The notes under the pieces were generated by a model. That model worked only from the letters and a program-made list of their open reading frames with translations, made no database searches and was not told the DNA's origin. The position numbers and the translations under genes were made by a program. A stretch of 62,224 nt of DNA, filler included, from Sphacelaria rigidula (Eukaryota), in NCBI GenBank assembly GCA_964200075.2. It is 6 parts of 6 records of this genome, joined end to end, with 100 filler letters (N's around TTAATTAATTAA, not from the genome) between each part and the next. Parts side by side here need not be neighbours in the genome. Positions count along the whole stretch, not along the records: positions 10,391 to 20,678 come from CAXNAA020006780.1; 5 more parts are not named here. One strand, given 5' to 3'. Of this stretch, positions 1 through 62,224 are shown piece by piece (positions within the stretch are counted from its first letter, which is position 1; each line of letters begins with the position of its first letter).

Positions 1-1483
1 CTTGTCCCCTGGTCATCATCCAGGATCCTACACATGCTACATCTACTACGCCTTGGTGTATTTTGGCTACAGTTCACCCGACATTCGGTACTTTCCATGT
101 ATATTTTGCGATCGTTAGACGACGAATGGTGTTTTTCTCCAGAGTTTGTGCGCAAACACAATTGAGTAACCAAAAGGTGGAATCGGAAGTTGTTGGTCAT
201 GAGGGTCGAAAGTATGTTGACAGCAGTGAGCTGGTCGTGACTGCCTTCGACTGGTGATCGTTCTGTTTTCCGTTGCGTCTTGCCATCAGTGATGAATTGA
301 TACACAAAATGGCTGTACGGATTTCCTCTTGAACATGAGTGTTTGTATCGTACAATAACCTAGTGATGGGGAGCATGCTAGGGAGGTGTGAACTTTCGTC
401 ATTATCGGCTCCTCGTTGGTGACGAAAACAGCAAACTGTGATGCTTTATTGGACACGAGGTCCGCAAGAATGAAGGTGGGGAGGGTGGAGAACTGGTGTT
501 TCTGAGCAAGCTCCATTTTTCATCGCCGGTTTTCTGTTCTCGTCAATTTTGAATCAAACAATCGACTCTTTTGGCGTTGGCGCTAGATATGCGGTGGCAC
601 CACGTCTCAGAACCGTCACGTACGAGAGCACTGGGGGTGGGCGAGAACTGTAAACGGGACATAATATTTGATCTCATCGCTATTCGCGAAATACATGCCT
701 CAGCTGGAAACAGGCGAGTTTACCCGTTTCAGCTGCTCGATAACAGCGAATATTCACATGATTCTTCATTGCGAGCACGCTCTCACATGACCGTGCACGA
801 GCTAGATAAGACCAACATATTATCATCCCTGACCCGGACGGAAAAGCTGAACGCTCCTAAGACCATCTCTGAACCCGACGGAAATGGTGAAGGTTTACGC
901 GACCGCTGCTGGACCGGGCGGTAATCTCACCATGCGATCTTTGATATGGGCGGCGAGCGCGACATATATGTACATGTATATACATCGTGACAGTCGTCGG
1001 ACTAGGCATATATCTCACGTGGCTATCTTTGAACTGATTCAGGGAGGATGAAGTGAAAAAAAGCAGCAGCTTGCGTAAGTTTTGGTTTAATTTTCGCTAT
1101 GTGTGGGGCGAAAGCATATATTCCACGAACGCTTCGAAAGTGCGTAAAACGACCCGGTTATGCGTGAAACGTGTCAAACGCTTGCGAACACCCAGTGCAC
1201 GACGAGAGAACCGCGCTCGCCGCGCCCGTGCTTTGCGTGCTATCGTGGCATACCATGCTTTCATACGTCCGATAGTTTTGTTTTGTGAATTGGTGTCTAC
1301 CAATGAGTTTTTTGTACCACGACTACGAGCACGAGATGGTGAAGTTGTTACATTCCGAGAAGGAGCAGACTCGGGTATTGACGTCGGAAAGTCGAAATTG
1401 AAATCCTACCGGAGTCGTTCACACCGGCGATTGCTGCTCAGTATTTGGCCGGTTGTATAGTCTCTTCATCAGATGCTTTGAGC

Positions 1484-2462
1484 AGTTTGCGGCGGGCGGT
1501 TTGGCGGCAGCATGTGCATCTACCGTTAGCTTCCATGATGATGGCAGACGCAGAAACATTCCAAAGTCTTGTGGAGTAAAGATATGAACAGAGAGGACGG
1601 TGTCTATTGAACACAAATTGTCGACAAGTCAGAAAACTGTTTCATACGCCATGGTACCAATTTTGCTCTAACTCGTATCACCATTCATGGACGAATTATA
1701 CGGAACTGTCGGAGAAATGTTTTAACTGGAGAAGCGCACTCTTGCCTCATTCGATCGCCCGTAGAGGAACGCTCGCCCAACAACCCATACTGAACTTCTG
1801 CGTCGGATTTGAACACGATACAACCGTTCTTTCTCTCGTTCTGGATCACACCACTTGTACACTACTTTACCACGACTTCAAGGAAAGAGCTGGCTGTCGC
1901 CTTTCCCCATGTATTTGACTAGCGGACGTTGAGGAGACACGCACAAACCGTGACCGTGTGCACCCACCGTTTCTTACAGCCCGGTTAGTTACCCGCTTAC
2001 GAACCCGACAACGACCAACATGTGGAGGATGCAACTCCGTATCTTTTTCAGAAAACGTAGTTCTTGATTCTCGCTACAACCCACGTTTATCATGCTTCGA
2101 TACCCGAGCTGTCGATGCTTTCGACGGAAGTGTAATCGACGACTCGGAAGAAGTGGTGGGTTGTGCACGCACACAGGGTAACGGGTCGTGAGATGTACAG
2201 GCACAGCTAGCACGCTCGCTCAGGTGCGAAGGCGAAGGTCACAGCAAGTGGTCAACAACTGTTGATGACGTCGGGAAGGAGGAACAGTTGTTTGTGGGTG
2301 CATCGCTAAGCGCAAAGCAACGGTCAGGTGCTGATCACGTAAGAGCACAAAACCGTTTCCGCGTGTGCATGTAGGTATACTGCGTAGTGCAATACAGAAT
2401 GTTTTTTTCATTGGTTCGCATCCACCCCGCTGGCGCCGTGTATGCGAAGTGTCGGTGCCCAT
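1484..2462 (-). pseudogene. Decayed intronless ORF of unknown family (copy A; TE- or virus-like)
   Basis: Aligns by eye with 8645-9669 in the same orientation. Conserved minus-strand peptides LRDQxL..AxHPQ, SRRxxFRRKHR, SDAxxVxYGL and QExxSPxxxFLRQF differ mostly at synonymous third positions. Stops and frameshifts are present. Confidence 0.55.
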
Positions 2463-2669
2463 ATCATACCACTCGTACCACCAAGATTCACCAATTTGTG
2501 AGTCATTTCATTTTCGTCGGATGTAACATAACCGAATTATGTGTTCGGAGGCACATGCGAACGACAGCAACAGTGCTCGAAACCCAGTTTCGATGCCCAG
2601 TTTCGATGCGCGTGGTCGCTCCCCGCACCGTACGCTCGCGTCGTAAGTATTTGTCTTTTGTCACACTCT

Positions 2670-2737
2670 ATGTCCCTCCCCTTTCTCGGGACGAGTCCGT
2701 GGTGTCAAGGGATCGTCCCATCTCTCCCGATACGCGC
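2670..2737 (-). repeat. SINE family B, 3' fragment
   Basis: cccctttctcgggacgagtccgtggtgtcaagggatc..ccatctctccc matches the copies near 32925, 37310, 37605, 48362 and 56898. Confidence 0.75.
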
Positions 2738-5700
2738 TTCATGTAATTATATTCATATTTTGGATGAAAGGAGCACTTCGAAAAAATGCTTGAACGCGTT
2801 TCACAGACGGTAATAACATGAACAGGGCATGTAAGATGGTGCCGGTTTGGTGACTTCATGCGGGTTGTGTATGACCATTGGGACATCAGTGTCCTCGACG
2901 TTTTTTCCTTGGGTTGCCTGATCCTTACCCTTGGGCGCGAAATCCGCGGGAATCCTTGATTCTCAGCGGAGAATCCGACTCTATGGCTTTCAACATTTTC
3001 AACTAGTTTTTCTTGCTTGTACCGTCCTCCTCGACCTAGTTCACGGTAACTGCACGGTTGTTGAGGTTTGAGCGAGACAAGGGGAGGTTGTCGACGTCAC
3101 TCGCCGGGGTAAGAGATCACTCCTCGATGATGAAAACAGCGTGCACCTTCGAAAAGCTCGGACGACGTTTTCGCCACGACCAAGAGTGCATGCACTTTTA
3201 TCCACAATATATATTCAACAGAGTTCCAGAAACGCGCTCTCCTCCAAGTTTCACGTTTGTCAGGGTCATCATCCTCGGAGCATTTGCCGTATTTATCTCG
3301 GCGTTTCGATGTTCACATGTGTTTCGTGAGGTAAAAGTAGTCTTCGCAAGTATTACCGTCATGAAATATTCAGGCTGACAAAAGAAGCGTTTCCGATGCT
3401 CCATCGTGTGTTTTTCTGTGTAACTTGAAGTGATCGCATTACTGGTCGTGTCGAAAACGTCGCCCAAAATTTCCGAAAGAGCGCGCGCTTTCGATCATCG
3501 AAGGGTGATGGGTCATTGAGAGTGCATTCCAGCTGTAATTTGAAGGCGCCGCCTAGTTCTATTGACATTTATGGGTCCCTCAGTCATCAACGAGGATTGT
3601 AAGATACACACCATCATAGGCACACAACAGCAATCAGTCTCGTGGAAAATGTCGTCCACTGCATGAGGTTTATTCGAAGATCCCTTGTTTCGAGCTGTGG
3701 AAGGGACCGTGAGATAAGAGAGCGACTCATTGTTTGTGCACGAGATGGACTCATGAGTAGCACTGCGGCGACCAACAGCATAGTGCGCTACTTTTTCAAT
3801 ACGTCTGAAAAGCTACGGTCGGTCTTCGGAGCCGAACGAAGGGAGTTGTAGCCGTCTGTGGTTTTGTTGGTGGCGATGCGGATACCTGTACTTCCCTAAG
3901 TAATGGATCGAATCCCGCTGAAATAGACGTCATTTGCGTGTTGCACAGCAGGGACTAGGTCCAGAGCGAGGGCTTGTGCGCCGGGAACGTCATTGCCTGT
4001 TATGTGGTTGCGCAGGCATGATGTGAGACTACGAGTACTTTGCGATGGTTTATCTGTGCCCTGAAATAGGCTCCGATTGTTTACATGCCCAACTGCTCCG
4101 TCCCAGGCAGAAGACAAGCTCCTGCGTTGAACTGACCGACCATTCGACACGCAGCCGAAACGCGGCCAACTTCCATTTGAAATAATTAGTGTTACAAGTA
4201 ACATTTCCACCATCGCTAGCCTTGATCGGTAAGGGTGATCGTGACTGGGTGGCTGTCGAATTTTCACCACCGGTCCACGTTTTCTGCTCTGCAGTAGTGT
4301 TGAGCTGGGCATAAACGACTCCGTCGGTCATTGAATGAGGATCATTTATCAATGTGGCAGATATTTCCGTACTTCGGCAATACTTCGATGTACGTGTGGA
4401 CATTTTTGACGGAATGATAGCGCTGCGTGCTTTGCCGTGGTTTCCAAGGGGTGTCACATATCTTGGTTTCGGATGTACCTTCCTGTTTCGGACATCTCAA
4501 TTAATTTTATACACACACAGCGTAAACCCACGGTAAAAGGGGTATGAAAGAGGCATTTTCAAGCTGCCGCGTTATCTGCAGGAGTGATCCAACGTGCATG
4601 GGAAACTGGTGAGGGTGGTGAACCGATACTTTCGTGCACTTCCCCTCGACGGGCTAGTTCAGGATGAATACCCGAACATTATTCCCCACTAGATGCAGAA
4701 TGCAGAACTGGCCTGATCGAAACACATTTGTTATCATAGTGATCCCCCTACGAGCAAGTGACCCGTGTGGCATGTCCAGATGGTTTCTTGCATTTTGTCG
4801 TCGTCGGACTTCTCCACTGGTAATATGCACCAAAGACCCAAAAAATATCTCGATGGTTTCCCTTATGACTGTGGTGAGAAAGGTTCGACCATCCTCAAAC
4901 TTGGCAGTTTGCTGGACATAGGTGCTACGAGTCGGAAGCAAGGTTGTTAAAGAATATGTCGAAATTTATTCACTCCCTACCGAGTTCTGGGGGTCCCAGC
5001 GTGAAGACCCCCAGGAGCCTGTACAGATTGCCTCAAAGGGAGAATTCGCGTCTAAGTCGTCCCAAGGTAGTCGGATGAAAGGTTCGTTGGGTAACTAAAC
5101 ATACTGATCCCAAACGATTGATGCAAGCTTCAACGCACAGAGAAAAGATCGGTGGCATGTTATAATAAGGTAGTTAGGAAGATTCCGCGTATTCTCGTAC
5201 ACTTTGAACACACATGCGGGCAATGTCGAAGGCCGGGTTTTCGATTTAGATACTGAAAGTTTGCTCACAGGTGCTTTGGGATATCGAGAAAGTCTGAATA
5301 AATAGTGTATTCGATTTTTGCTTCCGCCAGATATCCGAGGTCAAAGGAAGCTATGTTCCCGGACCCCGGGTATCCGTTGATAATCTCGAAGGTCCCATTT
5401 ATACAGATTTTTTGGATATCCGAGAGCATCCGTGTGCAAAATTTCAAGGTCTAACCCGAAAAACAGGCTTGAAAAATCGCTGGAACGTAGAGTTTAGTCG
5501 TTCACCCTGAACCAGCCTATATAGTGCCATGTCTCTGGGCAACTCAAAATGTCAGGTTTTATCACTGCATTACTTCTTATTCCTGGCTCTGGGTCAAGTT
5601 GTCCCAAACTCCCTATAATGGGGTACACACTCGTGAGTCGAGTCCAGTGCAGCACTTTCAAGGTGAACAGATTTTGAAAGCTAGAACTCCTGCTCCACCC

Positions 5701-7427
5701 CCATCAAATCTGGGCTCGAGTACAATTTGCGGGTATGGTGCAGTTTTCGTATTTTTTGTCTCCTCTTTTTGCGTCGAGTCTTGACGGATTTGGAGGCATG
5801 ATACTAAATGAACACAACGATAAGGAACGCATGACTGGCACCGCTTCAAGCTGGGAGCTGCGGCGATCCAGCAATGCACGACTTGCTGCCTACCGTGGAG
5901 AAACAACACCATCCGAACATAAGATTTCACCTCTGCCATCTTTCTCGGCCAAAATGTGCCGAACCAACACTGAAAACTAGCTGCAACTGGGTGCCTGTAG
6001 GAGATAAAAATAACAATAGCAATCTCAACTGATGGAAATTGTTGGCATTTCGCAAAACACGAACGTTTCAATTAAAACAACTCTGATTTCAGGTGCGATA
6101 GATGCATGCTGAACTGTCCGATAGTTGGACAGGAGTCGCAAGCAAATGATTTTTCGAGACAGTGCCTGTGCTGGGTGCCGCCTTTACCCGTGCGGTTTGT
6201 ACGCCCCACTGCTTTCAAGACCCGAGGCAAACACAAGCTGTGGCATTCCCTTACCCCCCCGAACGCTGATTAAACCGCTTGGGGGCCGCGTCTTATCCTG
6301 CTGCTTGCCGTGTCATTGCAAATCATATCAATACGCCGAAGTACAGAGTAGTCTAAATCAGCAGGAGTTTCAATACGCGTCCTCGTTGTCCCCGCCGTGG
6401 GCTTCCGCCTGATGTCTTCGCATCGGTAGCGATATAGGGTTAAAACATTGTTGAAACCGTTATCAAAGCTTTTCACAGCGGAAACGGTGTGGAGGGCCGT
6501 AACTGGGTACTGGACCACGACGTTTTCGCGGATGTGTGTAGGCATGCAGCTCATCCGTACGGTGAACTAACTCTGTCTTCCCGAACTTTGATTAGAAACC
6601 GGCGAGAATCCCTCGTTTCCGGGGGTATGGCCAACCTTTTCATCTACAGCAGACGAATGTCGTCTATTATATTCAGTATTGGCATTTGAATTACTCTTGT
6701 GTTGTCTGATGCCTTCCCGCACTCTTCTTTCATAGGCATGCCTGTTATTAGTGACGAGGAAACGGGGCGGTCGTACACACCCTCCGCCAAGAAACAATAC
6801 TCCTGACTGAACGGATCACATGCGGTAAACTGTTCGACCGTCAGGGTTCATCTCCTGTTGAATCAACATTTCAACTAAACGAATGCGAGGGCGGGACCTA
6901 AGGGCGACGTACACAGCGCGTGAGCTAGTGCTTTATTAGGGTGCCAAATAGGAACAAGCGTGGCCTACTCTCCGTATCCTCCAGACCCAGCGTAGTTTTA
7001 GTTGTAATCGTACAACGGAGGGTTGGATTGTTTCCCTCGATGGTTTGCATTGAATTGAACGACATATGGGTCCAGATGCACTTGATGATATGTTTTGGTT
7101 CTGTATACGGAATGCAGGACTGCCGTGACTTGCGCTTCGTGAGTCTGGACGCGAGGCAAAGTGGATACATCGTGTGTTTACTTTTTTTACGATGTCCGTA
7201 GTGTGTAATGCTGCCTATGGGTGCGGCGGCTTCATTGTTCGCGGGCTGTGTTATTTTTGTCCCACATGGTTCGGTAAGTACATGTTTTTTTAGTAGGTGC
7301 ATGGGGTGCTGCTTTTGATTGAAGGGCTGTTCTAAATGCACCTTGGAAGCTCGTAAGTTCTGTCTTCACACGCAACATCTGCAGGTTCAAATCTTCATTT
7401 AGTGTAGGTGCGCTTTGTATCGTCCGC

Positions 7428-7663
7428 AGTATGTCGTGGGTACACAAAATTCGACTTGATGGTCGACGAGGGAAATGGACTGCTGAACCCCTCTCGCGAT
7501 AAAAAAATACAGGCAAGCACCGCAGAAGGAAGGTGGGGTATTGAAAACAAATGAAAATAAAAAGCTTCAGTGTTGACCTTCCCCCTGTGTCGTGCGCCCA
7601 CATACATCGAAAGGTGTACAGTAGACTGGCGTCCAGAATAGATGGGACGAGAACACACACACA
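7428..7663 (+). repeat. SINE family A, 5'-truncated copy with (AC)n tail
   Basis: High similarity to about 33155-33405 (gcaagcaccgcagaaggaaggtggggta, cccctctcgcgataaaaa). Ends in acacacacac. Confidence 0.8.
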
Positions 7664-7920
7664 GTAGCGTCTTTTGATGTCTAGCCCAGACCGTGCCATG
7701 CTCAACCGTGTGTCTCACTCGTGTGCCCTTCTCGGCAATGGTGTGGTGAATTCCAGCGCATGGCTGAGAGATACGTATATGCACAACGTATGTAGCGGCC
7801 ACGAACTCTGAGGTGAAGCAACCAGCGGCAATCCACAAGGCCTACAAGTTTTCCGTCCCGATTCGAAAATGTTTTTTTTAGTTACTCGTGTATCTGCGCC
7901 GCCCCCTTTGCTCGGCACAG

Positions 7921-7992
7921 GTGATATTCCCGGAGAGCTGGGACAGCTCACCGCTCTAAAGCGGCTGGACCTGACCAAAAACCGGCTGACAG
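7921..7992 (+). CDS. Single 72-nt leucine-rich-repeat exon (GDIPGELGQLTALKRLDLTKNRLT), ROCO/LRR-type
   Basis: CAG acceptor after a pyrimidine tract, GT donor at 7993, exactly 72 nt, phase 1-1. Matches the 24-aa LRR consensus GxIPxELGxLxxLxxLxLxxNxLT. Confidence 0.8.
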
Positions 7993-8644
7993 GTGAACTG
8001 TTTGAAACATCTCTTACAAGACTCATGGATGATAACCGAAAGCTAGCATGGTAGGGCTATTGTACTGTCGCGGAAGTCACTTTCCTTGCCTAGCGCGACG
8101 CCTTGTACGACGCGCCAGGCCAGACACGTTGTTTTACTGTGGGTATTGGTGTGGTACTGCTCGTGCTTGCTGTTGGGACCCGACGTAGTGCAGTGTAAAG
8201 GGTCCGCCGGGCTTCGTTCGCTCTGTACACCAGATTAGGCAGGGGTGTCTTCTCTTTCGTCCTTCTGCTGGGGTAAACCATGCCTCTGGCACCTTTGGAG
8301 CACTGGCCTCTCTGTCCTTCGACGCGCCTGCTTGTGTTATGTTTACCGACTGGAGGCGTACGGCGCGTCCTCACCGAACCCCACAGTATTTGAACACCAG
8401 CAAACGCTTTCGAAGTACTTCCAATACTTTTCATGTTCCAGATGAAGATAAAGGCGATATTTGATCAAACACGGAACCTGTTGTGTGTGACATCGTAGAT
8501 GTTGAAGTGGGAGTCGAAAACCATCAAAATCACACTTTGTGTTGTGATAAGTTACGTGCATGCTGTAGAGGTTGCTATGTGACGCGTTTATGGTTTCTTC
8601 CATGTGTATGTGCGCATTCTGTCCTTGACACAAAAAAATATCAG

Positions 8645-9669
8645 AGTTTGCGGCGGTCGGTTGGTGTGCAGTATGTACATATAATACTATTCGCCCAATG
8701 ACGATGACAGACGCAGAAACGCTGCGAAGAAGTCTTGTGAGATGGTGAAGGGGGGATAAAGTGCTCCTACTAAGCGCAAATGCTTGACCAGCCAAAACGA
8801 TAACATGGACCGAGAGATCAGTTGTCTCTAACTGGAGTCACCATACATCAACGTCTTGTTGTAAACTGCCGGAGAAAGGCAACAGCGGGAGAAACGTACT
8901 CTTGCCCAAGTGGACAATGAATGGTAAAGGGAGCGTCCGTCCACCAACCCATACTCTACCTTACCTGCGTCAGATTGGCACACGACAGCTGATCTAGTCT
9001 TTCATTATGGGCAATACTTTGTGCAGGCTGCGCTTCTACTGTTTGAAATTAGGAATTAGCTACGTCCGTACTCCATGCATTTGGTGAACGCCATTCCATG
9101 GGATATGCAAAAATCGAAAAATATAGCGCCCGCAGAGTCGCTCATTTCCCTGAATAGTTGCCAATTGCAAACTGGACAAAGACCTGCAAATGGAAGAAGC
9201 AACTCCGCATCTTTTCTTTTTCTTCGGGAAATATAATTTTGTGTGCGTCTACAACTCGCAACACCAATATATCGACACCCACGTTATCGGTGTTTCCGCC
9301 GGAATTGTGTTCGACGACTTGAAAGACCGGTCGACTTGCACCATTGGGCCGCGGGGCATGAGGTCCGGACGGGGCACATCGAGGGAGCATATCAACACAC
9401 CTCACACGCCTGGTGCAATGTGAACACGAACCTCACCAACGGAATCACCGGCTGTTAATTACGCATGCCAGTTTCTGTGGATGCACTGCCGAGCACATAA
9501 TAATGACTAGCTGTTGATCACGCAGCCAGAGAGGCATACCCGTTGTCTCGCGTATGCATGCAGGTGTACCATATGGTCTAATACACGATGGTGCTATTTG
9601 ATTGATGTGCAACCACCTTACTGGTGTCATGTGCAAATAGATGATTCGTGTGTGGATGTTTTGTACCAC
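8645..9669 (-). pseudogene. Decayed intronless ORF of unknown family (copy B)
   Basis: Homologous to 1484-2462, e.g. CIRPYGTPACIRETTGMPLWLRDQQLVIIMCSAVHPQ vs CIALRSIPTCTRGNGFVLLRDQHLTVALRLAMHPQ. Multiple stops and frameshifts. Confidence 0.55.
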
Positions 9670-10290
9670 GAAGAGTCATTGAAGTGCAGGGATGGGGTTT
9701 CATTTTGGGGTGTTTTGCAACAGCCAACTTATATAAGCGAACACCCGCTGTGAGATGCGCACAGCAATACTAAAAACATGAGTAGTATCGTCGAGGACGC
9801 TGAGGGTGAACGGTCTGCGGCGATCACCGACTCGCTCTCTACCGTAAGCATTGCGCTCGTGGCAAATATCTCAAAAAGGAACGCCCGAAAGCAGATTGTG
9901 CATGTTTGCGGCACTTCTTAGCACCAGGGCTTCCGAATCAGCACCCTAGTCCATACTCTGTATGCTCTCAGCCAAACGTAGATTCAGTAGTGGAGCTGTA
10001 CGATGGAAGGTGGAAGTCATTTCTGCATGTTGGAAATTATTCGCTGGCACGGCACTGTCTCACTGGAGAGTTCAGCAGAGGCTTCCACTGTAGCGGTAAA
10101 GCTACTTGCGAGGAGCAGTGTAGTAAAACCAAGACGGCGGAGTTCGGCGCTTTTGGCCTAAAATATCAAACAGTCTCTTTTGTAAGAGAGAGCTGTTGAA
10201 GCAAAAACTGGGTTGCTGGGGAGAGTGAGAAGCGATGGCGAGCGAGAGCGAGCCTCAACACTTTCCACTCTCTGGAGAAAAACTAATGCC

Positions 10291-10390
10291 NNNNNNNNNN
10301 NNNNNNNNNNNNNNNNNNNNNNNNNNNNNNNNNNTTAATTAATTAANNNNNNNNNNNNNNNNNNNNNNNNNNNNNNNNNNNNNNNNNNNN
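10291..10390. other. Artificial contig spacer (N44-TTAATTAATTAA-N44)
   Basis: 100-nt N run with a six-frame-stop linker. Confidence 0.98.
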
Positions 10391-10453
10391 GGATGTCTGA
10401 CACACTTATGAGCCTTTTTTTCGTGCAACCAAATACCCATCCCCTAACGTAGG

Positions 10454-13400
10454 ATGACTTTCATCATCTTGCTCGCCCAATATATATTGACCACCCGACG
10501 CGTGGACAAAGTGAGCGGGCAATATATATTACACACTCTTGTTGTACTGTCCAGGGTGTGCAACCTTTAAAATATAAATATACCCAACTGAAGGTCACCC
10601 TCGCGACAAATCTTGGCGCAGGACTGAGCGGCAACATACCGTTTCGAGCTGGCTTGAGCAGGACGCGATTTAACGCCGTTAGTCAGAAAGGCCGAATCCC
10701 AAAGACGGTGAGGATGTGTGCCGCGACAGACGAGGAAAACAGCGCAGCGGACCAGCCCCAAGTGTGGGCATCCTCTGTCTCTACAAAGAAGGAGCTTGCA
10801 CCCGCCATAAAGGAGGTATATGGGATCGTTGGTAAGAGCGAATCATGGGACTTCCTGCAGAATTTGATGTGCTTTCGTTTTCACCGCGGAGTGTGTTTAT
10901 TTACTGAGGTGCGACTGTTCGCCGCGACCTCCAAGGTTGGTCATCAAATGGCGGCGGAACCCAACCAGACGTCTTACTGCAAAGATCAGCAGCGTAGGGA
11001 CGGTGACACTCCACTCACATGGTCACAGCTTCATACGCGGTCGCCTGGCTGGCGATGATCACTCGTGATTGGCATGCAATAGTGTCGGATTCCTGTACGT
11101 TGCGTCTCCTCCCGTGAAAATATCTCATCCCCCCCCCTCCCCCCTCAGGTGACCACAGACGGCGAAACAGGATGTGGATAAGATATGTAAAAGGTTTTTG
11201 TGCAATGTATGGAAGGAACGTAATGCGCCGGAATGTTGAACGTGTCTCTATTAGGAGTAGGAACGGTGCTCCGTCTCGAAAGGGATGCGTGGGCAATGCT
11301 CAAACGACTAAGGCAAGCAACAAATGAGTACGCCCCCCTCCCACCAAAAAAGATGGTGAGACACCTATGAGGCAGTGTGTAAACCGTGGCTGTTTGTGGA
11401 AGTCGCGATGCCAGAAAATGAAGCAACTCATTGTAAGCTGTCATCCACATGCAGGATAATCAGTAGGCTTCGGGCCGACTAATCTTAGCAAGATGCAGCT
11501 CACTCTTCATGCGACTCACCGAACACATCACGGCGCTGCGCGCTTGGTGATTGAGTGCGAGCCTGGTCCAGTGAAAACCCGGCTTGCTCCGTCCCGGCTT
11601 TATAGGGATGCGAGGTCAATGGCCCTCTGATTGCGGTATTCAAGATCATGAGTACACCCCCCCCGCAAGTACCCGATCAAAATTGATGCCCGGGCCCGTG
11701 CACGTCTAGTTACTCTGAGGACTACTGTACAACCTCGGCAGTATTTGTCTGACGGACCATATGTCGAAACGAGCCACCGAAACGAGGCACGCCGCACAGT
11801 TTTGTCGAGGTCGACCCGATCCGGCTGATCTCGCTCCGCCACCTCCCCACGGCGCAACAGGCGGCAGAACGGGCGCTTGCTCAACTTCCTGAAGGCGCAT
11901 CGATCGACCTAGCATTAATACACGTTTCCAGCGTTTACGGAAACACGGAACGGCTAGAATTCGTAGTTCCCGAGTTGAGAAAGGCGGTGCCAGGTCTAGG
12001 CGCCGTGGTGGGATGCAGCTCCGCGGGGGCGGTGGGTATGAGGGGAAAGGGGCGTGCTGTAGAGGTGAGAGAAAATACGTGTGTGAGTACTCAATTGCTG
12101 TTGTTGCAGGGGGATGATCGCGCAAGGGTGTAAAGACGGCCGTGCAGATCATATCAATGGTGAAGATGCGATGCCTGTGAGCACCTGTGTCGAGATAGAC
12201 CTCTGTTGAAGTCGGATGCACCTAGATGTATAATTCGACCGCGTGTGGTAATCAACGCGCCTCAATAGATTCACTGTGCGTCGCGCGTGCTCTCGCCCGC
12301 ATTTTTTTTTTCAGGTAGAGAATAGAGTCTGCCTAGGGCTAACCTTGGCCACTTTACCGGGAGTTCGAGTACAGCCGTTCTACCTCAACGATATGGACGT
12401 GCCAGATCCATTGGACCCTCCGAGCGAATGGAAACGGGCCGTTAGGATGAGAGACTACGAGGAGCCTGCTGACGGGACGGGATGTGCGGAGGGCACGGGG
12501 GAACCTATTTTCTTGCTCTATGCAACACCTCAGTCGATCGATTCATTGCAGGATTACATCGCGGGTATGGATGTGGCATTCCCAAGGTCGGGGAAAATAG
12601 GAGCTATTGCGTCTACGGTGAGCAGGTGAGAGCTGGATGCTTCATCTGTGCTTTTGGATCCGGCATCGGTAGTCACTTCGACGTTCGGTTCAAGGGTGAA
12701 TATATGATTTTTTGCGGTGGAATATTGCACGATTCGGACGAATCATCGCCAGTTCGAATCACCAAATCCACGATTTTTCAGGCCTGATTGCTTAAAAAAG
12801 AGAAAAAAAGTTGGCCGCCGGTCAAAGGGGTCTCGACGCAATTTTTGCGCCATTCCACGTTCCCGGGCTGCGCGTACCTGGGTTTCAACGCTGAAAACAA
12901 AGTCTAAGGATTGATTCGTACGGTACGAACCAACTACACTATAATCAAGTAATTTCCAGACGAACCATGAATTCGTCCGACCCTTGGAGTGTTGTCTACA
13001 GTGGCAACGGATGCTTACATGGGCTTTGTGCACTGGGGCGTGTTCATGGCTGATGGATCAGGTGGCGGCGAGAGGCGACAATTTTTTTGTGTAGGACAAA
13101 ATACCTTGCTAGAATTGCTGCATGGATGTATAGCATAGAGCCGACACTCATTCACTACCGACCAACAAACGCTTGTCAAGACAAGCAACATATGGAAAAG
13201 ATTCTCCCGCTCCCGTGCCCTGGCTCCCGCCCTGCTGTCAACAACGCTAGTCTGACGAAGTCTTGCGTTTTCTTCGGGGAGAAGGGGACGAGCGGCACGA
13301 CCATGGAGGAAAGCTCCTTCTACAGGGAAGGGATGGTCGGCGTATCTTTGGCGGGCGATATCCGCATGCGGTCGTTCATTAGTCAAGGGGCGAGGCGTGT

Positions 13401-16400
13401 CGGACCGACATTTCACGTGGATAAGGTACTTCTAGTCGAAGGCGGTTCATCGCTCGGAGCAACACACGAACGCGCACTATTGGATACCGGTAGCGTGTAT
13501 ATTGTTTGCAATACTTGTGACGGTGTAGATGCTGGTTATCGATGGGGAGTACAGTCAGTACACGCGTGCCTTGTTTTGGCTTGTTGTTTTCTTGTGCGTC
13601 GACAGGCGACCAGGTACGTCTTGTGTGTCTGATGTCTCGACCTTTCACTGTGCTTCTATATATTAATCCATGGTGCGCTCGTGTATTACAGGTGCAGTCC
13701 CAGCAAATCGCACCAGCAAGCTGTGTGTTTTGGAACCCGCCCTCCGAGGCTAACAAAATGCGAACCGGGTGATCTCTCTGCTGACAGGTGGACGGACCGG
13801 TGGTTCAAACCTTGCGACTAGCCGAACGAGGAGCGGACGATAAGGGCCAGGATGATCGTATCAGCCCGGCTCTTCCGCCGCTTGCTATGATCAAGCAGGC
13901 AAGGCTTCCGCTCGAGCCTTGTCGGCAGAGAAATGAGATTTAGCTAGACGAATGAGGAGAAAGTGTTGAGCGCGGGGATGTGGTGTACTGGTCTCCTCTT
14001 GTGCTGCGTGATTGTGTGTCCTTGTCGTGCGGGGGAGGGGGGAGGGGGGGAGGGGTTGTGACCACAATCCAGTAACGCACGATTGTGTTCGTTTCACCGT
14101 CTCGTGCAGGTCGAGAACGAATTGACGGACCAAGACCGGTACCTGATGAAAGACGATCTCCTTGTTGGCATCGCCCCGGAGCTTGTGATGGACACCCCCA
14201 GTGAGCTACGGGCGGTCAGCAAAGGGGCTGGTGCACGCTTTGTCGTGCAGGGGATCGTCAGGTCAAATCTAACCCATTCGTTTCTGTCTCTCCAAGTCTG
14301 ATTTTCAACTGCGTAGTAGTACTGTTGGTGACCCTGGAGCTTTCTTACCAGACCACTGCTTGTGCATCAATCGACTTTATTGTTGAGACGCGCTCTTCAC
14401 GACCTTGAGTACGACCGCAGAGCACGAGAGATTTCACACGGGCGTGCCGTGGTACGGATCCTCACGAGTTGTATGCTTGATCTCCGATGCGTGTTTGCTG
14501 CCCTGCTTTGGTTTGCCAGGAAGAAGCCAAGTGAGGGTACCATAACGGTCGCAAGTGAGCTGACTCCAGGCTCTCGGCTTCAGTTCTTCGTGCGAGATAG
14601 GTGACCACCACATATTCTCATGGCACGTTGTAGAGCCGACGCTGACTCAGTATTGAAGCAGTCGAAAGAAACGCGACGTTGCTGGCTCCAGGTCGCCTTG
14701 AGAAAGCTAAATATCTGTATGTTCTCGCCGATGAAGTTGTCCACTCGCTGTCAGCTTATAACGTACTATACCGAAAGGTATGCGCTTTGTTTCTTCCCCA
14801 TTGATAGTGCCCGACGTCGCTGGTATGCGCTCATATGGACACAGAGTTATCCTTCGCCCCCATATCGCCCACGCCAATAAAAACAGGAAGGCCGCTGTAA
14901 AAGAGTTCAACTCCGCGCTGGTCGCCTACAAGCGCCGGCAACTCATGGAAACCCTCAACGCGTCATCATCTATCGAGGCTGATAGTGGTGATGCTGATGA
15001 TGCAGCCCAGAGCCCAGACGAAGCAAACTCAGAAGATGAGCCACAAGTCGCCGCCGCAGACGGCGTGGTCGACTCGCTTGGTTCTCAGAGAGCTGAGGAG
15101 GGTAACAGCGCAGGGGGGGGCTTCAGGGCGGCGGGAGCATTGATGTTTCCCGGATTGGACAGGGGTCGCACTCTGTGGGAGGAGGACGGCTACCAGAGTT
15201 CTTTGTTGCTCAAGACTGTGCCCGTTCCGTTGGGAGGATTTTTTGTGAACGGGGTCGCAGGTTTGTTTGTGCCATTGGTGATGTATCGTGCTGTGTATGA
15301 CATGGGGACAGTTTCCGTTCGGTTGCTGGTCGCGTGTTACACGTGTCGTGTTATAATATTTCGCTAACCGCGAGCTTAAACAAGCGAAAGTCAGCTGCAG
15401 TCTGGCCGCAGTGTGCTCAAGATCATGAATAGTATTATGGTGCCGGCCTTCCGGCTCGGTCCGTTGCAACTTCACTCACCCTCGCGTGATGAATTTTGAA
15501 GCACCTCCGCTAATACCCATCAACTCGCGACCGGCGCTGTGCTCGATTGCGCACACGGTAGGCTCCATCACGGAAGGGTCTCGCACGAGTCTCTTCGGTT
15601 CCAGCACAGCCGTTGCGGTCTTCTCGCCCATTACGGCTAGACGCACTACGATCTTTGCTGATGATGGCCAGGAAGAAGGGGAAGGAGATGAAACTTCAGG
15701 TGCGAGTGTTCCCCAGCGGACGCTCTGGACCGTGTGGCGTCCCCCATTTATTCCGTGTTCTTGTTGACAAGGGCTAGGCAATGGAGAAGCCTTTCCGTGT
15801 CAGGGTTGTATTTGCAGGCTACCAACGAGAGCATCATATGCTGATCGTCAGGTTGTCGGATTCGGATGGTCTTGGCTTCCAGTACAGTGAGCAAGATGCG
15901 TTTCCCTATCGTGAACCAGTACAGAATGGTACATGTTAGGGTAAGCTCAGTTCAGCACCCATAGTTTTTCAAAACTGACATACCATCTGATCGTTATTTT
16001 ATTTAACAGGCAGGGATGCGTGCGCTTGACGCAAGGCCACTGTCGCCCCCACGTTGCTCAGCTCCGTACTCTTTCATTTCGTGTTCGTTGCGACAACGCC
16101 CTCCTCATTTACTCAGACGCTGGCAATGCGCCGGGCATGTACGGGGACGGGGATGAGGTCTTCAGTGATGACAGCGATGATTTTACGGTCATTCGGAGAG
16201 ACATCAACTCCGGTCGACCCGTCGTGTCTGGCCCTGTGCTTTACAGTGTGGCTGAGACCGTGGCGCAGCCAAGGTGCGTCATAGCAGAATAGACGAATTA
16301 CTTCACCAACAATTGGGAGCATTCCAACTGTTCCACCTGTAGCGATTTCCTCTCGCCCATCTATTCTGTATCTCTTGCTGGTGCGATTGATTACTGTGGC

Positions 16401-19283
16401 AGGAATTCTCTGGAAGCGATAGTGTGGGAGAAGGAGGCAGAGGTGGACCGGTATCGCGATCGTTGGCCCATGGGCATGCTCGTCAGCCGAGTGAGAGCGT
16501 TTGGCCTCGTTGAGGAAAACAAACCTAGGGACGTTTTGGCGGCGTTGGTTGGCGGGAAGCGGGAAGGAGGCGTTGCCATGCTGGCAGAGGTATGCATGGG
16601 TGTCTTGTCTTCTCGACCGTACCGTGGTTTACTGTATGTCCTTGGACATTTTCTTGCATTTGGTTCATGATTGCGAACAGTGGTTTTTCACAGATGTGTA
16701 ACACGCCATGTTACTGGATGCAAAATCTGTCAAGCACGGCTTTAAGGTATCAGAACAACTTAGTGTACGTATCTTACGCAGATGGACAAAAGCGACTCCA
16801 CGATTTCATCAAATCATCCCCACGGCGGAAGAATACCAGGTTACAGACCGGTGCATACGTTTTAGTCTGGGATGCGGTCAGAACGTGGTATGCAACGACA
16901 GTATTGCAGGGTGCCACACTAGAACTGGAAGCCATATATGAGCATACGCGCTGACGGCAAGGTACAATCCTCGGCAAAAACCCAGACTGCTCCACTGCTT
17001 CGCAGTTTGCACCCGTGTCTTGTTAGTATCCGTGAACTCCCGTCCCTGGCCTGGTTTCGATGCCGCAGATCAAGAGGACGGCGCCAGTGATCGGGCCGAT
17101 AAATCGAGACATTCCGTTCGATGCGATGGCCATTTCTGTGGCGGTGGAGCTCGCTGGGGCGGCGGCGATCGCTGTCAACACCGACCGAAAGTTTTTCGGC
17201 TGCTCCTACGAAGACCTCACCACCGTCAGGGTAGGTGTCGGGCAGTACCTTGTCGAGATAGTTTTGTCGCTCTTCCTTCGACACGTGTTCATTGCGGGGT
17301 TTCAATTCGTGTGGGCCGTGGTCTCTCGGGTGCTGTTACATGTGTGTTTTCACGAGTTTCCCCCGAGATGAGAGCGCTGGCCTCGGTTCGCTTGTGTCCA
17401 CAACTGTTTGCTCCCAAGAAATGATGAAAATACACATTACGGGTATCGTGTGGATTATGGCGAAGGGAACAAGAGCCGTCAGTGCCGCTGCCTGCCCTGT
17501 GGTACTATGATACATAGGACGAATGTGTAGCTGTAGCTCCACGTTCTTCTGATTGGCAAGCTGAAGATGGCAACCACTGTCCACCGTTTTTCCCACCCCC
17601 CTGTGCGGTGCCCGTGATCGACTCGGCGCGTGTCATGCGTTCAGAGCGCCGTCAGCGTTCCCGTCATGTGCAGCGATGTGATGGTATATCCGTACCAGAT
17701 CTACCAGGCTAGACTTGCGGGGGCCGACGCTATTAAGCTCTTCGCGCCAGCTCTTCCAGACAAGGTATCACAAGCGGTATACGTTGCATTTGAGCTGTAG
17801 CGTTGGCTCGGTACCATCCAACCCGACAAAACTCGGCACTAAGTCCCAGCGCATTGGCCGCCACTAGGGCGAGTACATGTGGCGATGGCTGATCACTTGA
17901 CCAAACCTCATCAAACCACGGTCGATTCGCGGTTAGCGGTAGACGATGGCGAGCAAGCATCAACGTTTGGAACTGTGATGACATTCCCTGCGACCGTGTG
18001 TTGACTCAATTGCGGCATATGATGAAATCTTTGACTAGCTGTCGACTTTTTCGCACACTCTGCCTACCACTCGTGTGACGTATGTTGCCTCATGTCTTTC
18101 GCGACCATTTTTTGTTCACATTTTTTTTTTCTCGTGTGTGCGTGCGCTCTTCGTCACTGCGATGCGTGCTTTTTCGGGTGTGACAGGACCTTGTATATTT
18201 CCACAAGATCGCCGCGGCAATCGGCATGCAGAGTGTTGTAGCGGTTAGCTCCGTGAAACAAATGCTGATGGCCTTGCGAATTCCGGGCGTCAAAATGGTG
18301 TCCATCAACAATCGGAATACGGCAACGTGGGTGCTTGACGACACAAGAGTTGGCAAAATTATGGGAGACGCAGAGGGTGAGTGCGCGGTAATTTGACTGA
18401 CGAATTCATTGGTACCAATCCTTGAGTTGATCAACCTGCCCAACTCCGACGCAAGATGATACATGTGCTCGCATTTGACACTAATCAATACTAATTGTCC
18501 GTGCGCGCGAGCGGCGTTCGGGGCAGCATGTTTTTGACGTCGGCTCATGCTTGCACCGACCCTGTGCCCTCATCTGCAGTGCAACAAAAGTTGAAGGAAG
18601 TGGACGTGACCTTGTTGGTGGAGGCTGGACTCAAGACCAAGGCAGACATAGGTGCGTTCTGCAAACTTCTTCGTTCGCCTCGAGGTCGAATGTTCCGGGT
18701 TATTTCAACTGTTTCGACTTATTTTCATTACTCTGGGGTATCAAGCACAGACAACAACGTTTTCGTGAGATTGAGAGTAAAGCGCTGATTGGGAGGGGCT
18801 TTGATCATTCGCCTTAACTTAGCCTATTTTTCATTCCGTGTGTGCTTTTCTTTGCCCCCATCACTAGCGTGTGCTCACAGCTACACGTCGATATCCTACT
18901 CAGGGATATCACGGGCCTCAATGGCAAGCTACTACAGAGAGCATATCGGGCCTCGTGAAGGGGCATTTCGGAACTGAAACGACCCGTTCACTGATAAACC
19001 GCTTTCTACTCTCGATCGTATCCTCTACTGTCAATCTCACGAGAACGTTGTTAGACGTGTTGTGTAATAGTTGGGCCACCTGTCGACGGCTACATTTTTC
19101 TATACATTTTTCTTGTTCATGAAAGACGAGACGCTCCCGCGTTCCTGTGCCGTTGCTGTGTGCTATACCACCCCTCTTTTTGCAGATGCTGTCAAGGCTG
19201 CCGGCATCTCCGTTGTGTCGGTAGGGGAAGCGTTCCTCAAAACAGCGGAGCCAGGCAAGGTGGTTGAAGCCCTGCTAAGCTGA
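10454..19283 (+). CDS. FIST-N/FIST-C fused to an indole-3-glycerol-phosphate synthase (TrpC)-like domain, about 936 aa, probably plastid-targeted
   Basis: Phase-consistent exons: 10454-10510 (tentative), 10594-10815, 11861-12064, 12315-12625, 13251-13425, 13788-13898 (GC donor), 14110-14261, 14520-14600, 14887-15260, 15562-15699, 16117-16273, 16403-16589, 17069-17230, 17645-17764, 18187-18376, 18580-18651, 19186-19283; total 2811 nt, no internal stop. FIST motifs: WASSVST, DLALIHVSS, VVGCSSAG, EVENRVCLGLTL, ISQGARRVGP, LQFFVRD, LGGFFVNG. IGPS motifs: PRNSLEAIVWEKE, AEIKR, VNTDRKFFGCSYEDL, YQIYQARLAGADA, INNRN, EAG, VGEAF. Confidence 0.9.
12728..12986 (+). mobile_element. MITE family 1 (about 260 bp), intronic
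   Basis: Imperfect TIRs cacgattcggacgaatcat / atgaattcgtccgacccttg. Flanks gaatattg/gagtgttg resemble a decayed 8-bp TSD. Homologues at 26833-27093 and 28807-29068. Confidence 0.75.
18753..19052 (+). mobile_element. MITE family 2 (about 300 bp) with 4-bp TSD AGAC, intronic
   Basis: 27-bp TIR aacaacgttttcgtgagattgagagta / tactgtcaatctcacgagaacgttgtt. AGAC at 18749-18752 and 19053-19056. Inverted homologue at 34337-35072 and a partial copy at about 30996-31062. Confidence 0.85.
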
Positions 19284-20678
19284 TGCCCCCAGCAGCTAGA
19301 TAGTCCATCTTGCCGTGTGCTACTTCGCAAGACGTAGCTGTCATGCCTCTCGATGATACATGGTAGTGCCGATATGCCCACTCAACCTGATCTTCAGCCG
19401 CAGGCCCGGTGCGCCCCGTCTTTTGAAAGTCGTCGATTCTGCCCCACTTTGTGAGTAGATATAACGCGCGGTTTAGAAAATGACGCGGTTGATTCGTTCC
19501 TGTGCCACGTACCCACGTCGCTGCATCAGAGGACAGGACAGGACACTACGCGTGTTGTTGCTTGCGTCATCTGGTGTCGTAGCAATGAATTATGCATTTG
19601 TTTTGTGTGTCGCATCAAAACACAAGTGCGTGGCAGCAAGGGCGGGCCTTCTACGTACGTGCGTACCTCGATGATTTAAGGGAAACGATTTTACGTTCAT
19701 TTTTTGGGGAATCAGGATGGGCAAGGGTTACGAGCTAGCAAACATGGTACACAACAACAAATCCAACCGGGTGTCGATCGAAAACGTTCACGGTAGTAAC
19801 GAGACGTATATATCCATAATACTCGCCGTAAGCAAACAAGAGCGATACTCGATGTGCCGCAGAAAGCGCGTGTCCCGACAGCCATCTGAGCTTTTTCCCG
19901 CGAGAAAGTCGCTTTGATGTTTCCACACACACCAAAATGATGAAGTCACCTAATCAAAGGGTCACACTCGTGGTTGTTTCTGGAAACAACTGTGAAATCA
20001 AGACCATGCGGTGGAACGCCGATAGCGATGTGTAACTCAGCCGAGCTACGGGTTCTCCTCGCCCCTCTCGGGCGCTAGGAGCTGTACGTTCACCAACGCT
20101 CTGTTTTCCAAGGCACGCATCGGTCATCTCAAGACATGAGTCGAACCGCCACCCGCTCATATATTCTTGGAGGAGGCTACCATGGCTTTGCCCGCGTGCG
20201 GCATGCAGACCTACGCTATGCAGTCAGGATTCATTTGTCCTGGACAACGTGTGTGGGTGCGCGCACAGCACTTGTTGCTCCGTCGTCGTGAGAGACTGCA
20301 AACATTGTTTTCGTAGCAACGAAGCAGGTCGGACGACCGTCTGTCAGCTTCCGGTGGTAAACATCGGAACACGTGTGGTTACGTCGTGTAAGTTATTTTG
20401 AATCGGCGTCTTCGTCCGGCTTCCCTTGTTCCTGTAAGCGTTGCTCGATAGCCGCGCGCTTGTCCGCCGCTAGGTCTTGCGACGAGTGATCCTCACCCTT
20501 GGTGTCCCAAATCTTGATTTTGTTACACGTACAATCATTTGTATGCGTGGTTCGATCGTCAACAGGGGTCGAGGACGGGCGGGGGGGGGGGGGGGGGGGG
20601 GGGGGGGTGGTGGGGTTTTTTTTTTAAGCAGGGGAAGACCTAAAAAAAACTCAAACAAAGGGTGGGTTTATCTTTTGC

Positions 20679-20778
20679 NNNNNNNNNNNNNNNNNNNNNN
20701 NNNNNNNNNNNNNNNNNNNNNNTTAATTAATTAANNNNNNNNNNNNNNNNNNNNNNNNNNNNNNNNNNNNNNNNNNNN
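20679..20778. other. Artificial contig spacer
   Basis: 100-nt N run with TTAATTAATTAA linker. Confidence 0.98.
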
Positions 20779-21310
20779 GGGAGTTGTTTTGCTTTGACTT
20801 CCAGCGGCTGGACAGGGGGGACGGCGAATAAAAAAGCGCAAACGAAAGGTCAAAGAAAACCCTGAAAAAAAAAAAAAAAAAAAGTAAATTGAAAATAATG
20901 AACAGTACACATTTGAATTTCCTACAGGACAGGGTGACGGGGGGCGGGGTGGCAGACGCGCAACAGCAGCAGCGCTTGACCCAGGACTGAGGCTATCCAC
21001 CACAAGAAAAAGCACGGAATATATTCCTCAAGAATGACGTCAATAGCAACACAGTAGCTTTCAACTGAAAGGGGAATTTTTTGTAGTGTTCTTGTAGCCG
21101 GGGATATTCGAAAGTGTTTTCGCGTGCCACCGCTTATCCCAGTGGACATTTGATCCCAATGTTTGGGGATCTACTATTAATAGCCATCCCCTCCACATTC
21201 CCAAATAAGATCACATCTGCGCTCATCATTGAACGACTCACGGGCTGACCGGTTTTCGGGGGTCCTGAGACTGCCCAGCCCCAGGTTCTGATCCTCAAGT
21301 ATTTTTGTAC

Positions 21311-22091
21311 TTCGAATTCCAACTTCCGCCATTCAGTACAATTTATCCGTGGCATTTTGTGGCTTTCCAGCGGTTCGATCTGAGTAATGCTACGGAGAAC
21401 GCACAGATGAAGTACGGAGCACAATTTCAGAGCCGTATCGGCGAATTGCTTATACAGAACGATATATTTTATAATTCGAATTCTAAGTTATCCGGCATTC
21501 AGGACAATTTCGTCCGTGGAATTTCGTGGTTTCCCAGCGGCTTGATCTGAGATATGCTACGGAGAGCGCCAAATCCTGGACAAAAGATCCCATACTGTAC
21601 GCAGTACATTTTTTGACAATGTAATCTTTTGTTCACGGTGTGGAGAACGCACGGATGGAGTACGGAGTGCAGACTTTCAGAACCGTATCGGCGAATTGCT
21701 TATCCAGCACGATATTTATATACCTCGAATTCTAAGTTATCCGGCATTCAGAACAAATTCGTCCGTGGAAATCCGTGTCTTTCTAGTGGTTTGATCCGTG
21801 AGTTATGCCACGGAGGACGCACGGATTACCTACGTACGGAGTGGATAAAACCGAACCGTAGGGAACCGCGAAACGCGGGTTCAACCGCGTAGCTGTAATC
21901 TACACGGAGCGGAGCGTTTTTTTTTAATTGTCACGGTGCGGAGCGGAGCGGATATCCGCCAGTGGGAGAAATCACGGATTGTCACGGAGCGGATATCTGT
22001 CGGCTACAAATGCCACGGAGCGGTACGGATTGATAAACCGCACCGTAATAATCCGCTCCGCAGATTTATTCTTAATCCGTGCACATCCCTG
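21311..22091. mobile_element. hAT (Ac-like) transposon end with subterminal repeats
   Basis: Ends in catccctg (reverse complement CAGGGATG, as in the Ac TIR). Preceded by dense acgga/cggagcgg motifs and three imperfect ~95-bp repeats at about 21311, 21475 and 21724. Confidence 0.55.
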
Positions 22092-23783
22092 GTATTTGGC
22101 ACCAACACGTTGTCGACGAGACCCCCCATGCTGTACGCAGGACATGTTTTCACGCTGGCCGTTCGGGATTGTCGTGCACTTGTTCCGTTTGTGATTCCGT
22201 TGGGGGCACGTGTACTGTAGCGCTGAACGCTATGAGTGTTCTGATCCTGTTCCTAAATACGTGAACGCCAGTACTGTATCCGTTGCTTGAACTAAGCATC
22301 GATGATGCGACGAACGCCCGTTGGTCACGGAAGAGCCTAGCTTGACCCTGACACCAGCCCCGAGATCGGAACAGTACGGTGTGTCCCACAACCTCCCGCA
22401 CGACGAAAGACCGACGCGTTGAGAGTTGTGAGTCCAGTTATTATGTCGATGCGGAGAGACTCGGGTACCATTTTCTGAGGGAAAGGGGCGTGGTCGTTGT
22501 GGCGACCGTGAACGGCAAATGAGGGGGAAAAGATCCGAATGTGTGGGCGCCATGGTTGGAGTTGGCGCGTAGGCTGCCCGGTACGATGTAGAGAGCGATG
22601 GCCTAGCAGAGGTACNNNNNNNNNNCCAGATAAGGTACGATTGAAAAATCATTCCTAGATCAGGTATACCTCGGCGAAATGTGGCCTACAAAAGGTGAGC
22701 GGGTTCTGGAGGCGACATGTCCGTTTTCGCGTGACCATATCTATCGAGGAACACGTTTCTTACCCGTTTTTTTTCGAGTCCCGGGTGACAATGACCCCCC
22801 CAAATGATATGCGTGAAATAAATATCCGGAGTAAAAACGTCAAAATGGCGTGTTTGGCTGTTTTCGCGTTTCTGGTCATTTTTCATACCTTTCTTAGACA
22901 AAAATGAGAAGGTATACCTTTTCTAGGCCATTGCCCCCGTTCTGATTGGGTCGGATCCGGGTCTATCGGGGGATACTTTTACGCATGCTCAATCTTCGCT
23001 ATCGTACTGCGCCATCTTGCGTAAAAAGAGAAAGTCTACCACTCCTCGATCTGTGCACCCGCGGGAAGAACTGCCGTGCCCAATGGTACAAAGCCGTCTT
23101 CCGTGAGCCGGCTGCCCTGCGGTTGGGGGTCGCTTGTTGATGTTTGCGGGCCGCTACTGCGGTGTACGAACCGGAACTATTGTACGTATTCATAGTATTC
23201 ACGGAAGGCACAACCACGAGAAACGACTCCGCAAGGGCGTTTTACCCGCGTGGAAGCTTTGCGAAAGAGAGGGCTGTGTGCATGAAGCTCCGTCGATCTG
23301 GGAGTTTCATTCCGTCCTTCAGCTGTAGTACTGATGGCATATTTGTTTCGCGGGAGCTACGGGAACATCAATGGAGATGCACACTGACTGTTGTACTGTA
23401 CTGTCAACTGTCTGTCCTGTAACGGTGTTCAGTGTCCAAGATGACGTGTATTTTCTTCGCATGAAACGATCCAGCGTCCACTTGCATCACTCCATCACAC
23501 GATCGATGATGATGGATGTTGTGGGGTTGTACTCGTACAAGATACAGGTCGGGACGATACAGTACGGTGTAGTGCAGCACAATCAGTGAAATGCTAACCC
23601 TCTTTCGGAAATATCGATGATGTAAGCCAGCCCGTGAGAAACTGCGGGAACAAATGTTGAAGGGGCAGCGGCGGTGAAAACATGTCAACAAGTACAGCTC
23701 CTCCTGCCCTCGTCCGTACTACAATTAGGTAAGTCCAGGGTGGATTCAGATTGAATCCTGGCAAATATAGCATGGAACCTCAC

Positions 23784-23920
23784 CTTCGGGACAAGGTGCC
23801 ACCTTGGAATGCGCTGGCTGTGCTGCACGTTAAGGTCAGCAGTCCTACCACCGATGATTTCAGCAGAATTGCAGAGGTGAGACAAGTGATTGTCGTCTTC
23901 AATGGGTCCGGTTGCGACAT
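23784..23920 (-). CDS. Candidate first exon of a plastid-targeted protein
   Basis: accATG start. MSQPDPLKTTITCLTSAILLKSSVVGLLTLTCSTASAFQGGTLSR has a hydrophobic stretch followed by an ASA-F motif, then a strong AG|GTGAGG donor. Downstream exons not resolved. Confidence 0.35.
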
Positions 23921-24666
23921 GGTCGCTGCTATCACGACATGCAAGCAGGTTTGCCCAATGTTGGGTACCTTCTCAGTTTCAGGTTTTGAATTGCTTGCTG
24001 ATGAATATTGAGAAAATGGATGTACATAGAGGATAATGACATGGTCTTTATCTGCTGTCTGACATGTGACCATTGACCATTGCACGGCTATCATAAATAA
24101 ATGGCGGTCGCGTTTGTTGTTTTATTTCCTGTGCTTTCTATCATAAAAAAATTATGCTCATAGCATACACTGCAACATTATACTGTATTTTCACGCGATG
24201 TCAAGGTAATCAGACTTATGGTCTGATCGATCGACACTTCCATGTAGACCGCGGCTCTGATAGCAGGCAAGTCGAAAATGACACGAACGCGGTGCTGTTC
24301 TGAGTTTTGCGGACAACTTGGATGTCAAGCTGCGACCGACGCTGTTTGGTATATCTATAGCTACTGTACTCCCCGGACGGAGTACACCAACAAACGGAGC
24401 TACCGCTCATACGTACTCAACATCGCCGCCCATCATCTTTGCTCCATCAAAAGTCGATAAACTTAAGTACCCCTACCAACTTCTTTTTGAAAATAAGCCC
24501 TGTTGGTGGTGCTGTGTACACGCATCCCGCCTCCCCCTTGCAGCGTTTGAAAAATTGTGTTACCGCAACCCACGTCCATCGGCACAGTCAGTAAGCGAAG
24601 CGGTGAACAAGACCTGCATAGAGTCGGGAGGAAGGTTGAACACCTGAGGTTGACATCGTCTTCACC

Positions 24667-26019
24667 ATGTCGGATAAGCAGAGAATGAAGCGCATGAAGA
24701 AGATGTCGAGGGTGCTGGGCATCGACATCAACCAGGTGTGTGTGTGTTCGTCTTGCTGTTGGGAGAGGAAAAATTCAATTCCGGCCGTGGGGGCGAAGAG
24801 ATTGAAATGTGGGGCGCGCGCGCGAGCATCGCGCGCGCGTGTACTTCGGCATAGTCCCCCCGCAACGTCCTCACCCTCTCGTGAATATTTCTGCGATGCA
24901 CTTGATTTCTTGTATTACATGGTGTCGACTGCGTGCGAGTGCAGCCCGCTGTTTTTTCGCCAGATGGGCACTTCCAGCGAGCGGTGTGACAGACTCTTTC
25001 AGGTGTTATTTAGTTACGGACGCGCAGGTCTGGTGAGAGCAAAAAGTGAGAGATGATCGATTTACAAGATTCTACATTTCCTACACACACACACCCTCCT
25101 CCGCCCTCCTGTCTTCTCAGTACTGCATGCCCGGCACATAGTAAGTGCATTTTCACGGCCAGTACAGTGTACAAGTGACATATAATTCAGCAGGATGCAG
25201 ACCGATGCACCCAACCCCAAGCTTGCAGCTCAGCCCCAGATTCTTGCCGTCCGTTATAGATTTTGTTTGCCCCTGAGTCTTTTTTTTCTTTGGCTCGTCT
25301 GTTGCAACTTACTTGCCTGTGTGGCCTGTGGACTGAGAACTGTGACGACTCTTTCGGTCTGGGCTTTGCGCTGGGCCGTCGTTGTTACCCTACGTACATA
25401 TGCTACATGATCTTGCACTTGTAGCACAGCAGTCAGCGGCCCGATACTTCTCGAGGGCGCTCGTCGTTTGCAAACCCATGCTTGTCAGATATATATTCGT
25501 AGCTGTGGCGAATGATGTCTATACGTACTGTTTTCGGGGCAACGCGTGCTTTGTTGTAGATTGGATCGGACGTGATGCGTTTGAAGCAAAATTTTGCCCG
25601 CGTTTTTTTTCCAATTCAACTTGCGCGGATCCCGTTGTCCCGCTCTTTTGATCGCACGTACCTTGCAGACTATCTGTGCTGTACCGTAATGCCGGCACTG
25701 TACTGTAATTCGTACGACCGTAGTCGATTCCTTCATTTTTTTCGCTCATCGAAGGCGCGGGTCTGTACTGAATGTTTTCCTCTATGGTACGGTGTACCGT
25801 CACTATTGCTGCTGGCGGCAGTGCACCCAGGCGTCAAATTATCGTCGGATTTCTATGCGACTGAAACACCGACAAGATCGGGGGGGGGGAGGGGGGGGGA
25901 TTGCTCGAGCGGTGAGTTCGGTTGCAATCTAACGTATTGTCCGGTTGAAACAGACGGTCAGTATACACAAGGCACCTGCGGCTCCGGCAGCAGAGCTCAC
26001 GGAGAGCTATCGCAGCTGA
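24667..26019 (+). CDS. Candidate small spliced gene, unknown product
   Basis: caccATG, then phase-compatible exons 24667-24735, 24964-24983, 25194-25248 and possibly 25831-25911 and 25954-26019 (MSDKQRMKRMKKMSRVLGIDINQ-MGTSSER-MQTDAPNPKLAAQPQILA...). No recognisable domain. Confidence 0.35.
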
Positions 26020-26059
26020 AGCAGAGGATTCATCGTTGACCATACAGACGTGGTACTGA

Positions 26060-26255
26060 GGCCGTGTCTTCGCATATAAGGCCGTGTCTTAGCACATAAG
26101 TAAGGCCCTGTCTTAGCACATCATTTTTCGATCGAAAAAATGCGGTGGAAAACTTAAATCCGGATCTCATAGGTCGTGATTTCAACCATCTTCAAAATGT
26201 TGCGTGATTTCCACCGCACAACTTGGATCGAAAACTAGTGTGCTAAGACACGCCC
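26060..26255. mobile_element. PIF/Harbinger(Tourist)-like MITE with triplicated left TIR
   Basis: TIR ggcc(c/g)tgtcttagcaca / tgtgctaagacacgccc. TGA on both flanks (26057-59, 26256-58). The left TIR occurs three times in tandem. Confidence 0.7.
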
Positions 26256-26832
26256 TGAGTGCTTGTCCCCCTCGGACAACAAAGATCTGTGTTGGCGTTG
26301 CACACATGCATTGTATCAAGATTGAAAGATTGAATTCGGTTTGGCACTTTCGGGACTTTCGATTGATATCCCGTCCACGTACTTCGTCATACATTGAAGA
26401 TCCAAGCCCTTCGTGGTTAGAGTGTTTCGGCGAGACACGTCGGGACGTCGGGATCGACACAAGAAAACACCCGTTGGAAGAGCCAGTTAATTAAGGGGGA
26501 GTTCCTGCTCATGATAGTCTCGAAAACGCAAGTGATGTGAGGTATATAGAGCACAAAGCGGAGTTCGCAATTTTCGTACCGTACGACGTACGACCGTATA
26601 TTGGAAACACGGCACTAGTAGACGACGGTTCGCTACTGCTCCACCGTTGGACGGTGAAACAAAACGGCAAAATGACCCTCACTATACGTACATGGTGCTG
26701 GAACAAAACAAGAGCAAAATCCTGAGGCCGTGTCTTGTCAAGACCAAAAAAAGACGAGAGAAACGAAACAGACGAAGGGTATGGTGTATGATGGGAAGTG
26801 TGAATGCCTGGGTATTCACTCTCACGAAGTCT

Positions 26833-27093
26833 CACGGTTAGGACGAATCATCACGGGTTCGAATCACCAAAATGTACGATTTTTTCGGCCTGATTGCCCG
26901 AAAGGGAGAAAAAAGTTGACCGCTAGTCCAAGGGGGTGTCCCACGCAACTTTTGCGCCATTCCACGTGTCTGGGCTGCGTGTACCTAGGTTGCAACGCTA
27001 AAAACAAAGCCTAGGGATTGATTCGTACGATTCGAATCAGTCACACTAAAACCAAGTAATTTACAGACGAATCATTAATTTGTCCGACCCTTG
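26833..27093 (+). mobile_element. MITE family 1 copy
   Basis: Full-length similarity to 12728-12986 including the TIRs. Confidence 0.75.
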
Positions 27094-28475
27094 GAAGTTT
27101 TCGTCGCGATGGTCCGATCTCCAACCTCTAGCCAATATCTTAGTATTGTTGAGTAGGATCTCAATACGAGCAGGGCCGGCAGTAAATCCCGCATTCGCAT
27201 TCCACACCACAACTTCTCAAAGTTTTCCAAATCAGCGCGACTTGAGCATATCGCTGTGGAGTGCAGACAAACCTGGTAACACACGGCACCGCCGCTGAAT
27301 GACGAAAGAAATAATAAACAAATGTACTGCATGATGTACAACCTCAACGACGGACGAAAAAGAAAGAGAATCTGTCGGGATTCGAACTCATGACCTCCAT
27401 AACTGGAGTCTCCTATATCACTTGAATTAAAGAGGCGCAGCCGTGTTTCACGAAAAGTGCGATGTCGCGCCCAATTTGAGGTATTTCTGGCCGGAACTTT
27501 ACCAGGAAGTCGAGTGCCCGTATGTGTTGAAGCGTTGCCGTCGTTTTCATCACTTGTTGATGAAGTTATAGCATGTTTCCTGTTTTTGCGGAAACTTCAA
27601 CTCGCTTCAACTTCCTGTTTTTTTTTTCCCCTCCGCACCCCCAACAATGGATTTTGTTTCGCGCGGGTTGATGATAAAAATGTGTCAAAATTTCAGCGCC
27701 TAACTCTTCCAATTACCAATAGCATCTCCACTCTCCGTTCAAAAATCGCTACGTGAAGTTATGTGAAATCATGAATTTCCGAGGTCGTTCCGTACCAACA
27801 TAGTAGTGAACTAACTTCGTATGCGCATAAAATACGCCATACCCACGTGGAAAAGGCTATCTCCACGTAAAAAACGTCATGAGGGCGCAGAACAAACGTA
27901 CTGACAAAAATTGGAGCTTGTTCGAACATCGACCGATTGTCCGAGAAATTTTCAAGCCTGGCCATGAACACACATGGCGGCCGCCGCACCGAACGTAAAA
28001 GTGCCCTGGAACTGTCTCTCGATGAGTAAAAAGTATAGCAGGTCATTCTGAGGTGCCAAAATCATCTACTCGCACAGCCTCATTTTTCCTGCGTGAAACG
28101 ACGCAGAAGGACAATTAGAGGACAGTTTTTCCAGTATTTTCATTTATCCGCAGGAATAAGTATCGGTCTCAATGTGTTTTTTTCGGTTTGCATTGTTGGG
28201 GGCTCGTATTTTGGCTACAAAACAGAGCATACCGCCGGCATGAGGGGTCTAGCCCACTGTTCCGATTCGCACGGCTCCGAGTTTTCGACACTGACCCCTG
28301 GACGAAAATACATGTGGAAAATGAAATGCGGTATCTGCAGGTATTTTCACGTGACGTCGTATTACCGTTTGATTGGTTGAAGAAAATTATCGGAAAAATA
28401 TGTATTCGACACGACCCTCACACCAACAGTAACACACCGAGGACCCTCGGGTAAGGGGTGGGTAGCGGGGGCGAC

Positions 28476-28786
28476 CTGAGGATTTGTACGTGAACAATGG
28501 TTGGTACTACGGTAGATGCCGCCAACCCTAACGCTAACCGCAACCCTAACCCCGACCACGGCATACCGAGAACCCTCGGCCAAGGGGGTGCAGAGTGTTT
28601 CCCAGGCAAAGTGTGCGTTGCCAGAGCTCAAATCGACGCCTTTCAGCCGATTTTGGACCAAAACACGTTCTGGACGAGCTGGGTCCACTGCTCACCTGCC
28701 CCAGACCATGAATTTTCTCAGAACTTGTTCATTCTAAAAATCATGTAAAATCGAGTACCAACCATTGTTCACGTACAAATCCTCAG
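28476..28786. mobile_element. MITE with perfect 33-bp TIRs and an internal telomere-like tract
   Basis: ctgaggatttgtacgtgaacaatggttggtact (28476-28508) is the exact reverse complement of 28754-28786. Degenerate (AACCCT)n at about 28524-28556. Confidence 0.8.
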
Positions 28787-28806
28787 CCTTCCTGGTGTAG
28801 CGTGTA

Positions 28807-29068
28807 CACGGTTCGGACGAATCATCGCCGGTTCAAATCACCCATTCCATGATTTTTTACGCGTGATTACTTGAAAGAGGGGAAAATGTTGACCACTGGC
28901 AAAAAAGGTCCCGACGTAATTTTGCGCTATTCCACGTGCCTTGGTTGCGCGTGCGTGATTTGCAACGCTAGAAACGAAGCCTAGGGACTGATTTGATTCG
29001 TACGGTACGAATCAATTACACTGAAATCAAGTTATTTCTAGATGAATCAATGATTCATACGACCGTTG
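28807..29068 (+). mobile_element. MITE family 1 copy
   Basis: Full-length similarity to 12728-12986. Confidence 0.75.
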
Positions 29069-29153
29069 CCAGACCTCGAATCGACGCCGCGGGCGCGGAC
29101 AAAAACTTGTTCTGCGCATGCTCCCATTGAAGATCCGGATTTCGGCGTCCACA

Positions 29154-29407
29154 CTGATTGAGTGATTGATTGATTGATTGATCGATTATCTGACATTAGC
29201 TGCACTACATCCAAGCCAAAAAATTCCACACTTACCAAGTGGTGAAACCTACTGGTGCACATGGCGTTTTTTACGTGCACATGGCGTTATTGACGTGTGA
29301 GATTAGCGCGGACATTACAATCGGCCCTCAAGGTCGTGATATATATATATATATATATATTTGTTTGATTGATTGATTGATTGATTGACTGATTGACTGA
29401 TTGATTG
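29154..29407. repeat. (GATT)n and (TA)n microsatellites
   Basis: Visible tracts at about 29154-29188, 29339-29360 and 29366-29407. Confidence 0.9.
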
Positions 29408-30166
29408 TCGCACTTGAACTGACCCCCCAGGGGTCCAGCCGTGATCTCATTATAGACGCATCCAAGAAAACGAAACTGAAACACGCTCTAAGGGAAAAAA
29501 AAAGGAACAGGAAAAAAAGGAAAAAGAAAGAGGGATCGAACAAAACGACAGAGCAGACTAAGTCGTGACAAGAAAAGTAATAGAAAAGTCAACACAAGCA
29601 AAGCAGAGAAAGAAGTGCGTACCGGGAAACGCAAAAGCTGTGCCGGAATTCCCCGAGGTGTTGTTAGATCGAACGGGCAACATGGGGTTGTCATTGGTCC
29701 TTTTCTCGGGCGTGGAAACACCCGGAAGAGATCAAACAGGCGCTATTTTTTCGAGACACGGTGTAAGGAAGGCGTATCGCTAGGGTAGACAGACTAAGGA
29801 GGAGGTTGTCCTGAGAGATGCCGTCCTGATGCCGAAGGCACTCCAAGGCTGGCGATGATTTCCTCTTGTATATGTTGACAAAAAATTGGGTCAGACGAGA
29901 AGTGGTTGCCCAGGGGGGACCAGTTCTTCGAGGGATGTTGGGCCGTCCTGATATCAGGCTTCCTGGCATCACCCCGAGTTGTCTAGTAACGTTGGTATTA
30001 CAGGGTCCTCGGTAATCTGGTCCTCTCGGACCGTTCCTACTTTGTACCTGCACGCTCTGGTTCTTCATACATGTGTGGCATCAATCAGTCTCGGATATGT
30101 CACTGCAAAGAGATGTCTTCCACAATAATGGTGTCCTGTTCTTGGACGAATCGAAGCGGTCTGAGG

Positions 30167-30343
30167 CCAACTCTTATGGGGGCGTTTGAAATTTTAATCT
30201 GCAACAATTTCAGAGGAGTTTTTTTCTTCGTGTTTGTCATCATGGTGAACGGGCACAAAATACACAACTACGGCAAAGAAGGAAGAAAAAAAACGTTCAA
30301 AATTATTGCAAAATATATTTCTAAACGCTCTCACAAGAGTTGG
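30167..30343. mobile_element. Small MITE-like inverted repeat
   Basis: ccaactcttatgggggcgtttgaaat pairs imperfectly with atttctaaacgctctcacaagagttgg. Confidence 0.55.
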
Positions 30344-30551
30344 ACTGACCAACACAAGAAATGTGAGATATTTGCTGCTAGTAAAGCAGAGCGACCGTTT
30401 ATGTGGATCGATTTACAAATATGGTATATCTATTTGGCATACATCATGGCTACTATCATTTTTGCTTCCGCACATGAGCACGATATTTCGTACGTCGAAC
30501 AGCTAGCTCATAGTCCACCTTAATATTGCTCCTGGTCCGTAGTATGCTTCG

Positions 30552-30780
30552 ACACTTTATACGATAGCCCACCCCTCGAAGAAAGTGCGTGGTTCATAAA
30601 AAAAAAAAATCTTCACGTAAATCGAAATGGAAGAAGCCGAGCACAACAAGCAGCTCGGAATTCCCACTCTCGGGTTCGTTCTTGCCAGCGTCGCCTATAT
30701 GAGGCGCTGTATGACCGTGACACTTTTGCGCTGTTTTTGGGGGGGGGGGGGGGGGTATCGTAGAAAACGTCGTTCTTCAG
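30552..30780. repeat. Dispersed MITE-like repeat with a homologue at about 41750-41880
   Basis: 30607-30680 matches the reverse complement of about 41750-41823. The ends share a G-run plus tatcgta motif in inverted orientation. Confidence 0.5.
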
Positions 30781-31066
30781 ATCATGAGCTAGCTCATTTG
30801 GCACCTTTTTCAGTATTTGCTTCCCTGCAGCGCTTGGCGCCGAACACGCCGAGTCAAAGGTTATGGCATATATACATAGGTAGTGCACTCGCGGGGATAT
30901 TCGTTATTTGTGACACACAGAAGGTCAGTTGGGATTATTGTCATGTATATTTTAGTATGGGACATAATCGGAACAGAAACAAGTGCACTACCTATAACGG
31001 TGTTTCCGTGAGATTGAGAGTAGATGATACGATTGAGAGCGAAAAGCGGTCAATCAGTGAATGAAT

Positions 31067-31166
31067 NNNNNNNNNNNNNNNNNNNNNNNNNNNNNNNNNN
31101 NNNNNNNNNNTTAATTAATTAANNNNNNNNNNNNNNNNNNNNNNNNNNNNNNNNNNNNNNNNNNNN
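31067..31166. other. Artificial contig spacer
   Basis: 100-nt N run with TTAATTAATTAA linker. Confidence 0.98.
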
Positions 31167-31228
31167 TGTTAGAGGGGGTGGTGTTTTTATTTGTTTTTGT
31201 TGTGGGGGGGGTGGGGGGGTTGGGGTGG

Positions 31229-31260
<32 letters not shown>

Positions 31261-32193
31261 AGGTCCATCGCTGGCATGAGCGTTTTCAGCCAAATGGACA
31301 TGAGTACGTGGTAATACACCGTAGAATGCCCCGCTAGAGTTTGCCGATTGATGCTTTGGCAATAGTTGGGCTCAGATTCTCACGATTTTCTCAGCCGAGA
31401 ACTGCATGCATGTATTGAAGACCTACACCCCGATCCTGCGATGGGCAATATGAGTATTTTCGATGTCAACAATACCCGCCGTGTGATGGGCGCAGGGCAT
31501 AGGGGTGGCGTTGATTGGTTCGCCAGCTCTACCCTGCGCCCCCTTTTCTCCGTGGTGGATAGCCTCCGCCGTGGTTCATCGTTCTTTAGAAGTGAGGATG
31601 CTCCCAACTGATGGATTTCGTCCGGCCATACCATATCGCGCAAGTTCTGTTGGCTCTCTGATGGTGATGCTCTGGGCAAAGCTGCCTCCTCCTCTCCTGC
31701 TATCAAATTGCAGTTCGTGCGGTGCCGGGCCAACACCATTCACCGTATCGCAGAGAGAGCCGTAGCATCGTCCAAGTCTGGGGTTTGCGAAATATAAATC
31801 GAGAAAACTTATATATGTATATATATGTATATGTATATGTATATAGAATTTAGAAGCGTACGCAAGAAGTTTGCACGTAGCTCATGTTTCATTGCAAAGC
31901 TAACCGGTGGGTATTTCTCCGTCGGCCGGTCAATCCTGTGTGGCCATGCCTGTGGTACTCCCAATAAACTTTATGCAGTGCTGTAAGCATTGTGTCCATA
32001 GTCGCCATTCTCGTATTTTTCAAATGTTGACAACAGCTCGTAGAGGACAGTACGGAGCAGAAATAGGGCCAATATACCGGATACATGATTGCTATTAAAT
32101 AGTGCATTCCGGCACAGCATGTATGTGCCTTCCGCAGAAAAGATCCGAACATTCCACACGTCGGACGAGCACCAGTGTGACTCGTGGCGAGCA

Positions 32194-32440
32194 ATGCTAC
32201 GGTAGGGGTGCACTTTTTTCGCGAAGTTTTGTCTGATTCAGGGGTTCCTAACGATTCTAGAAGCACAAGAATATGGGTCAGGGCATCCCCGTTTGCAAAT
32301 GAATTTGGGATATTCCCAGCACATTGGAATAGTAATCCTGGCATACTCTCGCATATTTTCATAAGTCGTGTTTCGGATGAGATAAAGAGCTTCTAACAAT
32401 TCTAACCTCGGAAAATATTTGTGTACCCCTACCGTAGCAT
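32194..32440. mobile_element. MITE-like element
   Basis: atgctacggtaggggtgcac and gtgtacccctaccgtagcat form inverted termini. Confidence 0.65.
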
Positions 32441-33036
32441 CCCTCTATTCATTGATCAATTTCTTGCAACAAAGTTAACAGAAAATATCAAGAAAATCAG
32501 GATAATTTTAATTGTCGAAAAAATGCCCTCCGACATCTGAGGTCATCGGGACAGAACGGGCAAGGAGCAGAAGAAGCAAATATACGAACCCCACGACGCC
32601 CATCAGACTTTTCGGTCTTCGTCAGCGTTTATTTATCAATTTCTTGTAACAAAATCAACAGAAAAAATCAAAACAGTGTTTATTGATCAACTCCTCGCGA
32701 TAAACTTGACAAATAGAAATCGAAAAAATCATGACAATTTTCGAAAAAATGCCCTCTGGGAGGGGGGGGCTACGTGTCCGAAAATTTTCTCCGCGCTGCC
32801 CCCTGTTGCGACTATTAGAATTATTCATACTTCCTTTGAATGTATCAATGGCTGGTGTATGAACGGCGTAGTCCGCTCACAAGCATGACATTACACCGAG
32901 ACACATTTACTTGCCGTACAAGTGCCTCCCCTCTTCGGGATGAGTCTGCAGTACCAAGGGATCAACCCATCTCGCGCCTGGTGCTTGACGTTTTATCGAA
33001 TATCTGAACCCGGTATATTATGAAGGCTCATCAACC

Positions 33037-33407
33037 GGTCGCCCCAGTGGCTCAGTTGGTAACCTCGTAACCTTATGGTGGTTGAGTGGGGGTGTTCGAT
33101 TCCCGGAGCGATCTGGAATCTTTTCTCACACCATGCCCATCCGTGGAGAGCGAGTATGTCGTGGGGAAACAAAATTCAACTTAACGGTCGACGAGGGAAA
33201 GGGACGGCTAAGCCCCTCTCGCGATAAAAAATAAAAAGGCAAGCACCGCAGAAGGAAGGTGGGGTACTAAAAACAAATAAAAAAGAAAAAGCTCCTGTGT
33301 TGACCTTCCTCCTGTGTGTGACCCCGGCTGATGCGCCCACATATTATCCCGAAAGGGGTAGACTGGCGCCCAGAATAAAGGGGACGACAACACACGACAC
33401 ACACAAC
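33037..33407 (+). repeat. tRNA-derived SINE family A, full length
   Basis: Pol III A box tggctcagttgg and B box gttcgattccc (33094-33104). Body shared with 7428-7663; AC-rich tail. Confidence 0.85.
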
Positions 33408-33411
33408 ATCA

Positions 33412-33692
33412 ACCAGGATCACACAGGAGGAAGGCCAACGCACAAGTTTTTTCTTTCCTCTTCTGTTTCTTATACGCCACCTTCCTTCTGAGGTGCTTGC
33501 CTTATTATTTTTATCGCGAGAGGGGTTCAGCGGCCCCTTTCCCTCGTCGAAAGTCGAATTTTGTGTACCCACGACATATTTGCTGACCACTCTTGCGGGC
33601 AAGGTGTGGGGAAAAATCTCAAATTGGGATTCAAACCCACGACCTAACCGTCAGAGGGTTTTGAGGTTACCAACTGAGCCACCGGGGCGACC
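33412..33692 (-). repeat. tRNA-derived SINE family A, inverted copy
   Basis: Reverse complement starts ggtcgccccggtggctcagttggtaacctc, has a B box ggtttgaatccc and the same body. Confidence 0.85.
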
Positions 33693-34336
33693 AAATGTAA
33701 TGGTTTATGTTTTCTCGGCAAGAATGAATGTAGTATCGCCTGTCGCACATATTCTCGAAATAATAATGTTGCCGTTGGTTATTGGAACCTGTTCTCTTGT
33801 TGGGTGAGGTTCAAAACAATCACTCGTTTGGCTACGTCTCTGAACTAGAGGTTGGTACCAGCTAGCCAGCCTATTTTCGTACTCGAGTGCCGTACCTTTT
33901 TTTTTCAAGCATTTCGAGTAGGCGGTACAGTAATCTCGAGAAAAACGCCGTGATCAACAAAACGTAACGGGGAATCAAACCCCCGAATGGTTCCCAGAGT
34001 ATGGCTGTGTGGAATCGGGGCATTGTCCTTGCTGTCGTCCTCGCGCTTCTAAGAAATGGGAGGTCATCATGATCCCGAATGTTTTCCCCCCCGGTAAGCG
34101 TGTAGTGTTGATGCGATTCCACATCGCGAGCAAGAACTCTTACAGCCTACAACCACCATGATACTTACCGGAAGCTCTGCATTTGAGACGGTTACTTATT
34201 TGATGCAAAAATTATACCAAATAAATGGATCTTCTGCCGGAAATCGAACTCGACGTCTTGCGACCTAATCCATGAATCATTCGTATCGTCACGACGAGCA
34301 GACCATCAGGGCGCGGTGGCTACAACACCACTATAA

Positions 34337-35072
34337 AACATTGTCTTCGTGAGATTGAGAGTAAACACGGGATCTTACAAATTGGAGATGGATCATTTAT
34401 TGGGGATGAGAAACCCGGGGGATCAATATCTTCGTCTCCCCACGAAATATCTGAAATATGGTTCAATTTCTTCACCTCCTGATAGCTATTGACAACAATT
34501 GACAACTGTTACACGCCGTACAATTTTGGATTTCGATCACCGAAATGTTGGGGTCCTAGGTAAAAAACCAATTTGGGGGAATTTCGGGCGTCAGAACATT
34601 GGTTTTTCACGCAGGACCCCAACATTTCGGTGATCGAAATCCAAATCTCTATGACGTGTAGCAGTTGTCAATAACTATCAGTAGATGAAGAAGTGGAACC
34701 ATGTTTCGAAGATTTCGTGTGGATACAAATATTTAATCCTCCGGGTTTCTCATCCCCAATAAATGGTCCATCCCCAATTTGTAAGGTCCCGTGTTAGTAG
34801 AGGATACGATTGAGAGTGAGGAGCGGTTAATTAGTGAATCAATCGTTTCAGTTCCGAAATGACCCTCCACGAGGCCCGATATGCTTCCTGTAGTAGCTCG
34901 CCACTGGGGCCCTTGATATCCCTGAGGAGGATATCGACGTGTAATTGTAGGCACACAGCAGTGATGGAGCCAAATAAAAGCATGCACGGTATGAAAAGTT
35001 GGCCAATTTGAAGCGAATGATCAAAACCACTCTCAATCAGCGCTCTACTCTCAATATCACGAAATCGTTGTG
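34337..35072 (-). mobile_element. MITE family 2 copy interrupted by a foldback element
   Basis: 34796-35072 is the reverse complement of most of 18753-19052. The rest of its TIR lies at 34337-34363. Confidence 0.8.
34364..34795. mobile_element. Foldback (palindromic) element, arms about 205 bp, 4-bp TSD AGTA
   Basis: aacacgggatcttacaaattgg ... ccaatttgtaaggtcccgtgtt. AGTA at 34360-63 and 34796-99. Second copy at 58275-58705. Confidence 0.85.
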
Positions 35073-35526
35073 TATACTAAAACACAGTAGTATTTATGGT
35101 CAGCACTCCAACCAGCATGCTGGTTGTGACATACTTTACGAACACGAGCGACCGGGAAAAACAACCCGGTCGCCGAACACTTCCCTGACTATACTCGCTG
35201 ACGTGTGATTAGTCTACCGCATCTGAGGTAGCAAGCTCATGCCGCTCAATCTCTCAGTCTCTACTAATAGGGTGGCAGGCCCAGCCGTCCTTAACACGCT
35301 AGCACGACGAAAATACATAATGACAAATGTCATTGTGCATAGCTAGGTAGAATGAGGCGCATCTCAGACAGGAGGTTATCTGCCGGCTGCTTTTGATTAC
35401 TTGTGACCATCGTGCCACTGCTCCTCTGTGTGGAGTATCGCAAAACGTAGCTATCAGCTACATCTTCGGGAAATAAATTCATCGCTAAAAGCGAGTGTTT
35501 TCGTTCAAGCTGAAGCTTAGTCAAGG

Positions 35527-38500
35527 ATGGGGGGCGATGGCGGAGTTATCGCGGCGAAGCGCGAGTATATGCAATCTTGCGGAGATGTGTTCGGCATGAA
35601 AGGGGGTATGGTCAAGACGAAGCTAAATCGCACGGAGACAGCGGAGCTTCGAACCAAGGTGAGTTACCATAATCTTCTATGATCTGTTTTTGTAGACTGT
35701 ACTTTACTTGTGGGCTGGGCTGGGCTAAGTTGGCCTTACTATCTACACCGTACTGTTGTACTCCCTGCACTGACTGTTGTATTGTATTGCACTGTTGTAC
35801 TGCACTGTACTGTTGTCGTTACTGGTGTCTTCAAACTTGAGAGTAGATGGCGGACTCCACCACCCCCGTAGGTCAGTTTCTCAACCGATATTCTCTCGGA
35901 AACCAATATCAGTATCCCCGATGAAGTTGCAAGAATCTAACAACTTATTCCAAGATAGTCTGATGAGCGGGTTCTTGAAAGTGACGAGGAGGGGTCTCAA
36001 CGAGATTGTAAAAAAAGTAGAGTTTCGAGACTAGTACGCCGGCCAGCGTATTCCGTCGCCGCCAGCAGCTTCCCGTCCTTCACCTCACTGCTCGACGATA
36101 TTCTGATTATGTAGGGTGAGGTTCATGGGACAATATGATCTGCAGTTTTGCATAGAATGTTGTAGCATAGCACAAAACTTCCTTGCACACACAACGAAAA
36201 GCGCTCGGGTACTCATCGTATCCACGCAGTCATCGTCCGTACGGGGTATAACACCCCTACATTGCCTTTTTCTCGCTCTTGTTGACCTCTTGGACGATGC
36301 CGAGTTCCGGGATAGTATCGCTTGTTGACAGTCCCGCGAAAATCGTGGAGGAGGGGATGGGTGCAAGAAGACGGATATCATTTTTCGGGGTAAGTGGGGG
36401 GGTGTACTCTAGACGTTGCATGCCGTAGTCGAAAACCTCGCATCCCTACAAAGTCGGGGCGGAGAACGCCGGGTTTTCGCCGATCCAAGCTCGCAATCAA
36501 TCACCAAGCGTGAAACGCTGCGATGTGTTCGGCGAGTCGCATGAAAGGTGAGCTGTCGGTGAGAAATGAGACAAGAGAAAACTGACCTGTGATGTTGGTG
36601 TGCCGGTACACCCGCGGGTTCACGCTTACCAAGCGCCCAGCCGCGTGAGTAGATAAATGGTTGTAGCGGAGTGCGGTTTCGCACCCAGGGTTGACTTCGG
36701 ACCGGCAATCGCGTGTAAAATGTATGCCTTTGAGTATCTGGTCCTCAAAATGTACAACGTATGACCAGCCACGCGGAATGGTTGAAATAGTAATATACGC
36801 CGTAAACAGTTTTGTTCTCAGAATTCTTGACGCGCATCACTTGTAGCAGATGTGTGTTTCACCCGCGCAAAGCACACGTTCTCGCGCCATATAGTAATGC
36901 GTAGAGGAACGATCGTACGCCAGAATCCGCCGTACCCGAACTAGTTCAGATTACACAAGACGCAACGAACAACGGCCCGACTTCCCTTCATATGCATCAT
37001 CTATCCACCTCGACCTTTGTCGTGTGTTTTATGTGCTCTGACCTGAATTGTTATATTCTAGTACTGCCGCACTCTGGTGGCCCAACTGGTCCGACCGATC
37101 CATCTGACACCGTTAGGTCAGACTAAGCGCGGGTTCATATCCCACCAGATGCCTGTGGTATGACTATCTTGTCATAAATACTTGATTTCCGTTGGTGCGA
37201 ACGTGAGGACGCGTTTGACGAAAAGATGCCGTTTGGTTGAGTTTATGCGACAGTCGACGCGATGCCGGAGTGCTGATCCAATCGGCGATGCCATTATGTA
37301 GGGTGTGTGTCGGGGGAGAGACGGGTTGATCCCTTGAGACACGGACTCGTCACGAGGAAGGGGAAGTGTTGGAAGTGAGACGAGAAAAACAATCCGCTGC
37401 ACTCTGGTGGTCCAATTGGTCCAACTGAACCCGGTTAAGTCGGCGGAATCTGGGCTCAAATCCAGCCGGATATTAATTTTTAGTAGTATTGAATTCCGTC
37501 GTTCGAAACCTGAGGATGTGAGTCACAGGGATATTCGTCTCACAAAAGTCGGTGTGATGCGGAGTGCTGATCCAATCCGCGATACCAGAATATGGGGGGG
37601 GGATTGGGGGAGAGATGGGTTGATTGCTTGACATGGCAGATTTGTCTCGAGGAAGGGGAGGGGTTGTTTAGCTTGAAAGAGTGACGAGAGAAAACAACGT
37701 TCTCAATTTTTGCAGTGTATCACAGTACTTCAAATGCCGTTGACTTGGTTTCCACCCAACTATCGTTTTTCGGTATGATGTTATACCTGATACGCAGGTC
37801 TGTGCAATAAGCAACGAACGTCTGAGAGAGCCGGTAGCTGCATGTGAGCTGGGCTACCTCTTCAACAAGGTCAGAAAGAGTGTTTCAATGTGCGCCATGT
37901 TTGCTCCAACATGAATTACGGCTAAATTGATTATTTGCGTGTTCCGCTGCTCTTACCTGCTTGGTGATACTACTACACCAAAGATTCATTTGTTCTTCAT
38001 TTATGTACAACGCATCATCGGGTGCTTCCTGCAGGATACGCTATTATCAGGCTTGCTCGAGCGCAACCTAAACCCCGCGTTCAACCACATCCGCGGACTG
38101 AAGGACATCGTGGAGTGCAGGCAAGTTCCAGTTGGTCGGTGCTCAACCCTGTACAACAGTCTATCGTTTGAAAATGGTGGCTGGTCAAGGAAGCTTATAC
38201 ACGTCTGTGGTTATTTCATATCTCCCGTGAGAATCACCAGATTATGATGATATTTGATTCCTGTCGCAACGCCGGTCAATTGATCTCCCTGGGTCAGCAA
38301 GCCTGCTACAGGTGTAACTGAAAACAATCGAGCCCTAGGCCATAGCATTATAATCTTCGGTACATCCTGCCGAAGTATTTTCATGTGGTGTTTATGTATG
38401 CCTTCCCGAGATAGTCGCTTCACTGACATCGGCCGTGTTGCACCTGTCCCGCCCAACCGCTCGACAGGTTGACACCAAACCCCGCCTTCGAAAAGGATGA

Positions 38501-39871
38501 CCGTGACATGGACGGGCCAGAGCCATCTCGCTTCATGTGTCCGGTAACACTGCAGGAGATGAACGGCGCACACGCTTTCGTTGTATTGTTCAATACGGGC
38601 TGGGTCATGGCGGAGAAGGCTATCAAAGAAGTCGGCATCGATAGCTTGCAGGTAACGAGGCAGCATACCATGGTTTCGGGTGTGTTGAATGATGTTTTGG
38701 CGGGGAATTGGATGGGCGTGGCAAGCATGTCGAAGTCGAGGGGCCGTAGCTGCACGAGAGAGGCACGATTTCGTGTGCGATGATGAGGGAAGAGGAATGC
38801 CGTCGCCCACACGTTTGTATTGCAATTCAATCGTGGTGCGTGTTGTCATATGTGGTGTTGGTGTAAATCAAGCGCAGTCTTTTTTCTCTCTGCAGCGAGA
38901 ATTTCAGGAGGGCATCTCCGGTGACCTTGTGCCACGCGAACGTGTTGTTGAAACCCCTGGGAACTCGTGCGAGCAACACGGTAAATTTGGATGCACGCAA
39001 CTCCGGGTGGACGCGTCAAGTTTTATCTCATTGTGTTGTGCACACCGTGGCTCAACGTTTTGAAGCGTTGTATTCCCGCTGGCGTCTCCTTTTCTTTGCC
39101 CTTCACTACTGCATCCTTTCGAGAGGCAGCTGACCCCCGCCGCTAGATGAACAAATGATGCACGAGGCGAGTGTTCCTTGTTGGGACGTATTTTTTCGTC
39201 ATGCTTCGGTACCAGAGCTCCAAAATGCTCTTCCTTCAAAATAAAATAAAAGGTGAGCAATTCGTCTTACCGAGTTCGGAATGCGTTTCTTGAATCAGGA
39301 GGAATATGGGCCGTTCACGGAGGAAGACGTGATCCCCTTGGCCCCAACGGACGAGGAGCGGGAGGTGGCAAAACGAGCACTTCTGGCCAAGCGAGAGCGC
39401 GCTCGTGCTGCCAAAAGCGCTAAGAAGGCGTTGAAGAAGAGCGCCCGACGAGAAAAGTCAGTCGCCGCCGCTGCTGCCGCTGCCACCAGCGCGAGCACCT
39501 CATCATCTTCTTCAGGTGCACTTCGTGCCTCCGGAAGCGCACACCCAAGCCTTGGTGATGAAGCAAACGAAGGCCACGCGGAGCGAGGGAAAGGTAAGCG
39601 GGAAGGAGAAGTGCAGGAGAGTGCAGAGCACGCAGCGCGGATAGAGCACAAGAAAAACAAGAGGAGGAAAAGGGCGGAGCGGGGTGCGGCCGCGGTGACG
39701 GGCGGAGCGAGTGCGGGACCTGACTCGGCCAGACTGGCTGGCGCGGCGGCGGAGGCTGTGCAAAAGAACAAAGAGAGCAGTGCTGTATACGCGTCACTTT
39801 TCGGGAAGAAGGACGTATCGAACGAGCACTTGTTCATCGCTACCGCCGGCCACAGATACAACCTGGGGTAG
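35527..39871 (+). CDS. RTF2: Replication termination factor 2 homologue, 348 aa
   Basis: Exons 35527-35658, 37798-37869, 38035-38120 (GC donor), 38468-38651, 39299-39871; 1047 nt in frame. Motifs MGGDGG, CAISNERLREPVAACELGYLFNK, HIRGLKDIVE, FMCPVTLQEMNG, EEDVIPL, VYASLF. Confidence 0.93.
37064..37697 (+). repeat. Tandem duplication (unit about 330 bp), each unit ending in a SINE B 3' end, in RTF2 intron 1
   Basis: gcactctggtgg(c/t)ccaa(c/t)tggtcc at about 37069 and 37399; cggagtgctgatccaat at about 37266 and 37560; SINE B core at about 37310 and 37605. Confidence 0.7.
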
Positions 39872-41157
39872 TCGGCGCTTCTTGTAAATGGTGTACATGT
39901 GGTGTACGGTAGAGAAACGGATTACGGTTGCTTGAGTGTTTCCGGTTGATGGTGTGTGGCGAAGAGCAGGGTTAGACTACCGGTACTGCATGCACCTGTT
40001 GCTCCTGCTACCTGCGTTTGCGGTAGCTGACGTCTGCAGATTTCTGCGTTGTTTTGATTTCGCTTCTATTCGTAAAAACGCCAGGATTACTGATTGCTGC
40101 CGACATCAGGGGATACCTTGTAGACGCGCAACGTGGCTGTGTGCATATGAAAGTATTCTTCACATGAGTGTTGGTACTGTTGGCAGTCGGCGTATGCTGT
40201 ACCGTAGATTACCCCGGGTGCCGCATTGCACCAGCTTCGACGCGGTTTCATTCAAATCCTCAAGCACCCCCCGTTCGTGTGATTTTTTTATCGCCGTGTT
40301 TATGATGTAAGCCCAGAACGATTTACGTGTGGCGCAAGTCCTTTCTGCAAGGAATCCGCGTTCGTGTACGCGGATGGGGGCTTCTAGGTTGACTACACGT
40401 GGTATAGAATCATCACGTGCCAGTTTTCAAGTTGGATGTACAAATCTAGACAGAAACGTGGAGACGTCTGTCCGTGCAACGGCCACGGCCACGGCGAGTA
40501 CGGCATGCCGTAATGAGGCAAATACGGGATTGGTGTATTTATTGCGTATCGTGAAGTGATTTTTCTCGACATCTTTGCACACTTGAACTTTTCATTTTCC
40601 TTTCGATAGAGCAATATCTAGATGCCTCCCCCCCCCCCCCCCCCCCCCCCTACCAAACCCCCCTCCCTTTGTTCTTTTGTTGTGGGTGGGGTGTGGGTGG
40701 TGTTTTTGTTGTTGTGTGCGGGNNNNNNNNNNTTTTTTCTCTACATCTTTTCACACTTTACTTTTTTTTTTTTCTTTCGTTAGAGCAATATCTAGATTCC
40801 CCCCCCCCCCCCCCCCCCATTTCATGATCCTCTCCGTGTGTGTGTTTTTTTGGGAGAAGCGGTCTGTAGAGGCAATATTTTTGCCGGCTAGCCGTGAATT
40901 TTTTGTTGCACGGGTTGTCACGCGTCCCTTGCATGTGTGGGGTACCGAAGCCAACAATCTCCGCAAAAAAAATCGTTAGTGAGATTGTACACTCTGCTCC
41001 CTGCCCCACCACCCCCTTTGTGCGACGTTTTGTTGCCTAGTGGCCATAAGGTTCCACGTTTGATTCCCGGCTCGATCACCACGATGGACAAATAGAAAAC
41101 CTCCAAGTTAAGGGGGCAGTGGCAGTTACTGTTGTGCCTTGGTGTCGCCAGTGCAGG

Positions 41158-41370
41158 GGTGATGTGTCCTCGACAGACACTTACGATGAGTTACACCTGT
41201 TGATGGATAGGATCCACCGCATCGACCAATTCAGGGATCGGGTGCCTACGATCACGCTGGCAGGTCACAGCGGCGATCGCGTGGTAGTACAGCGCACGGC
41301 AGCTAACGTTGACCGCGTGAGGCTGCGGTAGTCGTTCAACATACCGTAGGACGGCGTACTACAACCTGAC
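41158..41370 (+). pseudogene. Decayed alpha/beta-hydrolase-like fragment
   Basis: DVSSTDTYDELHLLMDR...ITLAGHSGDRVVVQRTAA...VRLR* resembles the SSFDxxD...VAGHSAGGQxVQRYA nucleophile-elbow region; in-frame stop follows. Based on motif recall only. Confidence 0.4.
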
Positions 41371-41454
41371 ACAAGAGCCATACGAGTTGAGCCAGCGTAA
41401 AAGCTGCTAAAACTTGCTCACACCACAGCTTCCCCAGTTTCCCGAATGAACCCG

Positions 41455-41554
41455 NNNNNNNNNNNNNNNNNNNNNNNNNNNNNNNNNNNNNNNNNNNNTT
41501 AATTAATTAANNNNNNNNNNNNNNNNNNNNNNNNNNNNNNNNNNNNNNNNNNNN
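41455..41554. other. Artificial contig spacer
   Basis: 100-nt N run with TTAATTAATTAA linker. Confidence 0.98.
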
Positions 41555-43250
41555 AGCGGTTAACTCCGCAGAAGGAGTTTTGGGGAGGAAGATACTTTCG
41601 CTCTGTGTTACTCTTTCGTATCTTCCCCGCAATAGAGAAATGCGACTTCAGCCCCATTTTTGTGTTGAACCCCAAAATTTAAAATCGGCTGTTGCCTGAT
41701 ATTTAGGTTCAGGCGGCATGAAACGTCTCATATTGGCGACAATGGCTACAACGGACCCAAGCGTGGGAATTCCCAGCTGCTCGCCGTGTTCGGCTCTTCC
41801 CATTTCGATCTACGTGAAGATTTTGCCTCCCAAAACCATGCACTTTTTTGGGGGGGGGCTATCGTAGAAAGTGTCTTCTTATGTATTAAAAGATGCGGTA
41901 TCAGAGAAGCCGTTTTCAACAGAGTGATTTTTCACATAATTTTCCAATGTAGCCTTTCTTACGTGATCGACGCACTATCAACACGAGCTGGGTCAACCTA
42001 ATAACGGATATGCTCTAGAAGCAATATCTCATCGACACAGGCGAGTTGGGCCGTGATTTGCATGTCGTATTAATCGTCTAAACAAGGGGAAGGTGCCCAT
42101 CTGCTCAAAAGTTTGGGTCCAAATTTTCTCGTTGATCAAACCCCATGTCTAGTAATTCCTATAATTAACGGAGATGGCGTCCATACTAAAACCTCTGTGA
42201 AACCCCCGATCGATGCTTTCAGCGGATGACGACGAATTTTGGTGTCGACATTCCCTGGAGCAAGGGGAGAGGATAGATACCCTCACCTTCACCTAATTCG
42301 TTATCTATCTCGAGATATGGTGCACATAATGTTCCATACTAGAATCAATATGTTACGAGCAGAGGCACTAGATGCTCTAAATCTGGATATCACGTCTCAG
42401 TTTTTGAGAGTTGTTCTATGAAATTTCGTATGGTGAACCGCTAGTGCATAATAAAATGAAGAAAAGAGCTTGGTACAGTTTTTTTCATTTTTTTCCTTCA
42501 TTTGTTTTCGTGTTTTTAGTGGAGTTTTGAGGAGAAATAAAGATTGCCCATAAGCTACTTCTTATGCGTAAAAAACACTCTCTCATAAAAAGCGTTTTCT
42601 GATAAACGACCAAAAACCCACTTATAATGTGATCAGAAAACGCGTTATCCATCAGAAAACGCGTTTTCTGATGGAAATATTTCTGATGATGACTAATGCC
42701 GACATAGCACCCCCACAAAACGTGCACCGGCACCATCCAACGAACCGGCTGCGATCCCACTATTGGGCTCGTTTGCAGCAATTTCTCCCACATGAGAGGC
42801 AGGCGTGTAGCAGCCCGAAATCAGCTATAACGCCCAAATCAGTCGCGTCGTGCAGCACAAAACCAGCTTTAACGGCAGTTATGATCATCACCTCCGTGCA
42901 CGTTTTTGGCCGGTTTGGGGGAGGGCTATTTCGGCAGCAGTCTAATATTTTCCGATAGCCCCAAGATATCAGAAAATCAGGATTTTCCGATAACCTCGGG
43001 CTATCGGACAATGTTATCGAAAAAGCGTTTGAACACACCTTACAGCCCACGACAGCACCTGAAATGGCTTGGCTGCCATCACTACTACTGCTATCGCTGG
43101 TGCTCGCGGTCATTCAGCGTGCTGCATCATTATCCTTCGCTCGCCAGTAGCATGGTGGTCCTTTACCCCATGGGAACAGCAGAGGGCAGGGTCGATGACG
43201 ACTGTTGTACAGGCAGGACAGTCTATGCTGTATGTCGTCCGTACAATATT

Positions 43251-43695
43251 GTAGCTCAGTTCAGGTCTGTGCACGCAGCGTGTTGCGAACAGCAGTCGCA
43301 ATGCTTTACAGACCGCTCACGTACCCAAGCCTTGTAGAGACAGGACCGGACTGATATAACACACAAGAGTATGAGATAGGTACTGCTATTACTGCAGTAC
43401 ATCCAACGCATACATCACAACAGTGGTGTCTGTACTGTTGTCTGTCCTGCCCGTACAGCCGAGCACTACAACAGTGCAGCGAAATTGCAGCTCAGTTCAG
43501 GTCTGTGCATACAGCATGTTGCGAACAGACGTCGTTTTGCAGTGGAGGCTGCCTACGCACCCAAGCCTTATAGATACAGGACCGCACTGACAGTATACAC
43601 AAGACTATGAATAGGGCTACTCTTGTAGTACTACAGCCAATGCATGCAATACAGCACTGTTGTGTGTACTGTTGTCCGTGCTGTCTTTCAGTCAT
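43251..43695. repeat. Diverged tandem duplication, unit about 237 bp
   Basis: agctcagttcaggtctgtgca...tgttgcgaacag...acccaagcctt occurs at about 43253 and 43489. Confidence 0.75.
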
Positions 43696-44320
43696 GTACT
43701 ACCGTGCAGTGAAAAGCACAACCGTCACTTCTACAGTCGTCAGGTAGTTGGTACAGCAAGGCGGTGTTCTTGTTGATCGTCTTGCGTCACGGAGCCCATG
43801 CACCATGTATCGTTCAGGCAATGTATCACAGTAGTACAGGCAGTCAGTACGGATCGTACACCACGACAGGACAACAGAGTGCTTCGTCTCTCTCGCGCGC
43901 CCCAGAATTTGAAAATATGCCTGCAAACCTCATAGAAAACGATGAACACTGCGTTTTCAATGTTGATAGTGCGTCGATCACGTGAGAAGGCACACGCGGC
44001 CATTCGGCTACCCCCTTGAAATACTCTATCGCGATTTTTATCCTCTCGAGGGTAAAGTGAGGTTACTTTTGCTTTTCTCTGGACTTGACTATTTTTTGCC
44101 GTTCTTGGACAAAAATTCTTGTTTGGTCGAAATAAGAACTGCGGCCACCGAAAAACGCGAAGATGTCCTGGAACCGCCTCAATTATTAGAGCAAGTCCTT
44201 CCAAGGTGTCAAACTCCACCTAGCTCCCTTTTGGGGCGTAAAACGAGGCAAAAGCTCCAGAAAGGCACTTTTCCAGATCTTATATGGAGCGGCCCTATTC
44301 AGTACCTTTTTTTTTCATTC

Positions 44321-45947
44321 ACGACGACGAGGAGACGGTGAGGGAGATGGAGACACCTCTGGAACGCGTACGAAGAGCGGTGTGGGGAATGCTATATGCC
44401 GATGATGCGGCCGTCGTCTCGAGGTCCCCTGACGGCCTGGCGAGGATGATGACCGTTACAGTACGCGTATTCGGGGCCTTCGGACTGACGGTGTCGGGGA
44501 AGAAGACGGAGACTACTGGTGTGAGCACCGAAAAAGACACCACAGAAGGGAAAGCCACCCCCCCCATCCCCACCACCACTGGTCATCGAAGCAGCGGGCC
44601 AGAAGTACGCATAAACCACCAAGTTCGGACACATTGGTGGGCTCGTCACCGAAGATGATCAACAACCGGAGCAGAGCCGCGTGGGCGTGCATGACAAGGT
44701 TTTCCCGAGAGCTCTTTGACCGACCGAAAGCACCGTGAGAACTCAAGGAAGGTTCGACGACTGAAGTCAGAGGCGATGAAGGCCCTACTATATGGATACA
44801 TGACCTGGGCCCTGCACAGCAAGCACTACTGGTTGCTGAGGACGGTACACTACCGGCTCCTTATGCGGGTTATCGGGCACCGCCGAGTGCGTGGCACATA
44901 CCGACAGTTATCATGCGCCCAGGCCCTCAATAAGACCGGATGCCAAAGTGCTGAAGTCATTATCCGGCAACGGCGACCGCTGTTCGTGGCAGCCCTGACT
45001 AGACAACCGCACGGACGACTACCGAAGCGACTGGCATTCTGAACACTCGGGGGGGGGGAGGATCCAGGACCAGGGTGCCCGGAGGAAAACTGGCTGAAGT
45101 GCCTGCGGGACGATTTTCAAGCTTTCGGGGCCACGAACGGCTCTACGGGCAACAACCGGCAGACGTTCGGAGTTGAATGTGCCCTCTGGTCTTCAGCAGC
45201 GAAGGGGGAACGGGGGATACCATGGCACGCGGGGGTGCTGCAGGGAGCAGAGAGGTTCATGACCTCTTGACACAAAATCGATGAAGAGGCCAGCCGACCT
45301 CGTGTGATTAAGCGGGAGCTTTGAGGAGACGAAGGAGGAGACGGAAGAATGCTAAGCCAGTTGTACCAAACTGAATATGACGAAAGTGGCAGGACCCCCA
45401 TCATCTCCCCTTGTATTCTTTTTTCTTCTAACTGCTGACTCCCATGCACCCTCTCCAATGTGGTGTGTGTTGTCATGGGTTGATTTTCCTATTATGCCTA
45501 GTACATCGGTAGGCATATGGCTGTCCATGTAGAGGTTCAAGGTTAGAACCCTGCGGCTCTTATCGCTTTGGCAGGTGATCTTGGCTCTCGAGTTGGCTCC
45601 CTTCTTCTCTGGCCTCGCGTGTTGAGCGGACCAATGGCCCCTGCCTCCAGTAGCCCGAATGGTCGCATATGACATCGGAACTTGAAGTGCCGGTAGTTGT
45701 ACTTTTCCCTTTTTTCGTCTTTTTTGGAATTTGTATTTTATTCGTATTTTATTTATTTTTTATCGCACCTGTGTGTGTTGTTTCTGTGTCCGATTTTATT
45801 TTACTATTATCTTTTACCCTAGCTTGAGGTAGTTAGCCTGTGACCACGGAAGGCGTCCGCATTGGATGCCCAGTGGAGAGTACTGCGGGGGTATATAAAC
45901 GGTTGAAAATGTCAATACAACAACAACAACTACAACAGCAACAACAA
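44321..45947 (+). mobile_element. 5'-truncated RTE-like LINE (RT C-terminal half, 3' UTR, (CAA)n tail), decayed
   Basis: WGMLYADDAAVVSRSPDGLARMM...FGLTVSGKKTET (YADD at 44395-44406), ALLYGYMTW, RLPKRL, WLKCLRDD. Frameshifts and stops; (CAA)n at 45918-45947. Confidence 0.9.
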
Positions 45948-46394
45948 TCCAGCTGGAGTGTCGTGTGTTACCGAGTTGGCCTGCAGTATTCACAGATATG
46001 TGCTCAAGTCGCGCTGATTTGAGAAACTTGAGAATTTGTGGTGCGGGAAGTGAGTGCGGGACTTACAGCTGGCTCACCCCGAAGTCGCATACACGGTATC
46101 ATGCTGACCATAGGCAACTGAAAAAGGTGGAATAACCGGATTCTTAACACTTGTTCAAGGCCATAGCGATGGCGCTGAGAGCGAGAAGATATACCTCGGC
46201 CAATCTACGCCCTACAAGTTTTTCGGAAATCAAGAGCAAATTCTCACCACAACTTCTACCCAATCTTCACATCCTTGACGTCTTAGTAATAACCGACATA
46301 TATGGATGAGCTCGGGTATCTATAATATATATTTTCAAACAGGTACGATGAGCCCACTTCTTATGTATGTGCCAAAAAACCAAACAACCTGAAG

Positions 46395-46712
46395 ACTACC
46401 TTTTTGGCCCTTCTGCATCGTTTTACGCCCGAAAAGAGAGCTAGGCGGATGTTGGCACCTTGGAATATGTCTTGCTCCACTCGTTGAGACCGTGCCAGGA
46501 CACCTTTGCGTTGTTTTTTATAAATTGACCGTTTGTCACTGAAAATAAAAGATTGACTACAAAAACCCTGCGGTCTGCGGAAACGCAGAAAACTATCAGG
46601 GAACGGTCTCAATGAGTACAGCAAGTAAGTCATTCCAAGGTGTCAACCTCCGCCCAGCCCTCTTTCTAGGGCGTAAAACAAACTAGAAGAACCAAAAGGC
46701 ACTGTTCAATTT
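46395..46712. mobile_element. MITE/foldback-like element; related arm at about 44185-44275
   Basis: gttttacgccc...gcaccttggaa is inverted relative to ttccaaggtgtcaa...gggcgtaaaac, which also occurs at 44199-44243. Confidence 0.55.
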
Positions 46713-48286
46713 TTTTTTCTTGGACAGAAGAAGCGCCACATGTGGTCAATCCGCTCCCATCTTACGGTCAACGCCATTTCTAACGCGAAAATATCGGAGC
46801 CGCCGGCGACCGCATCAGCATAGTGGGGACAACAGAAGCCAAGAAAACGGCAGCGGCGGAAGAAAAAGTCCCCACCACCGACGAAGATTGATGCCCCTCA
46901 GCTGAAGTAACCGGGAGAAGCGTACCAATCGGAGAAGGTGTTAGCGGCAGCGGAATCGGTCTTTGCAGTAGAGCACGCGGATGTGGAGGGGGCGGTGGAC
47001 GAGGAAGCTCCGGTCAGCTAGTGGTAGGCCGCGGGGATGAAAGAAGCGTCAAGGACATCCACAACCGCGGTGGTACCAGGGAGGGCGGACGGCCGAGAAC
47101 TAGCACTCGCGCCAGAAGAGGGGGCAGCCACCCTCCTCGAGGCTCAATACCTACATCTCCCGCCGGCACCTCTAGTCAGCGGCGGATGACCCTTACCCCG
47201 GCGGTCGAAGAAGTACAAGTGACAGCCTGCGGGGGTGGGCAACCCCAAACCCTGGAGGCCAAGGACGTGGACGTGGCAGCACTTGAGCGAGGGCGACCCC
47301 AAGCCTCGGAGGCCAAGAACGTGGGAATAGCAGAGGAGGCGCGCGTTATGAAGTGTCGAGACTGGCACTGCACGGGGCTATATACGCACTCTACGAGATG
47401 GAAGTGAAACGTGGCGACGGGCCATGGGATTGCAGCGCGCACACGTCTTGCACATGGGGTGCGCGCTCAATATCTTGAATCGCTCGTCGACGCCGGACCC
47501 GCTGTGCTGCCCCGTCACAAACTGTGGAGCGAGGACCGCTCGACAGCCACGGCTGGAACATATGATACAAAATTGTCTAGGCATCCGTGAGAGGCGGGTG
47601 GATGCCCTCCGGGGAGTACGCGGAGGAGTAGGCCCCAAAGCCAGACTGGTCCGCGTCTTCACATGGGACTAGATCAGCCTTGGCATGGCGGAATTCCTGG
47701 AACGCATCTTTATCGCCGACATCAAGCAACAGTTCACGACTGTAGTCGATGTCAAGCACGGGCTTCAACGCCCACTAGCACAACCGCTTGTGCATTGCGC
47801 AGACTGTTTCGTGTATGAGGCACGTAGACATCGGCTGCCGGGTCGGGAAAGAAAAACCGGGCTCGTACGGGCGGTTAAGCTGAATCTCGCCAGACGGGAG
47901 ATTCTCACGGAAGAACCGCTTTCGTGCTGTGAGGAGGACGGATCTGGGTGTGGTCTTACCGTGACTTATGGCCTATACCGGGCAAGCAGGAACCAAGGCG
48001 TGATCGGTGACAGGCGACACATCGCCCGAAGACCACTATCGAAAGGCATCCGTCGCTTGCCGCCACAACGACGGCATCGCCAACGCCGTATCAGGGTTTT
48101 GCTTGTGGAAGAGCCAGAGGACATCACCTTTGGATCTTGCGCAAGACAGAGCATCCTCTGCAACACTGGAGTACACCAAGTGATGGACTGGGATCCGACC
48201 TATTTTGCCTTCCACTGGGCCCCATCATGCACAACTTCCGAAGCTTGCTTCAAGCGTTCGGCCTGGAGCTGCTGGCATATATCGAT

Positions 48287-48640
48287 TTTTATTTTTATTT
48301 TATTTTTATTTCATTTTATTTTTATTTTTATTTTTATTTTATTTTTATATATCGCACTTTGAACCCCTCTCCTTCCTCGGGACGATTCCGTGGTCTCAAG
48401 GGATCATCCCATCTCTCCCCGGTACACGCCTTGCATTTTGGTCTCGCGGATTGGGTCAGTACTCCCGCACCGCGTCAACTCACGTCAAACAAACTCAGTT
48501 GACTACGTTGTTTACTCACGTCCTCACACTTTCCACGGTGAAAATAAGATATTACGGAGAAAACCCCCCACGCATCGGGAATCGAACTCTCGTTCTCTCC
48601 ACCCGAATGACGACAGTCGGACCATAACAGCACCGGGGCG
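48287..48640 (-). repeat. tRNA-derived SINE family B, near full length, (TAAAAA)n tail
   Basis: On the minus strand: cgccccggtg start, B box gttcgattccc (48577-48587), family B core at 48362-48430 and A-rich tail 48287-48347. Confidence 0.8.
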
Positions 48641-49427
48641 CGGCGGACTAGCTCCTCTTGACCCTGCAACACCTCACGGGCGACACTCAGCAGGCGATCT
48701 CCTATATCATCGAAAGAGTGACACGGATAGGAATTCACATAAGCAAAAGCAAGAGCAAAGTGGAACCACAACATAACTACATTCCTACTCAACAAGAGAT
48801 AGCGGATGTTAGAGAGAGTGGGTCTGGGTGATGCAGAAAAGGGCGGGTCCTTTGTGGTCCATAGATGAATCGAACCCAACAAGTTTGTCCAGCAACAAGC
48901 TGTGACAGTCGTCAAGGAGGACGGAGTCGACGACCTAGCTCGAATACTGGCGCGTATGTCCAACAAACAAGCGCTATGATGATCGCATCGAAGCTTCATG
49001 CATGGAAGACATGCCTCCGAAACGCGTGATGGACTCCGAACTGTCGGAGTCGGTCTGCAAGCGAGCCAGTTCTAGAGAGCTACGGATTTTGGGACACATC
49101 ATGGAGCTGCGGCAGACTACAAACGCACAAACCTTCTTATGCCTCGGCGGTCCTCGGAGCTAATTCAACTCCTCCCCACCACCGGCTTCAGGCCGCCAGA
49201 CCCACTGGTTGTGGGGAGAGTAGGCCTTCCCTCAGGGGTGAGCAGACGCAGGTCCGCAGCTGCGGGGACTTTTTGCGCATGTTGTTATTGGTGATAGCCG
49301 ATCCATCGGGGGCCCTGGAGGACAGGATCACGGTCGACCTTCCCTATTTTCCCTAGGGTACTTTACGGAAAAAACCCTCGAAGCGCTGGTAGACCGTGGT
49401 GGACTCATTGCGGACTAACAAGCGCAT

Positions 49428-49714
49428 GGGTGGCCACTGGGGTCTGTAACCTGGCCATTTTGGGACCTTATCTACATTTGTTAAGGTCCCCGGATTAGGT
49501 GGACAACTGAAGAGCATTCGCACAGCATGGACAGGTTCGGAACAAAGCATGTTCCAGTCTACAGGGGAGTCACCCGCCTACAGACTGGGACATGTTTTGT
49601 TTCGATCCTGTCCATGCTGTGCGAATGCTCTTCAGTTGTCTACCCAACCCGCGGACCTTACCAAAGGTGGATAAGGTCCCAAAATGGCCAGGTTACAGAG
49701 CCCAGTGACCACCC
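49428..49714. mobile_element. Foldback element, arms about 137 bp, inside the CRE-like element
   Basis: gggtggccactggggtctgtaacctggccattttgggaccttatc pairs with gataaggtcccaaaatggccaggttacagagcccagtgaccaccc; loop about 10 nt. Confidence 0.85.
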
Positions 49715-51839
49715 GTGCGGCGTTGTCACCGCCAGGACCAGGGCAACTAAACGCGGGCCGATCGCCACCACCTCCGAGTATCGATCTCCTTGTTGGATAT
49801 GATGCAGCGATATATGCCTATTCCCACCGTTTACAAAGCAAGGTTGGCCACGTCGTAGGTAGGGTCAACGCCTCGGCACTACTGCAACATATAGATGGCC
49901 TGCAGCCGGACGGTGGATCACCAGGCCCGGGTGGCCCTTTGTGTCGGCGGTGACTCCGCCACCAAGGTGACAGCCCGGTGTCGCAGGATGACTGGAAACA
50001 GGGACGCTGGCGACACAGAGAGCACGACCTTACCATGCTGCCAGAATTATACCACCACATGAGTACATCCTGACGGAAGAAAGGAGATCCCTTGGCATCG
50101 AACCATACATGACCAATCGGTGTCCAGCATGCGGCGCAGCAGACTCCACCACTCGCCATGCACGCATCTGTCCCCAGGCGGGTGCCCAGGTGAACTAACA
50201 TCGACCGCTGGTCCATGCAATGGGCGAGGCTCCTCAGGCGGCGGGAAGTGAAGGCGACAGTGGAGAACGGTGCTCTATTTACTGCGGATCGAGATTAACC
50301 GATGGACATTGTCATCCCGGCCGGAGAACTCCGTGACGCCACCAGCAGGTACTATCGGGAGAAGGGTCTCCTGATCGACGTTACACACACTTACCACCAG
50401 TCGGCGGTAATCGATCATACTCACGGTCCAGGATCTGCCTGGATACGAAGGAAATAGATATGGGGATTGGATCATGACGTGCAGGGGAAATACGAATAAG
50501 AGATCATTCTGTTATTTAAGGTATACCCTATGTAGTTAGTGGTTGCAGTGCATATCTGCTGGGGCGGCACACGCCTTTTCGCGTGCCGAAAATCTGGGAT
50601 TATGACATGTCATTTTGTATGAGCGTTTTTCCCAGGTATTAGTACCCCACTTCATTCAGTGGTTTCGGTATGTGTTCGTGAGTTGGTGTGCGGCATTATG
50701 TGTCGGATCTAATTCGGTGGTGGTTTCAGCATATGTGTGGTATATGAGAGTAGGCAAATATGGGTACACTAATTATATAAAAGATATCTGGTCTCAACTG
50801 GCCACGACAGGCCTACAACTTCCCCCGACAACGCACCCGGTGCATGAGGCTTTCTGTTAACGTTATCTCTATCCGCACTAACATCCCGAGTTACAACAAT
50901 AGATCGTTCTTTTTATCCCTCAGGCAGGGATACTTTTGCCTTTTCACCCCATCCAGACTATACTGCAGTGCCATCCGTAGCACCGTGTTGCCAAAACTGC
51001 TCGGATTCCAAGCGATACTAGAGATTACGGCTAGATCATCACCCCTTTGCGAGTTCTCGCGTCGGACAGCTCTGTGGGTATGTATCCCCGTCGTCAGGTG
51101 AGATTTCCCTCGATTCGGGTCAAGTACGCTCGTTTGTCATCAGTCATCTCAAGACTTCTGCCGAGCTTCAACCACAAGCACCGCTACCGAATCTGGGTAA
51201 AGCGTTGAGTTTAGGTTGATTCCATCGGTGCATCATCAGGCAACACCACACACGCGCGTTCGCCGCAGATCTCGAGACCTCGATCGGCTTCAGCCAAAAT
51301 CGATGCTGTCTCTTCGCTGCGTGGGCGTTCGGTTCCATGTTGCTGAAAAAAGGGCGGTGTAAAGTATGGGCGTATTGTGTGTTGGAAAAATCTAGACGAT
51401 GTAGTCTATATTCACTATGTTTGAATGAAGTTGTTGCAACAAAAGATAGGGGTACAATCTGTTGCGTTTCAACGAAACAACGAACCACGTAAGACCGTTT
51501 CATTAGTATCCTTTTCACAGAGAGTACCTCTTTTGTATTGATTTATAGTATACCTGTGTGAATGACGTTTCAGGTAGGATACTACTGCAGTAGGCGTGTT
51601 GCCATGATTTGTCAATGAAAGATACTCTAGCAGAGCATTTAGGCCACGTATGCTACAGGGTATCTTGTGTGCAGCTTTGCAGTTAATCTAAGCTAGCAAG
51701 GCTACCGCGTCAGCAATAGCGAGGTTGAATTGAATGATACGATTCGACCTTACGTACGTGTAGGGTGCACACCCTGGACAATAGAAGGCATCTATTGATG
51801 TAGCAATAGAATTCACCGTAATAGACGAGTATATTCTCT

Positions 51840-51939
51840 NNNNNNNNNNNNNNNNNNNNNNNNNNNNNNNNNNNNNNNNNNNNTTAATTAATTAANNNNN
51901 NNNNNNNNNNNNNNNNNNNNNNNNNNNNNNNNNNNNNNN
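51840..51939. other. Artificial contig spacer
   Basis: 100-nt N run with TTAATTAATTAA linker. Confidence 0.98.
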
Positions 51940-54312
51940 CGCGGCACGATACACTACAGACTGCACAGTAAAAATATGAGGCGTAATAATCAGGTGGTCG
52001 ACAACCACACCACCGTCTGTGTTATGACGCAACTATGTTCCTCTCATGCACCCCCGGTCCCATCCGCCGTAGAGTAGGCGTTTTGAGTTGTGACGAAGGA
52101 ATGATTATGAACCCAAAAAGTGTAGTGTCTACCCCAGTCTACCAGCGGGGGGGTCGTTGTCTAAGGGTTAAGCACTCTAAGACGAACACGGTGTGATGTG
52201 CGCTGAAGAGGGCTTAAACAGTTGTACTGCTGCATGCCGTGTTTCGGTCTGCACATAATTGGGGTGGGATCAAAGTGCTGTACACAAAGTTGAAACGATC
52301 ACGTGACGACTATGCAGCTCTCCGTTGCGTCTTCTTTGGTACTTGAGTTTTAGTCGGGTGCTGTAATCGGAGAAGACACGCAAGGCGGACCTGTGCAGGT
52401 TGGGGCAAACAAACTGAGCCAGCACGGAGCTACTGTTTCCAAACGATTGATGGTAGTAGCTGTCTGACTGGCAGCGGCGCAATGTGTGGGCCAACCCCAC
52501 CTGTTTGACCACTCGATTCCCACTCGATTCTCTCACCTGATTGAAAGAAGGTCGCCGCATTTTGGTGTATTGGAAGGCTCTGATTGGTCGAAAAATAGTG
52601 CCAGTCAAAATTATTTCCATTATCTGTCGGCCCCGTGCCGATTCTTTGAGGACATCAATAGCATAGGCGTGGAAGGCCGTTGGTTGGCCGTCCGGTTGTT
52701 GCTTCATAAATCTTATTTCTCGTGATGTTATCGACCAGTAGGATTGCAGCCTGACACACTCGTAGTTGAGAGGACAGGTTGGCGTTTTTGGCGAACCTTG
52801 TCTACCGAAGGTCCAGCAACAAACAGCCGCTGATAAAAGCAGGGGTGCATGGAAAGTGCGAAATCGCCGCTGCGGTTATATATATGCGTTTTGCTTGCAT
52901 GTGTGTCGGCGGTCGTTTGTCCTGCTCGTTTGACCCTCGTTGGTGGTAGTGACGGGCGGGGGTCCAAATCACGACAGTAGTCACGTGGAGGAGGGGTTGG
53001 TGACGTCACCGTAGAGCTTGTGCGAGAAGACGACTTAATATATGTGTGTAGGGATACGAAAACGCTGTGCCCTGAACCATTCCCATCACGTTTTTGTGTC
53101 AAATGCAAACATTGTCTGTCCTACAACATGGTTGGAAGCTTCTCTTGATGTTGAGTTTTGCAATCATCATTGTTGTGTCTATATCTCTCATCCTACAAAA
53201 GAGGTCATTTCCGCAAACCTCGAGCTAGAAATCAAGGAATCACCCGACTGCACACCCTCACGCGCCGCCTGCAGCACGTACATCTCGCACCAAAGACTCC
53301 ACGCCTGTTTATAATTGTTGAAAACCAAACCACGTGCATGTGTGTAGGTACTTTGTTGAAGCGATCCCTGCTACTCTATGGTACTGTGTAAAATAACACT
53401 CTAAGACGGCAATGTCTCTGGCTTCGGCTTACTGTACAAAGAACTACTGTATGTACATCGCGACGCGTGACATGCGCGTTGTGGCGTTTTTTTCGATGTA
53501 AGCGTTGTCTCTCGACCTAAAAGGGTTATTCCGAACCCCGCTGAAAGTAAAAAATAACAACACTCGGCCATCGGGCGCTATAAGGGTTTGCCCTTGTTGT
53601 AGGCTCTACTTTCAAGTTATACGTTCTTGCCGGAATATTCGTTGTTCATCGTATCTTATTTCTTGCGTTGTTGCGTTGGAATTGTTTTCCTCCCTTATCT
53701 TTCTCTTCCTTTTCCTTAATATTTATCTTCTCCCTGCTCTTTTCCTTTCCGCTCCTTTCCATTCGTTTCCCTTTTTTTTTTCTTCCAATGCACTCTTCTT
53801 GTGCTTTATGTTTTGGTTTATCCCTTTTCTTTATTATCCCTTTTTCTTCCTGAGCGCGAGTAGTTCTGTTTTGTTTGCCTTTGTTACGTCTATCGTTTGA
53901 CCACGGTTGGATCCTCTGAAGACTAGTTAATGTGCGATAATCGACCGATAAATTAATCAAGCGATCGATCCTCAGCAAAGCAAAGGTTTTGTCTCGATCA
54001 TCGAGTGAGTATCTGTGTTGCAACACAGCACTACGCTTCATGTGGGTGTCGGTGCGATGTTTGACCCTCTCTGATTTGGGGCTATGAATACGGTGGCTTG
54101 CAATTCTTGCATCACTTCACTGCTGCGTGGTCAAGTATTGATCGGACTTCATCATGTGCCAACGATATAGTGCCGTGAACCTGGTCGTTTTTGCCTGAGG
54201 CGTCAGCAAGGAACATGCTTCTAGCACCCCCGATCTTATGGTGATATAAAATCCATGCAATTAGGTAGATAAAACGATCGTGCCTTCCCGGTTCTCTTGA
54301 CTGTACTCTCAG

Positions 54313-56169
54313 GAACGAGCCATCGCCTGCATGGGACCTGAATCTTTGGGGCCGGAGGCGAAGGGGCAATTCGTCGTTTTGGTAAGTTCTTATCACTGCG
54401 CTGTTGTACGTTAAAGAATAACACTCCAGATGGTCACTCCACTTGGTTCGTTCGTTCAGTTGCGCATCAGCCAGGCTTTAGCTAGTGTCCTGGATCACCT
54501 CATCCAGGAGTTTCGTGCGAACCGGCACCTCGGCACGCCATTGACCCACTGTTGTTTCTTTCCGTTGTATGCATATGATGCTCTTCAAGTAATGACAAGG
54601 AGTCTCCTCGAAAACGAGTTTGGACATCAATATGAGGTTCAACTCGGAAACAGTAATTTCTCCCACCTGAAGTCATGACACGACTTTCATTTGGACGACC
54701 TCATGCCCCTCGACCTCCCCGAAACTATTTTTGAGGGTTTCCCGTTTTCCGTTCCCCCAATTAAAGGGTGTGTGCGAAAGCACCGTTTTTCGGCTAGGAA
54801 CGTCCATGTTTTCACCTCGAAATTGAGGCAAAACATGGTTTCGCACATAGTTTTGGGGGAAATGGTGGACGGGACGATAACAGTCCCAGGGAGGTCGGGG
54901 CGCATGAGGTCGTCCATGTGAAAGTCATTTGTCATGACTCAAGTCTGAGAAAGCACTGTTTCGGCGTTGAACCCCATTTTAATGTTGAACATCATTTTCG
55001 AGGACACTCTTGACATTTGAAAGTGAAATCTACTCAATGGAACGGTCTTACCCTCACTCCACGACGCCGCTGGGTATCCCGGGTTATCGTTCGTGCGAGC
55101 ATATCAACGCATGAATGTTTGTACGAGGTCAATGGTCTATGACTGTGCCACGAATACGCACAATCCTGAGCACCAGCTTCCCCCTTGGAAGATTAGACTG
55201 TGTACTGCCGGTTACCCAGCGGTCGGTTTTCAATGCATGAGCTGTGTCTTCTCTCTTGCCGTCCCGTAGGATGTTAAGCGTTCTCTCTGTCCCGGTCACC
55301 CTGCCCTCTTGTGCTCTCCCAGATTGATTGCACCTATGCAGGTGCGGGGTCCCTACCGTCTTTGCAGTTCGCACGGCAAGCGATCAGCATGCTCATGATG
55401 CGATATCCGTCCCGGTTAGGACAGCTTCTCCTCGTTAACGCGGGCATGGCGGTAAACTTCCTGTGGCAAGCTGTCTCCTTGTTGCTTTCACCGGTACGCG
55501 AAGCACAAAAAAGTGAAGGCCTTTGCCCATGTTTTTGTTTCCTGTTGCTGTTGCCATTGTTGTTGTTAATGATGATGATGGTGATGATGACGATCCTGCT
55601 GCTGCTGTTGCCTTCCGGGTACAACTTAGCGTCCCTCATTTTTTTTCTCGGAGTATTTCTCACTCCTTGCACCTGTAGATATCCCAAGAAAGCTTTCAGC
55701 TTTGATGACAGGAAAACACAGCTGCGGTTAAACATGCAACCTGGAGCGATTAATTGTGGCATCGACACCAGGGTGAATATCGCAGGTCAATACAGTAGGT
55801 GACTATTATAGTACACGACTTTATGACAAAGATATGGAGTGCCGTTCACAACTTTGATTATTATCAAGTCTCTTTTCCTTGCGTTCTCTGTTCATGGTCA
55901 ACCGAAGCACACCATCCTGATCAATTAACCACAGCTTTTGACCCCTTGGTCCTCAAACTCGGACACTCCAGGTGACTCGCCAGAAGATAGTCGTGGTAAC
56001 GGGCACCGACCAGCAACGGCACGAGGTGCTAGTGAAGTACATCTCCACAGAGGCTCTACAAGCAGGACGGCTAGGGTGTCCCGGCGAGCCGTCCTTCGAC
56101 GCCGAAGGATACTTGGCCGGTGGAGACGGAGTGGGTGTACAAACAAGCGCGGGTGGGCCGAACGCATGA
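54313..56169 (+). CDS. CRAL-TRIO (Sec14-like) lipid-binding protein, 3' exons
   Basis: Phase-0 exons 54313-54381, 55323-55493, 55972-56169: ERAIACM...GQFVVLIDC...YPSRLGQLLLVNAG...FLWQAVSLLLSPVTRQKI. Upstream exons not resolved. Confidence 0.85.
54671..54939. mobile_element. Intronic MITE with TIRs of about 50 bp
   Basis: agtcatgacacgactttcatttggacgacctcatgcccctcgacctccc pairs with gggaggtcggggcgcatgaggtcgtccatgtgaaagtcatttgtcatgact. Confidence 0.8.
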
Positions 56170-56897
56170 CTGGGGAAGGAGATGGAATCGTGACGGAAAC
56201 TCGTCTGGTGGGGATGCTCGGCTCAGCACACCCACAAGGTTGTGTTTGCCATCCTGTATAATTTTCGGCGTGAGACAAGGGTGACGGCACTCATCTGGGG
56301 AGGAGAGATGTACTCGTATCTTGTACGCCTTGGCTGCAAGACCATTCGTTGACCATGCATTCTCAGGCGGGCGGAGCTGAGCGGAGATGGAGGGGCGTAT
56401 TGGCCGTTGACCACGCATCGCTTTCGAGACGGAGTGAGCGGAGACGGGGCGTGGGGACTAGAGTGCGAAGGGACTATGGAAGTGATAGGCTTGTGTTCGG
56501 TAAAAAAGTACGTGGACAATGACAGACGGGTAGAGCGTGAGGCTTGGGCGGGTGGTGGCGTGCCGAGAACGGCTATCGCATGCAAGTGTTTGTGTTCTGT
56601 GTTGTTCTGTGGATGTAATTTTGAGGGGGACGTGAGGTCTGTGGCTACGGTCACAATTTTAGGACATTTGTTGTCCACTTGGGCTAGTTTGTGCCCACAT
56701 GTTTTTCGTACGTTGTCCCTCTGTTGACCCTATTGTTCCCTGCTTGTGTTCAGAGCCATTATGGAGGATGAGAGGATTCACTCACTGAACCCCCACGTCC
56801 GTTGTTTTTGACATCGCAGTGTGCTTAGCTTGAGTCTTGTTTTTTCCTGGAAGCTGGGAGACACTCGCATTCTGTTATTATTTAGAGGTAGTCCTAG

Positions 56898-56966
56898 AGG
56901 TTGATCCCTTGAGACCACGGACTCGTCCCGAGGAAGGGGAGGGGTTCAAAGTGTGAGAAAAAAAAT
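56898..56966 (+). repeat. 5'-truncated SINE B with poly(A) and TCCTAG target-site duplication
   Basis: tcctag at 56892-56897 and 56967-56972 flank the core plus an A run. Confidence 0.75.
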
Positions 56967-58274
56967 TCCTAGTGGGGGTGATCGAGCTGTTATTGCCGAG
57001 CAGGTAGTTCGATACAGTAGTACTTCCCACTATGTTTTTTGTACGACTCGTCCACATGGACTCTACTGTAGTGAAACACCTTGTATGTGAATCCGGGATT
57101 TACCCGGCACTACAATCACACCAGCGATATTGAATTTTTCCTCGTGTATATTCGCGGTAGCTGCAGCTTGACTCGAGAACTTGACTCTTGAACAGAAAGT
57201 AGTGCGATGTGGATACATACGTCACTACTGTTCTGCCGTGTCTGTAAATCTTTGTTGGTGATTCCAGACAATCTAGAGCTTTCTCCTGCCCTGTTGGTTG
57301 GGGTCGTTCTCCTTGCTGTATATATACATAGGAACGGGCGTGCACATCAGAAGCATATCGGGCGCTGGTATAATCCCATCTGCGATAACAGGGTTAGAAG
57401 ATGAGTTGCCAGAAGCACGTTGGGAGTGCCGGTTCATGATGACTGACCCTTTGTTGGAGGGTCGATCGATAGAGTACGCCCAAAGAGTTCGGCTGGAGCG
57501 GGGCGGGGGATGGGTGGGCGGGCGGGCAGGGGGCAAAAGGCGAAACGATTTTGAAGTAACAGTTTGTGTGTGTTATACGTTGGTTGCTCGTTCGCTTGGT
57601 TTTGGGCACACAGCACGTGTGCAGCTCCGAGGACTTTGCCAAGTATAGGTTGTAAACAACGAGTGCAAGTGATGACGAAAGTGGATCGCGTGACTGGGCG
57701 CTTGACTGTACAGAGAGTAAGGAAGTACAGTAGGTGACAGTGGACCGTTTCAATCGATGGAATTATTTCGCCTACATGTGTTCTTTCCGCGCACATTTTC
57801 CTCCTCCTCCTCAAAGGCCGGGGGAATAAACACGCTCGATTTTGAGCCCATCACGGTGTCGGTTTCCATTATTTTCATTTTCAGAGTGGAAAGTGGGCAC
57901 CCCCAAAGTGACCATTATATTGCTGCTTGTCTGATGCAGTTTGAGGCACATATAGCCCCAAGACTGCAGCACACAGCACGCTCCCACGAATGATCGGCGC
58001 ACGAACCCGCTTGCAACGTAAATGTTGGATCAGGTTCCCTCCTTCCACCAAGAAGAAAACATTGCACGCCTCCACCGCATGACAGTATGATTTTGCCGTT
58101 TCTCAGTGGTGTTTATGTTGGGCATTAGCGGTGCTGGAATACTGACATCGTGTGATAGGATGTACCGTGCGGGACATGGGCCCATAGTGGTTACAGGCGA
58201 CGGAATTTGCAGTGGTGGATTGATGGATCTCAGCTTCTTCGTGGTCTTCTGCGGACACGCAAATATAGTTGAAG

Positions 58275-58705
58275 AACACGTGATATTACAAATTGAGGAT
58301 GGATTTTTTATTGGGGATGAGAACCCGGAGAATTAGAATCTTCGTATCCACATCGAATATTCGAAATATGGTTTCATCTCTTTACTTTCTGGTAGCTTTT
58401 AACAACTACTACACGCCGTACGCATTTGGATTTCGATAACCGGGATGTTGGGGTTAGGTGAAAAACCATTTTTTAGGAATTTTGGTGATGCGATCGGACC
58501 CCAATATTGGTTTTTCACCTAGGACCCCAACATTTCGGTTATCGAAATCCAAATGTGTATGGCGTGTAGAGTATTTGTTAATAGCTACCAGCAAGTGAAG
58601 AAATGAGACCATATTTCGAAGATCTGGTGTGGATACGAAGATTTTAATTCTCCGGGTTCTCATCCCGAATAAAAGATCCATCTCCAATGTGTAAAATCAT
58701 GTGTA
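58275..58705. mobile_element. Foldback element, second copy of 34364-34795
   Basis: Same palindromic arms (ttacaaattg..ttattggggatgagaa...ggatttcgat..ccaatattgg...). Confidence 0.85.
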
Positions 58706-60587
58706 AAAGGAGTCGGTGTTGTCCTCATTGTGCGTCGTGGAGATTTTGTGCGAACCACACGGTAGTCGGAGGGTGAGACCCATAAATTTCGACACTATTT
58801 TTTCGGAGATCTCACAATTTTTCGGAAATGTCGGGACTCTGCGTTCAGACTTCTTCTCCAAAAATGAAGCAGCTCGATTTTTCTCCAAATCTTCGTTCTT
58901 GGAGAAGCCCGAAAAATTCGGACGGCAGCGCAGCATAGAGCGGCCCTGCGTGTACGCCGTGGCGCTCGTAAGCCTCCGCGAGTCATTGGACACCTTGCCA
59001 GTCCCGAAAATTCCGGAAATCTCCGAAACTACGGTGTCGATAATAATGGGCCCATGTATGCATTTCCACTGCCCGCGGGTACGTGCAGGGAGTAGGCCAT
59101 CTTGCCAAACGGTGTTGAATTGCGCTTGTTCCGAAATTCCGCAAGAGAAGAGCGAGCATTTTGATATACTGTATGCTCACTGCGGGAAAAGCATTCGAAC
59201 ACGCCACAACAGTAACCCCAGGCACATAATATCGCTTTGGCCTTGCAGACGTTCTTATTCGCCCGGGAAAAAACGACTTCCTCGCGGTCGGATTTGTCTT
59301 GAAACACACCCCCATAACCGCGTAGGGAACAAAATTCGAGCGGCGGATCGAGGGAACCAAGGGAAACGACACTGGAGCAGCAGCGTGAATGTGTATCCGG
59401 CATTCGCTCACAGAATGCGAACCATGATCAGCATTCCTCGAAACATGTGATTTTTATATTATTATACTGATTTCAATACCAAAATCGATCACTAGATCAG
59501 CGCTTCCTACAAAGTCTTTCGAAAAACGCCTCGTACTTCCGGGTGGGACGCCATGTACAAAGTCTTCAAAACTCAACAATGCTTGGTCATACATTGAATA
59601 TTATTAAGTGGCCACAGACACGCAAATTAGTGCTTGCTACAGAGGAGTTGTTGTCATTCAAACAATGCGGCGCACATGACCACACGGCAAAAACCGGGGT
59701 AACAGAACCACAGCATGCCCACCAAGCAATGTAATGTGGGTACTCGATTTCCTTGGGAGTGCGCGAGGGGCAAAGAGGAATCAATGCGTCCTCCAATGCT
59801 ATGTCGCTGCCTACATCGCCATGCTCTGCTCTTCCCATTCAACTCTAAGAATGAATATCGCGTCGTATACCTCGTCTTGAAAAAAACTATTCACACCGCA
59901 GGAAACAAAAACAAAAACAAAAACACAATCGACATTTATTCCTCGCTACAGTATCAGGTTCGAGTGCCCGTCACTTCAACGTAAAAAAAATCAACCTCCC
60001 ACAGAAACCATAAAACTTTCAACTCCTGTTCAATCACGTCACGTGATTGCTTGGACGAAACTGTACAAACCCTACAGCGTACCCACTCTCTCCGTATGTA
60101 GGTCTACATCTCGCGAAGGCGTTATTGTAGGCCTCATGTTACTGGTACAATAACAACACACTCATGGCATATCTTGGACTTCGACACGAACAAGCCAGCC
60201 CCGGAAATTCGTGCTAACGGATTACCATTCGTCTATGCACTGAAAGGCCTTCACAACAGCAGTGACGTAACCACCGACCCTAGCGAACCACACGGCTCGA
60301 CACGTCTAAAAATAGCCACAATTTCTGTGTTCGTGTCGTATAAGGTCAACACTCATGCCACCATTCGTGCGGTCGATCGCAGTCTTGTGTCCACTAGAAC
60401 GTTGAAAAACTCATATTTCATGATCACCGGTCCCTCGATATTGGCACCAACTCCCCACGGTCTTTCCGATCCCCGCCCCAAGCCTCGAACCTTGCAAGGG
60501 GCAACATAGCCCCCCTTCCTCCCCATCAACCATCCACATCCACAGCGTGCACCTTTCATCACACCCCCATCGTCGAAGCAACTATTC

Positions 60588-61828
60588 TCACGAGCTCGTC
60601 GCTGCCTGAGTAGCGTAGTCGGGCGCGGGCGTGATCGCATGATACACCGACAATCCCGAAAACCACCCCCCAGCCTTCCACTCAATCACACACGACTCTC
60701 CGGCCATATTTGGCCCCGCGTCACTTGCGGCTGCCACGCCACTGTCGCTGCCGCTAGCACCCCCATTACCCTCACAGGGCTGCAGCATAAACTCCACGCT
60801 GACCGCCGTATTCTTGCTGTAGCTCTCCCATCCCCCACTCCCGAACTGCTTTTCCGCCTCCGCGGGTTTCCACTCACTCGCCACTCCCTTGCCGGCGCCC
60901 CGAATCCTGAAGAAGACCTTGCCGTTGGCCCAAAAATTCACGCGGACGGCGAGAGGTGCGGAGCCAGCGGCGGGGCGCACGATGGGATGCGAGTAGGAGC
61001 TGCGCCAGCCGATGTCGCTGGAGAAGAGGGGGGGCTCGATCCCCATCGCCGACAACGCCTGCTTCCGTTTCGATGTGCGTGGGGGGGAAGGGAAAGGACG
61101 GGGGTATTAAAAATGTGAAGTTGCAGGTAGAGATAACGCGTGTTCCCGAGTCATGGTCATCAGAGGTGGCCACTCTAATACCGTTTTTCCATAATGTGAA
61201 GCGCGACTCAGAGAGGACCACAATGCGCCCTGGCTTTGTTCCAGCAAACCACCGCCAAAGCTTGGCCCTCACCGACTAGAGACCTTCAGTCGAGGGTAAG
61301 CGCCTCCATCGGTTTGCTTGACTGATGAAAAGAGTTTGACATGATATGATGGCAGAAGCACGTCGCCCAGGACATGAACATTCCGACAACGTTTTGTCCA
61401 AGAATCACGATACCGTTTCTCGGGACTCAAGACAAGACTATGCGGCTGTCTTGGGAACGGGTGCCTCGCCTGCAGATTCTTATTTCCATCCAAACTCCAA
61501 CGAGGCAAAGGGGATACTCATGCAGTAGAGCAGCGACATGCACGGTATGCAAGTCAGTGACACAACACAAGAGCGGACCAGAAAACGATAACTCTGTCAG
61601 GCAACAAAGCGACATCGCTAATTTTAAATGCGCCCGTTGATAGAGAGACACTAGACGGGAATGAAGCGATTATCAGAAATAGGGCTAATATTTTTTCACA
61701 ACAACTCCGTGGAGCTTTCTGATTTCCCCTTCCGTCTCACCTGAGCTGTTTCAGTCAGCCGCTTCCTCACCCTGGATGTATTGAGGGATTGATTGACCGC
61801 GACGGTATTGACGATCTTGGTGGGCAGC
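60588..61828 (-). CDS. 3' exons of a probable START-domain protein with a C-terminal beta-rich (GOLD-like) region
   Basis: Exon 61828-61741 (CAG/GTGAG) encodes LPTKIVNTVAVNQSLNTSRVRKRLTETAQ, like the START C-terminal helix. It joins in phase 0 to terminal exon 61058-60588 (ALSAMG...CVIEWKAGGWFSGLSVYHAI...stop). Confidence 0.55.
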
Positions 61829-62224
61829 CTGCCAAGAATCGGAACACATTTTTAGTCGACGAGGTCGTCAACCCGGCTGACACAAATTGTAAAGGATGCG
61901 TGGGTGGGCAGGCGACTACAGCGATACGTGTTCTCACTCTCTCTTCGAAACATTACACCGTTTCACGACATGACCTATCGACAAACGAGGCGCACTTTAA
62001 ACCCCACGACGCGCGCATGCTCGCAGGCAGCACCTTGTCCACACTTACATCAAGCACTTCCGTTCAAACGTTCCTGTTTTCTTCACTTCTCTTTCAACGA
62101 TACCAAGTAACAGGACGTGTAAGAGCCGGGGGGGGGGGGGGGGGGACCCATGATTTTTCATGCCGTAAAGAAATGACCTTTCACCCCCCCTCCCCACAAA
62201 GCCGGGGGGGGGCATGCCGGTTTT

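What the first reader, a model, noticed from the sequence alone, without database searches (positions are those of the whole stretch)
10454..19283. FIST sensor fused to an apparently catalytically dead indole-3-glycerol-phosphate synthase: candidate plastid metabolite-sensing pseudoenzyme
Seen: 17 phase-compatible exons splice into one stop-free ORF of about 936 aa, with FIST-N, FIST-C, an acidic linker and a complete TrpC TIM barrel. Known: FIST domains are small-ligand sensory modules, usually standalone or joined to signalling outputs. IGPS catalysis depends on the Lys of the (R/C)KD motif (S. solfataricus K110) and the Glu of the LVEVH motif (E159). Seen: these read PVMCSDV (K to S, exon 17645) and GMQSVVAVS (E to A, exon 18187). 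SPSKG reads APVIG and ESG reads EAG, while ExK, NNR and the GE phosphate loop are kept. Inference: the barrel may still bind CdRP/IGP without turnover, making the protein a sensor or regulator of tryptophan/indole metabolism rather than an enzyme. I do not recall a characterised protein with this architecture, but could not search.
Basis: partly seen in the sequence, partly recalled or inferred. Interest (0 to 1): 0.88.

Follow-up and report, generated by a model that had tools for sequence, protein, structure and literature searches.

The report
FIST fused to catalytically disabled IGPS
This brown-alga gene joins a FIST sensor-type module to a tryptophan-pathway barrel that has lost its two catalytic residues, and it belongs to an old, conserved algal family, probably plastid-located, that may be related to a malaria-parasite protein needed to build the plastid.

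Summary
Homology-guided splicing gives 16 coding exons on the + strand (10622-19283). Spliced contigs of 3986 and 4059 nt from two runs cover the whole model as one transcript. At least one 5' exon was not located.

The product has FIST_N, FIST_C, an acidic linker and a complete cyanobacterial/plastid-type IGPS barrel. The Lys110 equivalent is Ser and the Glu159 equivalent is Ala. Ser211 is Ala, and Ser56 and Ser58 are lost. E51, K53, N180, R182, E210 and the Gly loops are kept.

This is not decay. All 44 IGPS-like sequences examined, at 25-45% identity, lack both residues. All 60 canonical hits and all 49 prokaryotic loci keep them. The IGPS-like sequences form one branch (SH-aLRT 100).

In 15 of 26 family N-termini I read a signal peptide followed by Phe, Tyr or Leu, as in complex-plastid targeting.

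Plasmodium AMR1 is an 'IGPS-like' apicoplast protein of 790 aa without catalytic residues. It is essential for apicoplast biogenesis and did not complement trpC. I could not test homology to it.

The FIST model also resembles chorismatase (Z 10.8).

My reading: a non-IGPS, ligand-binding plastid protein of unknown biochemistry.

The parts
10622..10815 (+). First located coding exon. The acceptor AG is at 10620-21 and the in-frame ATG at 10714. The frame is open upstream, and the 31 codons before the ATG read GLSGNIPFRAGLSRTRFNAVSQKGRIPKTVR, which is Ser/Arg-rich like a transit peptide. The conserved core starts at PQVWASS (10756).
   Evidence: Transcript pieces begin at 10619.
11861..12064 (+). 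Exon 2, start of FIST_N.
   Evidence: Joint 10813>11859, GT..AG (cut +2), in X1-X3.
12315..12625 (+). Exon 3, FIST_N.
   Evidence: Joint printed.
13251..13425 (+). Exon 4, end of FIST_N.
   Evidence: (FIST 22.0 bits). Joint printed.
13788..13898 (+). Exon 5, between FIST_N and FIST_C. It is followed by a GC-AG intron.
   Evidence: Joint 13894>14106 with 5 ambiguous letters.
14110..14261 (+). Exon 6, FIST_C.
   Evidence: Record arithmetic.
14520..14600 (+). Exon 7, FIST_C.
   Evidence: Record arithmetic.
14887..15260 (+). Exon 8: FIST_C with an internal acidic insert, ending in GFFVNGV.
   Evidence: Listed as a piece.
15562..15699 (+). Exon 9: end of FIST_C and start of the acidic linker.
   Evidence: Record arithmetic (295 nt for exons 9+10).
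16117..16273 (+). Exon 10: the acidic linker, then from 16176 (DDFTVIRRD) the N-terminal extension typical of cyanobacterial and plant IGPS.
16403..16589 (+). Exon 11: IGPS helices alpha0/alpha00 and strand 1. The Glu51 equivalent is at 16587-89.
   Evidence: Listed as a piece.
17069..17230 (+). Exon 12: the Lys53 equivalent is kept (17072-74). Ser56 is Ala (17081-83).
   Evidence: (IGPS 31.8 bits).
17645..17764 (+). Exon 13: PVMCSDV. The Lys110 equivalent is Ser (AGC, 17672-74).
18187..18376 (+). Exon 14: GMQSVVAVS. The Glu159 equivalent is Ala (GCG, 18241-43). In SINNRN, N180 (18307-09) and R182 (18313-15) are kept.
18580..18651 (+). Exon 15: LVEAGL. E210 is kept (18621-23), S211 is Ala (18624-26) and G212 is kept.
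19186..19283 (+). Exon 16: VGEAF phosphate loop (G233 at 19224-26) and the stop codon. The 3' UTR continues to at least 19800.
   Evidence: Piece 19184-19800.

Best explanation
This is one expressed nuclear gene of a brown alga. It encodes a FIST_N-FIST_C module joined by an acidic linker to a complete cyanobacterial/plastid-type IGPS (TrpC) barrel.

The barrel arose by duplication of the plastid-type IGPS. It lost the general acid (Lys110 equivalent) and the general base (Glu159 equivalent) at the base of a widespread eukaryotic family. Since then it has been kept under constraint, so the protein does not make indole-3-glycerol phosphate.

The barrel keeps the residues that, in real IGPS, hold the phosphate (Gly212 and Gly233 loops), the carboxylate (Arg182) and the sugar hydroxyls (Glu210). 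In brown algae it also keeps Glu51, Lys53 and Asn180. I therefore infer that it still binds a phosphorylated small molecule.

The FIST module has the fold of FBXO22's FIST domain and, more distantly, of chorismatase and cyclic amide hydrolases. I infer it is a second small-molecule site or the coupling part.

The protein is most likely imported into the complex plastid. It probably does the job of the 'IGPS-like' protein AMR1 of apicomplexans, a plastid biogenesis or maintenance function unrelated to tryptophan synthesis.

Shown here: the gene structure, the transcript, the domains, the residue losses, family-wide conservation, one branch on the tree, and the fold. Inferred: plastid location for this species, ligand binding, and kinship and shared role with AMR1.
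For: Gene and transcript. Searches give the exon model. One search shows spliced contigs of 3986 and 4059 nt across all exons in X2 and X3, with none of these joints in DNA run X5.

Domains..

Catalytic columns. HMMER alignments to solved IGPS 3tsm and 3qja pair 'RKDF' with 'CSDV' and 'VEVH' with 'VAVS', without gaps nearby.

Family pattern. Of the 160 proteins tabulated, every canonical hit reads E-K-S-K-E at positions 51/53/56/110/159. Every FIST-fused or IGPS-like one lacks K110 and E159. In one search, 44 IGPS-like rows were compared with 60 canonical rows after I dropped 5 near-identical brown-algal rows. Position 110 is S 21, N 11, D 7, T 2 and three others. Position 159 is mostly V 17, T 11, S 7 and A 4. 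Shared with canonical IGPS are R182 at 93%, G212 at 87% and G233 at 93%. E210 is nearly invariant (at least 90%) in the 21-row alignment A2.

Trees. 33 IGPS-like rows separate from 33 canonical rows on one branch, SH-aLRT 100. The branch holds at 100 after adding 13 cyanobacterial rows and 1 Chloroflexota row.

Origin. All 49 prokaryotic loci found with the family motif, 44 of them titled as cyanobacteria, read EKSKYENRES and have no FIST within 6 kb. The pre-barrel segment aligns with the 'IRRRP...ILE.IVW.KE.EV' N-terminal extension of cyanobacterial and plant-like IGPS.

Constraint. The window barrel is 64-69% identical to brown-algal orthologues. The linker is 22-34% identical.

Fold. The full-length model of P0002 has pLDDT 87.8 and pTM 0.86. 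Its barrel matches M. tuberculosis IGPS 3t44 with target TM-score 0.92 and rmsd 2.1 over 273 columns. The FIST model has pLDDT 87.3. It matches FBXO22 at Z 25.1, chorismatase 5a3k at Z 10.8 and barbiturase at Z 7.8. The next rows score 5.1 or less.

Distribution. Brown-algal orthologues carry names from NCBI and EukProt. An ESM Atlas cluster of 70 members is 100% IGPS and 81% FIST, all Eukaryota, with Bacillariophyta commonest.

Targeting. 15 of 26 family N-termini have a hydrophobic signal-peptide-like start followed by F (13), Y (1) or L (1). I read these by eye.

Literature. I read section 13 and passages of PMC6380595. PfAMR1 is IGPS-like, lacks the key residues, is required for apicoplast biogenesis and did not complement E. 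coli trpC. Vitrella has one canonical and two IGPS-like genes, with large extensions. In passages of PMC3637116, PF3D7_1363700 is 790 aa with a signal peptide. In passages of PMC8022201, AMR1 loss disturbs isoprenoid synthesis.
Against: No sequence of AMR1 or of the Vitrella proteins could be obtained, so kinship is untested. The papers I read do not mention FIST.

The window's own presequence is missing. Of the 26 family N-termini, 11 show no signal peptide. Most of these start at or inside the conserved core and may be truncated gene models, but that is not shown.

Pocket residues other than R182, E210 and the Gly loops vary across the family (K53 57%; N180 replaced by S or T in most). This fits one common specific ligand poorly.

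Family-specific conserved residues at the catalytic face could be a new active site. These are S789 and Q792 at 93% each, and N or H at 710 (P0002 numbering). That would favour the enzyme rival.

No binding, localisation or phenotype data exist for any algal member.

Runs X1-X3 are labelled RNA only as a guess by the tool.
Confidence: 0.6

Rival explanations
1. It is a neofunctionalised enzyme. The barrel catalyses a different reaction on a phosphorylated substrate using new residues. The FIST module is a regulatory or second catalytic (chorismatase-like) domain, so the protein is not a pseudoenzyme.
For: Family-specific conserved residues sit at the C-terminal ends of the strands: S789 at 93%, Q792 at 93%, and N or H at 710. 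R182, E210 and the phosphate loops are retained. The FIST fold matches two enzyme families, chorismatase at Z 10.8 and barbiturase at Z 7.8. The authors of PMC6380595 (section 13 and Discussion passage read) propose a new biochemical function for AMR1. Passages of PMC8022201 report DOXP and MEP accumulation on AMR1 loss.
Against: No invariant acid/base pair replaces K110 and E159. Those two positions vary (S/N/D/T and V/T/S/A), and K53 is kept in only 57%. Fold likeness at 7-9% identity shows no function. Bacterial FIST-FIST_C proteins are described as sensors, not enzymes (review PMC8846402, passages read).
Confidence: 0.28
2. It is still a working IGPS that uses other residues. For example, the Lys on strand 4 (GADAIKL) could stand in for Lys110.
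For: The fold is complete, and E51, K53, N180, R182 and E210 are kept in brown algae. A Lys or Arg occupies position 758 in 26 of 44 family members, where canonical IGPS has Leu.
Against: Both the general acid and the general base are absent in 44 of 44 members, and S211, S56 and S58 are lost. IGPS-like proteins of Vitrella and Plasmodium did not complement trpC, although the authors could not detect protein expression (PMC6380595, section 13). Position 758 is not conserved.
Confidence: 0.03
3. The barrel is a functionless relic or mere scaffold. Only the FIST module matters.
For: Catalytic residues are gone. FIST-only relatives of 420-800 aa exist among the hits.
Against: The barrel and its N-terminal extension are the best conserved parts. 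Residues 581-640 are 45-60% identical in distant members, against 35-44% for FIST. The IGPS-like branch has kept the domain through deep divergence.
Confidence: 0.07
4. It is a gene-model artefact. Two neighbouring genes (FIST and trpC-like) have been joined in silico.
Against: Single spliced contigs of 3986 and 4059 nt span exons 1-16. The same fusion occurs in named brown algae and in distant members.
Confidence: 0.01

Closest known systems
Apicomplexan/chromerid 'IGPS-like' protein AMR1 (PF3D7_1363700; Tang et al. 2019, PMC6380595)
   Same: It has an IGPS-homologous TIM barrel without the catalytic residues and a large N-terminal extension. Its size is similar (790 aa against at least 908 aa). 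It has a signal peptide and is targeted to a red-lineage complex plastid. It coexists with a canonical IGPS in the free-living relative Vitrella.
   Different: No FIST domain is reported for AMR1 in the papers I read. Sequence kinship was not tested here. The function (apicoplast biogenesis) is shown only in Plasmodium. The alga is photosynthetic and is presumed to make tryptophan.
[quoted passage not shown]
   Same: The whole fold is shared, including the 'IRRRP...ILE.IVW.KE.EV' N-terminal extension and the YPYQ motif. E51, K53, N180, R182, E210, G212 and G233 are the same.
   Different: K110 is Ser, E159 is Ala, S211 is Ala, S56 is Ala and S58 is Ile. It is fused behind about 560 aa of FIST. 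It forms a separate branch from all canonical sequences sampled.
FIST_N/FIST_C proteins: human FBXO22, bacterial NosP and CdpA
   Same: Pfam FIST and FIST_C match. The model superposes on the FBXO22 FIST domain (Z 25.1, rmsd 3.1, 293 residues).
   Different: There is no F-box, kinase partner or c-di-GMP output. The output-side partner is a disabled metabolic barrel. No conserved His or Cys appears among the invariant and nearly invariant columns of alignments A2 and A4, so a haem ligand as proposed for NosP is not evident. That point was not tested further.
TrpF-TrpC pseudoenzyme of the colourless ochrophyte Leucomyxa (PMC11528492, passages read)
   Same: It is a TrpC-derived domain with the catalytic Lys replaced (by Ala), regarded as a plastid pseudoenzyme.
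   Different: Its partner domain is different (TrpF, not FIST). It is apparently a recent loss in a tryptophan auxotroph, not an old family.

Membership tests
IGPS / TrpC (PF00218) | Sequence profile match over the whole barrel | tested here: met
   Window exons score 31.8, 31.8 and 18.9 bits. Orthologue P0002 scores 131.6 bits against a cut-off of 27, covering profile positions 4-253 of 254.
IGPS / TrpC (PF00218) | (beta-alpha)8 barrel with the N-terminal helical extension | tested here: met
   The model of P0002 matches 3t44 with target TM-score 0.92 and rmsd 2.1. The extension aligns with cyanobacterial TrpC.
IGPS / TrpC (PF00218) | General acid Lys (S. solfataricus K110; numbering recalled) | tested here: not met
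   Ser at codon 17672-74. It aligns to the Lys of 'RKD' in 3tsm and 3qja. It is absent in 44 of 44 family members.
IGPS / TrpC (PF00218) | General base Glu (E159) | tested here: not met
   Ala at codon 18241-43. It aligns to the Glu of 'VEVH'. It is absent in 44 of 44.
IGPS / TrpC (PF00218) | Substrate-holding residues E51, K53, N180, R182, E210; S211; Gly loops | tested here: inconclusive
   E51, K53, N180, R182, E210, G212 and G233 are kept in the window. S211 is Ala, S56 is Ala and S58 is Ile. In one search the column I labelled N180 is really position 181. The true N180 column is P0002 position 808.
IGPS / TrpC (PF00218) | Converts CdRP to IGP and complements trpC | not testable with these tools
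   This needs a bench assay. Relatives called IGPS-like did not complement (PMC6380595, section 13).
FIST (PF08495 + PF10442) | Profile matches to FIST_N and FIST_C | tested here: met
   P0002 scores 57.6 and 41.3 bits, above the cut-offs of 23.2 and 28.5. Single window exons score 22.0 and 14.8 bits, below the cut-off on their own. The window exons match a P0002-derived FIST profile at E 1e-45 to 1e-5.
FIST (PF08495 + PF10442) | FIST fold as solved in FBXO22 | tested here: met
   The model of the Laminaria orthologue P0009 matches 8ua3_C at Z 25.1, rmsd 3.1, 293 aligned residues.
FIST (PF08495 + PF10442) | Binds a small ligand (NO/haem in NosP and CdpA) | not testable with these tools
   Only the review passages in PMC8846402 were read. 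No NosP sequence was compared.
AMR1 / 'IGPS-like' plastid proteins | IGPS-homologous barrel lacking the catalytic residues | tested here: met
AMR1 / 'IGPS-like' plastid proteins | Sequence kinship with PfAMR1 or the Vitrella IGPS-like proteins | not testable with these tools
   No tool could supply those sequences. An Atlas search that skipped FIST clusters gave no usable hit.
AMR1 / 'IGPS-like' plastid proteins | Signal peptide and plastid targeting | tested here: inconclusive
   The window's 5' exon was not found. 15 of 26 relatives have a signal-peptide-like start followed by F, Y or L, judged by eye without a predictor.
AMR1 / 'IGPS-like' plastid proteins | Needed for plastid biogenesis | not testable with these tools
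   Needs genetics.
Chorismatase / cyclic amide hydrolase ('Toblerone') fold | Three-repeat RidA/YjgF-like fold | tested here: inconclusive
   5a3k_A matches at Z 10.8 (rmsd 4.7, 248 aligned, 7% identity) and 5hwe_A at Z 7.8. RidA proteins match the first 110 residues at Z about 4. Foldseek E is 1e-5 with TM-scores of 0.2-0.3.

The most novel reading that the evidence does not exclude
The FIST-IGPS-like family is the algal counterpart of AMR1. It would be a factor common to red-lineage complex plastids (ochrophytes, chromerids, apicomplexans). In it, a disabled plastid-type TrpC barrel and a chorismatase-like FIST module together read a chorismate/tryptophan-branch or tetrapyrrole metabolite and couple it to plastid biogenesis. 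The unexplained N-terminal half of AMR1 would then be a diverged FIST module.
Probability: 0.25. Interest if true: 0.85.

Novelty: new variant of a known kind. Interest (0 to 1): 0.62.

Why it matters
Automatic pipelines name this family 'indole-3-glycerol-phosphate synthase' (Atlas cluster name). Metabolic reconstructions of brown algae and diatoms may therefore count a non-enzyme as TrpC.

The family is old, conserved and uncharacterised, and it probably sits in complex plastids. If it is the same family as AMR1, free-living and genetically tractable algae would offer a way to find the biochemical role of a protein essential to the malaria parasite's plastid. The FIST half would also give the first hint of how that protein is built.

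I found no paper that mentions a FIST domain together with IGPS (0 papers) or with plastids (0 papers).

Tried and rejected
- Whole genome: none is held. A separate intact trpC in this organism could not be sought. The window itself holds no second IGPS-like frame.
Taxa of the distant members P0010-P0035 are therefore unknown.
- Third homologous-protein search, with alignment A2: returned only the eight brown-algal proteins already known.
- Atlas search skipping FIST clusters: no usable hit.
- The look-up of sequencing runs: no RNA holder is listed on record. X1-X4 are 'RNA?' by guess.
- tblastn with the N-termini of P0002, P0003, P0005 and P0010: found no upstream exon in the window.
- Complex prediction of the FIST part against the barrel part: not folded, under a rule of the tool, so no verdict. 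The full-length pTM of 0.86 hints at a fixed arrangement, but I saw no coordinates or error map.
- Prokaryotic fusion: none among 49 loci, and no FIST within 6 kb of them. This was one motif-based scan, not an exhaustive one.
- Literature search was badly framed (two of four terms sufficed) and says nothing.
- Supplements of PMC6380595 (S6 Fig alignment) and PMC11528492 could not be seen. They may show AMR1 residues that bear on kinship.
Full report
WHAT IS THERE

The window is eukaryotic DNA with introns. Stop-to-stop frames on the + strand between 10.4 and 19.3 kb carry pieces of FIST and IGPS. One exon used as a query found an 886-aa EukProt protein, P0002, with Pfam FIST, FIST_C and IGPS.

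tblastn of P0002 on the window gave 16 colinear matches. A script then chose, for each gap, the GT/GC..AG pair that kept the frame and best fitted P0002. The result is a 16-exon model with 14 GT-AG introns and one GC-AG intron. It encodes 877 aa from the ATG at 10714 and is 67% identical to P0002.

TRANSCRIPT

Four runs of one study hold about 0.3 of the sampled words of the stretch. That is roughly the exonic share. Runs of a second study hold 0.47 to 0.95.

Laid on 10391-19800, contigs of 3986 nt (X2) and 4059 nt (X3) run through all exons. A contig of 1845 nt (X1) covers the first eight. Joints for introns 1-5 are printed, with GT..AG ends or a compatible shift. The remaining introns follow from the record coordinates. 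The gaps of 519, 295 and 282 nt between listed pieces equal the sums of exons 4-7, 9-10 and 12-13, and 191+71 nt equals exons 14+15.

DNA run X5 has none of these joints, and one of its contigs runs unbroken from 12935 to 18777. The tool labels X1-X3 as RNA only by guess. Spliced forms absent from the DNA run are what one expects of RNA.

The contigs start to fit at 10619, next to an AG at 10620-21. They carry 26, 99 and 212 more 5' letters that lie nowhere in 10391-10618. So the ATG at 10714 is probably internal. At least one further 5' exon exists, and I did not find it. Directly upstream lies a linker of 44 N + TTAATTAATTAA + 44 N, so the missing exon may simply be outside the block.

THE CATALYTIC RESIDUES

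HMMER alignments of P0002 to solved IGPS from Brucella (3tsm) and M. tuberculosis (3qja) place Ser under the Lys of RKD and Ala under the Glu of VEVH. They place Gly under the Ser of ESG. ExK, NxR, E210 and the GE loop are identical.

In the window these are codons 17672-74 (AGC, Ser) and 18241-43 (GCG, Ala). S211 is Ala, S56 is Ala and S58 is Ile. E51, K53, N180, R182, E210, G212 and G233 are kept.

The S. solfataricus numbers and the roles of these residues are recalled from the IGPS literature. They come from no call. One correction: in my table the column headed N180 is position 181. The true N180 column is P0002 position 808.

NOT DECAY BUT A FAMILY

Named orthologues with the same three Pfam domains occur in Ectocarpus, Ascophyllum and Discosporangium. 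Partial ones occur in Undaria, Hapterophycus and Laminaria. All are 'unnamed protein product' or carry only EukProt gene ids.

A full HMMER scan of 1.84 billion representatives gave 8796 hits at E up to 1e-3 and 89 at E up to 1e-30. The top of the list is filled by proteins of 700-1050 aa that match both halves.

I aligned the IGPS part of all 160 proteins plus the window product to one profile. Every canonical hit reads E-K-S-K-E at positions 51/53/56/110/159. Every FIST-fused or IGPS-like sequence lacks both K110 and E159.

One search compared 44 IGPS-like rows with 60 canonical rows, after I dropped five near-identical brown-algal rows:
- Position 110 is S 21, N 11, D 7, T 2 and three others.
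- Position 159 is mostly V 17, T 11, S 7 and A 4.
- R182 (93%), G212 (87%) and G233 (93%) stay shared with real IGPS.
- K53 drops to 57%, and N180 is mostly S or T outside the brown algae.
- S789 and Q792 (93% each) and N or H at 710 are conserved only in this family.

On trees of the barrel, 33 IGPS-like and 33 canonical rows (those with at least 235 of 287 columns) separate on one branch. SH-aLRT is 100. It is again 100 with 13 cyanobacterial rows and one Chloroflexota row added. These are quick searches, and the root is not inferred. The window groups with the brown algae (98-99).

Identity of the window product to brown-algal orthologues is 64-69% in the barrel, 77-83% in the pre-barrel segment, 54-84% in FIST and 22-34% in the linker. 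This is protein-level evidence of constraint. I had no coding sequences for dN/dS.

ORIGIN OF THE BARREL

A motif scan of one genome per prokaryotic species returned 49 loci, 44 of them titled as cyanobacteria. They match only residues from about 594 to the end. All 49 read EKSKYENRES, so they are intact enzymes, and none has FIST within 6 kb.

The most conserved segment of the family (DDFxVxRRDxxxGRxxxxGxVxYSVAExxxxPxNxLExxVWxKExEVDRxR) aligns with the N-terminal extension of cyanobacterial and plant-like IGPS. The nearest canonical hits start with plant-type transit-peptide-like sequences.

So the domain is a copy of the plastid-type enzyme, complete with its extension. No prokaryotic fusion was seen in this one scan.

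FOLD

The full-length model of P0002 is confident (pLDDT 87.8, pTM 0.86). Its barrel superposes on M. tuberculosis IGPS with target TM-score 0.92 and rmsd 2.1.

The FIST part, modelled from the Laminaria fragment P0009 (pLDDT 87.3), matches the FIST domain of FBXO22 at Z 25.1. It then matches a chorismatase (5a3k, Z 10.8, 248 residues, 7% identity) and barbiturase (Z 7.8). Everything else scores 5.1 or less. Foldseek agrees on FBXO22 and the cyclic amide hydrolases. A shared fold shows no function, but it does say the FIST module is built like enzymes that hold small ring compounds at a three-repeat interface.

LOCATION

Of the 26 family sequences whose N-termini I listed, 15 begin with a hydrophobic signal-peptide-like stretch. 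It is followed by a small residue and then F (13), Y (1) or L (1). This is the pattern I recall for proteins imported into diatom and other red-lineage complex plastids. I judged it by eye, because no predictor was available. The other 11 start at or inside the conserved core.

An Atlas cluster of 70 eukaryotic members (IGPS 100%, FIST 81%) has Bacillariophyta as the commonest known phylum.

WHAT IS KNOWN

No paper in the searched library holds 'FIST domain' together with 'indole-3-glycerol phosphate synthase' or with 'plastid'.

The search did turn up Tang et al. 2019 (PMC6380595; section 13 and passages read). PfAMR1 has a TIM barrel closest to IGPS, lacks the key residues and is required for apicoplast biogenesis. 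It is kept in tryptophan auxotrophs, and IGPS-like proteins are lost together with the plastid in Cryptosporidium. It did not complement E. coli trpC, though protein was not detectable. [quoted passage not shown]

PMC3637116 (passages read) gives 790 aa and a signal peptide. PMC8022201 (passages read) reports raised DOXP and MEP and impaired isoprenoid synthesis on AMR1 loss.

Bacterial FIST-FIST_C proteins are described as NO or haem sensors, namely NosP and CdpA (review PMC8846402, passages read). A TrpF-TrpC pseudoenzyme with the Lys replaced is reported in a colourless ochrophyte (PMC11528492, passages read).

VERDICT

The thing is a member of an old eukaryotic family, not a one-off.

The sensor idea remains one of two live readings. 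The other is a new enzyme. The most useful new lead is the probable link to AMR1, which I could not test because no tool supplies those sequences.

Noticed in passing
window 10291-10390, 20679-20778, 31067-31166, 41455-41554, 51840-51939: Each is 44 N + TTAATTAATTAA + 44 N, spaced about 10,388 bases apart. The window looks like blocks of about 10.29 kb joined by all-frame stop linkers. Adjacency across them is unverified, and the gene's 5' exon may be lost at the first one.
   Followed up: partly
window 11019-11646, 12589-12902, 18555-19182 (introns 1, 3 and 15): Summed contig depth in DNA run X5 reaches 1.3-2.7 million, 0.13 million and 0.12-0.34 million, against about 70 elsewhere. There are also many odd joints. 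These look like highly repeated elements inside the introns.
   Followed up: no
window 13899-14109: Intron 5 has a GC donor (cagGCAAGG) rather than GT. The spliced contigs support it.
   Followed up: yes
window 39257-39868 (+): An open frame of 204 aa matches Pfam Rtf2 RING-finger (35.4 bits). Seven other long frames in the window matched nothing.
   Followed up: no
model m67e7413045bf (Laminaria orthologue P0009, FIST part): The FIST_N-FIST_C module superposes on chorismatase (5a3k, Z 10.8) and barbiturase (Z 7.8). Its first 110 residues superpose on RidA/YjgF proteins at Z about 4. FIST may be a member of that three-repeat fold class.
   Followed up: partly
proteins P0028, P0031, P0035, P0058, P0060, P0069, P0072, P0104: These form a second, well separated subfamily of the IGPS-like branch (SH-aLRT 100). 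It reads D or N at position 110 and mostly V at 159, often with S at position 181 and Q-E at 210-211. Paralogues therefore exist, which recalls the two IGPS-like genes reported in Vitrella.
   Followed up: partly
window 22616-22625 and 40723-40732: Two runs of 10 N, probably ordinary scaffold gaps.
   Followed up: no
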